From: Utricularia gibba | Taxonomy: Eukaryota; Plantae; Magnoliophyta | Assembly: GCA_002189035.1 (NCBI GenBank) | Contig: CM007990.1 | Location: forward strand, 124,001-188,000 | Reading direction: 5' to 3' | DNA: 64,000 bases | The notes under the pieces: model-generated | Database searches by the model: none | Told to the model about the DNA's origin: nothing | The model's input: the letters and a program-made list of their open reading frames with translations, nothing else | Position numbers and translations under genes: made by a program | Shown here: piece after piece, positions 1 to 64,000 of the stretch | Layout: every line of letters starts with the position of its first letter | Position numbering within the stretch: the first letter of the stretch is position 1

Positions 1-1049
1 GAGAAGTTGATGAAAGCAACGCAGTTGGTTGTCTGTTATATAAGCAAGGGAAAAGCAACAAGTGGAAAAACCAAAACACTGGATTTGTATCATTATTTGT
101 CATCATTAGACACAAGTGACTCAACAAACTGCATCTCAAACCACTAACGTCGGCCTCAGTCCAGCCTGCCGGCTTCATCTCGCCCTTCCTAACTCACTCG
201 AACATTCAAAGTTGAAAAATTTGGAAGTCGACATTAAAAAAATAAGCAGCGCGTAGTCGCCTCGTGCTTTGCTTGACAGCTGACCCTCCCATTCACATCA
301 AAGCAGGGTTTCCTCGGGTTTACACTTAAGTCGACATGGTCAAATTACGCAACTTTATAAGTCCAAGGCATCCAATGCCCACCCTTGAGCACCTTGCCTG
401 CTCTGTATGAGCCATGACACCATTTTGCAGGTTGGGGTAATATGAATATGCGAGTGCTGATACTATTCTGATGGCTTGCCTTTTTTATCCCATCTCCAAC
501 AGATAAATATGCACCTTGACACGGACGTGATGTCAAGACAAACAGATCATCCATACAACATGTATTGAAGGGTAATCCATCCCATCGGTCCTCCTCCCTC
601 TACCTTGAAAACGGAAAACCCATTCTGTGTGTGTTCATTTATAGCCAATCAACACAAGTATCTTGTTCAGACGCCCACGTGTTTAACCCATAAATAATTG
701 GATAGGATGTGAGTGACTTAAGCATCTATACTATCTAATCAAAGAAAAATTAACAAAGGAAGGAACCCACGTGTTGGTATAAATTTCCAAGTTCGTAGTC
801 CGCCAAACCCACCTCACCTAAACTGGAGAATCTCCAATTCACATCTGGGTTGACAATAAAGACATCATATTCTACTCGTCTGATGAACTTCCAACGCATT
901 ACAGGGAGCCAACGCTCTCCTCCAATTGCCGGTCGTATCGCAAACGCAAACAGCCGATGCAAGGATGCTTGATAACTGATGCAGAGGCGTTCGAAAAAGG
1001 AAACGGAAAAAACATTTATTTATAATCTAGACATACATCAGGTAGCGGC

Positions 1050-2474
1050 TCAAACTCTAAAGAAGTGCTCGACATCTGTCTGGACAAGTGAGAAGACGGT
1101 CCTCCAACCAGCCTCCGTGGGATGGCTCGAATCCCAGAAGAAAGCCCTGCTCCGATCCGGGCACAACGTGTAATACACTGTTCCATTTGCAGCAGCGGTG
1201 GCGCACGAATGCCCATTTCCCGTTCCTTCACAGCATGGCGTCAACGGAGTCTGGAAGCTCACATCCCCTGCAAGCGCAATCAAAAGTTAATTTCCATTTG
1301 ATAATTGAGTGGTGAAATTTAATCGTTACCTTGATAATCCTTCTTGTTGATGATCACGGTCTCAAAAGCCTTGTACAAGTCAAGGAAAAGGAAGGTGGAA
1401 GTACGGTTGTCAAGCTCCTCTACAGCTTGTTGTAGCAAGGCATTGTGATACCCGACTGCCAAATTCTGAATCTCAATGCAGCTTTTGTATCCTGTCACTG
1501 CCGTCATACGGGGGAGACAGCCCAGAGGCTGTAATCCGACTACAACGATTTTCCGAGCTCCGAGGCGGTGGATTCTCTTCAAATTTGACACGAGCTGGTT
1601 CACCACCCCGGGATGAAGTTCCTAATATCCGCAAGAGATCCGCCAGTGGACATATAAGCCGCGTAGTCGTTCCCGGCGCAGGTTACTAGAACAGCCGAAG
1701 TGTCGAGGACATCCCCGGTGTAGAAACTGTTGGTGAGTAGGAGCTGGAAGAAGTCGATCTGAGCAGTCATATTGGGCAATGTTGGGTATGTGTCGAAAAC
1801 GCCGCTGCCACCGAAGGCGAAGTTCATTCCGTTGGTATACTTGTGAGGCACATAGTTTCTCCATATGTAGCCCAGTGGACTCCTTAGTCCCAAGAACTTT
1901 GCTGCAAAATCCAAAAGAAACTCGTACTTAGTACCACCTTAATGCAATAATCAGTTTAATAATTGAAAATATTATCATTATTTAATAATCAGTTCTGTAA
2001 GTAGTTCCGTTCGTTAGGATCCTATCAAACAGGGGAGCGTGGCGGTTGCGAGATATCTGACTGAATTTATTTATTTTTAAAAAATATAGTAAATAAATAA
2101 TGCACCTAAATCTTGGGGTAAAACAACAAAAAGGAGAGATTACCCAAATAATCGGTGAGAATGAGTCCATCGCTGAAGCGGCCGGCCGGCTTCCCTGGGC
2201 GACTGATTCCGTACGGCTCTCGCCACGAGTCGCCAAGCGACTTTCTTACATTTCCGGTGTCCGCGTACGAGTCCCCGAACACGAACAGCTTCCCTGGTTT
2301 GAAGCCCGACGCGGGCGATAAGCCATGAGCCCCCACCATTCCTGGTGAGTGTATGCGATTTAAAAGTCAGTAAAAGTGGAATGAAATGTTCGATCAACAG
2401 CATGAGGAGCACTACTCACCAGCTATGAAGAGAAGGACCAAACTTGACGCAGGCATCGTTACCGGAACAGCCAT
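1050..2474 (-). CDS. GDSL esterase/lipase, secreted, 4 exons, with an apparent 1-nt frameshift at 1606-1609
   Basis: Exons 2474-2420 (signal peptide MAVPVTMPASSLVLLFIA), 2341-2134 (FVFGDSYADTGN, GRFSDG), 1901-1330 (NFAFGGS, AGNDY, GARKIVVVGLQPLGCLP) and 1267-1050 (FFWDSSHPT, DxxH catalytic motif). All introns are GT-AG. The frame changes at NFIP/GVVNQ. Confidence 0.92.
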
Positions 2475-4444
2475 GGAGATGACGCACAAGGGAAGGGGGT
2501 CTGTCTCTCTAGTGGTATCTTGAATTTATAATGGGAGCAACGGAGACAGGGGCTCAGCAATTTCATGAATATTAAAAAAAAAGAAAATGGAAAACTCCCG
2601 AGAGATCTGAAGTTTCGGTAACCCCTAGTTACCCATTCTGTGTCGTGATACTGTCAAAGCCTACAATTGGAAGGAGTGAGAATTGGTAACAAAATCGCAA
2701 TCGAATGACTGTTAGTTCACGGTGTACGACGTCGTACTTGATGAAACATCTCTTAGAAAGTTTTAAATTTTGCATTTATTTTATTATAATTAGCTGGCGG
2801 TGATTTAATATTTAAACTATAAATACCCGGTCCGCCCAGAGGGAGGTCTCATTTTGTATTTCAATTTTCATACCGGCATCGGGGTTTCCGTCTTCGAATA
2901 AGGCGGCATGACTTCTTATGGTTTATCGCTCCCGGTGCTTGAATCGGAGTCGAGTGTTAGCGGTTCCAGAATGATGTGGAATGGTGAGGTCTGGGGCTCA
3001 AGTGTGTTTTTACGTTGTTTTTTCGTTCAATAGATTACGATCTCTCAGATCTGAATTTGCATAGTTACTATATTCGTGTATTTTACTGGATGGAATCGGG
3101 ATATCAGGACCTAGTATTTTGATCTTGTTTTCGAAATTCCGTCCGAGGTCTTTCACAATGTTTTGAAATGTTCGATCGATTATGATATGTCAGATTCCAA
3201 GTTTAACGAGGTGTTTAGCCGATTGTTGTAGGTTTAATGTTGTTGTTCCGCCTGTTTTTCCGGATTACGTATTTCCTAATCATGATTTTTGTTTTCGAAT
3301 GTGTTGCACAGCATTTGAATGTCTTTTTTACCATTTTCAGGTCCTTGAATTTGAATCTCTGGTGTTGTATGAGAAAGATAGTATTGATTCGTAGAATCCA
3401 ATGTCAGAGAATTCAGCTGCCTATGATGTGCCAGATTTGAAGTTTTATGCGCTCTTATAGCTTATTAGCCAAGGTATAATCCTTGTGGTTCAGTCTCAAA
3501 AAAGTCCTATGGCTTTTCACGGTCCTATTTAGTCTGAATAAGTCGATTGTTTTAGAGTGTTGAAAATATTCTAATCATCATTCTCGTTTTCTGAATGTGT
3601 CGTGCAGCAGTTGGTTGAAGTTCATTTGTGTTGAGATCCTTGAATTGGAGCGACTGGCACTGTATTAGATAGTTTGATGCCTATTTTCCAATACTAAGCC
3701 AGGCAATGCATCTCAGTCCGATGCGTCAGTGGTAAGACCCACAAGCATACACCTGCAAACTATGTCTGCCTTAAAACGGATATCTTTCATATTTAACCTA
3801 TATTGGTTTTAAAAGGTGTGATTAGTAGAGAGCAATTTCATCTGAATATGTTAGCTGAAAATGGCCTTCCATAAGTCCAAAGAAGAGAGTACACTGTTAT
3901 GAATGCCTATTGATGAGATACTCTTTGTCAAACCTGGCTTGATTAAGTGTAGTTTAGGTGAAACAATGCGAGTCATATTGGGTTTTTCTAACTTACATTA
4001 CGCTTTGCCTCATTTCTTGCAATGGACCAAACTTCTTTTTCTCCCCATTTTTATTTCAGTTGTGCTGGAGACGATTAGATCTCCTTGCCTGGTGGGGTGG
4101 AGTGATCTGAAGATGCTGGATATTACTAGATCATTCAAGGTTCATCCTTTTACTATAAAATCATAATCATGTTGCTGTCTTTCCATTAATTGTTCCGTTT
4201 GATGCACTAGTTCTGCTAGTAATATGTGAGATGAACTTTTAAGTTTCTTTTCTGCTTTTCGCACAATGGGGTGCAGCGGGGATAAGAACTAGTTTTTGTG
4301 CATTCTAGTTTCAAATCAACACAGTGATGTGCCGTAAATTCGGACCCTTTTGGTCTGAGTATAATTTTCCGCCCATAATATTTTCTTAATTGGGCCAATA
4401 TTTTCCTCTTAATATTTTCGTTCGAATTGGATGATGGTCCAGAC

Positions 4445-4562
4445 AGCGTAATATCTTATGTGCCTATTACGCTTAATGTGCCTATTACGCTGTGACACAT
4501 AAGATATTATACCTTATTTTCTTAATGTGACAACTTCCTAAGCGTAATGTGCCTATTACGCT
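4445..4562. repeat. Short direct and inverted repeat array (ATGTGCCTATTACGCT x3)
   Basis: Three copies of atgtgcctattacgct. AGCGTAAT/ATTACGCT forms a stem, and there is a 14-bp inverted repeat taatatcttatgtg / cacataagatatta. Confidence 0.85.
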
Positions 4563-5769
4563 GAGTATATCAGGACCAATTTGTCGAGTGGCTATTATCA
4601 TTCACGAGCACAACCTGTACGATGGAGAATAGAATCCTTGTCGTGATAATAAAATATAAGGCAAACATAAAATCCAAGCTTCATAAGCCGATGCTTCTTC
4701 TCAACATTAACTTGTCAAAAATATTCGGTAATATCGAAAGTATTATCCCTATTCAGGTACTTTTTCAGATTAGAGCATGCTAAGGCAGCAACACCAATAA
4801 TATTTGCCAATGTCTGGTCAATACTCCATGCAATCAAACAATCCAACAATACTTCATGCATGAAACTCTCACATAATTGATGCACGACGATAATACTAAT
4901 GGATTCAAGTAGTCTGCCTCAATTCCAAGGGAAAGGAATGATAAAAGTTGAGTACCTTCAGAGAGAGATTTTTGATTGAGAGATTATCCACAGAATTAGT
5001 AGTCAAGCCATAAACATAAAACAAACAAACAAATTTTCTTACGAATCCGGAAAATATTCGTGGATTATACGCTTTCACCCTTCAGTTTGGATGTGAGTGT
5101 AGGTTTCACAATATTCTTAGATCCTATACAACAGACGAGCTTAATTTTCATTCTTTAAACTCCGGCTAATTAAACGAGGGCTCCTATTTTTCTATCTCAA
5201 ATCCGCCTGAAATTTCTTGTGCAGTGAAACTCTATAGACTAATACCTTTGTTGATCATAAATCATTTCAAAACAAAATTCATATCCACTAACATAAAAGG
5301 ACAGTATGCATCTGAGAAAAAGAAATCTCAAGAAAGTGAAATTACCAACTTACCAAAAAATTGTCCACAAACAAGAATACGAGACTTCTCTGGATAGGTC
5401 TTGAAAACCGTTCCTGGAAAAGAAAGGAAAAACATGTTCACACCTGATTGCACATGTCGCATCTACGAAGAATAAATCACAAGGAAAATAGCAACATTAC
5501 AAATTAAATTTGTACATCATCATCCGCAAACCAGATCCAGAGATAACAACATGAATAAAACTCGGAATTGCATCTGATAAGGAAAAAAGCGAAATTACTA
5601 ACTAAATTTCTACAGTGTCATTCCATAGAGCATTCTATGAACTATTCCATAAAACATTATAAATCCTTTAAAATCAGATTCACATTCTATGAAAAAAGCG
5701 AATCTACAGACCGATTAACCAGGATCCACCGAGTATAGAAGCGAACGAAATGAGACTGAAGAAAGACGC

Positions 5770-6265
5770 ACAACTCCGAAACACACACGGCGATAACAGA
5801 AACGTACGAAAACCTGGAAATCAGGCAGATCTCGCAAATTTGATTCGTTATTGCCCTAGATCTGCTGGATTCGTTCTTTCGGAACAGGGAGCGATGGAGA
5901 AGAGCGGACTTATTGCGAATCGAAGTACTCCAAATCTCATCTCAATCCGCAAATCCGGAAACCACAAACCACACGATAAAAGAAACGTACACAAATCTGG
6001 AAATCACGGAGATCTCGCGAATATGACTCGTTAGAGCGCCAGATCGGCTGGATTCGTTCTTTCCAAACAGGAAGCGATTGAGAAGGAGCGGGCATCTTGC
6101 GAGCGGAAGAATTTCAAATCTCATCTCAACCAACAGATCTCGATTTCACACATACCACGAGAACAGAAACGCACGAAAATCTCGAAATCGCGCAGATCTC
6201 TCGAATTTGCCTCGTTATCGCGCCGGATTCGTTCTTTCCGAAATGAAGCGATGGAGAAGAAGCGG
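5770..6265. repeat. Three degenerate tandem units of about 180 bp
   Basis: The anchors agaaacg(t/c)ac, agatctc, ggattcgttctttc, agcgat(g/t)gagaag and caaatctcatctcaa recur at about 180-nt spacing. Confidence 0.8.
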
Positions 6266-6869
6266 GAGAATTCGAGAGATCTGCGTGATATAAATAGCGA
6301 GGAGTGGTGCTCTTTAAATACATTTTTGTCCTCCCAAGAACGAAAGAAATTAAGGGCAATTTCGTCTTATCCGTTTGGGCCCCACACCCACTCGTCTTTC
6401 AGGTGTTGCACCGCATCATCGAGGTGGCCCTTGTTTCCAAACAGCGGCGATAATACATGTATCGCTTCTTGTAATTATTTGCATCATGTAATTATTTTAA
6501 AATAATTTAAATTTAATTCAGTCGTCGTTTGTCTAAATCATGGTTATTCTATCTTTTGCATGAAAATTAGTCCCATGCGGCCATGTGGATTGTGAGGACG
6601 GACAAGGACGCATGGTTGCGTGCCGTTTATTAATTATAACTAAATAGGGATCAAATTCAATGCAATATTACTGATTGGTAAGTTACTTTATTTGAGTTTC
6701 TGTTGACCACTCGGAAATAGAACACATACCCAAATCATGGTGCGGGATCGGCAAAATTTGTACACTGCCCAATTTTCAATTACCATGTTTTCCGGACCCC
6801 CTTCTTCATTGCCCCTTCCAAGTGCTCCATTTAACGGAGCCACCGCCAACCAAAACCTCAGAATCCCCA

Positions 6870-8408
6870 ATGGGTGCTGCCCTGAAATGCTACCTTCTGT
6901 TGCTTCTGAGTCCGGCTTCTATGTCCTCGGCCGCCGCCTCCGCGTACCGTCGTCCACCACCGCGTCCATCTGCTGCACGCTTTCTCATTGAACAAACCGG
7001 TGCCGCCAATCCCTATGATCCGCAACAGGTGCTCTTTTTTTTCGGAAGAATGGGAGGGCAGTTCTTTTCTATAGTTGCTCCATTTGTTTTTTTTTTAATT
7101 TAAATTTTTAAAATGCAGGTTCACATATCACTGAGTGGGGCGAAGTACATGAGGATTTCATGGATCACTAAGGCTGAAACTCCGGCAGTCGTGTACTATG
7201 GCACATCCCCTGGAGAAAGCTCACTCTCCGCCACCGGAACCACGTCTTCATACAAATACCTTGTATACCAGTCCGGCTGTATCCACAATGTCGTCATCGG
7301 TCCACTGAACCCCGGCACTCAATACTTCTACCGTTGCGGCAGTGCTTCGTCTCGGTCCTTTAACTTCACAATGCCTCCATCCTTGCTTCCGATCAAGTTC
7401 GCTATCGCTGGCGATCTCGGGCAAACCGGCTGGACAGATTCGACTCTAGACCACGTTGCACAGTCAAACTACGATGTATTCCTATTGCCAGGAGACTTGT
7501 CGTACGCTGACATGAACCAGCCACATTGGGACACATTCGGGAACTTGGTGCAATCGCTGGCTTCTTCCCGGCCGTGGATGGTCACTCAGGGTAATCACGA
7601 AATCGAGCGAATCCCGCTTCTTCATTCGAACAAATTCACGGCTTATAACTCAAGGTGGGTGATGCCGTACCAAGAATGCAACTCTTCATCCAATTTGTAC
7701 TACTCGTTCGAGGTTGCGGGTGTTCATGTCATCATGTTGGGGTCCTACGCCGATTTCGAAAACGACTCCGATCAATATTCGTGGCTTCAGGCTGAGCTGA
7801 ACAACGTTAACCGGAGCAAAACACCGTGGGTTTTTGTCTTACTACATGCTCCATGGTACAGTTCCAACAGCGCCCATCAAGGTGAACATGAAAGTGTGGG
7901 GATGAAAGCAGCCATGGAAGATTTGCTTTACAAAGCTCGCGTAGATGCCGTCTTCTCCGGCCATGTTCATGCTTATGAGCGCTTCGTAAGCATATTCTTA
8001 TCCATCTTTTTTCTTTTAATGACATGCCAAGCACATCTCACGTTAAACTTTTCAGGTTCGTGTGTACAAAGACAAAGCCGATGACTTTGCCCCTTTGCAC
8101 ATTACCATCGGAGACGGAGGCAACCGCGAAGGCCTCGACGCAAAGTCTGACCCATCTCCTATTTCAGTCATCACTTCCCGACATGTCCGTACCAGCACAC
8201 GTGCTAACACTTGCAGTTTGAATTTTGGAGCAGGTTCATGGACCCCAAGCCAAATATATCGGCCTTCAGGGAAGCCAGTTTTGGGCACGGACAACTCTTG
8301 GTCCTGAACGAAACCCACGCTCATTGGACATGGCATCGGAACCAAGATGATGTCGCGGTCCCATCGGACGAGTTCTGGCTAGTCAACAGAGCCTTGGCCT
8401 CTGACTGA
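6870..8408 (+). CDS. Purple acid phosphatase, PAP18/20/21/22-type, copy A (4 exons)
   Basis: Exons 6870-7028, 7119-7985, 8056-8144 and 8234-8408. Signal peptide, FN3-like domain, metal-ligand motifs GDLG, GDLSY, GNHE, VLLH and GHVH, and C-terminal GDGGNREG and FREASFGHG. Confidence 0.95.
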
Positions 8409-8682
8409 TCAAATTCAAAAATATCAAGGAAATAGAATATTTCCCGCTCCATTGGCCTCATAGTAATAGGCATTAGCATCATCTAGCGTAACTGATGATG
8501 CCATTTCTTTAGGTATCACCTTCACATGTTGCGCCCGGGCGGAAAAGAAAACCACAAACTATATGCGAATCTTCAATAGTGCAAATTAATGAGCAATTAG
8601 GGAATGAGAAGAAGGGTTTGAACTTGGCATCCACTTGCATGTCTATAAATAAATGCATCTTCTCCAGTACAAACCAATCATC

Positions 8683-10302
8683 ATGGCTACTGGGAAATAC
8701 TTTCTTCTCTTGGCCGTGGGCATCTTAACTGCTTCCATCCACGCTGATGCCGGAGAATATGTTAGGCCGCCGGTGGGTCCATCGCTAGCTCCGGGGCTAC
8801 TTGAACAACTCGGGGCCATTGATCCCAACGAACCACAACAGGTACGGAAACTAGCAATCCGGGAGATTTCACTTTCCATGCAGCTATTCGCTAGTGATAT
8901 TTTCTATTTATTGCCCTGATGAAATGCAGGTGCACATATCATTGAGTGGGGTGGACAACATGAGAATATCATGGATTACGACTAACCCAACTCCGGCCAT
9001 CGTGTACTACGGCACCTCAGCCGGAAATTACTCTCTTTCCGCCAGCGGAACCTCAGGTTCATACACCTACGGCTCCTACACCTCCGGCCAAATCTACAAC
9101 GTGGTCATCGGCCCGCTCGACCCCGGCACCCAGTACTTCTACAGCTGCGGCAGCCCGTCGTCTTTAGTGTTAAATTTCACCACGCCACCGTCTTCTTTTC
9201 CGATCAATATCGCAATCGTCGGCGACCTGGGACAGACTTCTTGGACGCAATCAACGTTGAATCATATCGCACAATGGAACTACGATGTATACTTGTTGCC
9301 CGGAGACTTGTCCTACGCAGATACGAACCAGCCATTATGGGACACGTACGGTAACTTGGTGCAGCAGCTAGCTACGTCCCGGGCCTGGATGATGACGGAG
9401 GGAAACCATGAAATAGAACAAAAGTCGTCCCATCCCCAGCAATTCACTGCATACAATGCTAGGTATGTTTAAAGACGTTCAAAGCGTATTCTTATTCTTT
9501 TAATAAACAATTTTTCATTTTGGTAAAAGGTGGGTGATGCCATACACGGAGAGTGGCTCAACGTCAAACTTGTACTACTCATTCGACGTCGCCGGCGTTC
9601 ATATCATCATGTTGGGCTCCTACACCGCTTTCGAATCGACCTCCGTCCAATACTCGTGGCTTCAGGATGACTTGGCAGCGATTGATCGGAGCCGAACGCC
9701 GTGGGTCTTCGCTTTGGTGCATGCTCCGTGGTACAATTCCAATACGGCACATCAAGGAGAGTATGCTTCCACTGGGATGAAGGCCGCCATGGAAGAGATG
9801 CTGTACAATGCCCGCGTGGATGCCATCTTTGCCGGCCATGTCCATGCTTATGAACGCTTTGTAAGTCCTTGTTACACTAATACCAGAGGAGTTTATGCCC
9901 CAAGCCATTCTTTAATCACCATGTTCAGTAGGGACTGACCCCAAGTTAAATCTTGCATTCTCAGGTTCGAGTGTACAATAACAGCGCTGACTATTGCGGC
10001 CCCGTGTACATAACCATTGGAGATGGAGGAAACCGGGAGGGGCTTGCTACCACGTAAAGCTCCTGTTTCTATTCCCTTAATATTGGCTGCTCTTTGTATT
10101 AATATAGTTTTGTGACAGGTACATTAATCCACAACCAAGCATATCTGCATTCAGAGAAGCCAGTTTCGGGCACGGGGAGCTTTTGGTGATGAATGAGACT
10201 CACGCACAGTGGACATGGCACCGGAATGATGACACTGAGGCCGTCGTTGCTGACTCCGTCTGGCTGACGAGCCTCGTCTCCGCCGGCGGAGGCTGCTCTT
10301 GA
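8683..10302 (+). CDS. Purple acid phosphatase, copy B (5 exons), lysine-depleted tandem paralogue
   Basis: Exons 8683-8841, 8930-9462, 9530-9860, 9965-10053 and 10119-10302. TATAAAT at 8644, signal peptide, and intact GDLG, GDLSY, GNHE, ALVH and GHVH motifs. Confidence 0.95.
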
Positions 10303-10437
10303 AAGTTTAAGGTTAGGAGGTAGTAGGGAATGATGATGCATAACCATGGAGATAAACAGCGAGAATAGTAGCAAGGAAAGAGAGATCATGTTTAGTGGTC
10401 TTTATCCTCGCTGCCCATGACATTTCACTTGAGATGA

Positions 10438-10460
10438 ATAATAATAATAATAATAATAAT
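10438..10460. repeat. (AAT)n microsatellite
   Basis: A run of about 7-8 aat units. Confidence 0.9.
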
Positions 10461-10898
10461 TCTATTTAACCAAGTTGGCAAATAGCCTAAACATAATAAT
10501 TAATACTTAATAGTGAGATCACTCACTATCCAAAACGCAATACACCTTGCTAATTACAGGATAACAAAAAATGCCACAAAATATTTATTTTCGAAAAGGT
10601 TTAATTTATTTAACTTTTTTCCAAAAAAAAAAAATTAAATTTATCGTATTTTATAACAAAAGAAGTTTCTCGATCGTTTTTCTTGATCCAGCTTCTTAAC
10701 CAGAACCGCCGACACCTATCGCACCTGTTAGTAGCCCAGTAATTCCAGTTATGCCGGCCCAATAGCCGCTACTCAGCCCCATTGCTCAGATCCTCTCGCT
10801 GCTGTGCAACTGCGTGCTCCAGGTTCTGCCTCTGATCACGAATGGAACTGGTTCCACGAAGATAACCAGACTCTTCATAATCCATTATTCCAGCCTTC

Positions 10899-13800
10899 AT
10901 GGCATCTTTGTCGCTGCGACTCCCTACCCCTGTTCGTACTTCCAGAAAAGGTAATACAAGAGCCAAAACTGCTCGCTGCTTTAGAAGTACTGCCTGCTAC
11001 AGAAACCGGCAGGAAGAGGATAAAAATCGCTTTGGATTGGGGAGTGTGAGAGAAGTTTTGCAGAAGGACGCAGCGTTTTTGAGAGCGGGATTCAGCGAAG
11101 CATTGCAGTTGGGAAGATTATTGGAGGTTTCTAGGTTGGTGGAGGATTTGATTTGGCTGCGGATTCTACAGGACCCCGAGTCATTGTCCTTGAAATTTCC
11201 AGATTGGCCTCGTCCCTGCTATCCAGGTGCTCAGCTTGGAGTTATAGGATTCTGCATGTTCCCACGAAATGATTCCGTATATATAATTCTGGAGTTTATG
11301 CTTGTCAAAAATTCGGATTCTGATCAGTAGTCGCTGAGGCAGTGTCTATTTGAGAAGCTTGAGATTTATTAGGGAAAGTTCATAGCCTGTTTTATTTAGG
11401 TACTATACTGCTGTTTAAACTGTTAATTCCTTGGCCTAAAAGTTGTTTTTTTTTTTTTTCTTCTTCTGGCCTTTTGTGTAGAACTCTACGGTCTGGATTT
11501 GTTTTTTGCTGACCTGAATGCGTTGGAGGTGTATTCTGTCTACTTCTACCGTCTCTTCAGGATGTGGACCAAACCCCTTCCCGAACTCTATGACGCTGAT
11601 ACAGTGACAGAGTATTTCACCCTGAGGCCACATGTTGTGGCTTTCCGAATTATTGAGGTCTTTAAATCACTATGCATTTCTTTTTCCTTCTGCTTGGATC
11701 CTGAGTATGACATTGACACTTTCACCGCATGGACTGATGCCTAAGCATTTTGGTTGAACTATTTTTCAGTTGAATTATGTAGCTTCTCATTGTTTTCTGA
11801 TGCAGGTTTTTATAGCCTTTGCCTCCTCAATTGTCAAGTTTCAGCTCTCAAGGTTCACTTTTTCTGCAGACAAGGGTGTTCATCAGAACACTTCGAATTT
11901 CTATTTTGGGATGTTACTGAAAGAAACCATGCTATACCTGGGACCGACATTTATAAAAAGTAATAAGGATTCTGTATTTAGAGTTAAATGGATCACCCTG
12001 ATTCTCCTTCACCTGATAAATCATATGAATGTTTTGTCCATGCACAGTGGGCCAGTCTCTCTCTACAAGGCCTGATTTAATTGGCGATGATATTTCGATG
12101 GTGAGTTTAAATCATTTTTAATGGCCTTTCACATGAGAGAAGAAAATCTTGTTGAAATATGCACTTCAAATATCAAGCATTTGGTTTCAATTCACAATTT
12201 CAGGCTCTATCAGAACTCCATGATCAAGTCCCTCCATTCCCTCGGGCTGAAGCAATGAAGATTATTGAAGAAGAGTTAGCTTTTCCTGCAGAGATGTGCT
12301 TTAGCTATATCTCTGAGGATCCTGTTGCTGCCGCTTCATTTGGTCAGGTATAGAGAATGTCATTACGTGCCATTGTCCTTTCTCCACCTTTGAAATCTGA
12401 AGTCAAATATATGAGAGGCAAAGGAATAATATGACCTTAATACAATTGAGGCATTATTATTTGTAGGTCTACAAGGCAAGTACTCTCGATGGAGTTGACG
12501 TTGCTATAAAAGTTCAGCGTCCCAACATGCGCCATGTTGTGTTTCGAGATATATATGTTCTTCGTATTGGGGTTGGTTTCATCTTCATGTATTGCAATAT
12601 TTTATTTTGATGTTCGCCGGATGCTGAAATTTTGTCAACTACTTCAGCTTGGCCTATTGCAAATCATAGCTAAAAGACAAAATGACCTTCGTCATTATGC
12701 CGATGAGGTTGGAAAAGGCTTGATTGGAGAGTTGGATTATACTTTGGAAGCTGCAAATGCTCTAGAATTCATGGTATTCATTGCTCATAACTGAATTAGT
12801 TGTAAGCAAGGGCTTCACATCCTAATTAGTGGTGAGAAGCTTCTATGCAAAAATCATTTCTTTAGGTAGCTCTTGATTTCAAGACTTTTTTTTCTTTCTA
12901 AATCTAGTTTAATAACCCTCTGCTCTCTCTTCCTCTATCTATCACCGATATATTCTAACTTTCTGTTGTCATAATCATTATGCAGGAGGTTCATTCTAGG
13001 TTTACTTTTATGCATGTACCGAAAGTATTGACCCATTTGACTAAGAAAAGAGTATTAACCATGGAGTGGATGGTTGGTGACAGTCCAAAGGAGTTAATAT
13101 CAAAGCGGTCTCCAGAGTCTAACCGAAAGCTTCTTGATTTGGTTGGATTATGATCCATGGAATCTCAACTAAGTGCATCGATATTTTGTTTCCCTTCTCC
13201 TTTTGCGTGTTATCTCTTAAAAACACTGATTCCCAATTCTATGTGAAGGTTAGCAAAGGTGTGGAGGCATCACTCGTTCAACTTCTTGACACTGGCTTAA
13301 TGCATGCTGATCCACATCCTGGAAATTTGCGATATGTATCAGGGAAAATAGGGTATTTAGCTGCTTTGTTCTGCATTGAGGCTGAGTTTCGCCTTGTCCA
13401 CGTGCAATTTTGATTGAAACATGTATCAGTGAAGGATGATTATTTTTTATCACTTCGTGTAACAGGTTTCTGGATTTCGGCTTACTCTGTCGTATGGAAG
13501 AGAAACATCAATTTGCCATGTTGGGTGCCACTATCCACATAGTATATGGTGATTGGGCATCCCTGGTAACCGATCTGAGGGAAATGGATGTTATAAAGCC
13601 TGGAACTAACATAAGGGGCTTCACCATGGTAGTATCAGTTTGTTTAGAAATATAATTTTAAAAATGACGTTTTTAATCTGCATTATGCACCATTACAATA
13701 TCTGTTAAAGGACCTGGAAAGTGCGCTGGGAGAGCTGGACTTCAGCGCTGGGATACCAGATGTCAAATTTAGTCGAGTAAGGATTGTCTGCAACTCTCTG

Positions 13801-15064
13801 TGTTTCAGCGTCTGTGTTTGTTATTTTCAAGTTAGCTGCGTTTCTGTGCTTCACTTATTCTACTAGTCTTCTTGCACTGAAGGTACTGGGTAAAATTTGG
13901 TCTGTTGCACTGAAGTACCATTGCCGATTACCACCATACTATATTCTTGTGTTGCGTTCATTGGCTTCTCTAGAAGGTACCTTTCATCTTTCGAACTCCA
14001 GCCGTGCGGTTTCATACAATTTGTTTTTAAATTGTAGGATTGGCCGTCGCTGTGGATCCAAATTTTAAGACATTTGAAGCCGCGTATCCATATGTTGTTC
14101 AGAAACTTCTCTTTGACAATTCTGCAGCCACAAGAAGAATTCTGCATTCGGTATTGTAGAGGAGAAAAGTGTCTATAACTTTCAATCTCTTGGTGAATCT
14201 CCTTTTTAAACAGCGTGTCAAAATTTTCAGGTCGTTCTGAATAGAAAGCGGGAGTTTCAGTGGCAAAAGCTTTCCATGTTCTTGAGAGTCACTGCAACGA
14301 GGCAAGATACTGCTTCCTCGTCTACTCAGTCATTCATCAACTTTTTAGTCGGCCTCTGAGGATGCTTTCTATCCCATATTTCCTCTAGGAGGAGGCTCCA
14401 ATCTGTCGTCTCGCCGGCCACTGAAAATCATCCTGCAAATCTCACGAAAGGAATTGGACCGGAGGTGAACATTGCAGGCTTTGCACTGAGGCTGCTAACA
14501 TCTAGCAACGGCCAGGCAATAAGAAGGCTTCTAATGACTGCGGTTGCAATCACTACTTCTTCTTCTTTAACTTCTCATTCTTAGAGCATATTGCCTTTTT
14601 GCTCCTCTCCGGAAATGGATCTGCTTCTTACGATTACTCTAAAACAGGAGGGCACGGTGTTGATAAGGGCGCTGGTTTCAGATGAGGCTGCTTTATACCG
14701 ACAACAGCTTTGCCGAGTGATCTCCAATCTGCTGTTTCAAAGGATGAGTCTCGCCCTGCAGAAGGCTTTTAATCTCCAGCTCTCCGAATTCGCCTCCCCG
14801 GTGCTTTCCTCTCCCGAGGACTATGAGCTTCAAACGCTGTCTCTGGAGAAGCATTACAGATCGTTTCTAAGGGACAGAAGACTGAGGGTCATCTTCTTCA
14901 AGTACCTGAATACTGCAAGAAAAGACCCCATCTTGTTGTTTAGGTTCTGCTGGACATCCATGGCCGTAATCCTTATGGCGGCAGCCATGGCATGCCAAAG
15001 AATGATGCTCTCCCTTCCTAGGGCCCGTCTTCTCCCTAAGCGCATTGCCGTGTCTCCTGCTTGA
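10899..15064 (+). CDS. ABC1/UbiB atypical protein kinase, probably plastid-targeted and ABC1K4/ATH8-like, about 16 exons
   Basis: Spliced exons give GPTFIK-GQSLSTRPD, VAAASFGQVY, VAIKVQRP, GELDYTLEA, HADPHPGN and DFG. The N-terminus resembles a transit peptide. One intron is GC-AG (14302-14388). Confidence 0.9.
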
Positions 15065-15703
15065 CTAAATGTACTAAACAGCACATTCCACACCAGCCCA
15101 TTCTTGTTGTTCATTACACACCAGCCCATCCACACAAAACGTACACGCAGCAAACAAGCCATTCCAAGCTAACCTGATACGTGCAAATGAACATCAGTGG
15201 GTTCAAAAAAGAAGACCAATTTGAAAATGCTGAATTAATCATTTTCCACATAGTGTATTGTAGGGTAAAAATTAGAAATAAAGGAAACAGCATTATGAAG
15301 GAGGACTAGGGGAATCATTAGCATATTCAAAACTAGTCCTGTTAGATCACACTCTGGATTATATGTTAAACATTATTCCTTAAAGAATCATTCTTTGTCT
15401 ACCCGAAGACCGAGATAACTAGATGTGTTACCATATTCGCGTGTAATCTCCACAGGATTTTTTAATAGCGATTAAGGAAATAATAATAAGGTTTAAGCTC
15501 AGTGCCTGCTTATAACTTCATCGACATGGAGGGTGTTTATTGCGAATAACGAGGTGATTTGTCGGAAGATTTGCAGTTGCAGGCCTCCATGATTCGAAAT
15601 ATGACCGTTGGGGGGTGCCATGTAATGGCTGCCGTTCAAAAAAGCTTCACTACATTTTGAGTGGGAGTCTCAGCAGAAATCGAATTCTGCCCAAGAAACC
15701 CAA

Positions 15704-16828
15704 ATGGGTTGTGTTTCTTCGAAGCTCTTCACCAAGGAAATTCACCGAGAGAATGTCGACAAGAACAGAGCTTTCTTCACGCACCATGTGGTGTCTCTAA
15801 CCTCGAGTACGTATGGAGCTCTTAGTCTTGAGAAGAAGAAGCCGATTCTACTGGAGAATGAAATTGTGAAGAAATGGGAAAAAGGAGAAGAGCGCCGCTC
15901 GGCGGAGGCAAAAAGGGCGTCGCCGGTTAAGGAACAGTCGCCGGAGATTATAAATGCATGGGAGCTAATGGAAGGACTAGAAGAAGAAACCAAGAAAAGC
16001 CCGAAATCGAGTGCTTGTGGAGATGAGTATTCGAGGAGGAGTCCTTTCAAGAAATTGAATCGATTTGCGGGTTCTCCGAGGAAGGTGAAGAAAATTGGAG
16101 GTAAAGAAAATACCCCAAAAACTGCTGTTAGAGAATGTAATGATTTGAAGAAGCAATCTCCGAAAATGTGGAGTTTTAGGTTTGATTCCGGCGTCACGCC
16201 GCCGTCGAGACGGCGGAGTTTAGGACCGTTGTTCGATCCCGAACTCTTGGCGTCATTTGAGAAGGAGGTGTCTGAAGAAGAGGAAAATTTGATGAATAAA
16301 CAGATGGTTTCAGACATGAAATTGAGGAAATCTCATGATTCCTCCGCTGTTCTCGAATCGTACAAGAGAAAGTGTCCCGCTGGAGGAGAAAACGGGGTTG
16401 TCTTATACACGACAACTCTACGAGGAATCAGAAAAACATTTGAAGAATGCAATGTTGCGAGATCTATAATCGAATCAAAGAATGTTCAAATGTTCGAGAG
16501 AGATGTTTCAATGCACGCAGGTTTCAAAGACGAACTGAGAACTCTGATGGGCAGCAAGAATGTGAAAGTGCCATTGCTTTTTGTGAAAGGAAGATTGATT
16601 GGTGGGGCGAATGAGATTATGAAGCTGGAAGAGGAGGGGAAATTGGAGGTTCTTCTAGATAGGATACCACCGGCGACTCCCGGCTGCCGTAGCTGCGGCG
16701 GATTCCGATTTCTGATGTGTGTGGAGTGCAACGGAAGCTGCAAGGTGCTCGGTGAAGACAGGATCAAGAGGGTCAAGTGTGAGAAATGCAACGAAAATGG
16801 GTTGATCCAGTGTCCCTCTTGTTGTTAA
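15704..16828 (+). CDS. Plant glutaredoxin-like family protein with C-terminal Cys-rich finger, single exon
   Basis: 374-aa ORF with an MGC lipidation-type start, VVLYTTTLRGIRKTFEEC, ERDVSMH, VPLLFVKGRLIGG and two CxxC-x7-CxxC blocks at the C-terminus. Confidence 0.93.
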   Translation: MGCVSSKLFTKEIHRENVDKNRAFFTHHVVSLTSSTYGALSLEKKKPILLENEIVKKWEKGEERRSAEAKRASPVKEQSPEIINAWELMEGLEEETKKSPKSSACGDEYSRRSPFKKLNRFAGSPRKVKKIGGKENTPKTAVRECNDLKKQSPKMWSFRFDSGVTPPSRRRSLGPLFDPELLASFEKEVSEEEENLMNKQMVSDMKLRKSHDSSAVLESYKRKCPAGGENGVVLYTTTLRGIRKTFEECNVARSIIESKNVQMFERDVSMHAGFKDELRTLMGSKNVKVPLLFVKGRLIGGANEIMKLEEEGKLEVLLDRIPPATPGCRSCGGFRFLMCVECNGSCKVLGEDRIKRVKCEKCNENGLIQCPSCC

Positions 16829-17523
16829 GTTAAATCTCTGGTTTACAGTATTCTTGGTGTGGTTTGAGTTGCTAGAAAGCTGAAGATACAAGTTATTTGC
16901 CAGGGCTCTAATATGTCTCACAAAATTGTAGTCTTCTGACATGCCTCGGTGATCTGTCCGAGTTCAGTGAAAGTTGCCTTGTTTCGACCTTGTATCTTCC
17001 TGTTTTTCACGATACGTTAGGTTGAATCCTGTCCTAGATTACGGGAAAGATGTCGTCTTTATGCTAAAAAAACAGCTTTCAAGCCCGTTATGCCTGATCA
17101 GCTTCGAAATCTGATTTAACTGACGAGAGACTGTTGACTCGGCTGAGGTGCTTCTGATAAGAAAAGACAGTTGACGCATCAGCTTTCGAGTGCCAACTCA
17201 GACCTCTAAAAGCTTGGCGCAGCCAGATCTGTCAAGAAGCACTATATTCTGATTCTGATGCTTTCCACTATATTCTTTGTAGCCGATGTAGTCGCTTGTC
17301 TTTCGGTGCTTTCAAGGGATCACTTGCATCATTCGACCACTTTTATTTCGCGCTCCAATCTCCATATCTGTGATCTGGTTTTTTCCCTTTTCAATGATGC
17401 ATTTCCGCAACCCATTCCACAACTCGGAGTTACAGGTGTTCTAGAGGCCAAGATAGTGATTTGCAGTGTCCAGTTTTGTAGCTCCTAGGATTCTCCGGCG
17501 ACCGTAAGCCTCGGAAGCAGATT

Positions 17524-17645
17524 TGGGCCAAAAGGCTGTGACTAATGAAGATTGGGCTCAAAATCATAAAGGGCCGAGAGGTTGCACCATAAGAATAAGG
17601 GCCTCAAATCCATTTCTCCATTAGCTCTTCGTCCCAGTAGGGTTT
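17524..17645 (+). promoter_or_regulatory. Ribosomal-protein-type promoter: site II motifs plus telo-box
   Basis: TGGGCC (about 17524), TGGGCT (about 17553) and TAGGGTTT (17638-17645, the reverse complement of AAACCCTA) lie just upstream of the RPS14 ATG. Confidence 0.7.
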
Positions 17646-17701
17646 TCATTTCCGCACGGGTTGCTGCTGAGTCGTCGTTCCTTTCAGCGACCACCGGAAC
17701 C

Positions 17702-18785
<1,084 letters not shown>

Positions 18786-19830
18786 CTCCATCGCTCATAT
18801 GCATTTGTTCTGCTATCAAGCTTGAATTTTGTTCGTGAACATTTCAATCCCCTTGCTGAAACTCAAGAAATGTTTGTGTCATTTCATCGGACTTGGTATG
18901 CAAAAGCTGGTTTTTTTGGGATTCCCAATTGCCCCTTGCGTCATTGAAATGCCATTATCCCCAATTTTTTTGGTGCTGTTCAAATGATCATTTTTAATGC
19001 TCTGTGTTCTACGGTGCAGTGTTATTAGTGCTATGATGTGTGATTGCTTGTGGGAAATAGCTTTTCCGCCCTTGTTGCTACAAAATGCAAATAAGGGCAC
19101 TATATATTCCCTACATGAAACACCGTCCAACTTTGTCTGCAGTATTCTGTTGCTGTCGATTTTCAAGGATGGTACAAGAAGTAAACTTCAACCCAATTTT
19201 ATCCAGACCGAGTCAATGAGCAAGCTCGTCCATATTTTTATTGTTGCATGACTAAGTCCATCCTGGTCAGGTTCATTTATGTGCATTTCCTTGTAAGAAC
19301 CAAAAGGAATGATGATTGGACGCCAAATCGAGGCAAACTTTTTTTAAAAAAAAGGAGGCGATAATGATGAAGGGAACTTGCCGAATTTTGTCCCAAGTGC
19401 ATCTTCTTCTTGACCTGTGGTTTAGGGGTCAAGTCATGCTCTAATGACGTGAGCCAATTGGTCTCTCTGAGCGGGTCATTGTCTCTCTCGGACACCTAAT
19501 CATCCATTTTTCCAGTTTCTAATATGGTACATGACACAGTTTGTGTAATAGAGCACAGTATCACACACTAGGTAAGTAGCATAAAGATTCCTGTTACTTA
19601 ATTTACACGAGTAGTTCCATACGTGTTTTTTTGTAATTTGTAGTGCTAGAAGTATGTAGTCTGTGGTCTTTCTAAAGTCAAGTCACTACTTAGTGCGGCC
19701 TGTGGAACCGCGTTCCAGGAACATGACTGGAGATTTCCAGGACCTCCCGCGTGGAAATATGTTGCTACTCTTCCCTTCTATTAGACTACTAGAGTTCATC
19801 TTTTTTCCCCTTTCCATGCATCAGTTAGCA

Positions 19831-20670
19831 ATGAGTGCGAATGACTGCCCTGTAGGCTTCAGGTTCTACCCAAACGAAGAAGAGCTTCTCTCCTTTTATC
19901 TCCATCGCAAGATATATGGAAACTGTCCACCCTCCATTGACAGCATCATCCCACTTCTCCACATCTACGACTATGATCCCCCAGACCTCCCAAGTAATGA
20001 ATGGAATTCGAGCGTTCAACCTCGTAGTGAATGACACCTTTGTTAGTCGTAGTAACATGAAATTTATCGTGTTGATTAGGATTTGCAGGGAACCATTCTC
20101 CATTAGGAGGGGAGCAGTGGTTCTTTTTCGTTCCGATGCGAGGGAAAGAAGCGCGTAATGGAAGGACTAACAGGCTAACCCCACAGGGGTACTGGAAAGC
20201 AACCGGGACACAGAGTGACGTTAACTCCCCAGCACCAAATCATCGGCCGGAAAAGAACGATGGTTTTCTACGCTGGACGAGCTCCTACCGGCCGGAAGAC
20301 TCCGTGGAAGATGAATGAGTACAAGGCTGTGGAGACCCCTTCCTCCTTGCCAACCTCGCAGGTGCGGTGAAGCACCTCTTTCATGTTTTAGTTGCGGGTT
20401 TCATGTAGAGGTACTAAAACTTGCTTGCAGGTCAGGGAGGAACTCAGTCTGTGCAGAATCTACAACAGGCCATCATCGGGAAGAGCATTCCAGAGACGAA
20501 CGCTACGAGGTTTGGAGGCAGCTGAGTATCAGCAAAGGGTTGAACCAGCGGTGGAGAAACCATCCAATGGAGAGCCCAAGGATGCTGAAGCAGAAGCTGA
20601 AAATATGGCTGCCAATGGCTTCGCTTCGTGGGATTTGGAGTCCATATGGATGAACTTAGGCTACACATAG
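19831..20670 (+). CDS. NAC transcription factor (NAC061/NAC090-like), 3 exons, with an apparent frameshift at about 20227-20243
   Basis: [24 protein letters not shown] and GYWKATG are in one frame. [26 protein letters not shown] continues in a different frame. The last exon begins [11 protein letters not shown]. Confidence 0.88.
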
Positions 20671-21951
20671 GAAACCAAGGCTCTTCATAAAAAGGCAAGC
20701 GTTAGGAACATTATTATCGATAAGAGTTAACGTTTGGACCAGAAATAATCTTGATGGGCCGTATAATGGGCCTTGCAATCATTATCTGTTAGCAAGCCAA
20801 GCGTGCCGAAGCCCAGCCCATCAATCGCGTGCGAGGCGGCAACCGTTTTCCTCCCGTTTCCCTGTCCCCTGGGCGCCTACGTGGCAAGCACGCGTGACGT
20901 CATCACCAATCATATGAAGATTTCTCAAGTTTCGGTTTTCACTTTTTCACCATGTTAAACGAAGGAATAGTGAAATAGAACAGTGGAAAGGGTTGCCTCT
21001 GGAAAAGGTAAAATGAAAGGGTTTTAATATTTGGTTGTTGCAGGCTGCAGGGGGAGTGATAATGCGGGGGGACAACAAATCAGGGGAACCAACCAGCGTC
21101 AGTATGACTCATACCCATCTACCGTACAACGTTTTTGAGACAAAACATCCAACCGTCCATGTTCTGTCCAATCTTATCATCAGCTCCGTCACTTTCTTCT
21201 TCCTCGACTCATCTTCTCACAGTTAAAAAAAGCTATTTTGTTCTTGTGGGACCGCTTTCTTCTTCAGTTTCTTACGTGACATCAACCCAACCGAGTGCAC
21301 GCTACATCTCTACTCTGGGATTCTTCTTCTTCTTCTTACGCACTCTGCAACTGATGAAGAAAGGCCACCATCCGGTACTTCAGTTCCCCACATGTTATCC
21401 CTCCCTCCTGAGAAACAGTCCCCTGTTCTTGGTTCGCCCGAGAAAGTTATCATATCCTGAGAAAAGAAAAAAAGAAGGCTTGAGGACTGAGATCACGTGG
21501 ACAGATTTCGCAAATCCAAGAAAAGCTTCCGGTGATTTGTGAGCTTAAAACAGAGGAGGAGTTGCAACTTACTATCACCTTCTCGTAACCATCATCATCA
21601 ATCATTTAAAAAAAAGTAGGCAATTGTCTGGTTATCATCTGCAAATCCCCTCCCCCCACGGGAGTGACACTAATCGAAGCATCTCAACTACCCTCCAGTT
21701 AGCAAGGGCCAGAGGCTCTGGGCCACAGGGTTGAGGTAGAAATGAATGCTTCCCTCCACGTACGCGTTGTTCTAGCATAACATTTATGTGGGTTTTAAGG
21801 TTTAAGGTAACTTTTTTCTTCTATGGGCAAATATATGATGCTCCAATGAGAAGAGTTACTCAGAATAGCAATCAAATATCTGGACAACTCCTTTATGTGT
21901 GTTGATTTGACATCAGAACAAGGATCAAGATCACTTTTTTATTTTCTTTTT

Positions 21952-23061
21952 CTAGATGTGAATCTCAAAGATGGAAGAAATTGAAGTGTGTACCATGTGA
22001 TCTGAGTAGTATTGACGATATGGGTTGGTGTGGCCGGAGTTTGGAGAATCCAGCAGCGTCGGATTTTGGGGTTCACCGTCCTGAAACTCCAAGTTCACGC
22101 CGAATAATCTCAGTGTCTTGAAACTGTTATTCCCTCCTGTATTTGCTTGATTCCGTGGCACTGTAGAAGCAGATCCTGTATTTTATTTATATTCTCAATG
22201 AAGGATATGATATGTCACTACAGTGAAGTGCAATGAATGAATCTTTCGGGAAAAAGGAAACCCACACGCATGCACATTCGCAGAGCTCAGTGATTGCTTT
22301 TCTTCAAGGAAACACCAACACAATTTTGGTTGCAGAGAAAATGCAGGAAATGGGTACTTGTTAATCCAATAAAATGAGCAAGAGATTTGGAGAATCACTT
22401 TACTTTTGATTGTTGATTACCTGAAGAAGGGCCTGAATTTTTGGATTGGCCGGAGGTCCCCCTGCCATCGCCACTCGTGGCGGCGTTGTGACTCCTGCGC
22501 CGCCATCCGATGAATAAGCGGCCGGTGGAGGCGCGGTGCCGAGAAAAGGTAACTACATCGCCGGCGTCGAGACGTTTCTCCTTCACGAAACGGCTCCACC
22601 CCTTGGTTAGAACGTAGCTCTGGCTACTGTTCCAGTACGAGTAGCGAAACCTCCAGGTTTTCCCCAGCTCATCCATGAAGTTCAAGAGAACCCCATTCTC
22701 GCAGGAGTCCCCTCCGCAGTTCATCGGAAAATTCCTCTCCGCGTGCTGTTTCGGGATCACCAGACGGTTGAGCTTCCCAACGTCGCTCGGCGTCAATGGC
22801 TTCTCGAACAACATCTCCCTGTGCTCCTGCCCCGGCGCCCCCCCGCCGTCGAGCTCTTCATCCTCATCATTGTTGAGGTTGAGGTTGAAGGCGAAAGGGG
22901 CACGGCGGTGGCTGCCGTGGTTGGAACGCAGAAGACTCCTCTAAAGCCGCTGCGGTCGTGATTGGGTGGCGCAGACTCCGTGCTCAACTTGGACCACCAC
23001 CCCCGCTGCGGCTGCGGCGGCGGCGTCCGGAAGCTCCGAGTAGTAGTGATTGACAGACATG
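21952..23061 (-). CDS. B3-domain RAV/NGATHA-like (NGAL/SOD7/DPA4-type) repressor, with an in-frame TAG at 22941-22943 as assembled and an uncertain 3' end
   Basis: MSVNHY start, B3 domain [24 protein letters not shown]...[29 protein letters not shown], intron 22420-22161, and an RLFGVNL repression motif in exon 2. Confidence 0.88.
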
Positions 23062-23989
23062 GGGGTTGATGAGTGGCGCGGCAGGAAAAAAGAGCAGCTC
23101 AAGTATGCACCAAAGATGCACACACAAGACCCATACTTATACCCCCAACATTCTATGGATACACACTTCCATAAATAAATCATCCCATTCATTATTCCCC
23201 CAAATTCATCACAAAAATGACCGACAACTATTTGATGCCTTCTCACTCCTACCACCACCACTCAGTTCTCACCTTTTTCTTTAATCAGATACGCAGTACA
23301 AGAATGCAGACCCATCCCTCTCTTCCTAAACAACACAGTTGTACGTTTTGTTTCTAAGGCGCTGGCTGGCTGGCTGGCTGCAGCTGTACGACCACTGTCT
23401 CCCTCGCACGGCATCACTTCAGTCGAGTTTGCTCAGTAATTACAAAGAAAAAACCACTGTGAAGAGGAGAAGGATGGGATGGATAGGAATAGGAATAGAA
23501 GGATAGGGCAGATGTGTATGGAATTCAAATTCAATAAATGCATGCGTGACTCTTGGTGCTCTTTCTTTCTCTCTTGTGAACAGGTAGGTACAGGGACACC
23601 CTTCCTCTCTCTATCTCATTGTTTTGTTTGATAATCGAATAAAAAAATCTCCTAGAAACTAATACGAAATTGTGTTGGTTTTCTGATGGTCCATGTTTCA
23701 TTTCTTGCATAATTGAATATGTTCTTCATACAAAGCACTACGCAGGCAGTCTTCTCATAATTCACCATTACTGTTTCAACCCTTTTTTTTTTGTCCCAAA
23801 GGCGCCTCCCTCACCCATTCTCAAACTCTGTGCACACGTAATTTTCTTCCTTGTATTCTCGCGTGGGAAGTCTCCATGTGCTCCCGTCAATGCACTTTTT
23901 ATTGATTTATTTATTCTCAAAAACTTTGTTGTGATGATGTAATTCCGTGGAAATCTTCAGTGGACCAGGTGGCACGCCCATGGGGGCGC

Positions 23990-24060
23990 CACGTGTGCGG
24001 TGTCACGTGGGCCTTATCTCCAGTCCCGAGCCAGGTGTATGACTTCACGTTGGCCTTATC
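23990..24060. promoter_or_regulatory. G-box / site II / I-box composite cis-element cluster upstream of NGAL
   Basis: CACGTG at 23990 and 24004, and a near-perfect 16-bp repeat tcacgt(g/t)ggccttatc at 24003 and 24045. Confidence 0.55.
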
Positions 24061-24813
24061 CCCGTGCCCGTATATGACACATTGGGTGGGCCCGCTCCCA
24101 CATCTCGAACAACTTGCTTTTTCTCTCTCCCTTAACGAGTGTTCAGACATCTGGAGAAGAGGAGATCTGATGACGTTGATGAATCCACAGCACACAGAGA
24201 GATGGAAAAAAATATATGAAAATTAAGTTATCTGCAACGCCCTAATAAATTAATGCTGTCTAGCTATCTATCTATCTACCTGTCTAACAGACAAAGGCCT
24301 CTACGACTGTGAGACTATGCGCGCATTATTTAATACTCATCATGATAATAATGGGATAAGATATTAACACCAACTTGACGAAGCTGGGAGGCACCATTTG
24401 GTCGGAGGCTTCGTGTCCCAATTCAGACCAAACGCAGCGCCGATCACGATTGGCTCTCCTTGCTGCCTGCACCACGCAACGGAGCTGTCATGTCTCCCAA
24501 TGAAATAATAATGAAGACGGGTCGGAGGCTGGCTCAGATCCGGTTCATGATTGGATTCCAATTTCGGATGAATGCATGCACGAGCTCACTACGGGAAAAG
24601 TGATTGGAGTCAGATTTACTCGGAATCTCACTCCACTTTTGAATGCGGAATACGTAGCCATGCAGGCATTGCACCACGTAGGGGGGGATTCTGTGGGGGT
24701 GCTGCTAACTGAATATTCTCGTTATATTCATGCCAATCGCCACAAAAAGAAGAATTAAGGACTCACAGAAGCGTAGCAGAAGACGACGAACTCCTCCAAC
24801 GTGATTTCCAACT

Positions 24814-24833
24814 CCCCCCCCCCCCCCCCCCCC
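24814..24833. repeat. C20 homopolymer followed by (TCTCA)n
   Basis: Directly visible in the sequence. Confidence 0.9.
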
Positions 24834-27800
24834 TCGAATCTCATCTCATCTCATCCCATTTTCCAAGAAACACACAAAAACACGTGTATGCAGTGTATTG
24901 TTGTATGCGATGGGGCCATTTATAAAAGGTTGGCTCCTCTGTCCAATCTCACATTACAATTTACAACCCCCTCTTGATGATTCAAAGGGCTTGATGCTGC
25001 TCCTTAGCATCACCTGCTACCACCAAACCATGATGCTTATAGCCTAAAACTTCTGTTTCCCATAAATTGCGAGATGGAAATCTATCAGAATGCAATTCAA
25101 AGGACACTTTTAGCCGTAACCATCTTTTCACCAAAGCCCAGAAGGGCAGAGGGCATATCAGTAAATCCCGTAAAGGAAAAAGGCATTAAATTAATAGTAG
25201 TCTCAGGCACGAGGAGTATGTGGGTTCCGTGATTGGGTGGGCCCGTCAACAAATATCTGGACTCATGGACTTGCCCCCAGTCGATGGCAACGTATTATTG
25301 CGGGAATGGAATACGTGTCTGGTTCTTAGTTTCCCAGACGTGGAACCTTTTCCGACCAAGCCTTTTTATTCATTATATTGTATTTTCTTTCTATCCAACA
25401 CCCAAAAGCCACTGCCAAAAAGTCCCGTGTCCTACGGCATACACTTTTCATTCTTGGTGCACCGACGCCCGCGTTTTCCAGGTGATTACACTTTGCACTC
25501 CCCCCATTCTTTATTATCAATATTATTATCCCACTTTTTTCCTTTTTAAAAATCCAAGAAATTACGGACTAAGGAAAGTAAATTTCATTCTTCAAAATTA
25601 AAATATTTGCTCCTCCAAAATTAAAAGGGCCATATTACAAACAAGCGGCGGCTTTTTACTTTTGTTGGGCCATTGTCTGAGTCACTACAAAGAGGCCCAC
25701 ATAGAGCCCAATGTCGGATAATACACACACACACACAATTGCCTAGTCGCCACACTACATGGTAAAAAGAAACACGGTGAGGTAGAATTCTTTTCACCAC
25801 ATGGCGGCAATGTAAAAAAAAACTGGGTAGGGGGAGAAGCGACATGTTGCACCAAAGTCAAGGGTTAGACCTTTCAGGGTAAAACTAATCGCTGACGACT
25901 GCGGGGTTGAAGAGAAACAGTAATTAGTAATTACCACCAGCGCTTACTTTTCGGTTCAAAGGGGTTTTTTTTAGTAGTAACGTGAGAGCGTATCCGCTGC
26001 GCCGGGATTCAGTCATCGGCATTCAACCCCTTTGGCATTAATTAATTATTCAACAGCCATACCACACGGGCGACGCCCAACCCCAGGCTTTTCTCAAACC
26101 AATACGTAAATAGTGTTTGATTCATGAGATTAGATGGTTTAAGCATAGGATTATAAATTCTGGGGGGCTTAAATAAACCCAATATTACTTTTATCTCATT
26201 TCCATCAATTTACGGGATCCATGTTCCATGAAATGCGGTTTCTTGAGAAGTAGGTTTTTTGGCATTAATTAACCTTGATACCCTCCCAAAATTATTCAAC
26301 AACATTATTAGTGTTGGTGTATATAATAAAAAGAAAATTTGAATTTCGATCAGCATTAATGCAGCCACTTACTTGGAACTCCATTTTTACCAAAAACTTT
26401 AATACAAGACCATGGTCGTTTATCGCGTCACCCAAGGATGGAATGGAAGTTCATGGTGCGGGCGTACCCGTACCAGGAGCAGCAGCAGCAAGGTACTAAG
26501 GGTATTTTTGGCATAGTGCAGAGGATGTCCCGGAACCGGACTCAATTATTTTCGGCCAACATCGCAGTAAATCTTTCAATAGCATCGCCTTAGGGTTTGT
26601 TGTCTGAGGAGATGAAGAAGAATCCGGTGCTAGTGAGTGAGTTGACTGCGTGTGTTTTGTTTATTGTTTTTGGGTGCTATTTCTGCACATAAATGCGAGC
26701 AGATATTTTGAAAGCTGATTTGGCAGCTCCAGCCCTCGGCCAACCACACACTGGAAAGGGAAGGATTGGGTTTCTGAGAAGGCGATGGCGGGGGGTTAGG
26801 GAGTGTGTCGTGTCGAGGGCATGAAACGATAACAACACTGGTGAGTGAGTGGGTGAGTGACTGGGCATGGCGTTGAGGTGGAAGGACAGGGCTACTGGGG
26901 GATTGCTCAAGTAGACGAAATCAAGACTTTGAAAAGCAGGGAATGCTAGGAAGATACATCCACACACAAGTGACAGCACAATAACTTCTTCTTCTACTTG
27001 AAAGGACCCAAGACTGGCTCCAAATTCAAGCTCCGTATTAATGCCTCCTGCCTCGAATTAAAGTGCCAACGGACACATGCCATGAGCTTGTCAACAAATC
27101 GAGACCAGTAGACTTGAATTTCTAACACATCGCAACGTATAATGTCTCTGACTTGTTGCTTGCAGGATTCGGGCAATCCAAGTCCACAAACCCTATAGAT
27201 TTTTCCACCAGATCCGTCACCATTGACTTTTGCTCATTCAATTAATTACCTGCGTTCATGGCTGAAGCTCAAGTCAAAATGGACCGTGTGCTCTCTTCCT
27301 GCCTGCCTCCTCGTCTGTGTCAAAACCGAACCAATGCTTTATCCCCGTTTTTTTCCCCTTAAACATGGGTCAATACATACCCATGAGCGCCTACCAATGA
27401 AAGTGTAACCAACCTAGCAAGGGATCATAATACGCGATTTAGAATATTAAAAAACACGTCTTTGCGATGCATAATTGTCGTTTATGCTGGGCTTAGTATT
27501 ATTCGGTAGGGTGATGCGCAGGTTAGGCCAAAACGGTAAGGCCACATTAATGTTGCTGTTGACAAGCTGTGAAGAAGCCCGTTGCTGGCTGGTTTGCCCA
27601 AAGCATTATTCTATTACTTTCTCTCCCCTGTTTTATTCCTGGAACGGGGCACCCCAGAAGAAGAAACCTGATGAATGCAACGCAGCGAAAGACCGAGCCG
27701 GCAGGCAAAACTCGAAACCCAAACGAGGAGAGCCCCCGGGAAGGGGGAAGAGGGATAAGTAATTGAAGTGTCATAATGGAATGGATACATACCCAGCACC

Positions 27801-28379
27801 CAGTTTTGGGCTACGTAAATAATAATTGTTGATCGCTGCGTGTAATAATATTACTGATAATAAAAGAGTTAAGTACAGTGCAGTTGGATTGGTGTTAAGG
27901 AGAATGAATGCAGTGAATGCCGGTAAATGTATGCGCGCGCCTTCTCTCCCTCTACTTCCCTCCCCCGAAAGAAAGATTTCCTGCCTTGCTGCCTGCCTGT
28001 ACTGTAATGTGACTCTGAAATCTGGATAAACCGGCGAGGTCCCGAAGACAACAACACACTTGTGGCCTGTGGGGGTGGTGGTGTTTTCCAGGCCAGCAAG
28101 CAATAACACCCCTTTTTTTCTTTTTCTTTCTACGGCCACCAGATTCAATTGAATTCCATTCATTTCGATTGCATCCAATCCAGTCCAGTCCAGCTACGCC
28201 TACGAATCTATTCTAACAATAATCAATATTTAAGTATTACTTACTTACAATACCCACCACCCCATAATTTAATTACCCAAATCCCTTCCTCTCTCTCCTT
28301 CTCCCTCGTTATATAACCCCGTCATCTCCTCCCTCCACTTCCCAGACCACCCTGTTCTTTGCTTGCTTACACCGGGAAG

Positions 28380-28715
28380 ATGAGCAGAAGAAACGGGCCT
28401 AAGCTTGATCTGAAGCTGAATCTGTCGCCGCCGAGGGCGAGGCAGCCTTCGCCGAGCCGATCACAGACGGTGTCCCCGTCCTCGACGCTCAGCTCCTGCC
28501 TGTCCTCGGAGATGAACACGGGAGCGGAGTCACGGAGGTACTCGACGAGCCCGGAGGCGACGTCGATGATGCTGGTGGGCTGTCCCAGGTGCCTGATGTA
28601 TGTGATGCTATCGGAGGAAGACCCGAGATGCCCAAAGTGCAAGAGCACGGTGTTGCTTGATGTCATTAATGACAGCCGCACCACCGCCACCACCCGAAGG
28701 TTGAAGAAGAGCTAA
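28380..28715 (+). CDS. GL2-interacting repressor (GIR1/GIR2)-like protein, single exon
   Basis: MSRRNGPKLDLKLNLSPP (LxLxL EAR motif), SSCLSSE and MMLVGCPRCLMYVMLSEEDPRCPKCKSTVLLD. Confidence 0.92.
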   Translation: MSRRNGPKLDLKLNLSPPRARQPSPSRSQTVSPSSTLSSCLSSEMNTGAESRRYSTSPEATSMMLVGCPRCLMYVMLSEEDPRCPKCKSTVLLDVINDSRTTATTRRLKKS

Positions 28716-31700
28716 GATTCAGAAGACGCCGGGAAATAAAGGAAAAGAAAGGAATCATCATGACATACCAAGCTATTATAAATTACTAGGTAGGCATTGC
28801 TTCCAATATTAAAGCCCAGAAACCCGAAACAACCGTTTTCTACTACTTTTTCTTTTTCTTTTTTTCTTTTACCTGCAAGTCCATTTCTAACCTTACTATG
28901 AAGTTATAAGAAGTTATATATGACAGCGAAAAAAAAAGGGTGGAGTTACCTTTACATTGTTCTGGCTTACCCTGTTTCTTCTCATTCCAAGGAAAATATA
29001 GGATAAGAATGTGTGGCGCATCTGCAATAATAGTCTTCGATGAACACTACCAATCCTCTTAAGCATTGGGGCACCTTGTTGCTTGCATTTTTACAGAATG
29101 TAGACAGGGTCTAGAATATTCCTCACGCGGCAGCAGTACGGCATCAAAAATCATTTACCTAAACCACAAAGTAGCATAAACTTCCTGATTCAAAGGGGGA
29201 GTCTAATTCACAGCTACAGCATCACAGTAAGATGATGAAGAAACAACAGACATAATTTGTTTTGACGTCTGGTAAAAATGAGATCACATAACCTTAGCAG
29301 AGTAGCCAATAAATGTACGCACAAGTAGTTCAAGGTCGTCATTACAGTTAAGCAAAGAAATCAATGAAATGATGCCGCAACAACCATGCATGTGATGCTA
29401 TTAAGAGATCATCTATTTGTATGTATGCAGTTAGTTATGAAGAAGAGTGAGAAGGTACTCATGTAAATAAGCAACGGGAGGATGGGGTTTGGGGGTAGCT
29501 CCAGCATTGAAAAAAAAGGGGGAACTATATTAGATATGAGAGAACATTAAAAACAAATAAATGCAAGGAGTAAATGGGACAGTTGAGAATAATGAAGATA
29601 TTACGTCATATGATAAATACAAATTTAATTCACATGCAGACGCCCTTTCCTCCTCCTTTAATTCAAAGGTCACCTTCATCATCTACTCATAATTATCGTT
29701 AACAGTCCTCTAAACTGCTTTTAGCTTCCCAGCGCCATTTCATGCGCGCCGCACCTTTATCAAGAACCTATGTGCTCTACAGGCTACAGCCATTTATACA
29801 CAGGAAGCACATTCAAGATGCTAGGGAGCTGTTCTCGGAAATAACGAGAAATGTGATCATAGGGCAGGCAGATGTTGAGACTGTGGTGACTGAAATGTAT
29901 ATTTTCATGGGAGAATAAACTGATGACTTGTAGAAGGAAAACGTAGTGCAGAATGGTGCAAAATGCCCCTAAAAGTTTCAACGGTTTCCATGATCTCTCT
30001 GGAAGTATTGACGAGAGCATGCAGCAGGAATGTAGCAAGGAAAGATGAAAATGAACAAGCAACCTGGTAATACGGTTACCTGGTGAGAGACACATAACCA
30101 CCAGAATGTCCTCTCGTTCTCAGCAGTTTTCACACATCTGAGGCATGGACAGAAAATTGAATGTCGTTGTTCATCCTTGATAACACCGAATGAGACAATA
30201 TATTTCATTCCAAGTAGTGTTTTTCACATTTACACCACATACGGATGGCACCAGTGAGTGGTGAGGTGACAGTGGCGAATAATAGACCGAAGGTAAATTA
30301 AAATTTTCACTTTCCACAATATGGACCAAGTATTGCTGATAAGCATCAGATAATATGGATCGCAGTCACTCTAATGTATTTAGTATTTACTGGATGTGCC
30401 GACATCAATGTCGAGAAAATTATGTGACAGCTGCAGTACGGGACAAATAACAGCTGAAGTCAGTAAAATCACCTCTATCTACAGCCCTGCGGGACTAAGC
30501 ATTGCAAGTTCAGAAGCTGCAGACATAGGTGATTTCATAAACCGAATTCAAGAAAAAGGATTAAATATGGTAAACTAAGAAGCTACACAGTAAGCAACAG
30601 CTGATCAGATGGGTAATATTCTCTGTTCAACACACAGTTAGCTTTAACATCAAACCATGAGAACAAGCTTGTGGGTTTTCAATTTATCACAGTGCGCGCA
30701 TCTTGAGAGGAAAAAGTATGATCATGCAGTGAAAAAAAAATAACTTTTCCGTGTAGTAAAGCGGCTGCATTTTGAAAAGTAGGAAAAATGAAGCTCAATC
30801 TAAACTTCCAGTATCTGCCTTCCATCATATAAAGGAAACTGGCTATATATTCTTTCATCATTTTCCGCAAAAACAAGTCTTACACTACAAAGCGTGTTTA
30901 TCTAAAGGTAAAAACAAGTTCCAAACTAATGCATGGACACTACTGTAAATACTCAGATCAGCTCGAGGAAAAGAATTTAAGCATCAATTAACTCACTGCA
31001 CTTTACATTCTAGAACGACACTCCAACAACCCTACCAGACTTCATTTTACAAAAGAGATCAACCATCGAAAGCTGGATCGTAGATCCTGAAATCAGAGGC
31101 CGCATAAGCCACAACTTTATTACCACACAAGAATACATGATTCTGTAAAATCAATGAAGAGTACAAGAACGCGGACAATGCTCCTAATTTCATACCCAGA
31201 AACACTCAATCACCAAAAGAAACGAAGAATTCGATGGAATATTAGCTGAAGAGAAACATGAAATCAAGAGCAAACACTCCTAATGAAAACTCGGTCTTGA
31301 ATGGCAATCATGTGAGTCGAAAATTGAAGTATAAACGCATTCTGACAAGACGGAGATTTCTAGTGCGCGCTGTATAACAGATGAAATGTAGCCATGACTC
31401 TCGTTGAACCGCGTAACCAAAGCCATCGTCGTTCAGGATTGAGGATTCGACGAACCCATTCCTTCCAGTCAGTTCATTATTTCATTTGGGTCCCCTATCT
31501 TTTGCTTAATTACTTTATTCTTCCTCTGGAATCTTTTATTTTTTGGACAAACACCAAAGAAACCAAAAACTGCAAAGGAACACCCTTTTGGGGTTTAATT
31601 TCAATTTCACAGTTTTATAGTCGTCCCGTAGTAAATTCAATTGATCTCTGTCAATGGCTATTATTTTATTAAAAAAAGGGCAAACGAATATCTTCATCAC

Positions 31701-31921
31701 ATTCAATTTTGTCAATTTTCTGTCGTACTTTTTAATAAAGTTGAAAGATTATTATTACTATTATTTATTATTATTATTGATATGTTTTAGAAATAACTAT
31801 TCTTTTTCAATCATTCAGTTCTCTGAGGCTTTCCCCTCGCCCTTGCGTTTCTCATACATCATCTTTTCCCCAATTTGAACCAAGCGATCTCTTATCCGCC
31901 GCTTGTCTGCGTACCAGCGCC

Positions 31922-33396
31922 ATGACTCTTGGTTCGGGAGGATCCAGTGTTGTAGGTCTGCGCTTTTTACGCTGTTCTTAAACCCTCGTTTAATTTTTTT
32001 TAATCGAACAACGAATGGGTTTTCCAATTTTCGGGGTCGATTATATGTTTGTATGGCGAATTCCGGATTTTTCAGGCAGGATCTTTACGGAGGCATGCTA
32101 TTGTGCCAGAAATTAATCACTGTCTTGGTTTGTTTTGGTTGAAGATTAGCTGAATGCATTTTATCAGCAGAACTGCAAAAGAGATCTTAGTCTTCTTGTG
32201 ATCCAGTTTTCTAGTCCGCAGTTATGTCGTTTGTGGTGCCAATTGGCCTTCGTGTCATGTTTGGCCATTGTTCTTATACCCTCGATTATTTTTTTTTAAT
32301 CGAACAACGAATGGGTTTTCCAGTTTTCGGGGTCGATTGTATGTTTACATAGCGAATTCCAGATTTTTCAAGCGGGATCTTTACAGAGGGATGCTATTGT
32401 GCCAGAAATTAATCACTGTCTTGGTTTTTTTTGGTTGAAGATTAGCTGAATGTATTTTATCAGTAGAACTGGCAAAGAAATCTTATTCTTCTTGTGATCC
32501 AGTTTTCTAGTCTGCAGTTATGTCGTATGTGGTGCCAATTGGCCTACTTGTCATATTTGGCCATTGTTCTGGTAGTAATGTAGCTACTTGGTTCCTGTAA
32601 ATCCAACCACCATATGACTAAGCTGTCCTTTGTGCATCTATGATATCGAGGCCTCAATTGGGTCGAATTAGTGTACTTATATCAAGCTTGCTGCTTTTCC
32701 GTAGTCCCTAGAAATTTCAGGTTGCTGGAGGAACTTGAACGTGGAGAGAAAGGAATTGGGGATGGGACTGTAAGCTATGGAATGGATGATGGTGATGATA
32801 TATACATGCGGTCCTGGACAGGAACCATCATAGGTCCTCATAATGTAAACAGCTCTCTGTTTCTTGCACCGTATCATTATGATAAATAATAGTTTATCTG
32901 TAACTTGGAACTTCTATTTATCATTTCTTTCTACATGGCTCAAAAACCTTTACTTCTCAATGTTCTGTTTCTCCAAATCTTGTTATTTGGAAAACATGTT
33001 TATGGGAACTTCCTACATCCTGTGTTGAAAACGCAGAAGCTGATGACTTGGTTTCTTTGCAGTCTGTTCATGAAGGGCGGATATATCAGCTGAAGCTTTT
33101 TTGCGATAAAGATTATCCAGAGAAGCCTCCCAGCGTCCGCTTCCATTCTCGGATTAATATGAGCTGCGTGAACCATGAAACTGGTGTGGTACGTAAGTAG
33201 CAATCTTGAATCATCTTATTTTGATTCGACGAAGATCCTTGTGATTGATGATGCAGGTGGAACCGAGGAAATTCGGACTCCTTGGAAGTTGGCAACGTGA
33301 GTATACGATGGAAGACATACTGACACAGCTAAAGAAGGAGATGGCTGCTCCCACAACCGTAAGCTCGTTCAGCCCCCCGAGGGAACTTATTTCTAG
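31922..33396 (+). CDS. UEV1: Ubiquitin E2 variant UEV1/MMZ, 4 exons, with an apparent 1-nt frameshift at 33350-33352
   Basis: [11 protein letters not shown]|[29 protein letters not shown]...GPHN|[23 protein letters not shown]...|VEPRKFG...KKEMAAP. The expected tail [14 protein letters not shown] is present in a shifted frame. Confidence 0.96.
31981..32570. repeat. Tandem duplication of about 295 bp inside UEV1 intron 1
   Basis: About 31981-32275 aligns end to end with about 32276-32570, with few differences. Confidence 0.92.
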
Positions 33397-34573
33397 TCAA
33401 TGGCAATGCAATGAACCTCGTTATCGGTACTTCCCCCCCTGTTGTATGATGCTGTTTTCAAGTTTGCCGACTAGCACTTCATCATGTCTACTACGCACTG
33501 TCATTCGGCTATACACTTCTGTGTTTGGTTGCCCTTATGATACATTGGGGCTTGCTCGTTTCACATTTTCAAACTGAAACTTGATAAGAATTGAGAAAAA
33601 ACAACAGGGAACAAAAGCTCCAATGTCCTAGATAGAGCAAACAGGTCTCTTGCCCTTGATTTGAAGATTCTGAGCCTTTCATCACCCCTATCAGTTGCAT
33701 GGTCCAGTCGACAACACCCTATCCAAAGTATGTCCCATTCCCATGGGGACAAAAGTACCCTGAAAACTTGTCCGATTGGTGGGGAAACTGAGTTAATGGT
33801 GACTAAATTTTCTCAATTTACGGTAAAAGTACAGATTCATAGCGCAAGATTTCTTTTCACTGCGCACCGCTCAGCTGCATTATGAGAGCAGTATCACGGC
33901 CCGGGGCTCTTGCAAGTCGGTTCATAAGCACTAACTTGAAACTGTCAAAACCGCTGATATCCATTTCCCTTAACAACTAACTGCTTTGTCTTTCTTCATC
34001 ATCCATCGTCTCTGCTATGCATTAACGGGCCGAGAATGGGGTGACAAACAGTTGGGAATTCAAACCGAAGAAGAGTTGCGAATTGGCGCCATAGATTTAT
34101 TCAAAAGCCTGTGCTTGCCACCGGCCTCGCATCCCCCATCTTAAATGTTCTGCATTTGCTCAGACCACGACGTTGCTTCTTTCGATTTGGGTTTTTGTCT
34201 TTCGAATGATTCACTTTCCTTTGCTCATTTCAGCATTAATTGCCTTAAAATGTGTATCGGAAACCTTAGACGCCGCCCAGGCAGTTTATGGTGTAGCACT
34301 CCCCTCTTTGGCTACAAAACAGAAACACACATTTTAATTATGTAATTTAAGGTTACTGTGTTGTAAAAGAAAAGGTGTATGTATGAATGGCTGGAAATTC
34401 TGACTATTTATTTGACATTTTAAAATTTTGAATGAATAAAAATATATTTAAATCTGAAGAGAGCGGTGGCTTATTTTCTCTGAAATTTATAATGCCCCCA
34501 AAAATAAAAACAGCCGTTAAAAAGCTCGTTTTTTGGAGTTTCACCTCACCCCCTCAAAGCCTGTACCGAGAGA

Positions 34574-35155
34574 ATGAAATTCCCGTTTGTTTTCAAAGCC
34601 AAAGAACAGGCCAACTCCGGCGCCGGGGCGGCAGCATCACGGACATGGCATGCCTGCGCAGCGTCGCCCAGAACTCTCTCCTTCGACACCGCCATAAAGC
34701 CTGTAGCCGAAACGGGGGATTCCGACGAGTTGGCCATCGCCGGCGGGGTGAGATCCGAGCGTCTGTTCTTCGAGCCGGTGCAATCGAAATCCATCGTCGA
34801 AGCCGAAGAAGAATCGAAAGTTTTCAACTTCCCTTTCAAGGAAACAACGGCGATTTTAGCGGTTAACTCTCTGAACCCGTTTCACGATTTCAGAGCATCG
34901 ATGGCGGAGATGATTCAGGCGAACGGGATCAAGGATTGGGATGAACTGGAGATGCTTCTAGCCTGTTATCTTACGGTGAATGTGGAAAGTACTCATGGGT
35001 ATATCGTGAGAGCCTTTGTGGATTTGCTGATTCACCTCGCTCTCTCCCCTGCTTCCGCCATGGATGAAACCCGAAGCTTCTCCTCACCGCTGTCGTTTTC
35101 CTCCTCCACGTCCTCCTTAACGAGCCCCTTCACGTCCTCACTTGAACGTGAATGA
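34574..35155 (+). CDS. OVATE family protein (OFP13/15/18-type), single exon
   Basis: MKFPFVFK, GGVRSERLFFEP and an OVATE domain SLNPFHDFRASMAEMIQANGIKDWDELEMLLACYL...HGYIVRAFVDLL. Confidence 0.93.
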   Translation: MKFPFVFKAKEQANSGAGAAASRTWHACAASPRTLSFDTAIKPVAETGDSDELAIAGGVRSERLFFEPVQSKSIVEAEEESKVFNFPFKETTAILAVNSLNPFHDFRASMAEMIQANGIKDWDELEMLLACYLTVNVESTHGYIVRAFVDLLIHLALSPASAMDETRSFSSPLSFSSSTSSLTSPFTSSLERE

Positions 35156-37390
35156 TCTGAAGACGAAGCAGCAGCAGATGAGCCCAGATCCCACCGCCGT
35201 TGTGAATGTAGTTCTTAATTTGTAAACCACGGGCTAAAAAACCAAAAAACAAATTGGTGTAGGTGGCGTGTGTAATTTATGCTTGTTCGATTGCTAAGCA
35301 TGCAGATTTGTAGTCTAATAATACAATAATTAGCAACAAGTACGGACGCAAGAACCCCCACAACACAACTCCCAGGGGCACAAAAGACGTACTTAGTCGA
35401 ATTCATGGTACCACGCTGCATTCCTATTCAAATGGTTGGAAGGGAAGGGTTATGTGCACCCAGAGAGCAACATTTAATGCAGGGGGAGGTTGGTGTAAGC
35501 TTCCCTCTTTCAAATTCCAGTGGCAGCGGCATCGCACATCATGCCATTCAATGCCATGTGACATGCCGCTGTTCCGAAATGTTACCCTCCGCGCACTTGC
35601 AGGGCAGGAGGAGTGTACCATCCACTCTACGAGGCTATGTATGTATGTATGTATGTATACTTTTCCCTTTTCCATTGCATTGCATCCTCTTTGTAATACG
35701 AGCGAGCGAGTGTTGGAAACCCAGCAGTCGGGGGGAGCACTTGGAAATTTGCCTCGAAATCCAGGCGATGCGTTGACAGCAACGACACAAACCCACCCCG
35801 TGGAATTATTACCATTTCTTGAAGTCACTGTGTCTGAATCTGAGACCATAAAGATTGCATTTTTACTGCACTGTTTCACTCCCCATCATCATACACCCAG
35901 ACAAACATTTGAGATGTCAATCCATTGCAGCGCAGCCCACCACCATCGATTGCCCCCTTCTTCTCCTCCTCTTTGCACACCGGTTTTGGGATGCCCCCGC
36001 AATAAATAAATAAATAAATTAATTAATTAATTACAAAAACCATCATCCAGACAGCAGAATCCTCTCCCAACAGGTATGGGTTTTGCGTGACACCAGAACC
36101 CTTTGACTTGTCAACCAATACATAAATATTTTGTCTCATCTCTGAACCTTCAGTATTTTGTACATGCCCATGACATATTTTAACACTTGCCTGCCTGCCA
36201 CGGTGCCTGAGTATTGGGCCCGGCCCATTAACAACACCCTTACCCCTTCTTACACTGACTCTGCTCCGAAGAAAATGTGTGCAATTTGACCATGCCATGG
36301 TATCTTTACTGCGACATGTCCTTGGATTGTTACTTTGTCTGTTGCCTTCGGGTGTATTCGTTTGTTGCCCTCAAACATTGCTTAGGTTCGTGACCGCTGT
36401 AAAACTGTAAAAAGTTAAAAAAAACAAACACCGCGATCAGTGCGACAGCGCAGTGAAATTTTTACAGTTCATGATTGTGCCTCTCCCCGGTCAGCCCAAG
36501 AGTGTGACTCATCGTACCACCTTCATAATTACCGTACTAATTAAATACATCAAAATTTCCAAATATCCAGACTTGTTTATAGATATGATTTTCCTGGGAG
36601 TGTACATGTGGAGGGATTCCCCCAATTATGGCCGCACTTTATGGCCATGGGCCCGCTAGTCAACGGGGTACTATTGGTTGCAGATTAATTTATGAATATG
36701 TTTTCTACACTTGCGTGACACAAATATGCCCCATCAATCATTCCACGTACGAACGATATACCTAGGGTTAGGGTGACCCATTTGAAAGTATATTTTACTT
36801 AATGAGTGAATTAATGTAGGTAGGTAGACTAGACTAGACTGCGGGGCTATTTTAACTGCGTACGCGTATCATCATTGTTTTCAGACCAAAGGACTGCATT
36901 TATTATCATGTTATTTTCTACTTTTACTGTCCTTCAATGTCAGATATTTACCCGCCCCTACTTAGCAGGCCACAGTAAAACTCACTCACTCACTCACGCA
37001 CCGACGTGGAATGGAGGAGAAAGGGGAGGGGGGGGTCCCTCCCCCCTCGATTTGTTAGTATTTTTACAGGCCTACCAAGTCTACTACTACTACAGCTTTT
37101 GTGATCATGAGGTGCAACCTGTAAAGTATATTGGATTTAAATACAGAAATATTATTATTAGGACATGGACAACGTTACAAGTAACAAAGAAAGATAGCAA
37201 CTTGCGCTAGTTATTGGTCCTAAGAAGGAATTTCATAATTTTCACTGGATTTTTGGCCACGAGATCGACTCCTTTCGCTTCTTTTTTTTTTTACCGCTGG
37301 GGAATGCCAAAAATGCGGTGAAAATCGAAATTCTTACAGCTGGTTAACAACTTAATAGTACCCATGTAGACTAGGCGTAGTTAGGAGAAG

Positions 37391-37915
37391 CTACAGCTGC
37401 ACCCACGTCGCCGCTGCGTAGCCATTCAGATCAGGGTACCCGTACCCGTACCCGTGTGCGCCGTTCCAGATCTCGGTGAAGGCTCTGACGATGATCCCAT
37501 GGTAATAAGGCGAGTTGAGCTGCAAGAAGCAGTTGAGAAGCTCCTTGAGATCCTCCTTCGAATACATCTCCTTCTCCAGAATCATCTGCAGCATCGACTG
37601 CCTGAAGTCAAGGTACGGATCGTCGGAATCTTTCTCCACGGCGACGCCGGAGCCGTCGATCTTTCCGAACCCGCGTACCCTCTGGAAATCCGACTCCGCG
37701 TCGGACCCGGAGGAGAACGTCGTCGTGGTTGCCGTCGTAGCCGTGTTGCCGCAGGAGCTAGCAGGCGAGTAGTGCTGGTGATGATGGTGGCGGCGCGGCC
37801 GTGGCTGAAAGACAGCCGAGACCTTGGGACGCCGGCAGGATCCGCCGCATCCGAACGCCGCAGCGAGCGTCCCGAGAATGCCATTCTTCTTCTTCTTCTT
37901 GTTCCCAGCCAACAT
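37391..37915 (-). CDS. OVATE family protein (OFP6/19-type), single exon
   Basis: Start MLAGNKKKKK, CRRPKVSAVFQP and an OVATE domain AVEKDSDDPYLDFRQSMLQMILEKEMYSKEDLKELLNCFLQLNSPYYHGIIVRAFTEIW. Confidence 0.93.
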   Translation of the reverse strand: MLAGNKKKKKNGILGTLAAAFGCGGSCRRPKVSAVFQPRPRRHHHHQHYSPASSCGNTATTATTTTFSSGSDAESDFQRVRGFGKIDGSGVAVEKDSDDPYLDFRQSMLQMILEKEMYSKEDLKELLNCFLQLNSPYYHGIIVRAFTEIWNGAHGYGYGYPDLNGYAAATWVQL

Positions 37916-38562
37916 GTTTAGTTCTCCTTCTTCCTCTCGGCCTTGGAACCCAAGGTGAAGAAGTGAGATTTTGGTTTGTTGTTGTTGGTGAAGCAGCGGG
38001 CGTGTGGTATAAATGGTGGAAGGGGTTGATTGTTTTGGTAGGGTCCCACCCACGTATTTCTGCCGGTTGAGGGTTATTTTGGTCTTTGACAGCGCATATG
38101 GTCTGCCTGCCTGCAAGTATTTTTACCCTTAATACGGAAAGTGACGTGGACTCCCCTGCCCCTATGCTCCACCCCTCGCCATGTGGCTGGCTACCTCCTA
38201 AACTTGTTTCATCTTGTGATGTTGACAATCGTCATCCTAACACTGAAATAATTTTTTTTCTAATTTCGAATATGTTATTTACTATTTATTTCAATTGTTT
38301 ATAGAAGGGAAGAGCGAAGCGCCACAGTGTCTTAAGGCCCATGTTAAATGGGCTTTGCAAGCCGTGTACCCGGACCCGGCTAATCAGGCCCGTATGTTTG
38401 ATTCGCCCTCTTCATTTGCTTCGACGGGAAAGACGACAATGCAGGTGGGAGCCTTCGAAACTTGGAAGATTGGATATCCCGCGCATTTCGAAGCGACATG
38501 ATCGTGGGAATATGTTTGCCTGAAAGCTGGTTCACCTTTGGATCCGAGTTAATGCACTTAGA

Positions 38563-40641
38563 ATGTTTTCCAGGACAGCTGCTCTTGAGGCGGCTTCCCT
38601 TTGCAAGGCGGCGGAGATGGTTAATCTTTCATCCCTTTTTGTAGTCCCTCGAAATGCTGGTGCTCTTTCCACAGAGACTGTCCTGCCCGGGAACACAGTT
38701 GAAATTGATGTAAGAAGGGATGAGAAGCGGCGACGAATATCGCGTCCTTCGTTTTTCGACAAGCGGCTGGTAGGCTATGCCAGGGCCAAGATGTACTCTG
38801 AGTTATTTCGTGTCTTCGATAGAATGGTGGAAGCTAATTACTCTCCTAATCTCGCCGAGTTGACTATTTTATTAAATTGCTTTTGTCGCTTGAAAAGGTT
38901 AGATCTAGCTTTTGCCGTTCTCGGTTGTATCTTGAAAAGGGGTTTCGATCCGGATTGTTATACTTTTGAACCCTTCATTAGAGGGTTGTTGCGGGAAGCT
39001 AAAATTGGTGATGCTGTTTTGTTCTTTAACAAAATCATACCCATTGGAATTTCTCCAAATGCACGTATGTGGTCGGCTTTGATTGAAGGACTATGCAAGG
39101 AGGGAAACATGGAAGCTGCTCTCGGTATTCATGAGGCAAATTTGAATGGAAACTTTGGATCTGGGCTCAGTTACAGTCCTAACTTGTTTTATTATAGTGC
39201 TCTCATTGATGGTGTTTGTAAGCAGGGTTTGATGAAAAAGGCCATAGAGTTGTTTCATGAGATGGAGGGCAGTGGGATTTTGCCAGATGCAGTTGCATAC
39301 AATGTGTTGATCCATGGTTTCTGTCAGTTGGGTGATTGGGAGCAAGCAAAAGCTTTTTTCAATCGGGCATTGGATCGAGGCTTTCATCCTACTACTATAT
39401 CGTTAAATATTCTGATGGATCTCCTGTGCAGAGATGGGAAAGCAGATGAAGCAAGGGGCATGCTGGACCTGATGCGTGAAACCGGTTTGCATCCCGCTGC
39501 TAATACTTTTAACACTCTGTTGAACGGATACTTTAAAAAGGGAAGAGCGGAAGAGGCACTAAAATTGTTTGAAGAAATGAAGAGTAATAATGTGGCGCCT
39601 GATGCTATTACGTATGGCATATTGATAGATGGCTTTTGCAAAAATGGATGTCTCAAAGATGCGTTAGACTTGTTCGAGAGTCTTGAAAAATCTAGTTTTG
39701 TATTTAAGATTGAACACTGTAACTGCCTCATTGATGGGTTATTCAAAGCAAGAAAAATGAAGTTAGCCTGTGAGTTGTTTGAGAGGATCCCCCTCATGGA
39801 CCTTATTCCTAATTCTGTTACATATACCATCATGGTGGATGGTCTGTGCAAGGCTCAACAGTTGGATCGTGCTTATGAAATGTTTGTTGAGATGGAAAAG
39901 AGAGGATGCCTTCCTACTGTAGTCACCTTGAGTGTTTTGATGGCTTTCCTCTGCAAGAATAGTAGATCAAATGAAGCAAGGGGATTGTTGGACTTGATGA
40001 GGAAAAGGGGTTTAAATCCCTGTTCTTCTACTTTTAATACCCTGCTAGGTGGATACTTCAAAGAGGGCAGAATAGAAGAGGCACGAAAACTTTTTCAGGA
40101 AATGAAGAGCCATGATCTCACGCCTACTGATATCACATACACCGTACTAATTGATGGTTTTTGTGAGAATGGATGCATTGAAGATGCATTAGACTTGTTC
40201 AAAACTCTTGAATCTAGTCATAAGTTGAATATCAAGCATGTTAGTTGCCTCCTTGACGGGTTAACCAAAGCAAGAAAACTTGAGCTAGCACTTCAGGTTC
40301 TTCAGAAGGTTCGGCAAGGGAGTCTTACCTCAGATGTCATTTGCTATACAATAATGATAGATGTCCTGTGCAAGGTGGGGCGAGTGGATGATGCTTATGA
40401 TATGCTTGTTGAGATGGAAAAGAGCGGCCTTGTTCCTAATGTGCGCACTTTCAACAGGCTGTTGGTGGGGTTTAGCCGCAATGAAGATGCGCCCAGGGTT
40501 GTTGAGCTTCTTCAGAAAATGGCAGAAAGGCATCTAAGGCCTGATGAATACACAGTCAGTTCAGTTGTAAAGCTACTCACCAAAGTTCCATCCTGCGATA
40601 AGTTTTTGAAGTTGATTCCTCATTTTCCTTCAGGCGAATGA
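38563..40641 (+). CDS. P-class PPR protein, restorer-of-fertility-like (RFL), about 16-17 motifs, intronless (PPR-1)
   Basis: 692-aa ORF of tandem 35-aa repeats. The RFL-type opening reads NCFC..DLAFAVLG.ILKRGF.PD, the third motif has an insertion, and GDWEQA is present. Site II motifs lie upstream (38335-38395). Confidence 0.95.
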   Translation: MFSRTAALEAASLCKAAEMVNLSSLFVVPRNAGALSTETVLPGNTVEIDVRRDEKRRRISRPSFFDKRLVGYARAKMYSELFRVFDRMVEANYSPNLAELTILLNCFCRLKRLDLAFAVLGCILKRGFDPDCYTFEPFIRGLLREAKIGDAVLFFNKIIPIGISPNARMWSALIEGLCKEGNMEAALGIHEANLNGNFGSGLSYSPNLFYYSALIDGVCKQGLMKKAIELFHEMEGSGILPDAVAYNVLIHGFCQLGDWEQAKAFFNRALDRGFHPTTISLNILMDLLCRDGKADEARGMLDLMRETGLHPAANTFNTLLNGYFKKGRAEEALKLFEEMKSNNVAPDAITYGILIDGFCKNGCLKDALDLFESLEKSSFVFKIEHCNCLIDGLFKARKMKLACELFERIPLMDLIPNSVTYTIMVDGLCKAQQLDRAYEMFVEMEKRGCLPTVVTLSVLMAFLCKNSRSNEARGLLDLMRKRGLNPCSSTFNTLLGGYFKEGRIEEARKLFQEMKSHDLTPTDITYTVLIDGFCENGCIEDALDLFKTLESSHKLNIKHVSCLLDGLTKARKLELALQVLQKVRQGSLTSDVICYTIMIDVLCKVGRVDDAYDMLVEMEKSGLVPNVRTFNRLLVGFSRNEDAPRVVELLQKMAERHLRPDEYTVSSVVKLLTKVPSCDKFLKLIPHFPSGE

Positions 40642-40988
40642 CATCCAGGGAGGGAAGCTGGTGTTGTAGGTTATTTCATGGGACTCGCCCTCTGTGAGGC
40701 TGCTTCCATATATATATTTTTGTATTAATTTACCGAAATTTGCGTGCAGAGGGAAGAATTTATTTATTATCGAATAGGAATAATAATATTTCTGCTGCTT
40801 ACATACAACTGGGCCTTAAATGACGTCTGGTAGAAGAACTGGGCCTTACAAACTGAAGAGATCCGTTGTCGGCTCCCGCCGAGTTGTAGCCGAATGGTTG
40901 TACAAGAAAGTTCGAACCTTACAACCCTTGGCGCCATCTTCGTTTTCACAGTGGCGATTTGAATATCTGAATCCTTATCGTGTGGAAG

Positions 40989-42949
40989 ATGTACGGCAGT
41001 AACAGCCAATTTGATGGGAATGCGGCCTTCTCCGGCGGTGGCTTTATGCCCTCACAGGCCACTCAAGCAACCGATTCCGGTCTCTCTCCGGCCAAGGTTA
41101 TCATTCGCTGGGATACGTATTCTTATTGCTGTTTGCTTGTATTTTTTTCTGGATGAGATTAATTTGCCAACTTTCTTCTGCATTCCGAAACCCTAAGCAG
41201 GATGTTTTCGTCTGTTGAGAAACTTTTGAATTATTTTGAGAGATTTGGTTTCTTGGATTCGCAGAATCGTGAGACTCAGGCTTTACTTCCGGTGACGGTG
41301 AAGCAAATAAGTGACGCTTTTCAAACGAGTGATGACAAATCGAATTTCCTTATTGATGGTGTTGATGTGAACAACGTGAGTTTGTGCTTCAGTGGTATCT
41401 GATTTTGTTTAGTTTATGATTTTACTGGGATTATGCACCCCTTGGCGAATTATGTTCGAGCAGGTAAAATTGCTGGGGCTGTTGTTTGGAAAAGAAGAAA
41501 GGATAACTGATGTTTCATTTGTGCTTGATGATGGAACTGGACGTATTGACTGCCATAGATGGTCAGGATATCTATTTACAATTGAAGTTATGAAGATATC
41601 TATTTTGAGCCTTTGGGAATTTAGGGGGTGCTCATTTCAGGATTTCCTTTGCTTCCGCTGCAGGGTAAATGAAGCTATTGACTCCAAGGAGATGGAGCTG
41701 CTGACGTAAAGATCCTCCACATATGAACTTGGACAACGAGTTATTTTCTGTCTTGTTGTAAAGTTTTGCTATTTTCCCTTGTACAGAAATGGCATGTACG
41801 TAAGGGTTCATGGGCACTTGAAGGGATTTCAAGGGAAAAAGCAACTGATGGTTTACTCTGTCCGGTAAGACATCGATTGAAATTAATTGGTATGCTGGTC
41901 AACGATTAAACTTTTTACATTCTCTGTTGGTTCACCTTTTCTATTTTATCTAGTGTAAGTGTTTCTATTTTATGGCTTAATCTTTTGTTGTACTGCCTGA
42001 TTCTTGATTTGAATCCCAACTGGTCCACTTGATGTTGCCTTTCTATGTGTTCTTCCTTTTAAAGTGTGACGGAACTAAGCAATTTTAGTCGTGCACTGTT
42101 ACATTTCTACTTTCAGTCCTGTAACAGACTACGATGAGATTGCCAACCACTTTGCTGAGTGCATCTATGTTCATTGCCACAATTCAAGGGTGCAGGCAAG
42201 TTTTGAGCGCATAAGAGTACACCTTGTTTTCTCTTTTGCCCAAGGCTTACCAATTGTCTAATTCTTCCAGAAACTGCAAGATAGTACCAAGTTTCAAGCT
42301 CCTATTACCCCCTCAAAAACCCATCAGCACACTCCATCAAACAATGTATTCGCAGTTAACATTCCTGTGATGTCCGGGGTTATTCAGTCTTTCCAAAATA
42401 GCTTAATCTGCGGAGAAGGAATCTTCACCCTGTTCCTTCTGATATTCTCTTCTATTCTCGATTTCCAGGCCCCTGTGCAATACACTGGTGGACTTAACAA
42501 CGTCGCCAACCAAGTCTTGGGCTATTTGCAGCAGCCTCGATGCATGTAAGTTGTTGAATAAAGATCTGCTTTTCCTCTCCATCATTCTTTCCTGTTCTGT
42601 AATCAAAACACCACGAATCACAAACACATGAAGGTTGGTTAAGAGGTATCACCTCACAATCATTACCACTGGGCTGTTAGTTAGCCTAACTGCATTTCTT
42701 GTGATGATCCAGTTCTAGTGAACGAGGGGTGCACCGCAGTGAACTAGCCCAGCAGCTGAATATTCCTGATCGCAAGATATCGTACGCCATCCTCGTTCCC
42801 TAACAACATTTGCATGCTCTTCTGTTCACATATTTCATCACCATCTGTTCTCTTCAACCGGCAGGGAAGTTATCGAGTTTCTTGAAGCAGAAGGCTTGAT
42901 ATATTCAACCGTCGATGAAAACCACTACAAATCCATTGCCAACGCGTGA
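40989..42949 (+). CDS. RPA2: Replication protein A 32 kDa subunit, multi-exon
   Basis: MYGSNSQFDGNAAFSGGGFMPSQ, LLPVTVKQIS, FVLDDGTGRIDCHRW, GMYVRVHGHLKGFQGKKQL, and a C-terminal winged-helix EGLIYSTVDENHYKS. One intron is GC-AG (42196-42270). Confidence 0.95.
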
Positions 42950-43268
42950 GCCCCCTACCTATAGGCTATGCCTTTTTTTTTATTGTTTTGATAATGAATT
43001 AGATGGATGATTCAGGATATTTTCCAGAAAGAAAATCCATATTTCCTTGTCATATGAGATTGTTGGGCCGGGAGTTAGTCAAAAAGCCCAATAAGCTACG
43101 CGGAAACCAACGGACCTGCCAATCAGCGACTCCTCTGCGCGCGAGTCCCCGCGTTGAAGAGTCCCTCTGCTTACTCGTTCAACTAAACCAATATCCCCGT
43201 TTACTTAATCCCTTCAATCTTCTTCATCTTCCTCATTCTCCTCCAAATCGCACGCAGGAGCAGAGAAA

Positions 43269-44204
43269 ATGAACGATCTTTTTGCAGCGCCGTCGCGGGA
43301 TTCCCATGTGATCGAATTCGCCAACGTCGCCGCAGGCAGCGGCGGAGCCAATCTTAATCGCTTCTTCGATGACGTCGAATCGGTCAAGGAGGAGCTCGCC
43401 GAATTGGAATCCCTCTACGCCCGACTCCAAAACTTCCATGAGCAGAGCAAAACCCTACACAACGCGGCCGCCATCAAGGACCTCCGATCCCGCGTAGACG
43501 CCGATGTCACCACAGCCCTGAAGAAAGCTAAAGTAATTAAACTCCGATTGGAAGCCCTAGATCGCTCCAACGCCGCCCAAAGAAGCTTCCCTGGTTGCGG
43601 TCCCGGAAGCTCCTCCGACCGTACGCGAACGTCCGTCGTCAACGGGCTTAGGAAGAAGATCCAGGACTCCATGGCCCGATTCAACGAACTTCGACAGAAA
43701 ATGAGCGACGAGTACAGGGAAACTGTGCAGCGGCGCTACTACACCGTCACGGGCGAGAACCCAGATGAGAGAATTGTCGATCGGCTAATCGAGAGCGGCG
43801 AGAGCGAGAAATTTCTCCAGAAGGCGATTCAGCAACAGGGGAGAGGACAGGTGATGGATACCATAATGGAGATTCAAGAAAGGGCTGATGCTGTGAAGGA
43901 ATTAGAGAAGAATTTGGTGGAACTGCATCAAGTATTTCTGGATATGGCGGTTTTGGTGGAGAGTCAAGGTGAGCAGCTTGATGACATTCATCTGAATGTG
44001 ACTCGAGCCAATTCTTACGTCCGCGGCGCCGCCGATCAGCTGGCGACGGCGAGGAAGCACCAGAAGAGTACAAGGAAGTGGACTTGTTACGGGATCATCC
44101 TGTTGCTCATTATTGCGCTCATCGTCATCTTGTCTCTCAGGCCATGGACCTGGAACCAGAACCAGAATCAGAACCAGAACCAGAACCGGAACAGTACCCC
44201 ATGA
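43269..44204 (+). CDS. Qa-SNARE syntaxin, SYP121/SYP122-like, single exon
   Basis: MNDLF, SKTLHNA, GCGPGSSSDRTRTSVVNGLRKK, YYTVTGENPDE, SNARE motif LHQVFLDMAVLVESQGEQLDDI, a C-terminal TM helix and an (NQ)n tail. Confidence 0.95.
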   Translation: MNDLFAAPSRDSHVIEFANVAAGSGGANLNRFFDDVESVKEELAELESLYARLQNFHEQSKTLHNAAAIKDLRSRVDADVTTALKKAKVIKLRLEALDRSNAAQRSFPGCGPGSSSDRTRTSVVNGLRKKIQDSMARFNELRQKMSDEYRETVQRRYYTVTGENPDERIVDRLIESGESEKFLQKAIQQQGRGQVMDTIMEIQERADAVKELEKNLVELHQVFLDMAVLVESQGEQLDDIHLNVTRANSYVRGAADQLATARKHQKSTRKWTCYGIILLLIIALIVILSLRPWTWNQNQNQNQNQNRNSTP

Positions 44205-44567
44205 GCGTCTGTGAAATTTGGAATGTCAATTTGAGTCATTTAATCATTTCCCTTTTTTTATTTGGTGGGGCTTCGCGGCTATGCTTCGGTAATGGGATTG
44301 ATTTATTATATATCGTAATTTATAGTATTCCATTTAATAAAGGCCCAAGTAACCAAAGCTTATTTTTCTTCGGCCCAATAGGCTGCTGCAATTAAGGAAA
44401 GAACGTGGCCCAATTTATGTTCAAATGGCAGCCCGGGCCAGGCCTTCAAAATCAATCAACAACCAAAATGCTCATTTTTCACAGTTTGTGTGGAATGAGA
44501 TATCAATAAAAACACTTTTTTTTTTACAAAATTCATGTACAACAATGGGTTCAAAGTAACCGTTTTT

Positions 44568-45838
44568 TTAGGTTTGCTGCAAACTATTTTTCCTCCATGC
44601 CCTACGATGAGCTTGAAGCATTTCCGTGGCTTTTTCCTTAGTCTTCGCACCACAATCTACATGAAGCACCAAGCACAACTTTTCCACGACGCCGGCCCTC
44701 AGCATCTCAGCGAGCACCGCCGGAGTCGTAGAAAATTTGGACACCGAGTACAGTATCCTAACGGCTCTTTCGGTAGCAACATCGGATACCCTTAGAATAT
44801 TTTTGGAAACCATCGCGAGTCCTCCGCTGTGCCCCAAGAGCTCCGCTCTCCCATCCGCACATTGGCAGGCGATGTCGACCACGGTGAGTGCCATCTCGGA
44901 GACCCTCTTATCGTGCGAATCGAGCAAGAGATCGACCAAAATCGACACGATGCCGGCTCCGACCGCTTTGGACCGGTTTTTCCCCGGCTGGGATGCCTTG
45001 ATCAGGACACTTAGAGTTGCTTTAGTGGCTTTCCGAGAGATTTGATCGCTCAAAACTCTCGCTAACTCCTTGAAAAAATCGGGCTTCAGGGATACTAACG
45101 TGTCCGGTTCGCTCACCTGGAACATGGATTTCAGCAGCATCACAGCATGAGCCCGTGAATCGTGGCTCGCGGAGCGCATGATTCCTGTGACGGAGGTTAG
45201 GAACTCCGGATTGACCAGTGATTTCAAGTTCGATTTCGACAGCTGGAGACTGTGCAAAATGGCTAACGCTAGCTCTCTAGCTTTTTCATCGTCCACTGGC
45301 TCGTGAAAGCCTCTCCCGATTATCAACGTCTCCAAGAGACTGCACGCGCCGGCTGCCTGGATGACACGTTTAGCGCCTTCATCGGTAGAGGATGCTATTG
45401 TTCTTAGTCGCCCTAGAGATTCCATTCGCTTGCACGGGCTCTTGATGTCGCCCAAGAGCTTCAAAACCTGTAATACGGAAGATTTTATATTATAGATTAC
45501 TCGTATTAGCCAATCCTTCCGAATCTCCCTCGAGTTATGTATTCGTTTTTACACAAAAGTACCTGAGACGTGGTCATGGGTAGATCATCGGCCCCCTCGC
45601 CGGGGTGGAGGCCGGACCATGATTGAATTAGGCGGCGGAGGATGATGTTAGGAGTGAGCTCCGCCCCGACGGAGATGGGTAGCTTAGAGACGGGACAAGT
45701 GAGGACCTTTTGTGAAGAAAGCCATCTTTGGATGCTCTCCCTGTCGTAAGTGATGCCGGTGGAAAGTGTTACAGGGTCTCTCATGATTTCTAGTGAAATC
45801 GGACAGAGGAAATAGGGAGGAACCTCGGTTTCCGTCAT
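44568..45838 (-). CDS. U-box/ARM E3 ubiquitin ligase, PUB22/23/24-like, 2 exons (391 aa)
   Basis: Exon 1 (45838-45563) encodes the U-box VPPYFLCPISLEIMRDPVTLSTGITYDRESIQRW. A 95-nt GT-AG intron spans 45562-45468. Exon 2 (45467-44568) encodes ARM repeats with CADGRAELLGHSGGLAMVSK. Confidence 0.93.
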
Positions 45839-45920
45839 TAAGGGAGAAAGGAAGGGCTCAAGTGCGACAAGAGACTGGGGCCTTGCCTCGCAGGGGAGTT
45901 TTATTACAATGAAGCAATAC

Positions 45921-45992
45921 ACAGTCAAGCTTCAAAAGTCAAGCTTTCCGGCTCGACAAATCATTAATCTTGGTACATCACACCTTTGACTG
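45921..45992 (-). promoter_or_regulatory. W-box cluster upstream of PUB
   Basis: Two TTGACT motifs on the minus strand at about 45923-45942 and one TTGACT on the plus strand at about 45986. This fits WRKY/PAMP induction of the PUB22-24 clade. Confidence 0.5.
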
Positions 45993-47402
45993 TCTTACCC
46001 TGCCGTGCTCGTGCTTCTTCCCTCTGGGACCCTCTTGCACTAAATAGTAAGAATGTTTATTTGAAGCTTGTCCGAGTGCGTATTGCGAGCTGTGGGCTTC
46101 AAATGCATCAGCACACTGTGGGAGCAAAAGGAAGGCTTATCGATTGTATTAACAACTTGGCCAAGAGGGTAGCAGCCCTGGCGACATTTCTGATCCTCTT
46201 GGTGCAGATCAGGTTTCCGGTAATCAAGTTAAACATGGGGTGGGATTGGAGAACCGTGTTGCTAACAGCAACGTTGTCCGTTTGTGGGAGGGATGGGCCA
46301 CGACGGTGCTGAGCTACGACCAGTCAGCAGTCCACTAGGAGCAGGAGGGGTATTCTAGTCTATTCTGTTCTATCGACAATATGTTACATCTTCAACACCC
46401 GGTCCCCGATGGCTTCTCGATTGGCCCAACTTCATGCGGACATGGTTTTTGACTCTCCATTCTTGTCTGAGTTTCATTCCAAAGTGTCTCTCTCCTCTGG
46501 TTCTGGAAAACAGTAGCCTGAGTGGATTCGAGATAACCCATCGATTCCACTATTCCCAACCTACTCATTTTTTTGTTCTTTGTTTTGGGCCGTGAGCCGG
46601 AGCCATGGTGCCCGACCCGTGTGGAATTCTTAGGCAAATTGCATGCCGAAATAGTCCCAACTGCTTCGTCAATGGAGAAAAGGGTGCTCAGTGTGGACTA
46701 CATTTTAAAAAAAGGTGGCGTCTTCTCTAGTTCCTAATGTGGTTAGCTAGTTTTTCCGGTCTTCTGGTTCTGAGCATGTAGTTGGAGGCTAAAGTCACAA
46801 CTTCATCTTTATTCTCTTCAGGAGCGGCTGGAATCTAAGACTGGGCTATACATGGAAACTTGCCCTCCCTGCCTGCCTCCAATGGGCAATGGGGCTGACT
46901 AACTTGTTTTTATGAATAGAATAGAATGATCCCTGCGCAGCCTCTCCATCCCCTCCAGGGCCCCTGCCCTCTGTCTTCACAGTCAACCTTCAATCAATGC
47001 CCATGGCCCCCGTTTTCAGAAACTACCCAGAAAATGAAGCGCAACCTTCATCAACACCAAATGTGATCACCCACAAGGCTGTTTGTCTCGAAACCCGAAG
47101 GCTGTTTGTGTGTCCTTTTTGAAGTTGGGGCACAGAGTTTGCAAGGCCAATCAACCCTCTTAAAGAGACAATGGATGACTGAGTAGACAACGCTTGGGGT
47201 TCTGGCCTCCATTATTACACAAAAACAACCGTCTATTATTCAAAAACAATATACAATAATCCCCATCCGTCGGATCATGTCATGCCTACCACCCTAAACA
47301 TCTGTCTGTAACAAAGAAAGAGATTCTGCGAATGTATACCAATATGATTTATCATATAATACAAATACTATTCTTTTGTAAATCACTATACCCCAGAATG
47401 TT

Positions 47403-49650
47403 TTATTCCATCCCCATCGCGAAATCAGTGATGCTTTTCCGGGCGACGAACTCGGGCAGCAGCTGGGCGGAGAAGTTTTTCTGCCGCTGTAAGCTTAGGT
47501 TTTCGTACAGGCTCGTTGAATGCGGCGGGGCCGGGGAATTCATTAAACTGAATTCGCTGGTGCCTCCCATCTGGATGCGTTGATTCGGAATAAAACTCTG
47601 GTGGGCACCCTGGATGGAGATGTTCTCGCAGTGGGAATGTGGGAGGCCGAGTGTGAGCGAAACGCCGTTACCTGAATAAGCCGCCGGGGGGTACTGCTCC
47701 GTCGTGAAACGCCCCAGATCTCCGATTGAATAGGATCCGAACCCGCCGATGAAGTTGGTTGGGGCTCCGAGCAATGTGAACGCTGCTTCTCTGGCGATGC
47801 TGTTGTTATCTTCGTTTGTGGGCTCCGAGGCTAAGTTCATCGCCGGAATTGATCCCGGGGAGTGAAGAACGTCGCCGGCGGTTCTCAACTTCTTCGGACT
47901 CGCTTGCGCAATGCTTTCGAGGCCAGAGGAGGGTATTAGCTTAAACGCAGTGAAACTGTTCATCGGAGAAGTTACGGCGGTGGAAATCGAGGGATTCCGG
48001 AGAATTGGGCTTTCTTGCAAACTGGGTTTATTGCTCTGCTTCTCAGTCACCGGAGTCTTGGGTTGCGCCGCCGCTGATTTGGAGGTTGATTCATCGTTGT
48101 GTTCGTTTTTATCGTCGGACAAGTTACGCCCCTGCTCCCTCATTTCTTCCGTATACATCTCCTCCACCATCGGCTTCCACAGACGAACTCGAGCGTTGAT
48201 GAACCAATTCGACACCTGATTCCACATTATATTTCTCAAATTCACTCACACAAAACCCCAAACCCCTCAATGAATCTGATCAATCAATGGTCAATACCTG
48301 GCTCCTTGTGAGACCCGTTTGCTTAGCAAGCATCAGCTTATCAGAATCCTTGGGATACCTGGAGAAAAAATATATATATACTTGAGTTGAGAAGGAAAAC
48401 TGGAGGGCCGAATCCAATGACGTTTCTACTTACGGATGAAGAAAATGTTCGAAGAGCCAGGCACGGAGAACGGAGACGGATCGCTCCGGCAAGCCTCTCT
48501 GAGGTCTCCAAGCATTGTGCTGGATCATGCCGAGTTGCTGTAAAGCACGTTGCTGACGAATTTGATTGTCGACGTATTTGAGCCTTGAGCCCTCTGTTTT
48601 CCCATCAACGTTGTCCTCTTCGCCTAAGGTTCTGCTAGCAGTGCGAATTTGGTGAAGTATTGCGTCCTTTAGGCATCGGAATTGCTTTGAAATTGTCTGT
48701 AACGCTAGAGCTGTGTAGCTCTTGGCGGAGCCAATGCCGGCGTTTTGCTCGAACCATGAGATGACGCTCTGCATTTGGTGATGGTAATGTCGGTATCTCT
48801 GGTCGACCTGATGAACAAAAAGGTAAATTAATTTGAGAGATGGAGGGGGAAGAAGACGTCACTCGGTATCGTACCTCATCAAGCATATTGACAAGTTTGG
48901 CTTTCTTCATTTGAATTTCTTGTCGTTCTGCGGTGGTCAGATCGGAGTCACGTTTACTGCTGCCTTCCCCGCCACTTGGGCCATCGCCAGTGGTTGCAGC
49001 CACGGTAGCACCGGAGGAGGAATCTCCGAGGTTCTTGGCGTGAACATCATTACTGAATGGGGTCTTCGAGGACTCGGAGACGTTTTTGGTGCCTTTTCCG
49101 ACGTTGACAACTTCGTCGAGAAGCTCCTGGGCTGCCTTGAGATACTTGGAACTGAACAGTACGCTCTGAACCCCGGTGACGCCGTTAGAAACGGCGGAGG
49201 CGGAAGATGGGGACCCACCGGAGACTCTCAATTCGTCACCACCACCGCCGTAGCCATGCGGCTGCTGGGAAGATAAGCTCAACGATAAACCTTGCTGAGC
49301 GCGCGTGACGTCACGCGTCGCCGCGAGGTCGGCTTGTAGGTTGTAAAGATTATACGGGAAGAACCCGTAAGGCGCCGATATATCCTTCTCCTGATGCGAC
49401 ACCGGCCCATGGAGTGGGACTCCTGCGAAAGTCTGTGTCTGCGACGGCGGTGCGTTGGCGAGGCTACGGCCGTCCCCGCCGCCGAGTTCAAGAACACAAA
49501 GTTGTTGCCAGGCTGTTGCTGCTGCGTCGGTGTCGACGCCGGGTGTTGATTATCTGAATAACCGGCATAAGCGGGGTTCATCAGAATCAGCGTCTGCAAC
49601 CCATCTCCGCCGCTTTGAATCTCCGAGTTCCCATGAAAATACCCCGCCAT
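47403..49650 (-). CDS. BLH1: BEL1-like TALE homeodomain protein (BLH1-like), 4 exons, with an apparent 1-nt frameshift at 49474-49477
   Basis: [29 protein letters not shown] box [18 protein letters not shown] domain, homeodomain [12 protein letters not shown]...[38 protein letters not shown] and VSLTLGL. Exons are 49650-48875, 48807-48434, 48358-48298 and 48215-47403. Confidence 0.95.
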
Positions 49651-51645
49651 CGACCTCGGGAAAAACCACCACCTAACAACGGTTTCAAAACCAAATCAAA
49701 CCGCAAAACATAAAGGAAGAAAGAACAACAAAACACAAGATCAGAGCACATACAGCAGCGTGAACAGTTAACTGCACCTTCTCAAACCCAGGTCATCATT
49801 TCTTCTTCGCTGCAAGAAAAGCTGCAAACTTTGACTTCTCCCAAACCTGAAAATCTCGATTTCAAAAAGCCATCCAAAAAAAGTGGCCAAAACCAGGGGA
49901 AAGAAAACGAACAAGTAACACCCCAAATAAACTTCAAACTCGAAAAAAAGAAGAAAGTTGTTACTGTGTAATTCAGGAAAGGAAGATTGAGTGACCAGAA
50001 AGCGATTGGTTAAGCTAATTCAATTAGCATCCACGTGTTCCATAGATGAATCCTCATGGCTACTCAAGAACTACACCAGAACAAGATGCCTAGACTTACG
50101 AAAGCTAGCTATTTCTAGTAAATCTGCGAAGACAGAAGCCACAGATAGCTACAAGATTCACTCAAGAGTGCTGTGAGGAGAAGAAACTCAAGAATCCATA
50201 GCTTTCTGCAACTCTCTTTACCTTAAACTCTTGTTGGGTAAACAGCGGAAGAAAAGGAGAAGAAGATGATGAGAGAGATGGAGCTAAAAGACATGGAAAG
50301 AAAGAAAGATACCCATCTTTATGCACTCATTTATCCACACAAATTCCATCATTTCTCCCCTCACTTTCTTCAAAACAACAACAAAAATAAAACATCAAAA
50401 GCTACTGCCGTCAAAATCTTAACCTCTGAGAAAAACCTTGACCTCAGTCAAGGTAAAATTCCCTTAGGACAAGGACTAGGCCTGCCATCTTCGTAAAAAA
50501 AATGATCTTGTTGTTCATCCATTGTACTACTGTGTGTGCTCGGCCCATCCCTGCTGCTTTCAATATCAATAGGTACCCACATGAACCGAGTTTGCTGCAA
50601 TATTTTAAATACACAACACATGACACTGGGTTGTTGTTGATGTTGTGAAAGCAGAAAGCAAAAGAATCATAAGACGTCTCTTTCTTTGTGTTTCCAGTTT
50701 GCATAGAAACGCCATTATCAAAGTTGTGTCAGAAGATTCATCATGCAAACAAAACATCTGGGAACTACGAGGATACGTCAATTTCCCAGTTACCAGGCCG
50801 TACGCCCCCCCCAGTGAATTTTACCTTACTCCTCCCAATTCAAAATTCTACCCTCCAAAATTACACATGAAAATCCCCTCATTCTCCAATTTTCTTTCGG
50901 ATTGAAACTGTTTCTGTAAAATAATTCGCCTCTTCTGTTTGTCAAAATAGTTTAAATAGACGAAAGCCTTGCGTACTCTTCTTTACCCAGAACAAAATGA
51001 AAAAACATGTTTTTTTATTATGAAAAAATAATTTTTTTTCAAAGTTTGTTTTTGCTTACCAAGATGGAGTGGTGGGATGGGAGGGTCCCCCGGCTCCAAT
51101 TATTGCATCCTTTTCCTTTGGATTTTTCTTACGAATATTATAATATTTAAATTGGGGGATTTGAAGCTACGGTGTATTTGTGTGGTGGATGACAGAGTTT
51201 GCAGATAACGCAATTTAAAGTTGTCGAGGGACGCGGGACCAACTGCCATCAAACCTATTAAATCTAATTCTAAATTTTAGGTCCCGCTGCCAAGCCGTTT
51301 TATCCCTCCCCGATTTACAAAAATACAGGATAAATATAAAACGGCGTCGTACTACAAAAATCTCAAAATTAAAAAAACAAAAAACGCACAATATTCTCAT
51401 CTTTGTATTTTCCGTTTGAAGAAGTATTAATAAAAAAAATTGAGGTGGGGCCTTTTGGGGGCGAACCAGACGGGGCCCACCAGCGTGCCTATTGGTCAAT
51501 GACTTGAGGGCCACTTTCTTTTTGGCGTAAACACCAATTAGCAGCGGAGCGAATAATTAATTTGCTTTGGGTTTAAATACCATGATCGAATCATCGAAAC
51601 CATGCCCCCGTTTGTGCTCGATGTGGTTTCACGAGAAGAGGGGAG

Positions 51646-51673
51646 GCTGGCTGGCTGGCTGGCTGGCTGGCTG
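51646..51673. repeat. (GGCT)n tetranucleotide microsatellite
   Basis: About 7 units. A shorter (GGCT)n run is at about 23360-23379. Confidence 0.85.
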
Positions 51674-54600
51674 ATCCCCCTTTCCAAGATTCGGTGCATC
51701 ATACGCTTTTCAATCCTGCCTACAATGTGCTCTCCGCTTTGTTGCATACACAGATGCCATTCTCTACCTACGAAGAAGAAGCATCGCAGCAGATTTCGAC
51801 TAATAATTACGGTGTAGCGGATGAAAACACCGTGAAATTTCTACAAGGGGAAAATACAAAATTACAGGGACATAGAAATAGTGAAAAGGCAGAAGCTACT
51901 GGGGCGCAGTGAATGCAGGCACGTGCTAACTCTTGAGTTGATGAATGAATATACATACATACATACATGCACTTAAATTTCCTTTTAGAATACTTTTTTT
52001 GTAGTACTTTTAATTGGAAGCCTTTTATTTATTAAGGTAAAAAAGTTGTTGATGACTGACGAAAATACTTCTTCGCTCCAGTCCACTGGAGAGTCGAGGA
52101 GGGTGTTGGACGGGGCAACGACGCGGGTCGGGTGGATGGGTGGGTGGGGCGAGCAATCATCTTATTTTGGATCCTCTCGGCAGCCGTGAAAGTGTGGGTG
52201 ATAAGTTGGGCCCCACCGGGCCCGGCCCAATAGTAGGAAAAGTAGAAAAAACGGAGACACAAGTCAAGAAAGCGGCCAATGGGAAGGCAGCCGTGTACCC
52301 GGCGAGCAACTGCCTTTTCTATTTATTGCGCCGTGGCTCCTACAGTCACTGTCGGCAGGCCAGGTTTCTAGACGCCATTGGTCCACGTCGCCCGTGACGT
52401 TTTACTTGGAAATCGCCAACAAACGGAGACCCGGTCCGAGCTTGAATTTTCGCATCGACATTATGGGATCGGGTCTTGCTGTCCCGACGCGATCAATCAT
52501 TGGGTTGGATTGACTCCGTCGGGTGGGAGTGCGCGCATCAACTTCACCTGCCAATCAATCCTCTGCCTTCCTCGTGAGTTCAGATTGCTCTGTCAAATGA
52601 ACCCACCATGCAACTGCTAACTGGTTTAAGAAATGGTGGAGGAACGGCCACACCACGGGGGGCAACGTGGCCCTCGCCTCATCCTACAACACACAGCAGG
52701 AACGCTCTGACAATCTGACCCTGGCCTTCATTGATTAATGTAACACCCCGCTTTTCCAATATCAAATCGCAAGAGTTGCCGTGGTGGTTGTGTTCTGAGC
52801 AATTAGTGTGGCTCCTGAAATGTACAGGGATTTTGATGGAGATTTGTCGCGCCATTCAAGAAAAAATCATGTGTGAGTTAGATAGAGAGAAGGGAGGAGG
52901 AGGAGGAGCATCATCCATCCATGGGGGTTATCACTATCAGTCCCAATAAAAGTACACAAACATGTCCTCAACAGCCACCCAACCAAATCACTCCAATTCA
53001 ATACTTGTCACTTATGACGTTGAAATGTTTGATTGCTTCTCATTCATATCCGAACAAATAGGCATTTCTACTCTTTTCTTCCAAAGTTTAAAGGCATCTG
53101 CAGCAATGGCGGAACAAGGCATCAAGAACTATCTGTGCTTTTGATGTGCTCCACTGGGCATACGTGGGTATTTGCAGACCTAAAAAAAGGAATCACATTC
53201 AAAAACCCAATTTCAGGTGAATAAGAATGGGGATGGAAGAGGGATGTATGTTTGGGGTCTCCTACCCCTTATAAGGGACTGCACTCTCAATTCTGAGCTT
53301 GAAAAGTAGTGGATTGTGACCTTAAAGATGTGTCCCTTGGGTGCACACTCTGCCCATCCCAATAAAAATAATGGTAACAATCATGCAATGAAAAGATAGA
53401 AAAGAAAACCACTTGCAACAAAGACGTACGGTCAAACCTACCCTTTTTGTGTTTTCTACACTATAAACAAGTTTTTATTCTTTCTTTAATTATAGATTTA
53501 CTATTTTTATTTTCACGATGGGATGAGATTTCGTTTCTTTTTTCTTTTTTGTTTTCTTGGGTGCTAACGACGGTTACTTGGAACGAACACAAGTTTATGG
53601 GTGGTAGTTTATGTGCTCCAGGAAGGATTCGGTCTCCATCATGGAATTAGTGTGTGCGCATCGCTCGTATCAGCCCACTAATGGGTGGGCCTTCTCATAG
53701 GCCTCCAGGATGGAATTCGTGACCATGTTTCATAGCCCAATAATTAAAATGGCGAATAGCGATTGGTTTTTTTCTTTTTTTTTTTTTGGTTGTTAATTTT
53801 ATGTGTACTTCGACCATCTCTATGGGTTGGATGTCTACGATTGCCTTGCGGAAGAAGCCGACGATGGTGAAGCACAAGTCCCAGCAGAAAAAGCCCAAAA
53901 ATGGAGGTAGATTTCAAACTTAACTTTATTTTCATCCATGTGATATTGTTGTGGATTTTTTTACTTTGAACTCAACTCAAAGTCCGTGTTCTAGAATGCA
54001 TTGAGTGATATATTCGAGTTTATTCCCCCCAGTTCAGAGGATTCTTGAATCAGAGTACGTATATATGTATATTTTTTTCATATTCAGTGATGCAACTTCT
54101 TTGGTTGTATTATTTCTTGTTACAGGAATTGTCAGGGCAATTGGTTTCGTTGATGGCATATATATTTAATGCCAGGACCCGTCAAGCAAGTGCTGTGCGA
54201 TTGACAGCATTCTACTTTTTGGATCTCGTGTTCATTTTTCAGCATATGCAAAACCGGTATGCTTAATTGATCAGGTTTTGCACGTGGATGATGAATGCCG
54301 TCATATTTCTATTTCACTTCTACTTGGAGGCAACTGTTACGGTGGATTTTTTTGTCCAAAGCTATTGAGATGCCTTCCTGAAGAACCAGATATTAGAGGA
54401 CAGAACTCGAATACTTGATGGATTGCAACGATTTCTCTTCAATGTAGTGAAACACTGTTGAAAGGAGAAAAAAAGAAAGTGATAAATCAGTAGAGGAAAA
54501 GGTTTTCTTATCACCTTACTCTCTCAGCTCCAGTTCCTTCAGGTACTGGAGCAGAATTTTGGTGAATTCCACTATGAATGTCCTCTGCCACTATAGGCAG

Positions 54601-55773
54601 AAATGATGATGATTTCTTTCTGGTCATATTCTCTTCATTTGTTGTTACGCAGATGATTCCCCTGATAAAGCGTTGAATTTGATAGCTTTCAAGAGCATTA
54701 CCGATGATGTGCCCGTCATTGGTGACAATAATCTTCTTTCAAGATGTTGGAGAAATTAGTCGTTCATCAAATACCATCTCAATGTTTAACTCTTTATTTT
54801 CCAGTGACTTCGATCAGCTGTTTTTGGTCCTGTGCTATTGCATCCCCTTAAAATGAAGAGTTTTTCTTGCTTTGCTCCAGTAGTATAAACTACATGTGCA
54901 CAGGTTACTCGCGCTTTCCTCGGATTGCTCGTCACATTAGACTCAAAACCAACGGGGGATTCAAGTCACTACAGAGAATTGATAAGCAATAGCCTTCCAC
55001 AGTACCTGATCGACGGCGTGTCTGTGAGTGCCTTTTTTATTCCCACATTAGTTTCTCCAGCTGCTATTTCCTGATCTCTGCTCAGGTTACTTAATATTAC
55101 ACGAGCCTTTAGCCTTATGCTTTGATGCAGGAGTTCGGTGAAGTTTACATTGAGTGGGAGCCTTCCACCCTCAGCTGATTCCCCGGCTGAATATTCCCTT
55201 ATGCTGCGTTGCATCCTTTCCCTACTCCTCTACGTCTGCAAAGATGCAAGGGTGCTAAAAATCCTCGTGTCTTGGTTACACACCAGCGAGCTGGAGTCCA
55301 TGCTGCAAAATCTGCTCAGTTTTCTGGTATTATACACTGTGTGTGCCTTTTTTTAATCCCTGAAGTCCTAACATAAGGCTTTTGGCCCCCTCTTACAGCC
55401 TGTGTTCCCCCCTTGGGAGATTCGACCAATTAAGATCGATAATCGCACAGAGGGAGCGGCTGAAACAAGGTGGTTGTTAGGGGAGAGGTCCCTCCATGCC
55501 TTTGAATTCGTTCGTTGTTCGGTTGCTTGGGACCCAAGCAAGTTATCGTAGACAATCTGACGTGTCGTTTATGATTTCGGAGATTTGAAATAATCCGAGT
55601 AATTTCCGCAACGTAGCGGGGAAATTCAGATGTGGCCGCGCGGCTGCTTTCTTAAAGACCCTCTGTGCACCGCCTTACTGTGTATATGATGCAATCGTAA
55701 CCCTCCTCGTTCATCCCCTACCCAGCATTTCCGAATTCGTAGCGCCGGCCTCCGCAGCTACCTTGCTCGATCA

Positions 55774-56616
55774 ATGTCTGCGGCCGGCGGCATGTTTCTA
55801 GGCGGCGGTTTTGATTTCCCGGTGTTTTTCTTCGAGGGAGAACAGGAGATGTACGTCGGAGATGTGAGTATAAGTCCGTCAGTTGAGTACAAGTCTTTCC
55901 AGTTTACGATCAGCCGCAAGATCGGGGTTTCGCCTAACCAAATCTCGATATATCTCGTTGACCGGAGGAAAAATCCTAAACCTCCGTTCTCGGAGGCGCG
56001 GAGGAAGTTACCGATCACAGGAAAAGTCGACTTCGGTTCGATTTGTCGACACGTAGGGTGTTTCTTTCTCGTCGTGCTGAAAAGAACTCGAAAGTTTAGA
56101 AACCGGAGGGAGAAGACTGCGAGCGCCTTCGAGTTTGATGATATTTCCTCGGAATACAACTTCCCGCAGATCCTCATTCTGGATGAGGATGACCAGGCGA
56201 CCGCGGCCGCGGCGCAGTCGATGCAGAACGCTTCGCGCGATCGAATGCAGACACTGGTGGTTGAGAGGGAGAATCAACGAATGGGGAGGCGCGAGTTGGG
56301 TTTGAACCATCCTGAGCATACTCTCCACGACAGACTCAGCCACCACTCTGTTCCATGTCCAGGTCTGATCAGCAACCATCCGATTCAAGCTCAACCGATG
56401 CAGAACCAGTTTTCAAGAATCGTCAAAATGCCCAGGGTTTTCTGCGCAGAATGCGCAGATTCATCCGGGGAGACGACGCCGTTCCATCCTTGCGCAAACG
56501 ACTCAATACTCCTAGGGCACCACAAGTCAATGTTCGGGCCAATAACACAGCCTACTCCCCAGGTTTCTTCAGATGCCGTTCTCTACCCCTCTCTCTTCTC
56601 TCCTGCAGCCGAATGA
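55774..56616 (+). CDS. Uncharacterised plant-specific protein, single exon, 280 aa (recalled as DUF7138-like, unverified)
   Basis: The N-terminal block FPVFFFEGEQE..VGDVSISPSVEYKSFQFTISRKIGVSPNQISIYL...RRKLPITGKVDFGSI...CFFLVVLKR is followed by a C-terminal CAEC...FHPCAND...GPITQP motif. Confidence 0.85.
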   Translation: MSAAGGMFLGGGFDFPVFFFEGEQEMYVGDVSISPSVEYKSFQFTISRKIGVSPNQISIYLVDRRKNPKPPFSEARRKLPITGKVDFGSICRHVGCFFLVVLKRTRKFRNRREKTASAFEFDDISSEYNFPQILILDEDDQATAAAAQSMQNASRDRMQTLVVERENQRMGRRELGLNHPEHTLHDRLSHHSVPCPGLISNHPIQAQPMQNQFSRIVKMPRVFCAECADSSGETTPFHPCANDSILLGHHKSMFGPITQPTPQVSSDAVLYPSLFSPAAE

Positions 56617-56959
56617 ACCTTCTCAGCCGCCCCCATCTTTCTGCCTTGGTTTATTCGTCCTCTTCATTGATAAATAAAACGGCTAATGCTGGGATTAGAG
56701 CTCATACATATAGTTCCGGAGATGTTTAAAAATTGAAGAACTTTCTGTGGTTGTGATCTGGGAACGGATTTCTCATCCTTGCTGATTTGTACATTCTGAA
56801 ACCTGATATTAGCTTTGGGGCTCTTAGTTACCCCTTAAGGATCTAACATCTTCTTTGTGTTTGCAAATACTACAGTCGTGTTGATTCTGGTTCAGGAGCA
56901 TGCACCATTGGAGCTTAGGCTGGTAAAACAACGATCTTAGTGGCCCTAACCAGTGGACA

Positions 56960-58146
56960 GAGGAAAATCGTGGGGTGGAACTTTGGCGGGTAGCTGAAGG
57001 ACCAAATGGATGGTACATTCATCAGGCCTGAGATTTCTCCGGCCATTTTCTGCAGAAGCTCAGCTACCTTGGGAGCATCATCCCAGTCGTGGGTGTGTCG
57101 AAGATGACTACACCAGGAAAGCAACCACTCCTCCATCCCAGCAAACAGATCATAAGCACAGTCCAGTCGCCTAGCCTTGCCAAGACCATCAACCATGATA
57201 CCATATGTAACGGCAGACGGAACTAGGCCCAAGCGGGGATCCTCTCAAGCAACTCATAAGCGGGGAATTAACATGGTTGATATTCAGAGTTCTGAACAAG
57301 TCCAATGCATCCATCAATTATGAATAGTGGGATGCAAACCCTTTTCAGGAATTGGGTCCAACAAACCCCTTGCATCATCTGTTTTCCCGTTTCTGCACTT
57401 GAGATCCATCAGAATATTGAGCGACAAGGTGGTGGGTTGAAGGCCTCGATCCAGCGCCTGATGGAAAAAAAGCTTTCGCTTGCTCCCAATTACCCATCAC
57501 GCAGAAACCATGGATCAACGCATTGTATGCCGTCATGTCTGGTGAAATCCATCTGCGGACCTTCTCATGAGACAATCCTCATCAAACCCTTCTTACAAAC
57601 ACCGTGAATGAGACCAATGTAATACGACAAATTAGGGGTATAACTGAGCTCAGAAACCAAGCTTCCATTCGGATTTGCCTCAGCATCTCTCGCATATTTC
57701 AAACCACGCACGTCCCTCTAGTCAAAATCCCCCAGGGAAGTGTATTTGCAGACGTTCCCGTATGAATGCCTCTGTGAAGCAACAAAACCGCATCTCCATA
57801 CTTACCTTACAGAAACAGCTCCATAGCAAAGAGGATGATAACCCCTGTTCAAAATAGAAATTGAGCAAAATGTTCATCTCGATGAGATTAGGGGAATAAC
57901 CAGCATCCACCATTCCATCGAAGATAGAAAATAGCTCCGGGTACTTCTTAGCATATCTTACAAGCCGCATCCCATCTACTTGGCCGCGTTCCTCTGGATC
58001 CTTGTCCTTTTTGACACGAACCTCAAGTGGGTTCTTGGACAGGATCCTCGCAGTGGAAGGAGTATCGCTCCCATTTCGAGGAATTATAAAAAAGGGATGA
58101 AAGTCTAACCCTCTCCACCCTGAAGAGCAATTGTTCTGGAAAACAT
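56960..58146 (-). pseudogene. RFL-PPR pseudogene, a collinear but heavily deleted copy of the adjacent PPR gene
   Basis: Nucleotide blocks match 60586-58466 and 38563-40641 in order from ATGTTTTCCAGAACAATTGCTCT to AGGCCTGATGAA. It is about 1.2 kb versus 2.1 kb, with many frameshifting deletions and stops. Confidence 0.93.
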
Positions 58147-58465
58147 GCTGAAAGACTTCCCGGCAAGAACGCAGATTCTGCAACATTCAACGGGTTCTCA
58201 AGCAGAACCATTCCTACGATCATTTCACTTCGCGATGCAGCGAGCAATCAAATCTTTCCATCTCTTCAGATCGGCTCCGACGCATTGAAATTGCTAATGT
58301 GGGCCTAACAATAAACTGGGGCCCAAATTACTACAAGCCGACTCACTCACATAGGCCCAATTAACGCAAATGAGCAAATGTATCCTCAATGGAGAAACCC
58401 CAGTTAAATTCGCTGCGGTTTTCCACACAGATGCTACAACAAGAAGATGATGATGCCTGCCGGTG

Positions 58466-60586
58466 CTAACAAGCGGCGGCCGAAGGAAAACGAGGAATCA
58501 ACTTCAGAACTTCCTCGCAGCACGGAACTTTGGAAAGTAGGTTGACAACCAAACCAATCGTGCACTTATCAGGCCTGAGATTTCTTTCAGCCATCTTCTG
58601 CAGAAGCTCGGCGACCTTGGGAACATCTTCGTTGGAAGTAAATCCCCGGAGAAGTACATTGAATGTATCTACATTCGGGAAGCAATCACTCTTCTCCATC
58701 TCAACAAACAAAGCATAAGCGCGCTTCAGCCGCCGGCCTTTGCATAGGCTTTGAAACATCATATGGTATGTGCCGGCAGACGGAGCAAGGCCAATACTGG
58801 GTATCCTGTCAAACAACTCGTAGGCTAGCTTGGCTTTTCTTGCTTTGAACAAGCCGCCGAGGAGGTAATTGACGTGCGTGATATTCAACTCGAAACCAGT
58901 TTTTTCAAGAGTTTGGAACATGTCTAATGCATCTTCAATGCACCCGTTCTTGCAAAAACCATCCATCAATATGCCGTATGTAGCAGCAGTAGGCATGACA
59001 TCCAGGCTCTTCATTTCCTCGAAAAGCCGGCGTGCCTCTTCAATTCTGCCATCGTCAGTGTATCCTTTTAACAACGTGGTGTAGATAACAGTATTGGGCT
59101 TTAAACCCCTTGTTGTCATCAAGTCCAACAAACGTCTTGCTTCATCATTTCTACCATTCTCGCAGAGGAAAGCCATCAGAACGGACAGGGTGAATTGATT
59201 AAAGAAGCAACCTACCTTTTCCATCTCAACAAGCAAATCATAAGCACGATCCAACTCCCCGGCCTTGCAAAGGCCACGGAGCATGATGTTATACATCATG
59301 GCATCTGGGATCAGACCCATTTTACGAACCTTCTCGAAAAACTCACAAGCTAATTCATCTTTTCTTGCCTTGAATAACCCATCAAGAAGGCAACTATAAT
59401 GCTCGATATCTAACTCAAAATGTGATCTTTCAAGAGTCTTGAACAAGTGGAGTGCATCTTCGTGGCATCCATTCTTGCATAAGCCATCTATCATTATGGC
59501 ATAAGTAACAGCATCAGCCGGCACACTATTGCCCTTCATTTCTCGAAACAGTTTAAGTGCCTCTTCCGCTCTTCCATTTTTAAAGTATCCGTTCAACAGA
59601 GTGTTAAAAGTATGAGGAGAGGGATGGAAACCGGTTTCACGCATTAGGTCCAGCATGCCCCTTGCTTCATCAGTTTTCCCGTACCTGCACATGCTATTCA
59701 TCAGAATATTAAACGATACGGTACAAGGTTGAATGCCTCGATCCAATGCCCGATTGAAAACAGCTTTTGCTTGCTCCCAGTCACCCTTACGACAGAAACC
59801 ATGGATCAGCACATTGTATGCCCTTATATTTGGTGAAATCCCTCTGGTCTCCATCTCATGAAACAATTCCTCGGCCTTATTCATCAAACCCTGCTTACAA
59901 ACACCATGAATAAGAGCACTATAATAAACCAAAGTAGGACTACAACTGGGAGCCAAGCTTCCATTCAAAAATTTATCATGAATACTGAGAGCATCTCTCA
60001 CTTTTCCAGCCATACACAACCCTCTAGTCAAAATCCCGCAGGTAAGTGTATTTGCAGACATCATTCCCATATGAATGCTTTTGTTAAGCAACAAAACCGC
60101 ATCTTCATACTTACCTTCCAGAAACAGCCCCTTAGCAAGAGGGTGAAAAGTACAACAATCAGGATGATAACCCCTGCTCAAAATCCCACCCAGAACGGCA
60201 AAAGCAAGATCAGAGCTTTTCAAATCACAATAGCAATTGAGCAAAATGTTCATCTCAGTGAGATTAGGGGAATGACCAGCATCTACCATTCCATCGAAGA
60301 TAGAAAATAACTCCGGGTACTTCTTTTCCTTAGCATATCTTACAAGCCGCTTGTCGAAAAATGTAAAAGTAGATGGTTGCCTACGACGCACCCCATCTAC
60401 TCGGCCGCGTTTTTTCCGATTCTTAACCTTTTTGACTCGAACCCCCAGTGGGTTCTCGGACAGGACACTCGCAGTGGAAGGAGTATCGCTCCCATTTCCA
60501 GGAATTATAAAAAGGGATGAAAGTTTAACCCTCTCCCCAGCCTTGGCCACGGATGCTTCCCGGAGAGCAATTGTTCTGAAAAACAT
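58466..60586 (-). CDS. P-class PPR protein, RFL-like, about 16-17 motifs, intronless (PPR-2)
   Basis: 706-aa ORF with the same architecture and N-terminal extension as PPR-1. Confidence 0.95.
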   Translation of the reverse strand: MFFRTIALREASVAKAGERVKLSSLFIIPGNGSDTPSTASVLSENPLGVRVKKVKNRKKRGRVDGVRRRQPSTFTFFDKRLVRYAKEKKYPELFSIFDGMVDAGHSPNLTEMNILLNCYCDLKSSDLAFAVLGGILSRGYHPDCCTFHPLAKGLFLEGKYEDAVLLLNKSIHMGMMSANTLTCGILTRGLCMAGKVRDALSIHDKFLNGSLAPSCSPTLVYYSALIHGVCKQGLMNKAEELFHEMETRGISPNIRAYNVLIHGFCRKGDWEQAKAVFNRALDRGIQPCTVSFNILMNSMCRYGKTDEARGMLDLMRETGFHPSPHTFNTLLNGYFKNGRAEEALKLFREMKGNSVPADAVTYAIMIDGLCKNGCHEDALHLFKTLERSHFELDIEHYSCLLDGLFKARKDELACEFFEKVRKMGLIPDAMMYNIMLRGLCKAGELDRAYDLLVEMEKVGCFFNQFTLSVLMAFLCENGRNDEARRLLDLMTTRGLKPNTVIYTTLLKGYTDDGRIEEARRLFEEMKSLDVMPTAATYGILMDGFCKNGCIEDALDMFQTLEKTGFELNITHVNYLLGGLFKARKAKLAYELFDRIPSIGLAPSAGTYHMMFQSLCKGRRLKRAYALFVEMEKSDCFPNVDTFNVLLRGFTSNEDVPKVAELLQKMAERNLRPDKCTIGLVVNLLSKVPCCEEVLKLIPRFPSAAAC

Positions 60587-60759
60587 GCTGAAAAACTTCC
60601 GGAAAAAAGTGCAATTCCATAATACTCAAAGCCGCTCCAGCCAAAAGCATCCGTACGATCCTTTCGCTTCGCTCGCGAGGGGCGAGCCACCTCTAAGTCT
60701 ACTCTTCTCCGCCCCGCCTCATTCAAGAAAGAGGGGGGAAGGGGGGGCGGGTGTCGTAA

Positions 60760-60865
60760 TATGGGCCTGAAGTCCCACCCACAATTAAACGTGGGCCTGA
60801 TTCACTGCAACCATTTTTAATAGAAATTGGGCCTGAAACACTGTCAGCAACTAAAGTGGGCCACG
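60760..60865. promoter_or_regulatory. Site II (TGGGCC) cluster upstream of PPR-2
   Basis: Four TGGGCC motifs, three of them in a gggcctga context. A similar cluster (58300-58360) precedes the pseudogene. Confidence 0.6.
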
Positions 60866-61660
60866 TGTGATTATAAATATTAGCAAAATTTGAGGATAAA
60901 ATCAATATAAACAATTTTTAAAAATAAACGAAAAGCAGCCGACGGTCCCCGATAACGTTTAGTGTGCTACAATAATTGGAGCAACCCAATGCTAAACGCC
61001 GTCGTTCCACATCTCTTTGAATTATTAAAGTCATTTTCGTATAATCGTTTCTGAATAAATTTAAAAATAGAAAAGCAATTACTCGGTGACGATTGATTTA
61101 AGCACTGGGTGGGTGGTGGGCCACACAGCTGCATGTGCCGACATTCAATTCCTCTTTCTCCCCCCGATCCTTACTCTTCAGTTTGCCAAATAATTTATGA
61201 TAAAATTGTGAAATATTTTCTGGTATATTTCTTGGTTTAAAAAATAATATGCTGAATTTTTTTAAATTTTCAAAAAATTTTAAATACATTTTAAAATTAA
61301 GTCATTGTTGTTGTAATAGTGACTTCCCCTCCCAAGGGGTGTGGTTACAGATGTTAATCTTACCATTTAATGCGTTAATCTACACCGTATAAGCCTCCCG
61401 AGTAGAGTGCTGCTCTAGGGACATTTTCGTAAATTCCTTCTAGTGAGGAGAGAAGGTTTGGTTGTATAACATTCACAGTGTACTGATCCGAGAGCACGAG
61501 TACAGTTGCCTTGGCATACGACTATACGTGAAGGGTGTCGGTGTCGGAGTCGGAGTCGGACACGGGAAAGGTGCGCACCACAAAAGGCGGTCTATAATAG
61601 TGGGCGCGGTGCAAAACAGAAACAACGCACTCGCCATCCATTTCCGGTCTTGCCACCGCC

Positions 61661-62375
61661 ATGGGGAGAACGAGAAGGTGTGCAACCACCATAAAGCCTT
61701 CCGGCGTAAGATTCTCCGGCGAGTCTTCTCGGCCCTTTTGATTCTACTCTTTCTCGTACTCCTCGCCATCCTCATCATCTGGGCGGTTCTCCGACCCACC
61801 AAGCCCACCTTCGTCCTCGAGGACGCCACCATCTTCGTCCTCAACGTCACCGCCCCCAACATCATCTCCGTCACGCTCCAGGTCACCGTCGTCTCCCACA
61901 ACCCCAACGATAGAATCGGAGTCTACTACGACAAAATCTCTGTCTTCGCCGCCTACCGCAGCCAGCAAATCACCATCTACACCGTGATTCCTCCCGTCTA
62001 TCAAACGCAAAACGGTTAGAGGACTGACTTCCCTTACTCCGGTGAACTCCAATTCTATTTTGATTCACAAACCCACTGGTTTTCTCAACAGGTTACAACG
62101 TTTGGTCTCCCTTCTTATACGCGAATAACGTGCCGATCGCGCCCTTCAACGGGCTGCAGCTCACTTCGGATCAAAACGCCGGCAGGGTGCCGATGGTGAT
62201 CAATCTGAACACGCGCGTACGGTGGCGCGTGGGGCTCTTCATCTCCGGGAGATATCACTTCCACGTGACGTGCCCCACCACCATCCCAATCGGCAACCCC
62301 GGCGGCTATGGAGTCCTCGTGCAAGGGAACGCCATCAAGTACCATCTCTCACAGAGCTGCAAAGTGGATGTCTGA
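61661..62375 (+). CDS. NDR1/HIN1-like (LEA_2 domain) protein, 2 exons, with an apparent 1-nt frameshift just after the ATG
   Basis: Kozak context gccaccgccATGG, CNHH, a TM segment ending IIWAVLRPTKPTF, SHNPNDRIGVYYD, a 77-nt intron at 62015-62091, then YNVWSPFLY...VPIAPFNG...RVRWRVGLFISGRYH...SCKVDV*. Confidence 0.92.
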
Positions 62376-64000
62376 AACACAAAACTACAGTAACTGCCAA
62401 TTTATTTTACCTTTTTTTTTTTAAAAAAAAATGTTGTCTTCTACACAAAATTACAAACGATGTAACATTCCAGCATATGTGAAATCATATCTGATGGTTA
62501 ATTCCAGATGAATTTCAATTTCCGCTACTAATTCTTCTGAAGAACACTCAAGAGTCCGATTTCTCACACCTTTTGCAGAAAAGGGCAAGATCAGTTCTCC
62601 TCTTCTTCAAGAAGCCAACCCATTTGACTTAACATCGTGCCAACTCCTTTTTCAGTTCCCCTCGTTTCAAAAATTACTTCTTTACACGTGTTTAAAAATT
62701 GGTGAACTCAGAAGTCCCCAAATAGGATTCTTCTTTCCGAAATATAAAATCAGAAAAAGCCGTACCAGTTCAATTCAAAATAGGGTGATGTTTAGCCATC
62801 ACGACGCAATGCCATGTGATCAATCCCAATCAGCTTTTCTTCTCCTTTAAATAACAAAGATTCCCAACATAAAACCATTCTACCCATACAATAACAAGAA
62901 TACGAATCATAAGGATAAGATGCCGAGATGGGTGTGGCGCAGCACGAAGAAGCTCAAGTAGCAAGCAAGCAACCGAGATGGGTGCCGAGGGCCACGTTAG
63001 TAGATGCTGATAATGTAAACGTATAGGCGACATAATGGAATGGGGGCGCATAATTATCCACCCTACGGCGGTAACCCTTAATTAACCTGATCGCATTTTT
63101 TTATCTTCTGGGCGATCTGAGGAACTGGAGCCCTCCCCTCCTGGACTGGAGACACCAGAACGAGCACTGAGCAGTGTGGTTGGTATTTGGGAGAACTTCG
63201 TTTTCGATAAATGTGTGGGGGTCGGTCTATTTGTTGTGTTATCGGGGAGGTTCGGTCGTCCTTTTCAATTGTCCATCGCCTCCAGATCTTCCATGGCTCC
63301 ATATCCTTGAAAGGACAAGGCAATTCCAAACACGTCGAGGAGAGGAGCGCTCATGTCTACACCCTACCCTCCTCCAATTGCTTGCTTTTCCATTCTATGT
63401 TGACTATGGCGATGCAAGATCTACAGCTATGATGGCAAGAAAGTAGCACCTTTTTTTTTTTTTTCTAACATCACGAGAAAACCTAGCTATGGTCCGAAAG
63501 AGAATCTCTCTTATCTGGGGAATTGGCTGACAACTGTGGGCCGGGATGGGCTCACTCGGTCTTGTCCAATTCACGGCACTAGAGATAAGCCCAGTTTGGA
63601 AATGGGCCCGAGTCCAGACGCGCAAAGGGGATTTACTTTTTGGTGTGCATTCCCGATTTTAGCCTCGGAAATGGGTAGGTAGATGAACGAACAGGATGCT
63701 GTTTCCGCATTCATCACCGCTGGCCACTTAACGAGAATTGATTGCGGCATTTGTCCGTTGCATTGTATTTTTCGTTCCGTGAGAACCGCAGGCGTCCCCA
63801 CGTCCGCCGCGACGGCTCAGAGAACGCGCCGTGGGGATCGGAAGACCGTATCGAATTTCAAAAAAAGTATTTTTCCCACGGCGGAGAACGTGAAACAATA
63901 ATGTCCAGCAAAAGAAGGCTGACGAGAGTAGAATGGGAATCGTTAAAAGTAGGAACAAGAATCAACGCCAAACGAAATTGCACCTTTGCGATCGGAACGC

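Follow-up and report, generated by a model that had tools for sequence, protein, structure and literature searches.

A PAP20-type purple acid phosphatase depleted of charged residues in Utricularia gibba: a good but unproven candidate for a trap enzyme

Introduction

Could a purple acid phosphatase (PAP) that has kept its catalytic motifs while losing nearly all of its lysines be one of the enzymes at work in the Utricularia trap? Phosphatase activity is a standard test for carnivory in plants. In Utricularia, prey phosphorus may even outweigh prey nitrogen, as considered in the U. gibba transcriptome paper (PMC3141634), and a 2022 review names Nepenthes and Cephalotus as the only sources of isolated genes for secreted phosphatases (PMC9434158).

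The question is raised by two neighboring genes, here called copy A and copy B, located in a stretch of 64,000 nucleotides of the U. gibba genome assembly (contig CM007990.1; hereafter, the window). A first-pass annotation of the window, made from the letters alone, had described B as a lysine-purged, secreted PAP produced by tandem duplication, and had proposed that it works in an acidic or protease-rich secretion such as a carnivorous digestive fluid.

Results

Two complete genes in tandem

The spliced models built from the sequence describe A and B as two complete PAP20-type purple acid phosphatase genes, lying in tandem on the plus strand (Table 1). All the introns of both genes are of the GT..AG type, and both reading frames are complete. 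The Pfam analysis of the exon translations placed the Pur_ac_phosph_N, Metallophos, and Metallophos_C domains in each copy, above the gathering score. The seven metal ligands, carried by five blocks (DxG, GDxxY, GNH[DE], VxxH, and GHxH), are complete in A and B, where the blocks read GDLG, GDLSYAD, GNHE, HAPWY, and GHVHAYER and align residue-for-residue to the wheat PAP phytase (6GIT/6GJA). The catalytic motifs of the kidney bean PAP (4DHL/1KBP) and of the sweet potato PAP (1XZW) align as well; all these enzymes differ from B in belonging to larger or more distant PAP subfamilies and in having an ordinary composition. The earlier statement that the metal-ligand motifs are intact is thus borne out by the alignment to solved PAP structures, and for both copies. 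The three-domain architecture, the length of ~430 aa, and the five metal-ligand motifs of A and B are also those of the small Arabidopsis PAPs of the PAP20/PAP21/PAP22 type.

Table 1. Positions in the window of copies A and B and of the parts of copy B
Feature	Position	Strand	Description
Copy A	6870-8408	+	4 exons (6870-7028, 7119-7985, 8056-8144, 8234-8408); 429 aa
Copy B	8683-10302	+	5 exons; 431 aa; exactly the span given to the gene in the first-pass annotation
Copy B exon 1	8683-8841	+	Start codon, signal-peptide-like N-terminus, first part of the mature protein
Copy B exon 2	8930-9462	+	PAP N-terminal domain and first half of the metallophosphatase domain (GDLG, GDLSYAD, GNHE)
Copy B intron 2	9463-9529	+	67 nt; spliced out in RNA contigs
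Copy B exon 3	9530-9860	+	Second half of the metallophosphatase domain; contains K315
Copy B exon 4	9965-10053	+	YNNS where A has YKDK; conserved Cys (ADYCGP)
Copy B exon 5	10119-10302	+	Metallophos_C domain, stop codon

Judged by eye, both proteins begin with a short hydrophobic N-terminus resembling a signal peptide: in B, one basic residue is accompanied by a run of about 12 hydrophobic ones, and the cleavage context is of the IHA|D type. No KDEL or HDEL retention signal was found in the spliced B protein. In general, the introns of the window are short and its genes densely packed. Positions 5791-6228, some 640 bp upstream of the start codon of A, contain 2.4 copies of a 184-bp unit (78% matches).

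Intron 2 of B is missing from A, from both paralogues of Paulownia (L001), and from Handroanthus (L002), and it has AG|GT flanks on both sides. It is a probable lineage-specific gain, inserted after the duplication at an AG|GT site; no source copy of it was found within the window. A further intron, placed near residue 150 in one Paulownia gene (P0001) and in Handroanthus, is absent from both A and B.

Lysines and other charged residues of the two copies

Counting the spliced models gave 13 lysines in A and 3 in B, with one in each signal peptide; the 12 and 2 lysines of the mature proteins are the numbers of the first-pass annotation. The 11 lysine replacements that it had listed are all present in the codon alignment (11/11), where the lysines of A face, in order, D, T, T, N, Q, R, N, N, S, T, and Q in B. 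Nine of the eleven residues are uncharged, one is Asp and one is Arg, in agreement with the earlier "almost all". The loss of an arginine (YRC to YSC) and the four N-glycosylation sequons of B (NYS, NFT, NNS, and NET) were likewise found. The sole ancestral lysine that B retains is K315, a position at which 92% of the family has Lys.

The idea of a lysine purge stands as far as the loss of lysine is concerned, but not as a loss restricted to lysine: Arg and Asp fell too. The change in B is a general loss of charge, with lysine worst affected.

Copy B among the PAP20-like proteins of angiosperms

We compared the mature composition of A and B with that of 122 full-length angiosperm PAP20-like proteins. 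B has 2 lysines against a family value of 15.5 +/- 2.8 (minimum 6; z -4.9), while A has 12. The gap widens when Lys and Arg are taken together (family 33.4 +/- 3.3, minimum 22; A 30; B 14, z -5.9) and when all of Lys, Arg, Asp, and Glu are counted (family 79.8 +/- 5.1, minimum 68; A 70; B 49, z -6.1). Ser plus Thr move the other way (family 65.2 +/- 4.0; A 60; B 75, z +2.5). None of the 122 proteins, Arabidopsis-type PAP20/PAP21/PAP22 enzymes included, comes close to the 2 Lys, 14 Lys+Arg, and 49 charged residues of B, and the difference in lysine content between A and B is far beyond chance.

The consequences for the whole protein are equally marked. At pH 5, the net charge is +5.0 on average in the family, +9.0 in A, and -6.8 in B; between pH 5 and 7, B carries a negative charge, while a typical member of the family is either cationic or not as strongly negative. 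The pI is 6.0 for A and 4.76 for B, the latter equaling the lowest value among the 99 full-length homologues of the first set. B has 13 tryptic sites (family 30.3 +/- 3.3) and the lowest side-chain nitrogen of the family (z -3.1). The departures of B sit in the more variable columns of the alignment (entropy 1.34, against 0.93 overall), a weak proxy for surface position.

Among PAP representatives sampled across all life, a few unnamed metagenomic proteins (P0296 and P0315) are equally poor in lysine or in charge: the lysine-poor state is unique only within the sampled angiosperm PAP20-like proteins, not in nature. In a post-hoc look at three PAP20-like sequences from other carnivorous genera (P0130, P0073, and P0148), the lysine content was near the low end of the family range, with 9 lysines in 463 aa in Cephalotus, 11 in 428 aa in Sarracenia, and 2.2% in a fragment from Nepenthes gracilis (family mean 3.7 +/- 0.6%).

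Which copy changed, and in which direction

The first-pass annotation took B for the derived copy, a view that equally lysine-poor relatives would contradict. In every one of the 23 non-carnivorous Lamiales PAP20-like proteins, Lys makes up 2.6-5.0% and charged residues make up 17-20% of the sequence; the corresponding values of B are 0.7% and 11.8%. Because none of these relatives (0/23) shares the lysine poverty, B is the derived copy.

When the differences between A and B were polarized by outgroups, the B branch was found to have lost 6 Lys, 5 Arg, 1 His, and 8 Asp and to have gained 1 Lys and 2 Asp, whereas the A branch shows five gains of a basic residue and not a single loss. Basic-residue losses thus make up 12 of the 49 polarized changes of B and none of the 40 of A (Fisher p = 4e-4). 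The totals being similar, B differs from A by the direction of its change and not by its speed. The charged residues that B lost, including a third of its Arg, were replaced mostly by Ser, Thr, Asn, Gln, and Gly, and by the same polarization B gained Tyr, Asn, and Thr.

A, for its part, is not a pristine ancestral reference. Its Lys at position 62 is an A-specific gain, those at 71 and 225 probably are as well, and several lysines conserved in the family are absent from A and B alike. Residue 353 of A is Phe (ADDFAP vs ADECGP, exon 8056-8144), where 99% of the family has Cys; by position, the lost residue is probably the counterpart of the Cys that forms the inter-subunit disulfide of the kidney bean PAP. 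Residue 138 (exon 7119-7985) is Met at a Thr that is otherwise invariant in the family. Given these Cys and Thr changes and the lack of an RNA contig (see below), A may be silent, conditionally expressed, or shifting in function.

Age, selection, and phylogeny of the pair

A and B share 66% identity, with dS 1.56 (saturated), dN 0.225, and dN/dS 0.145. From these values, the duplication is old, and both copies have been under overall purifying selection. The earlier claim of a tandem duplication therefore holds for the tandem arrangement, but the event is not recent. B had also been described as not decaying, and this is upheld: a pseudogene is rejected by the intact motifs, the dN/dS of 0.145, and the plentiful spliced RNA.

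The best database matches of the pair, at 63-73% identity, are nearly all annotated as PAP20 or simply as purple acid phosphatase. In the maximum-likelihood tree, A and B are sisters (97/92), their neighbor is Handroanthus (95/88), and they are nested in a Lamiales PAP20-like clade (100/99), inside the core Lamiales. Their branches are long: 0.13 for the shared stem, then 0.38 for A and 0.50 for B. Protein searches, including those with an A+B exon profile and with exon 2 of B alone, found neither the proteins of the window themselves nor an orthologue of B in other Lentibulariaceae; the closest matches were at 59-73% identity.

Paulownia fortunei also has two tandem PAP20-like genes, ~2 kb apart (L001, 1994-4096 and 6001-9032), and in Buddleja and Papaver adjacent locus tags indicate tandem PAP20-like pairs. 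We considered whether A and B could descend from a tandem pair already present in earlier Lamiales, one copy from each member, and the AU test rejected this topology (B with the second Lamiales paralogue clade, p 0.018; A with the first, p 0.0004). Tandem PAP20 pairs are common, and the tree indicates that the pair of the window arose independently.

Expression

RNA contigs of four public runs reproduce all four introns of B exactly, with a contig depth of up to 192; the junction of exons 1 and 2 is seen in the contigs of runs X1, X2, and X7. The expression of B that the earlier reading presupposed is thereby documented. For A, the four runs gave no contig, and no listed run covers more of the stretch than B alone explains: B, seen in RNA that includes a 2011 run, is the sole copy of the pair detected. 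The 2020 runs match the window exactly. Run X3 (2017) carries an in-frame CTC insertion after position 10277 and about ten single-base differences in B (9165-10374), and it probably comes from a different accession or allele.

In the organ libraries of the 2011 U. gibba transcriptome paper by Ibarra-Laclette et al., the only PAP20-like unigene, CL11606contig15047, is trap-preferential, with 0 reads in flower, 1 in shoot, and 40 in trap (PMC3141634, Table S4, row 1174). Its annotation derives from its best hit, AT3G52780 (PAP20); the same table also contains PAP10-like and PAP3-like trap genes. B is the sole copy of the pair seen in RNA, and we infer that this unigene probably corresponds to B rather than to A or to a copy elsewhere in the genome; the source paper names it in a supplementary table only and is silent on its composition. 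A carnivorous lineage, with which the first-pass annotation had found the sequence compatible, is plausible in view of this trap-preferential unigene, of the position of the pair in the core Lamiales, and of the long branches.

Comparison with digestive and acid-stable enzymes

Like the PAPs of the digestive fluids of Nepenthes, Cephalotus, Drosophyllum, and Byblis, B belongs to the PAP family, and it would resemble them in being secreted and in releasing phosphate from prey; adaptive amino-acid change has been reported for the fluid enzymes by a 2017 study, as relayed in PMC9434158 and PMC12873510. B is outside the clade of the known fluid PAPs of Nepenthes, Drosophyllum, and Byblis, which are PAP27/24/1-like: the fluid PAP of Nepenthes alata and the fluid matches of Drosophyllum and Byblis are large PAP27/24/1-type proteins, whereas B is of the PAP20 type. 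The first-pass annotation had called established a shift of carnivorous digestive enzymes toward low pI and fewer basic residues; no statement to this effect was found in the reviews searched, nor was a loss of lysine or charge in fluid PAPs described in the carnivorous-plant literature searched.

Pepsin is an acid-stable secreted hydrolase with few basic surface residues. More broadly, fewer basic surface residues accompany acid tolerance in unrelated secreted hydrolases, and acidophilic xylanases resemble B in having very few Lys and Arg and a low pI, with charged residues exchanged for polar uncharged ones (PMC10873454). These enzymes have unrelated folds, however, and work in environments far more acidic than the reported trap fluid of Utricularia. 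The acid-secretion argument of the earlier annotation loses weight in that a review describes this fluid as nearly neutral (PMC9434158); any acid stress on B would therefore be mild at most.

Discussion

Copy B is a good candidate, although an unproven one, for a Utricularia trap phosphatase. We put at somewhat better than even the chances of the reading as a whole, namely that B is an active, secreted enzyme of the PAP20 clade, remodeled in its charge after an old duplication, and working in the trap lumen. According to this scenario, an old, lineage-specific tandem duplication in a fast-evolving plant of the core Lamiales would have yielded A and B. Then, B would have been remodeled in one direction, losing nearly all of the Lys that it could do without, together with a third of its Arg and several Asp, while purifying selection held its catalytic core. 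The product is a protein of low charge, anionic even at pH 5, with under half of the usual trypsin-type sites and the lowest side-chain nitrogen of its family. It could act as an extracellular enzyme that releases phosphate in the trap lumen, and the loss of charge may adapt it to remaining for a long time among the proteases, microbes, and detritus that abound in this fluid.

The composition and expression of B are equally compatible with secretion into an ordinary extracellular role, for example the scavenging of phosphate from the water or from the cell wall of a rootless aquatic plant. A low charge would suit dilute, humic, or pectin-rich surroundings: a protein anionic at pH 5 to 7 would keep from adhering to mucilage or to polyanionic walls, and no reactive Lys amino groups would be exposed. 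Non-carnivorous plants do secrete PAPs under phosphate starvation, AtPAP12 and AtPAP26 being examples cited in PMC7921302. We nonetheless regard this ordinary role as rather unlikely, for the sole PAP20-like unigene of the U. gibba organ libraries is trap-preferential (0/1/40 reads), and the loss of 8 Asp is unexpected if only a more negative surface were the aim. The lysine loss could also be a by-product of relaxed constraint or of drift across the whole lineage, or a matter of nitrogen thrift in a protein made at high levels, with no specific effect on stability or on resistance to proteases. The long branches of both copies, the family-conserved lysines already gone from both, the similar totals of polarized changes, and the lowest side-chain nitrogen in the family all speak for it. 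Yet the loss of basic residues runs one way (B has lost 12 and gained 1, A has lost none and gained 5; p = 4e-4), and a dN/dS of 0.145, intact catalytic motifs, and high expression sit badly with relaxation; as for thrift, the changes of K to N and K to Q save no nitrogen. We consider this explanation quite unlikely.

If a bias in mutation or in base composition had stripped the AAR codons from B, for instance through GC-biased gene conversion, the slightly higher GC3 of B (0.62, against 0.58 in A) would be a hint of it. This gap is small, however; three of the K to N changes end in AAT, the lysine codons became AAT, ACN, CAA, AGC, and CGA (ACT among the ACN), and the Asn, Tyr, and Thr that B gained are not GC-rich amino acids. 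We therefore rejected a GC-driven loss of lysine codons, and any bias of this kind is extremely improbable as the cause. Going back to an enzyme remodeled for the trap lumen, several pressures may have acted: fewer Lys and Arg sites for the trypsin-type proteases of prey or microbes, the removal of positive patches that bind polyanionic walls, mucilage, and detritus, a general reduction of charge as in acid-stable enzymes, and the saving of nitrogen. Among protease, adhesion, charge-reduction, and nitrogen pressures, none is favored decisively. The parallel loss of Asp fits a reduction of charge, or the loss of salt-bridge partners, better than a push toward a negative surface, and the acidic losses together with the gain of Tyr fit poorly with simple protease avoidance.

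A stronger claim can be formulated, which we hold to be doubtful: B would be the long-sought main phosphatase of the Utricularia trap, its recruitment from the PAP20 clade being separate from that of the PAP27-type enzymes in pitcher plants, and the first case of a compositional syndrome of the trap secretome, made of low charge, few trypsin-type sites, and a low cost in nitrogen. A protein with as few as 13 tryptic sites, as B is, would be easily overlooked in trypsin-based proteomics; if the claim were true, a charge syndrome of the trap secretome could explain why such enzymes are missed by this approach.

For the biology of Utricularia, the locus offers a concrete and testable phosphatase candidate from a different PAP clade, and the adjoining copy A provides a natural control, with the same fold and a normal charge. 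The pair could reveal how the surface of a secreted enzyme is rebuilt to suit a hostile fluid outside the cell, and it could show which pressure drives the process, be it escape from proteases, electrostatics, stability in acid, or thrift with nitrogen. Should B turn out to be unusually stable, its substitutions would be a template for the engineering of robust phosphatases.
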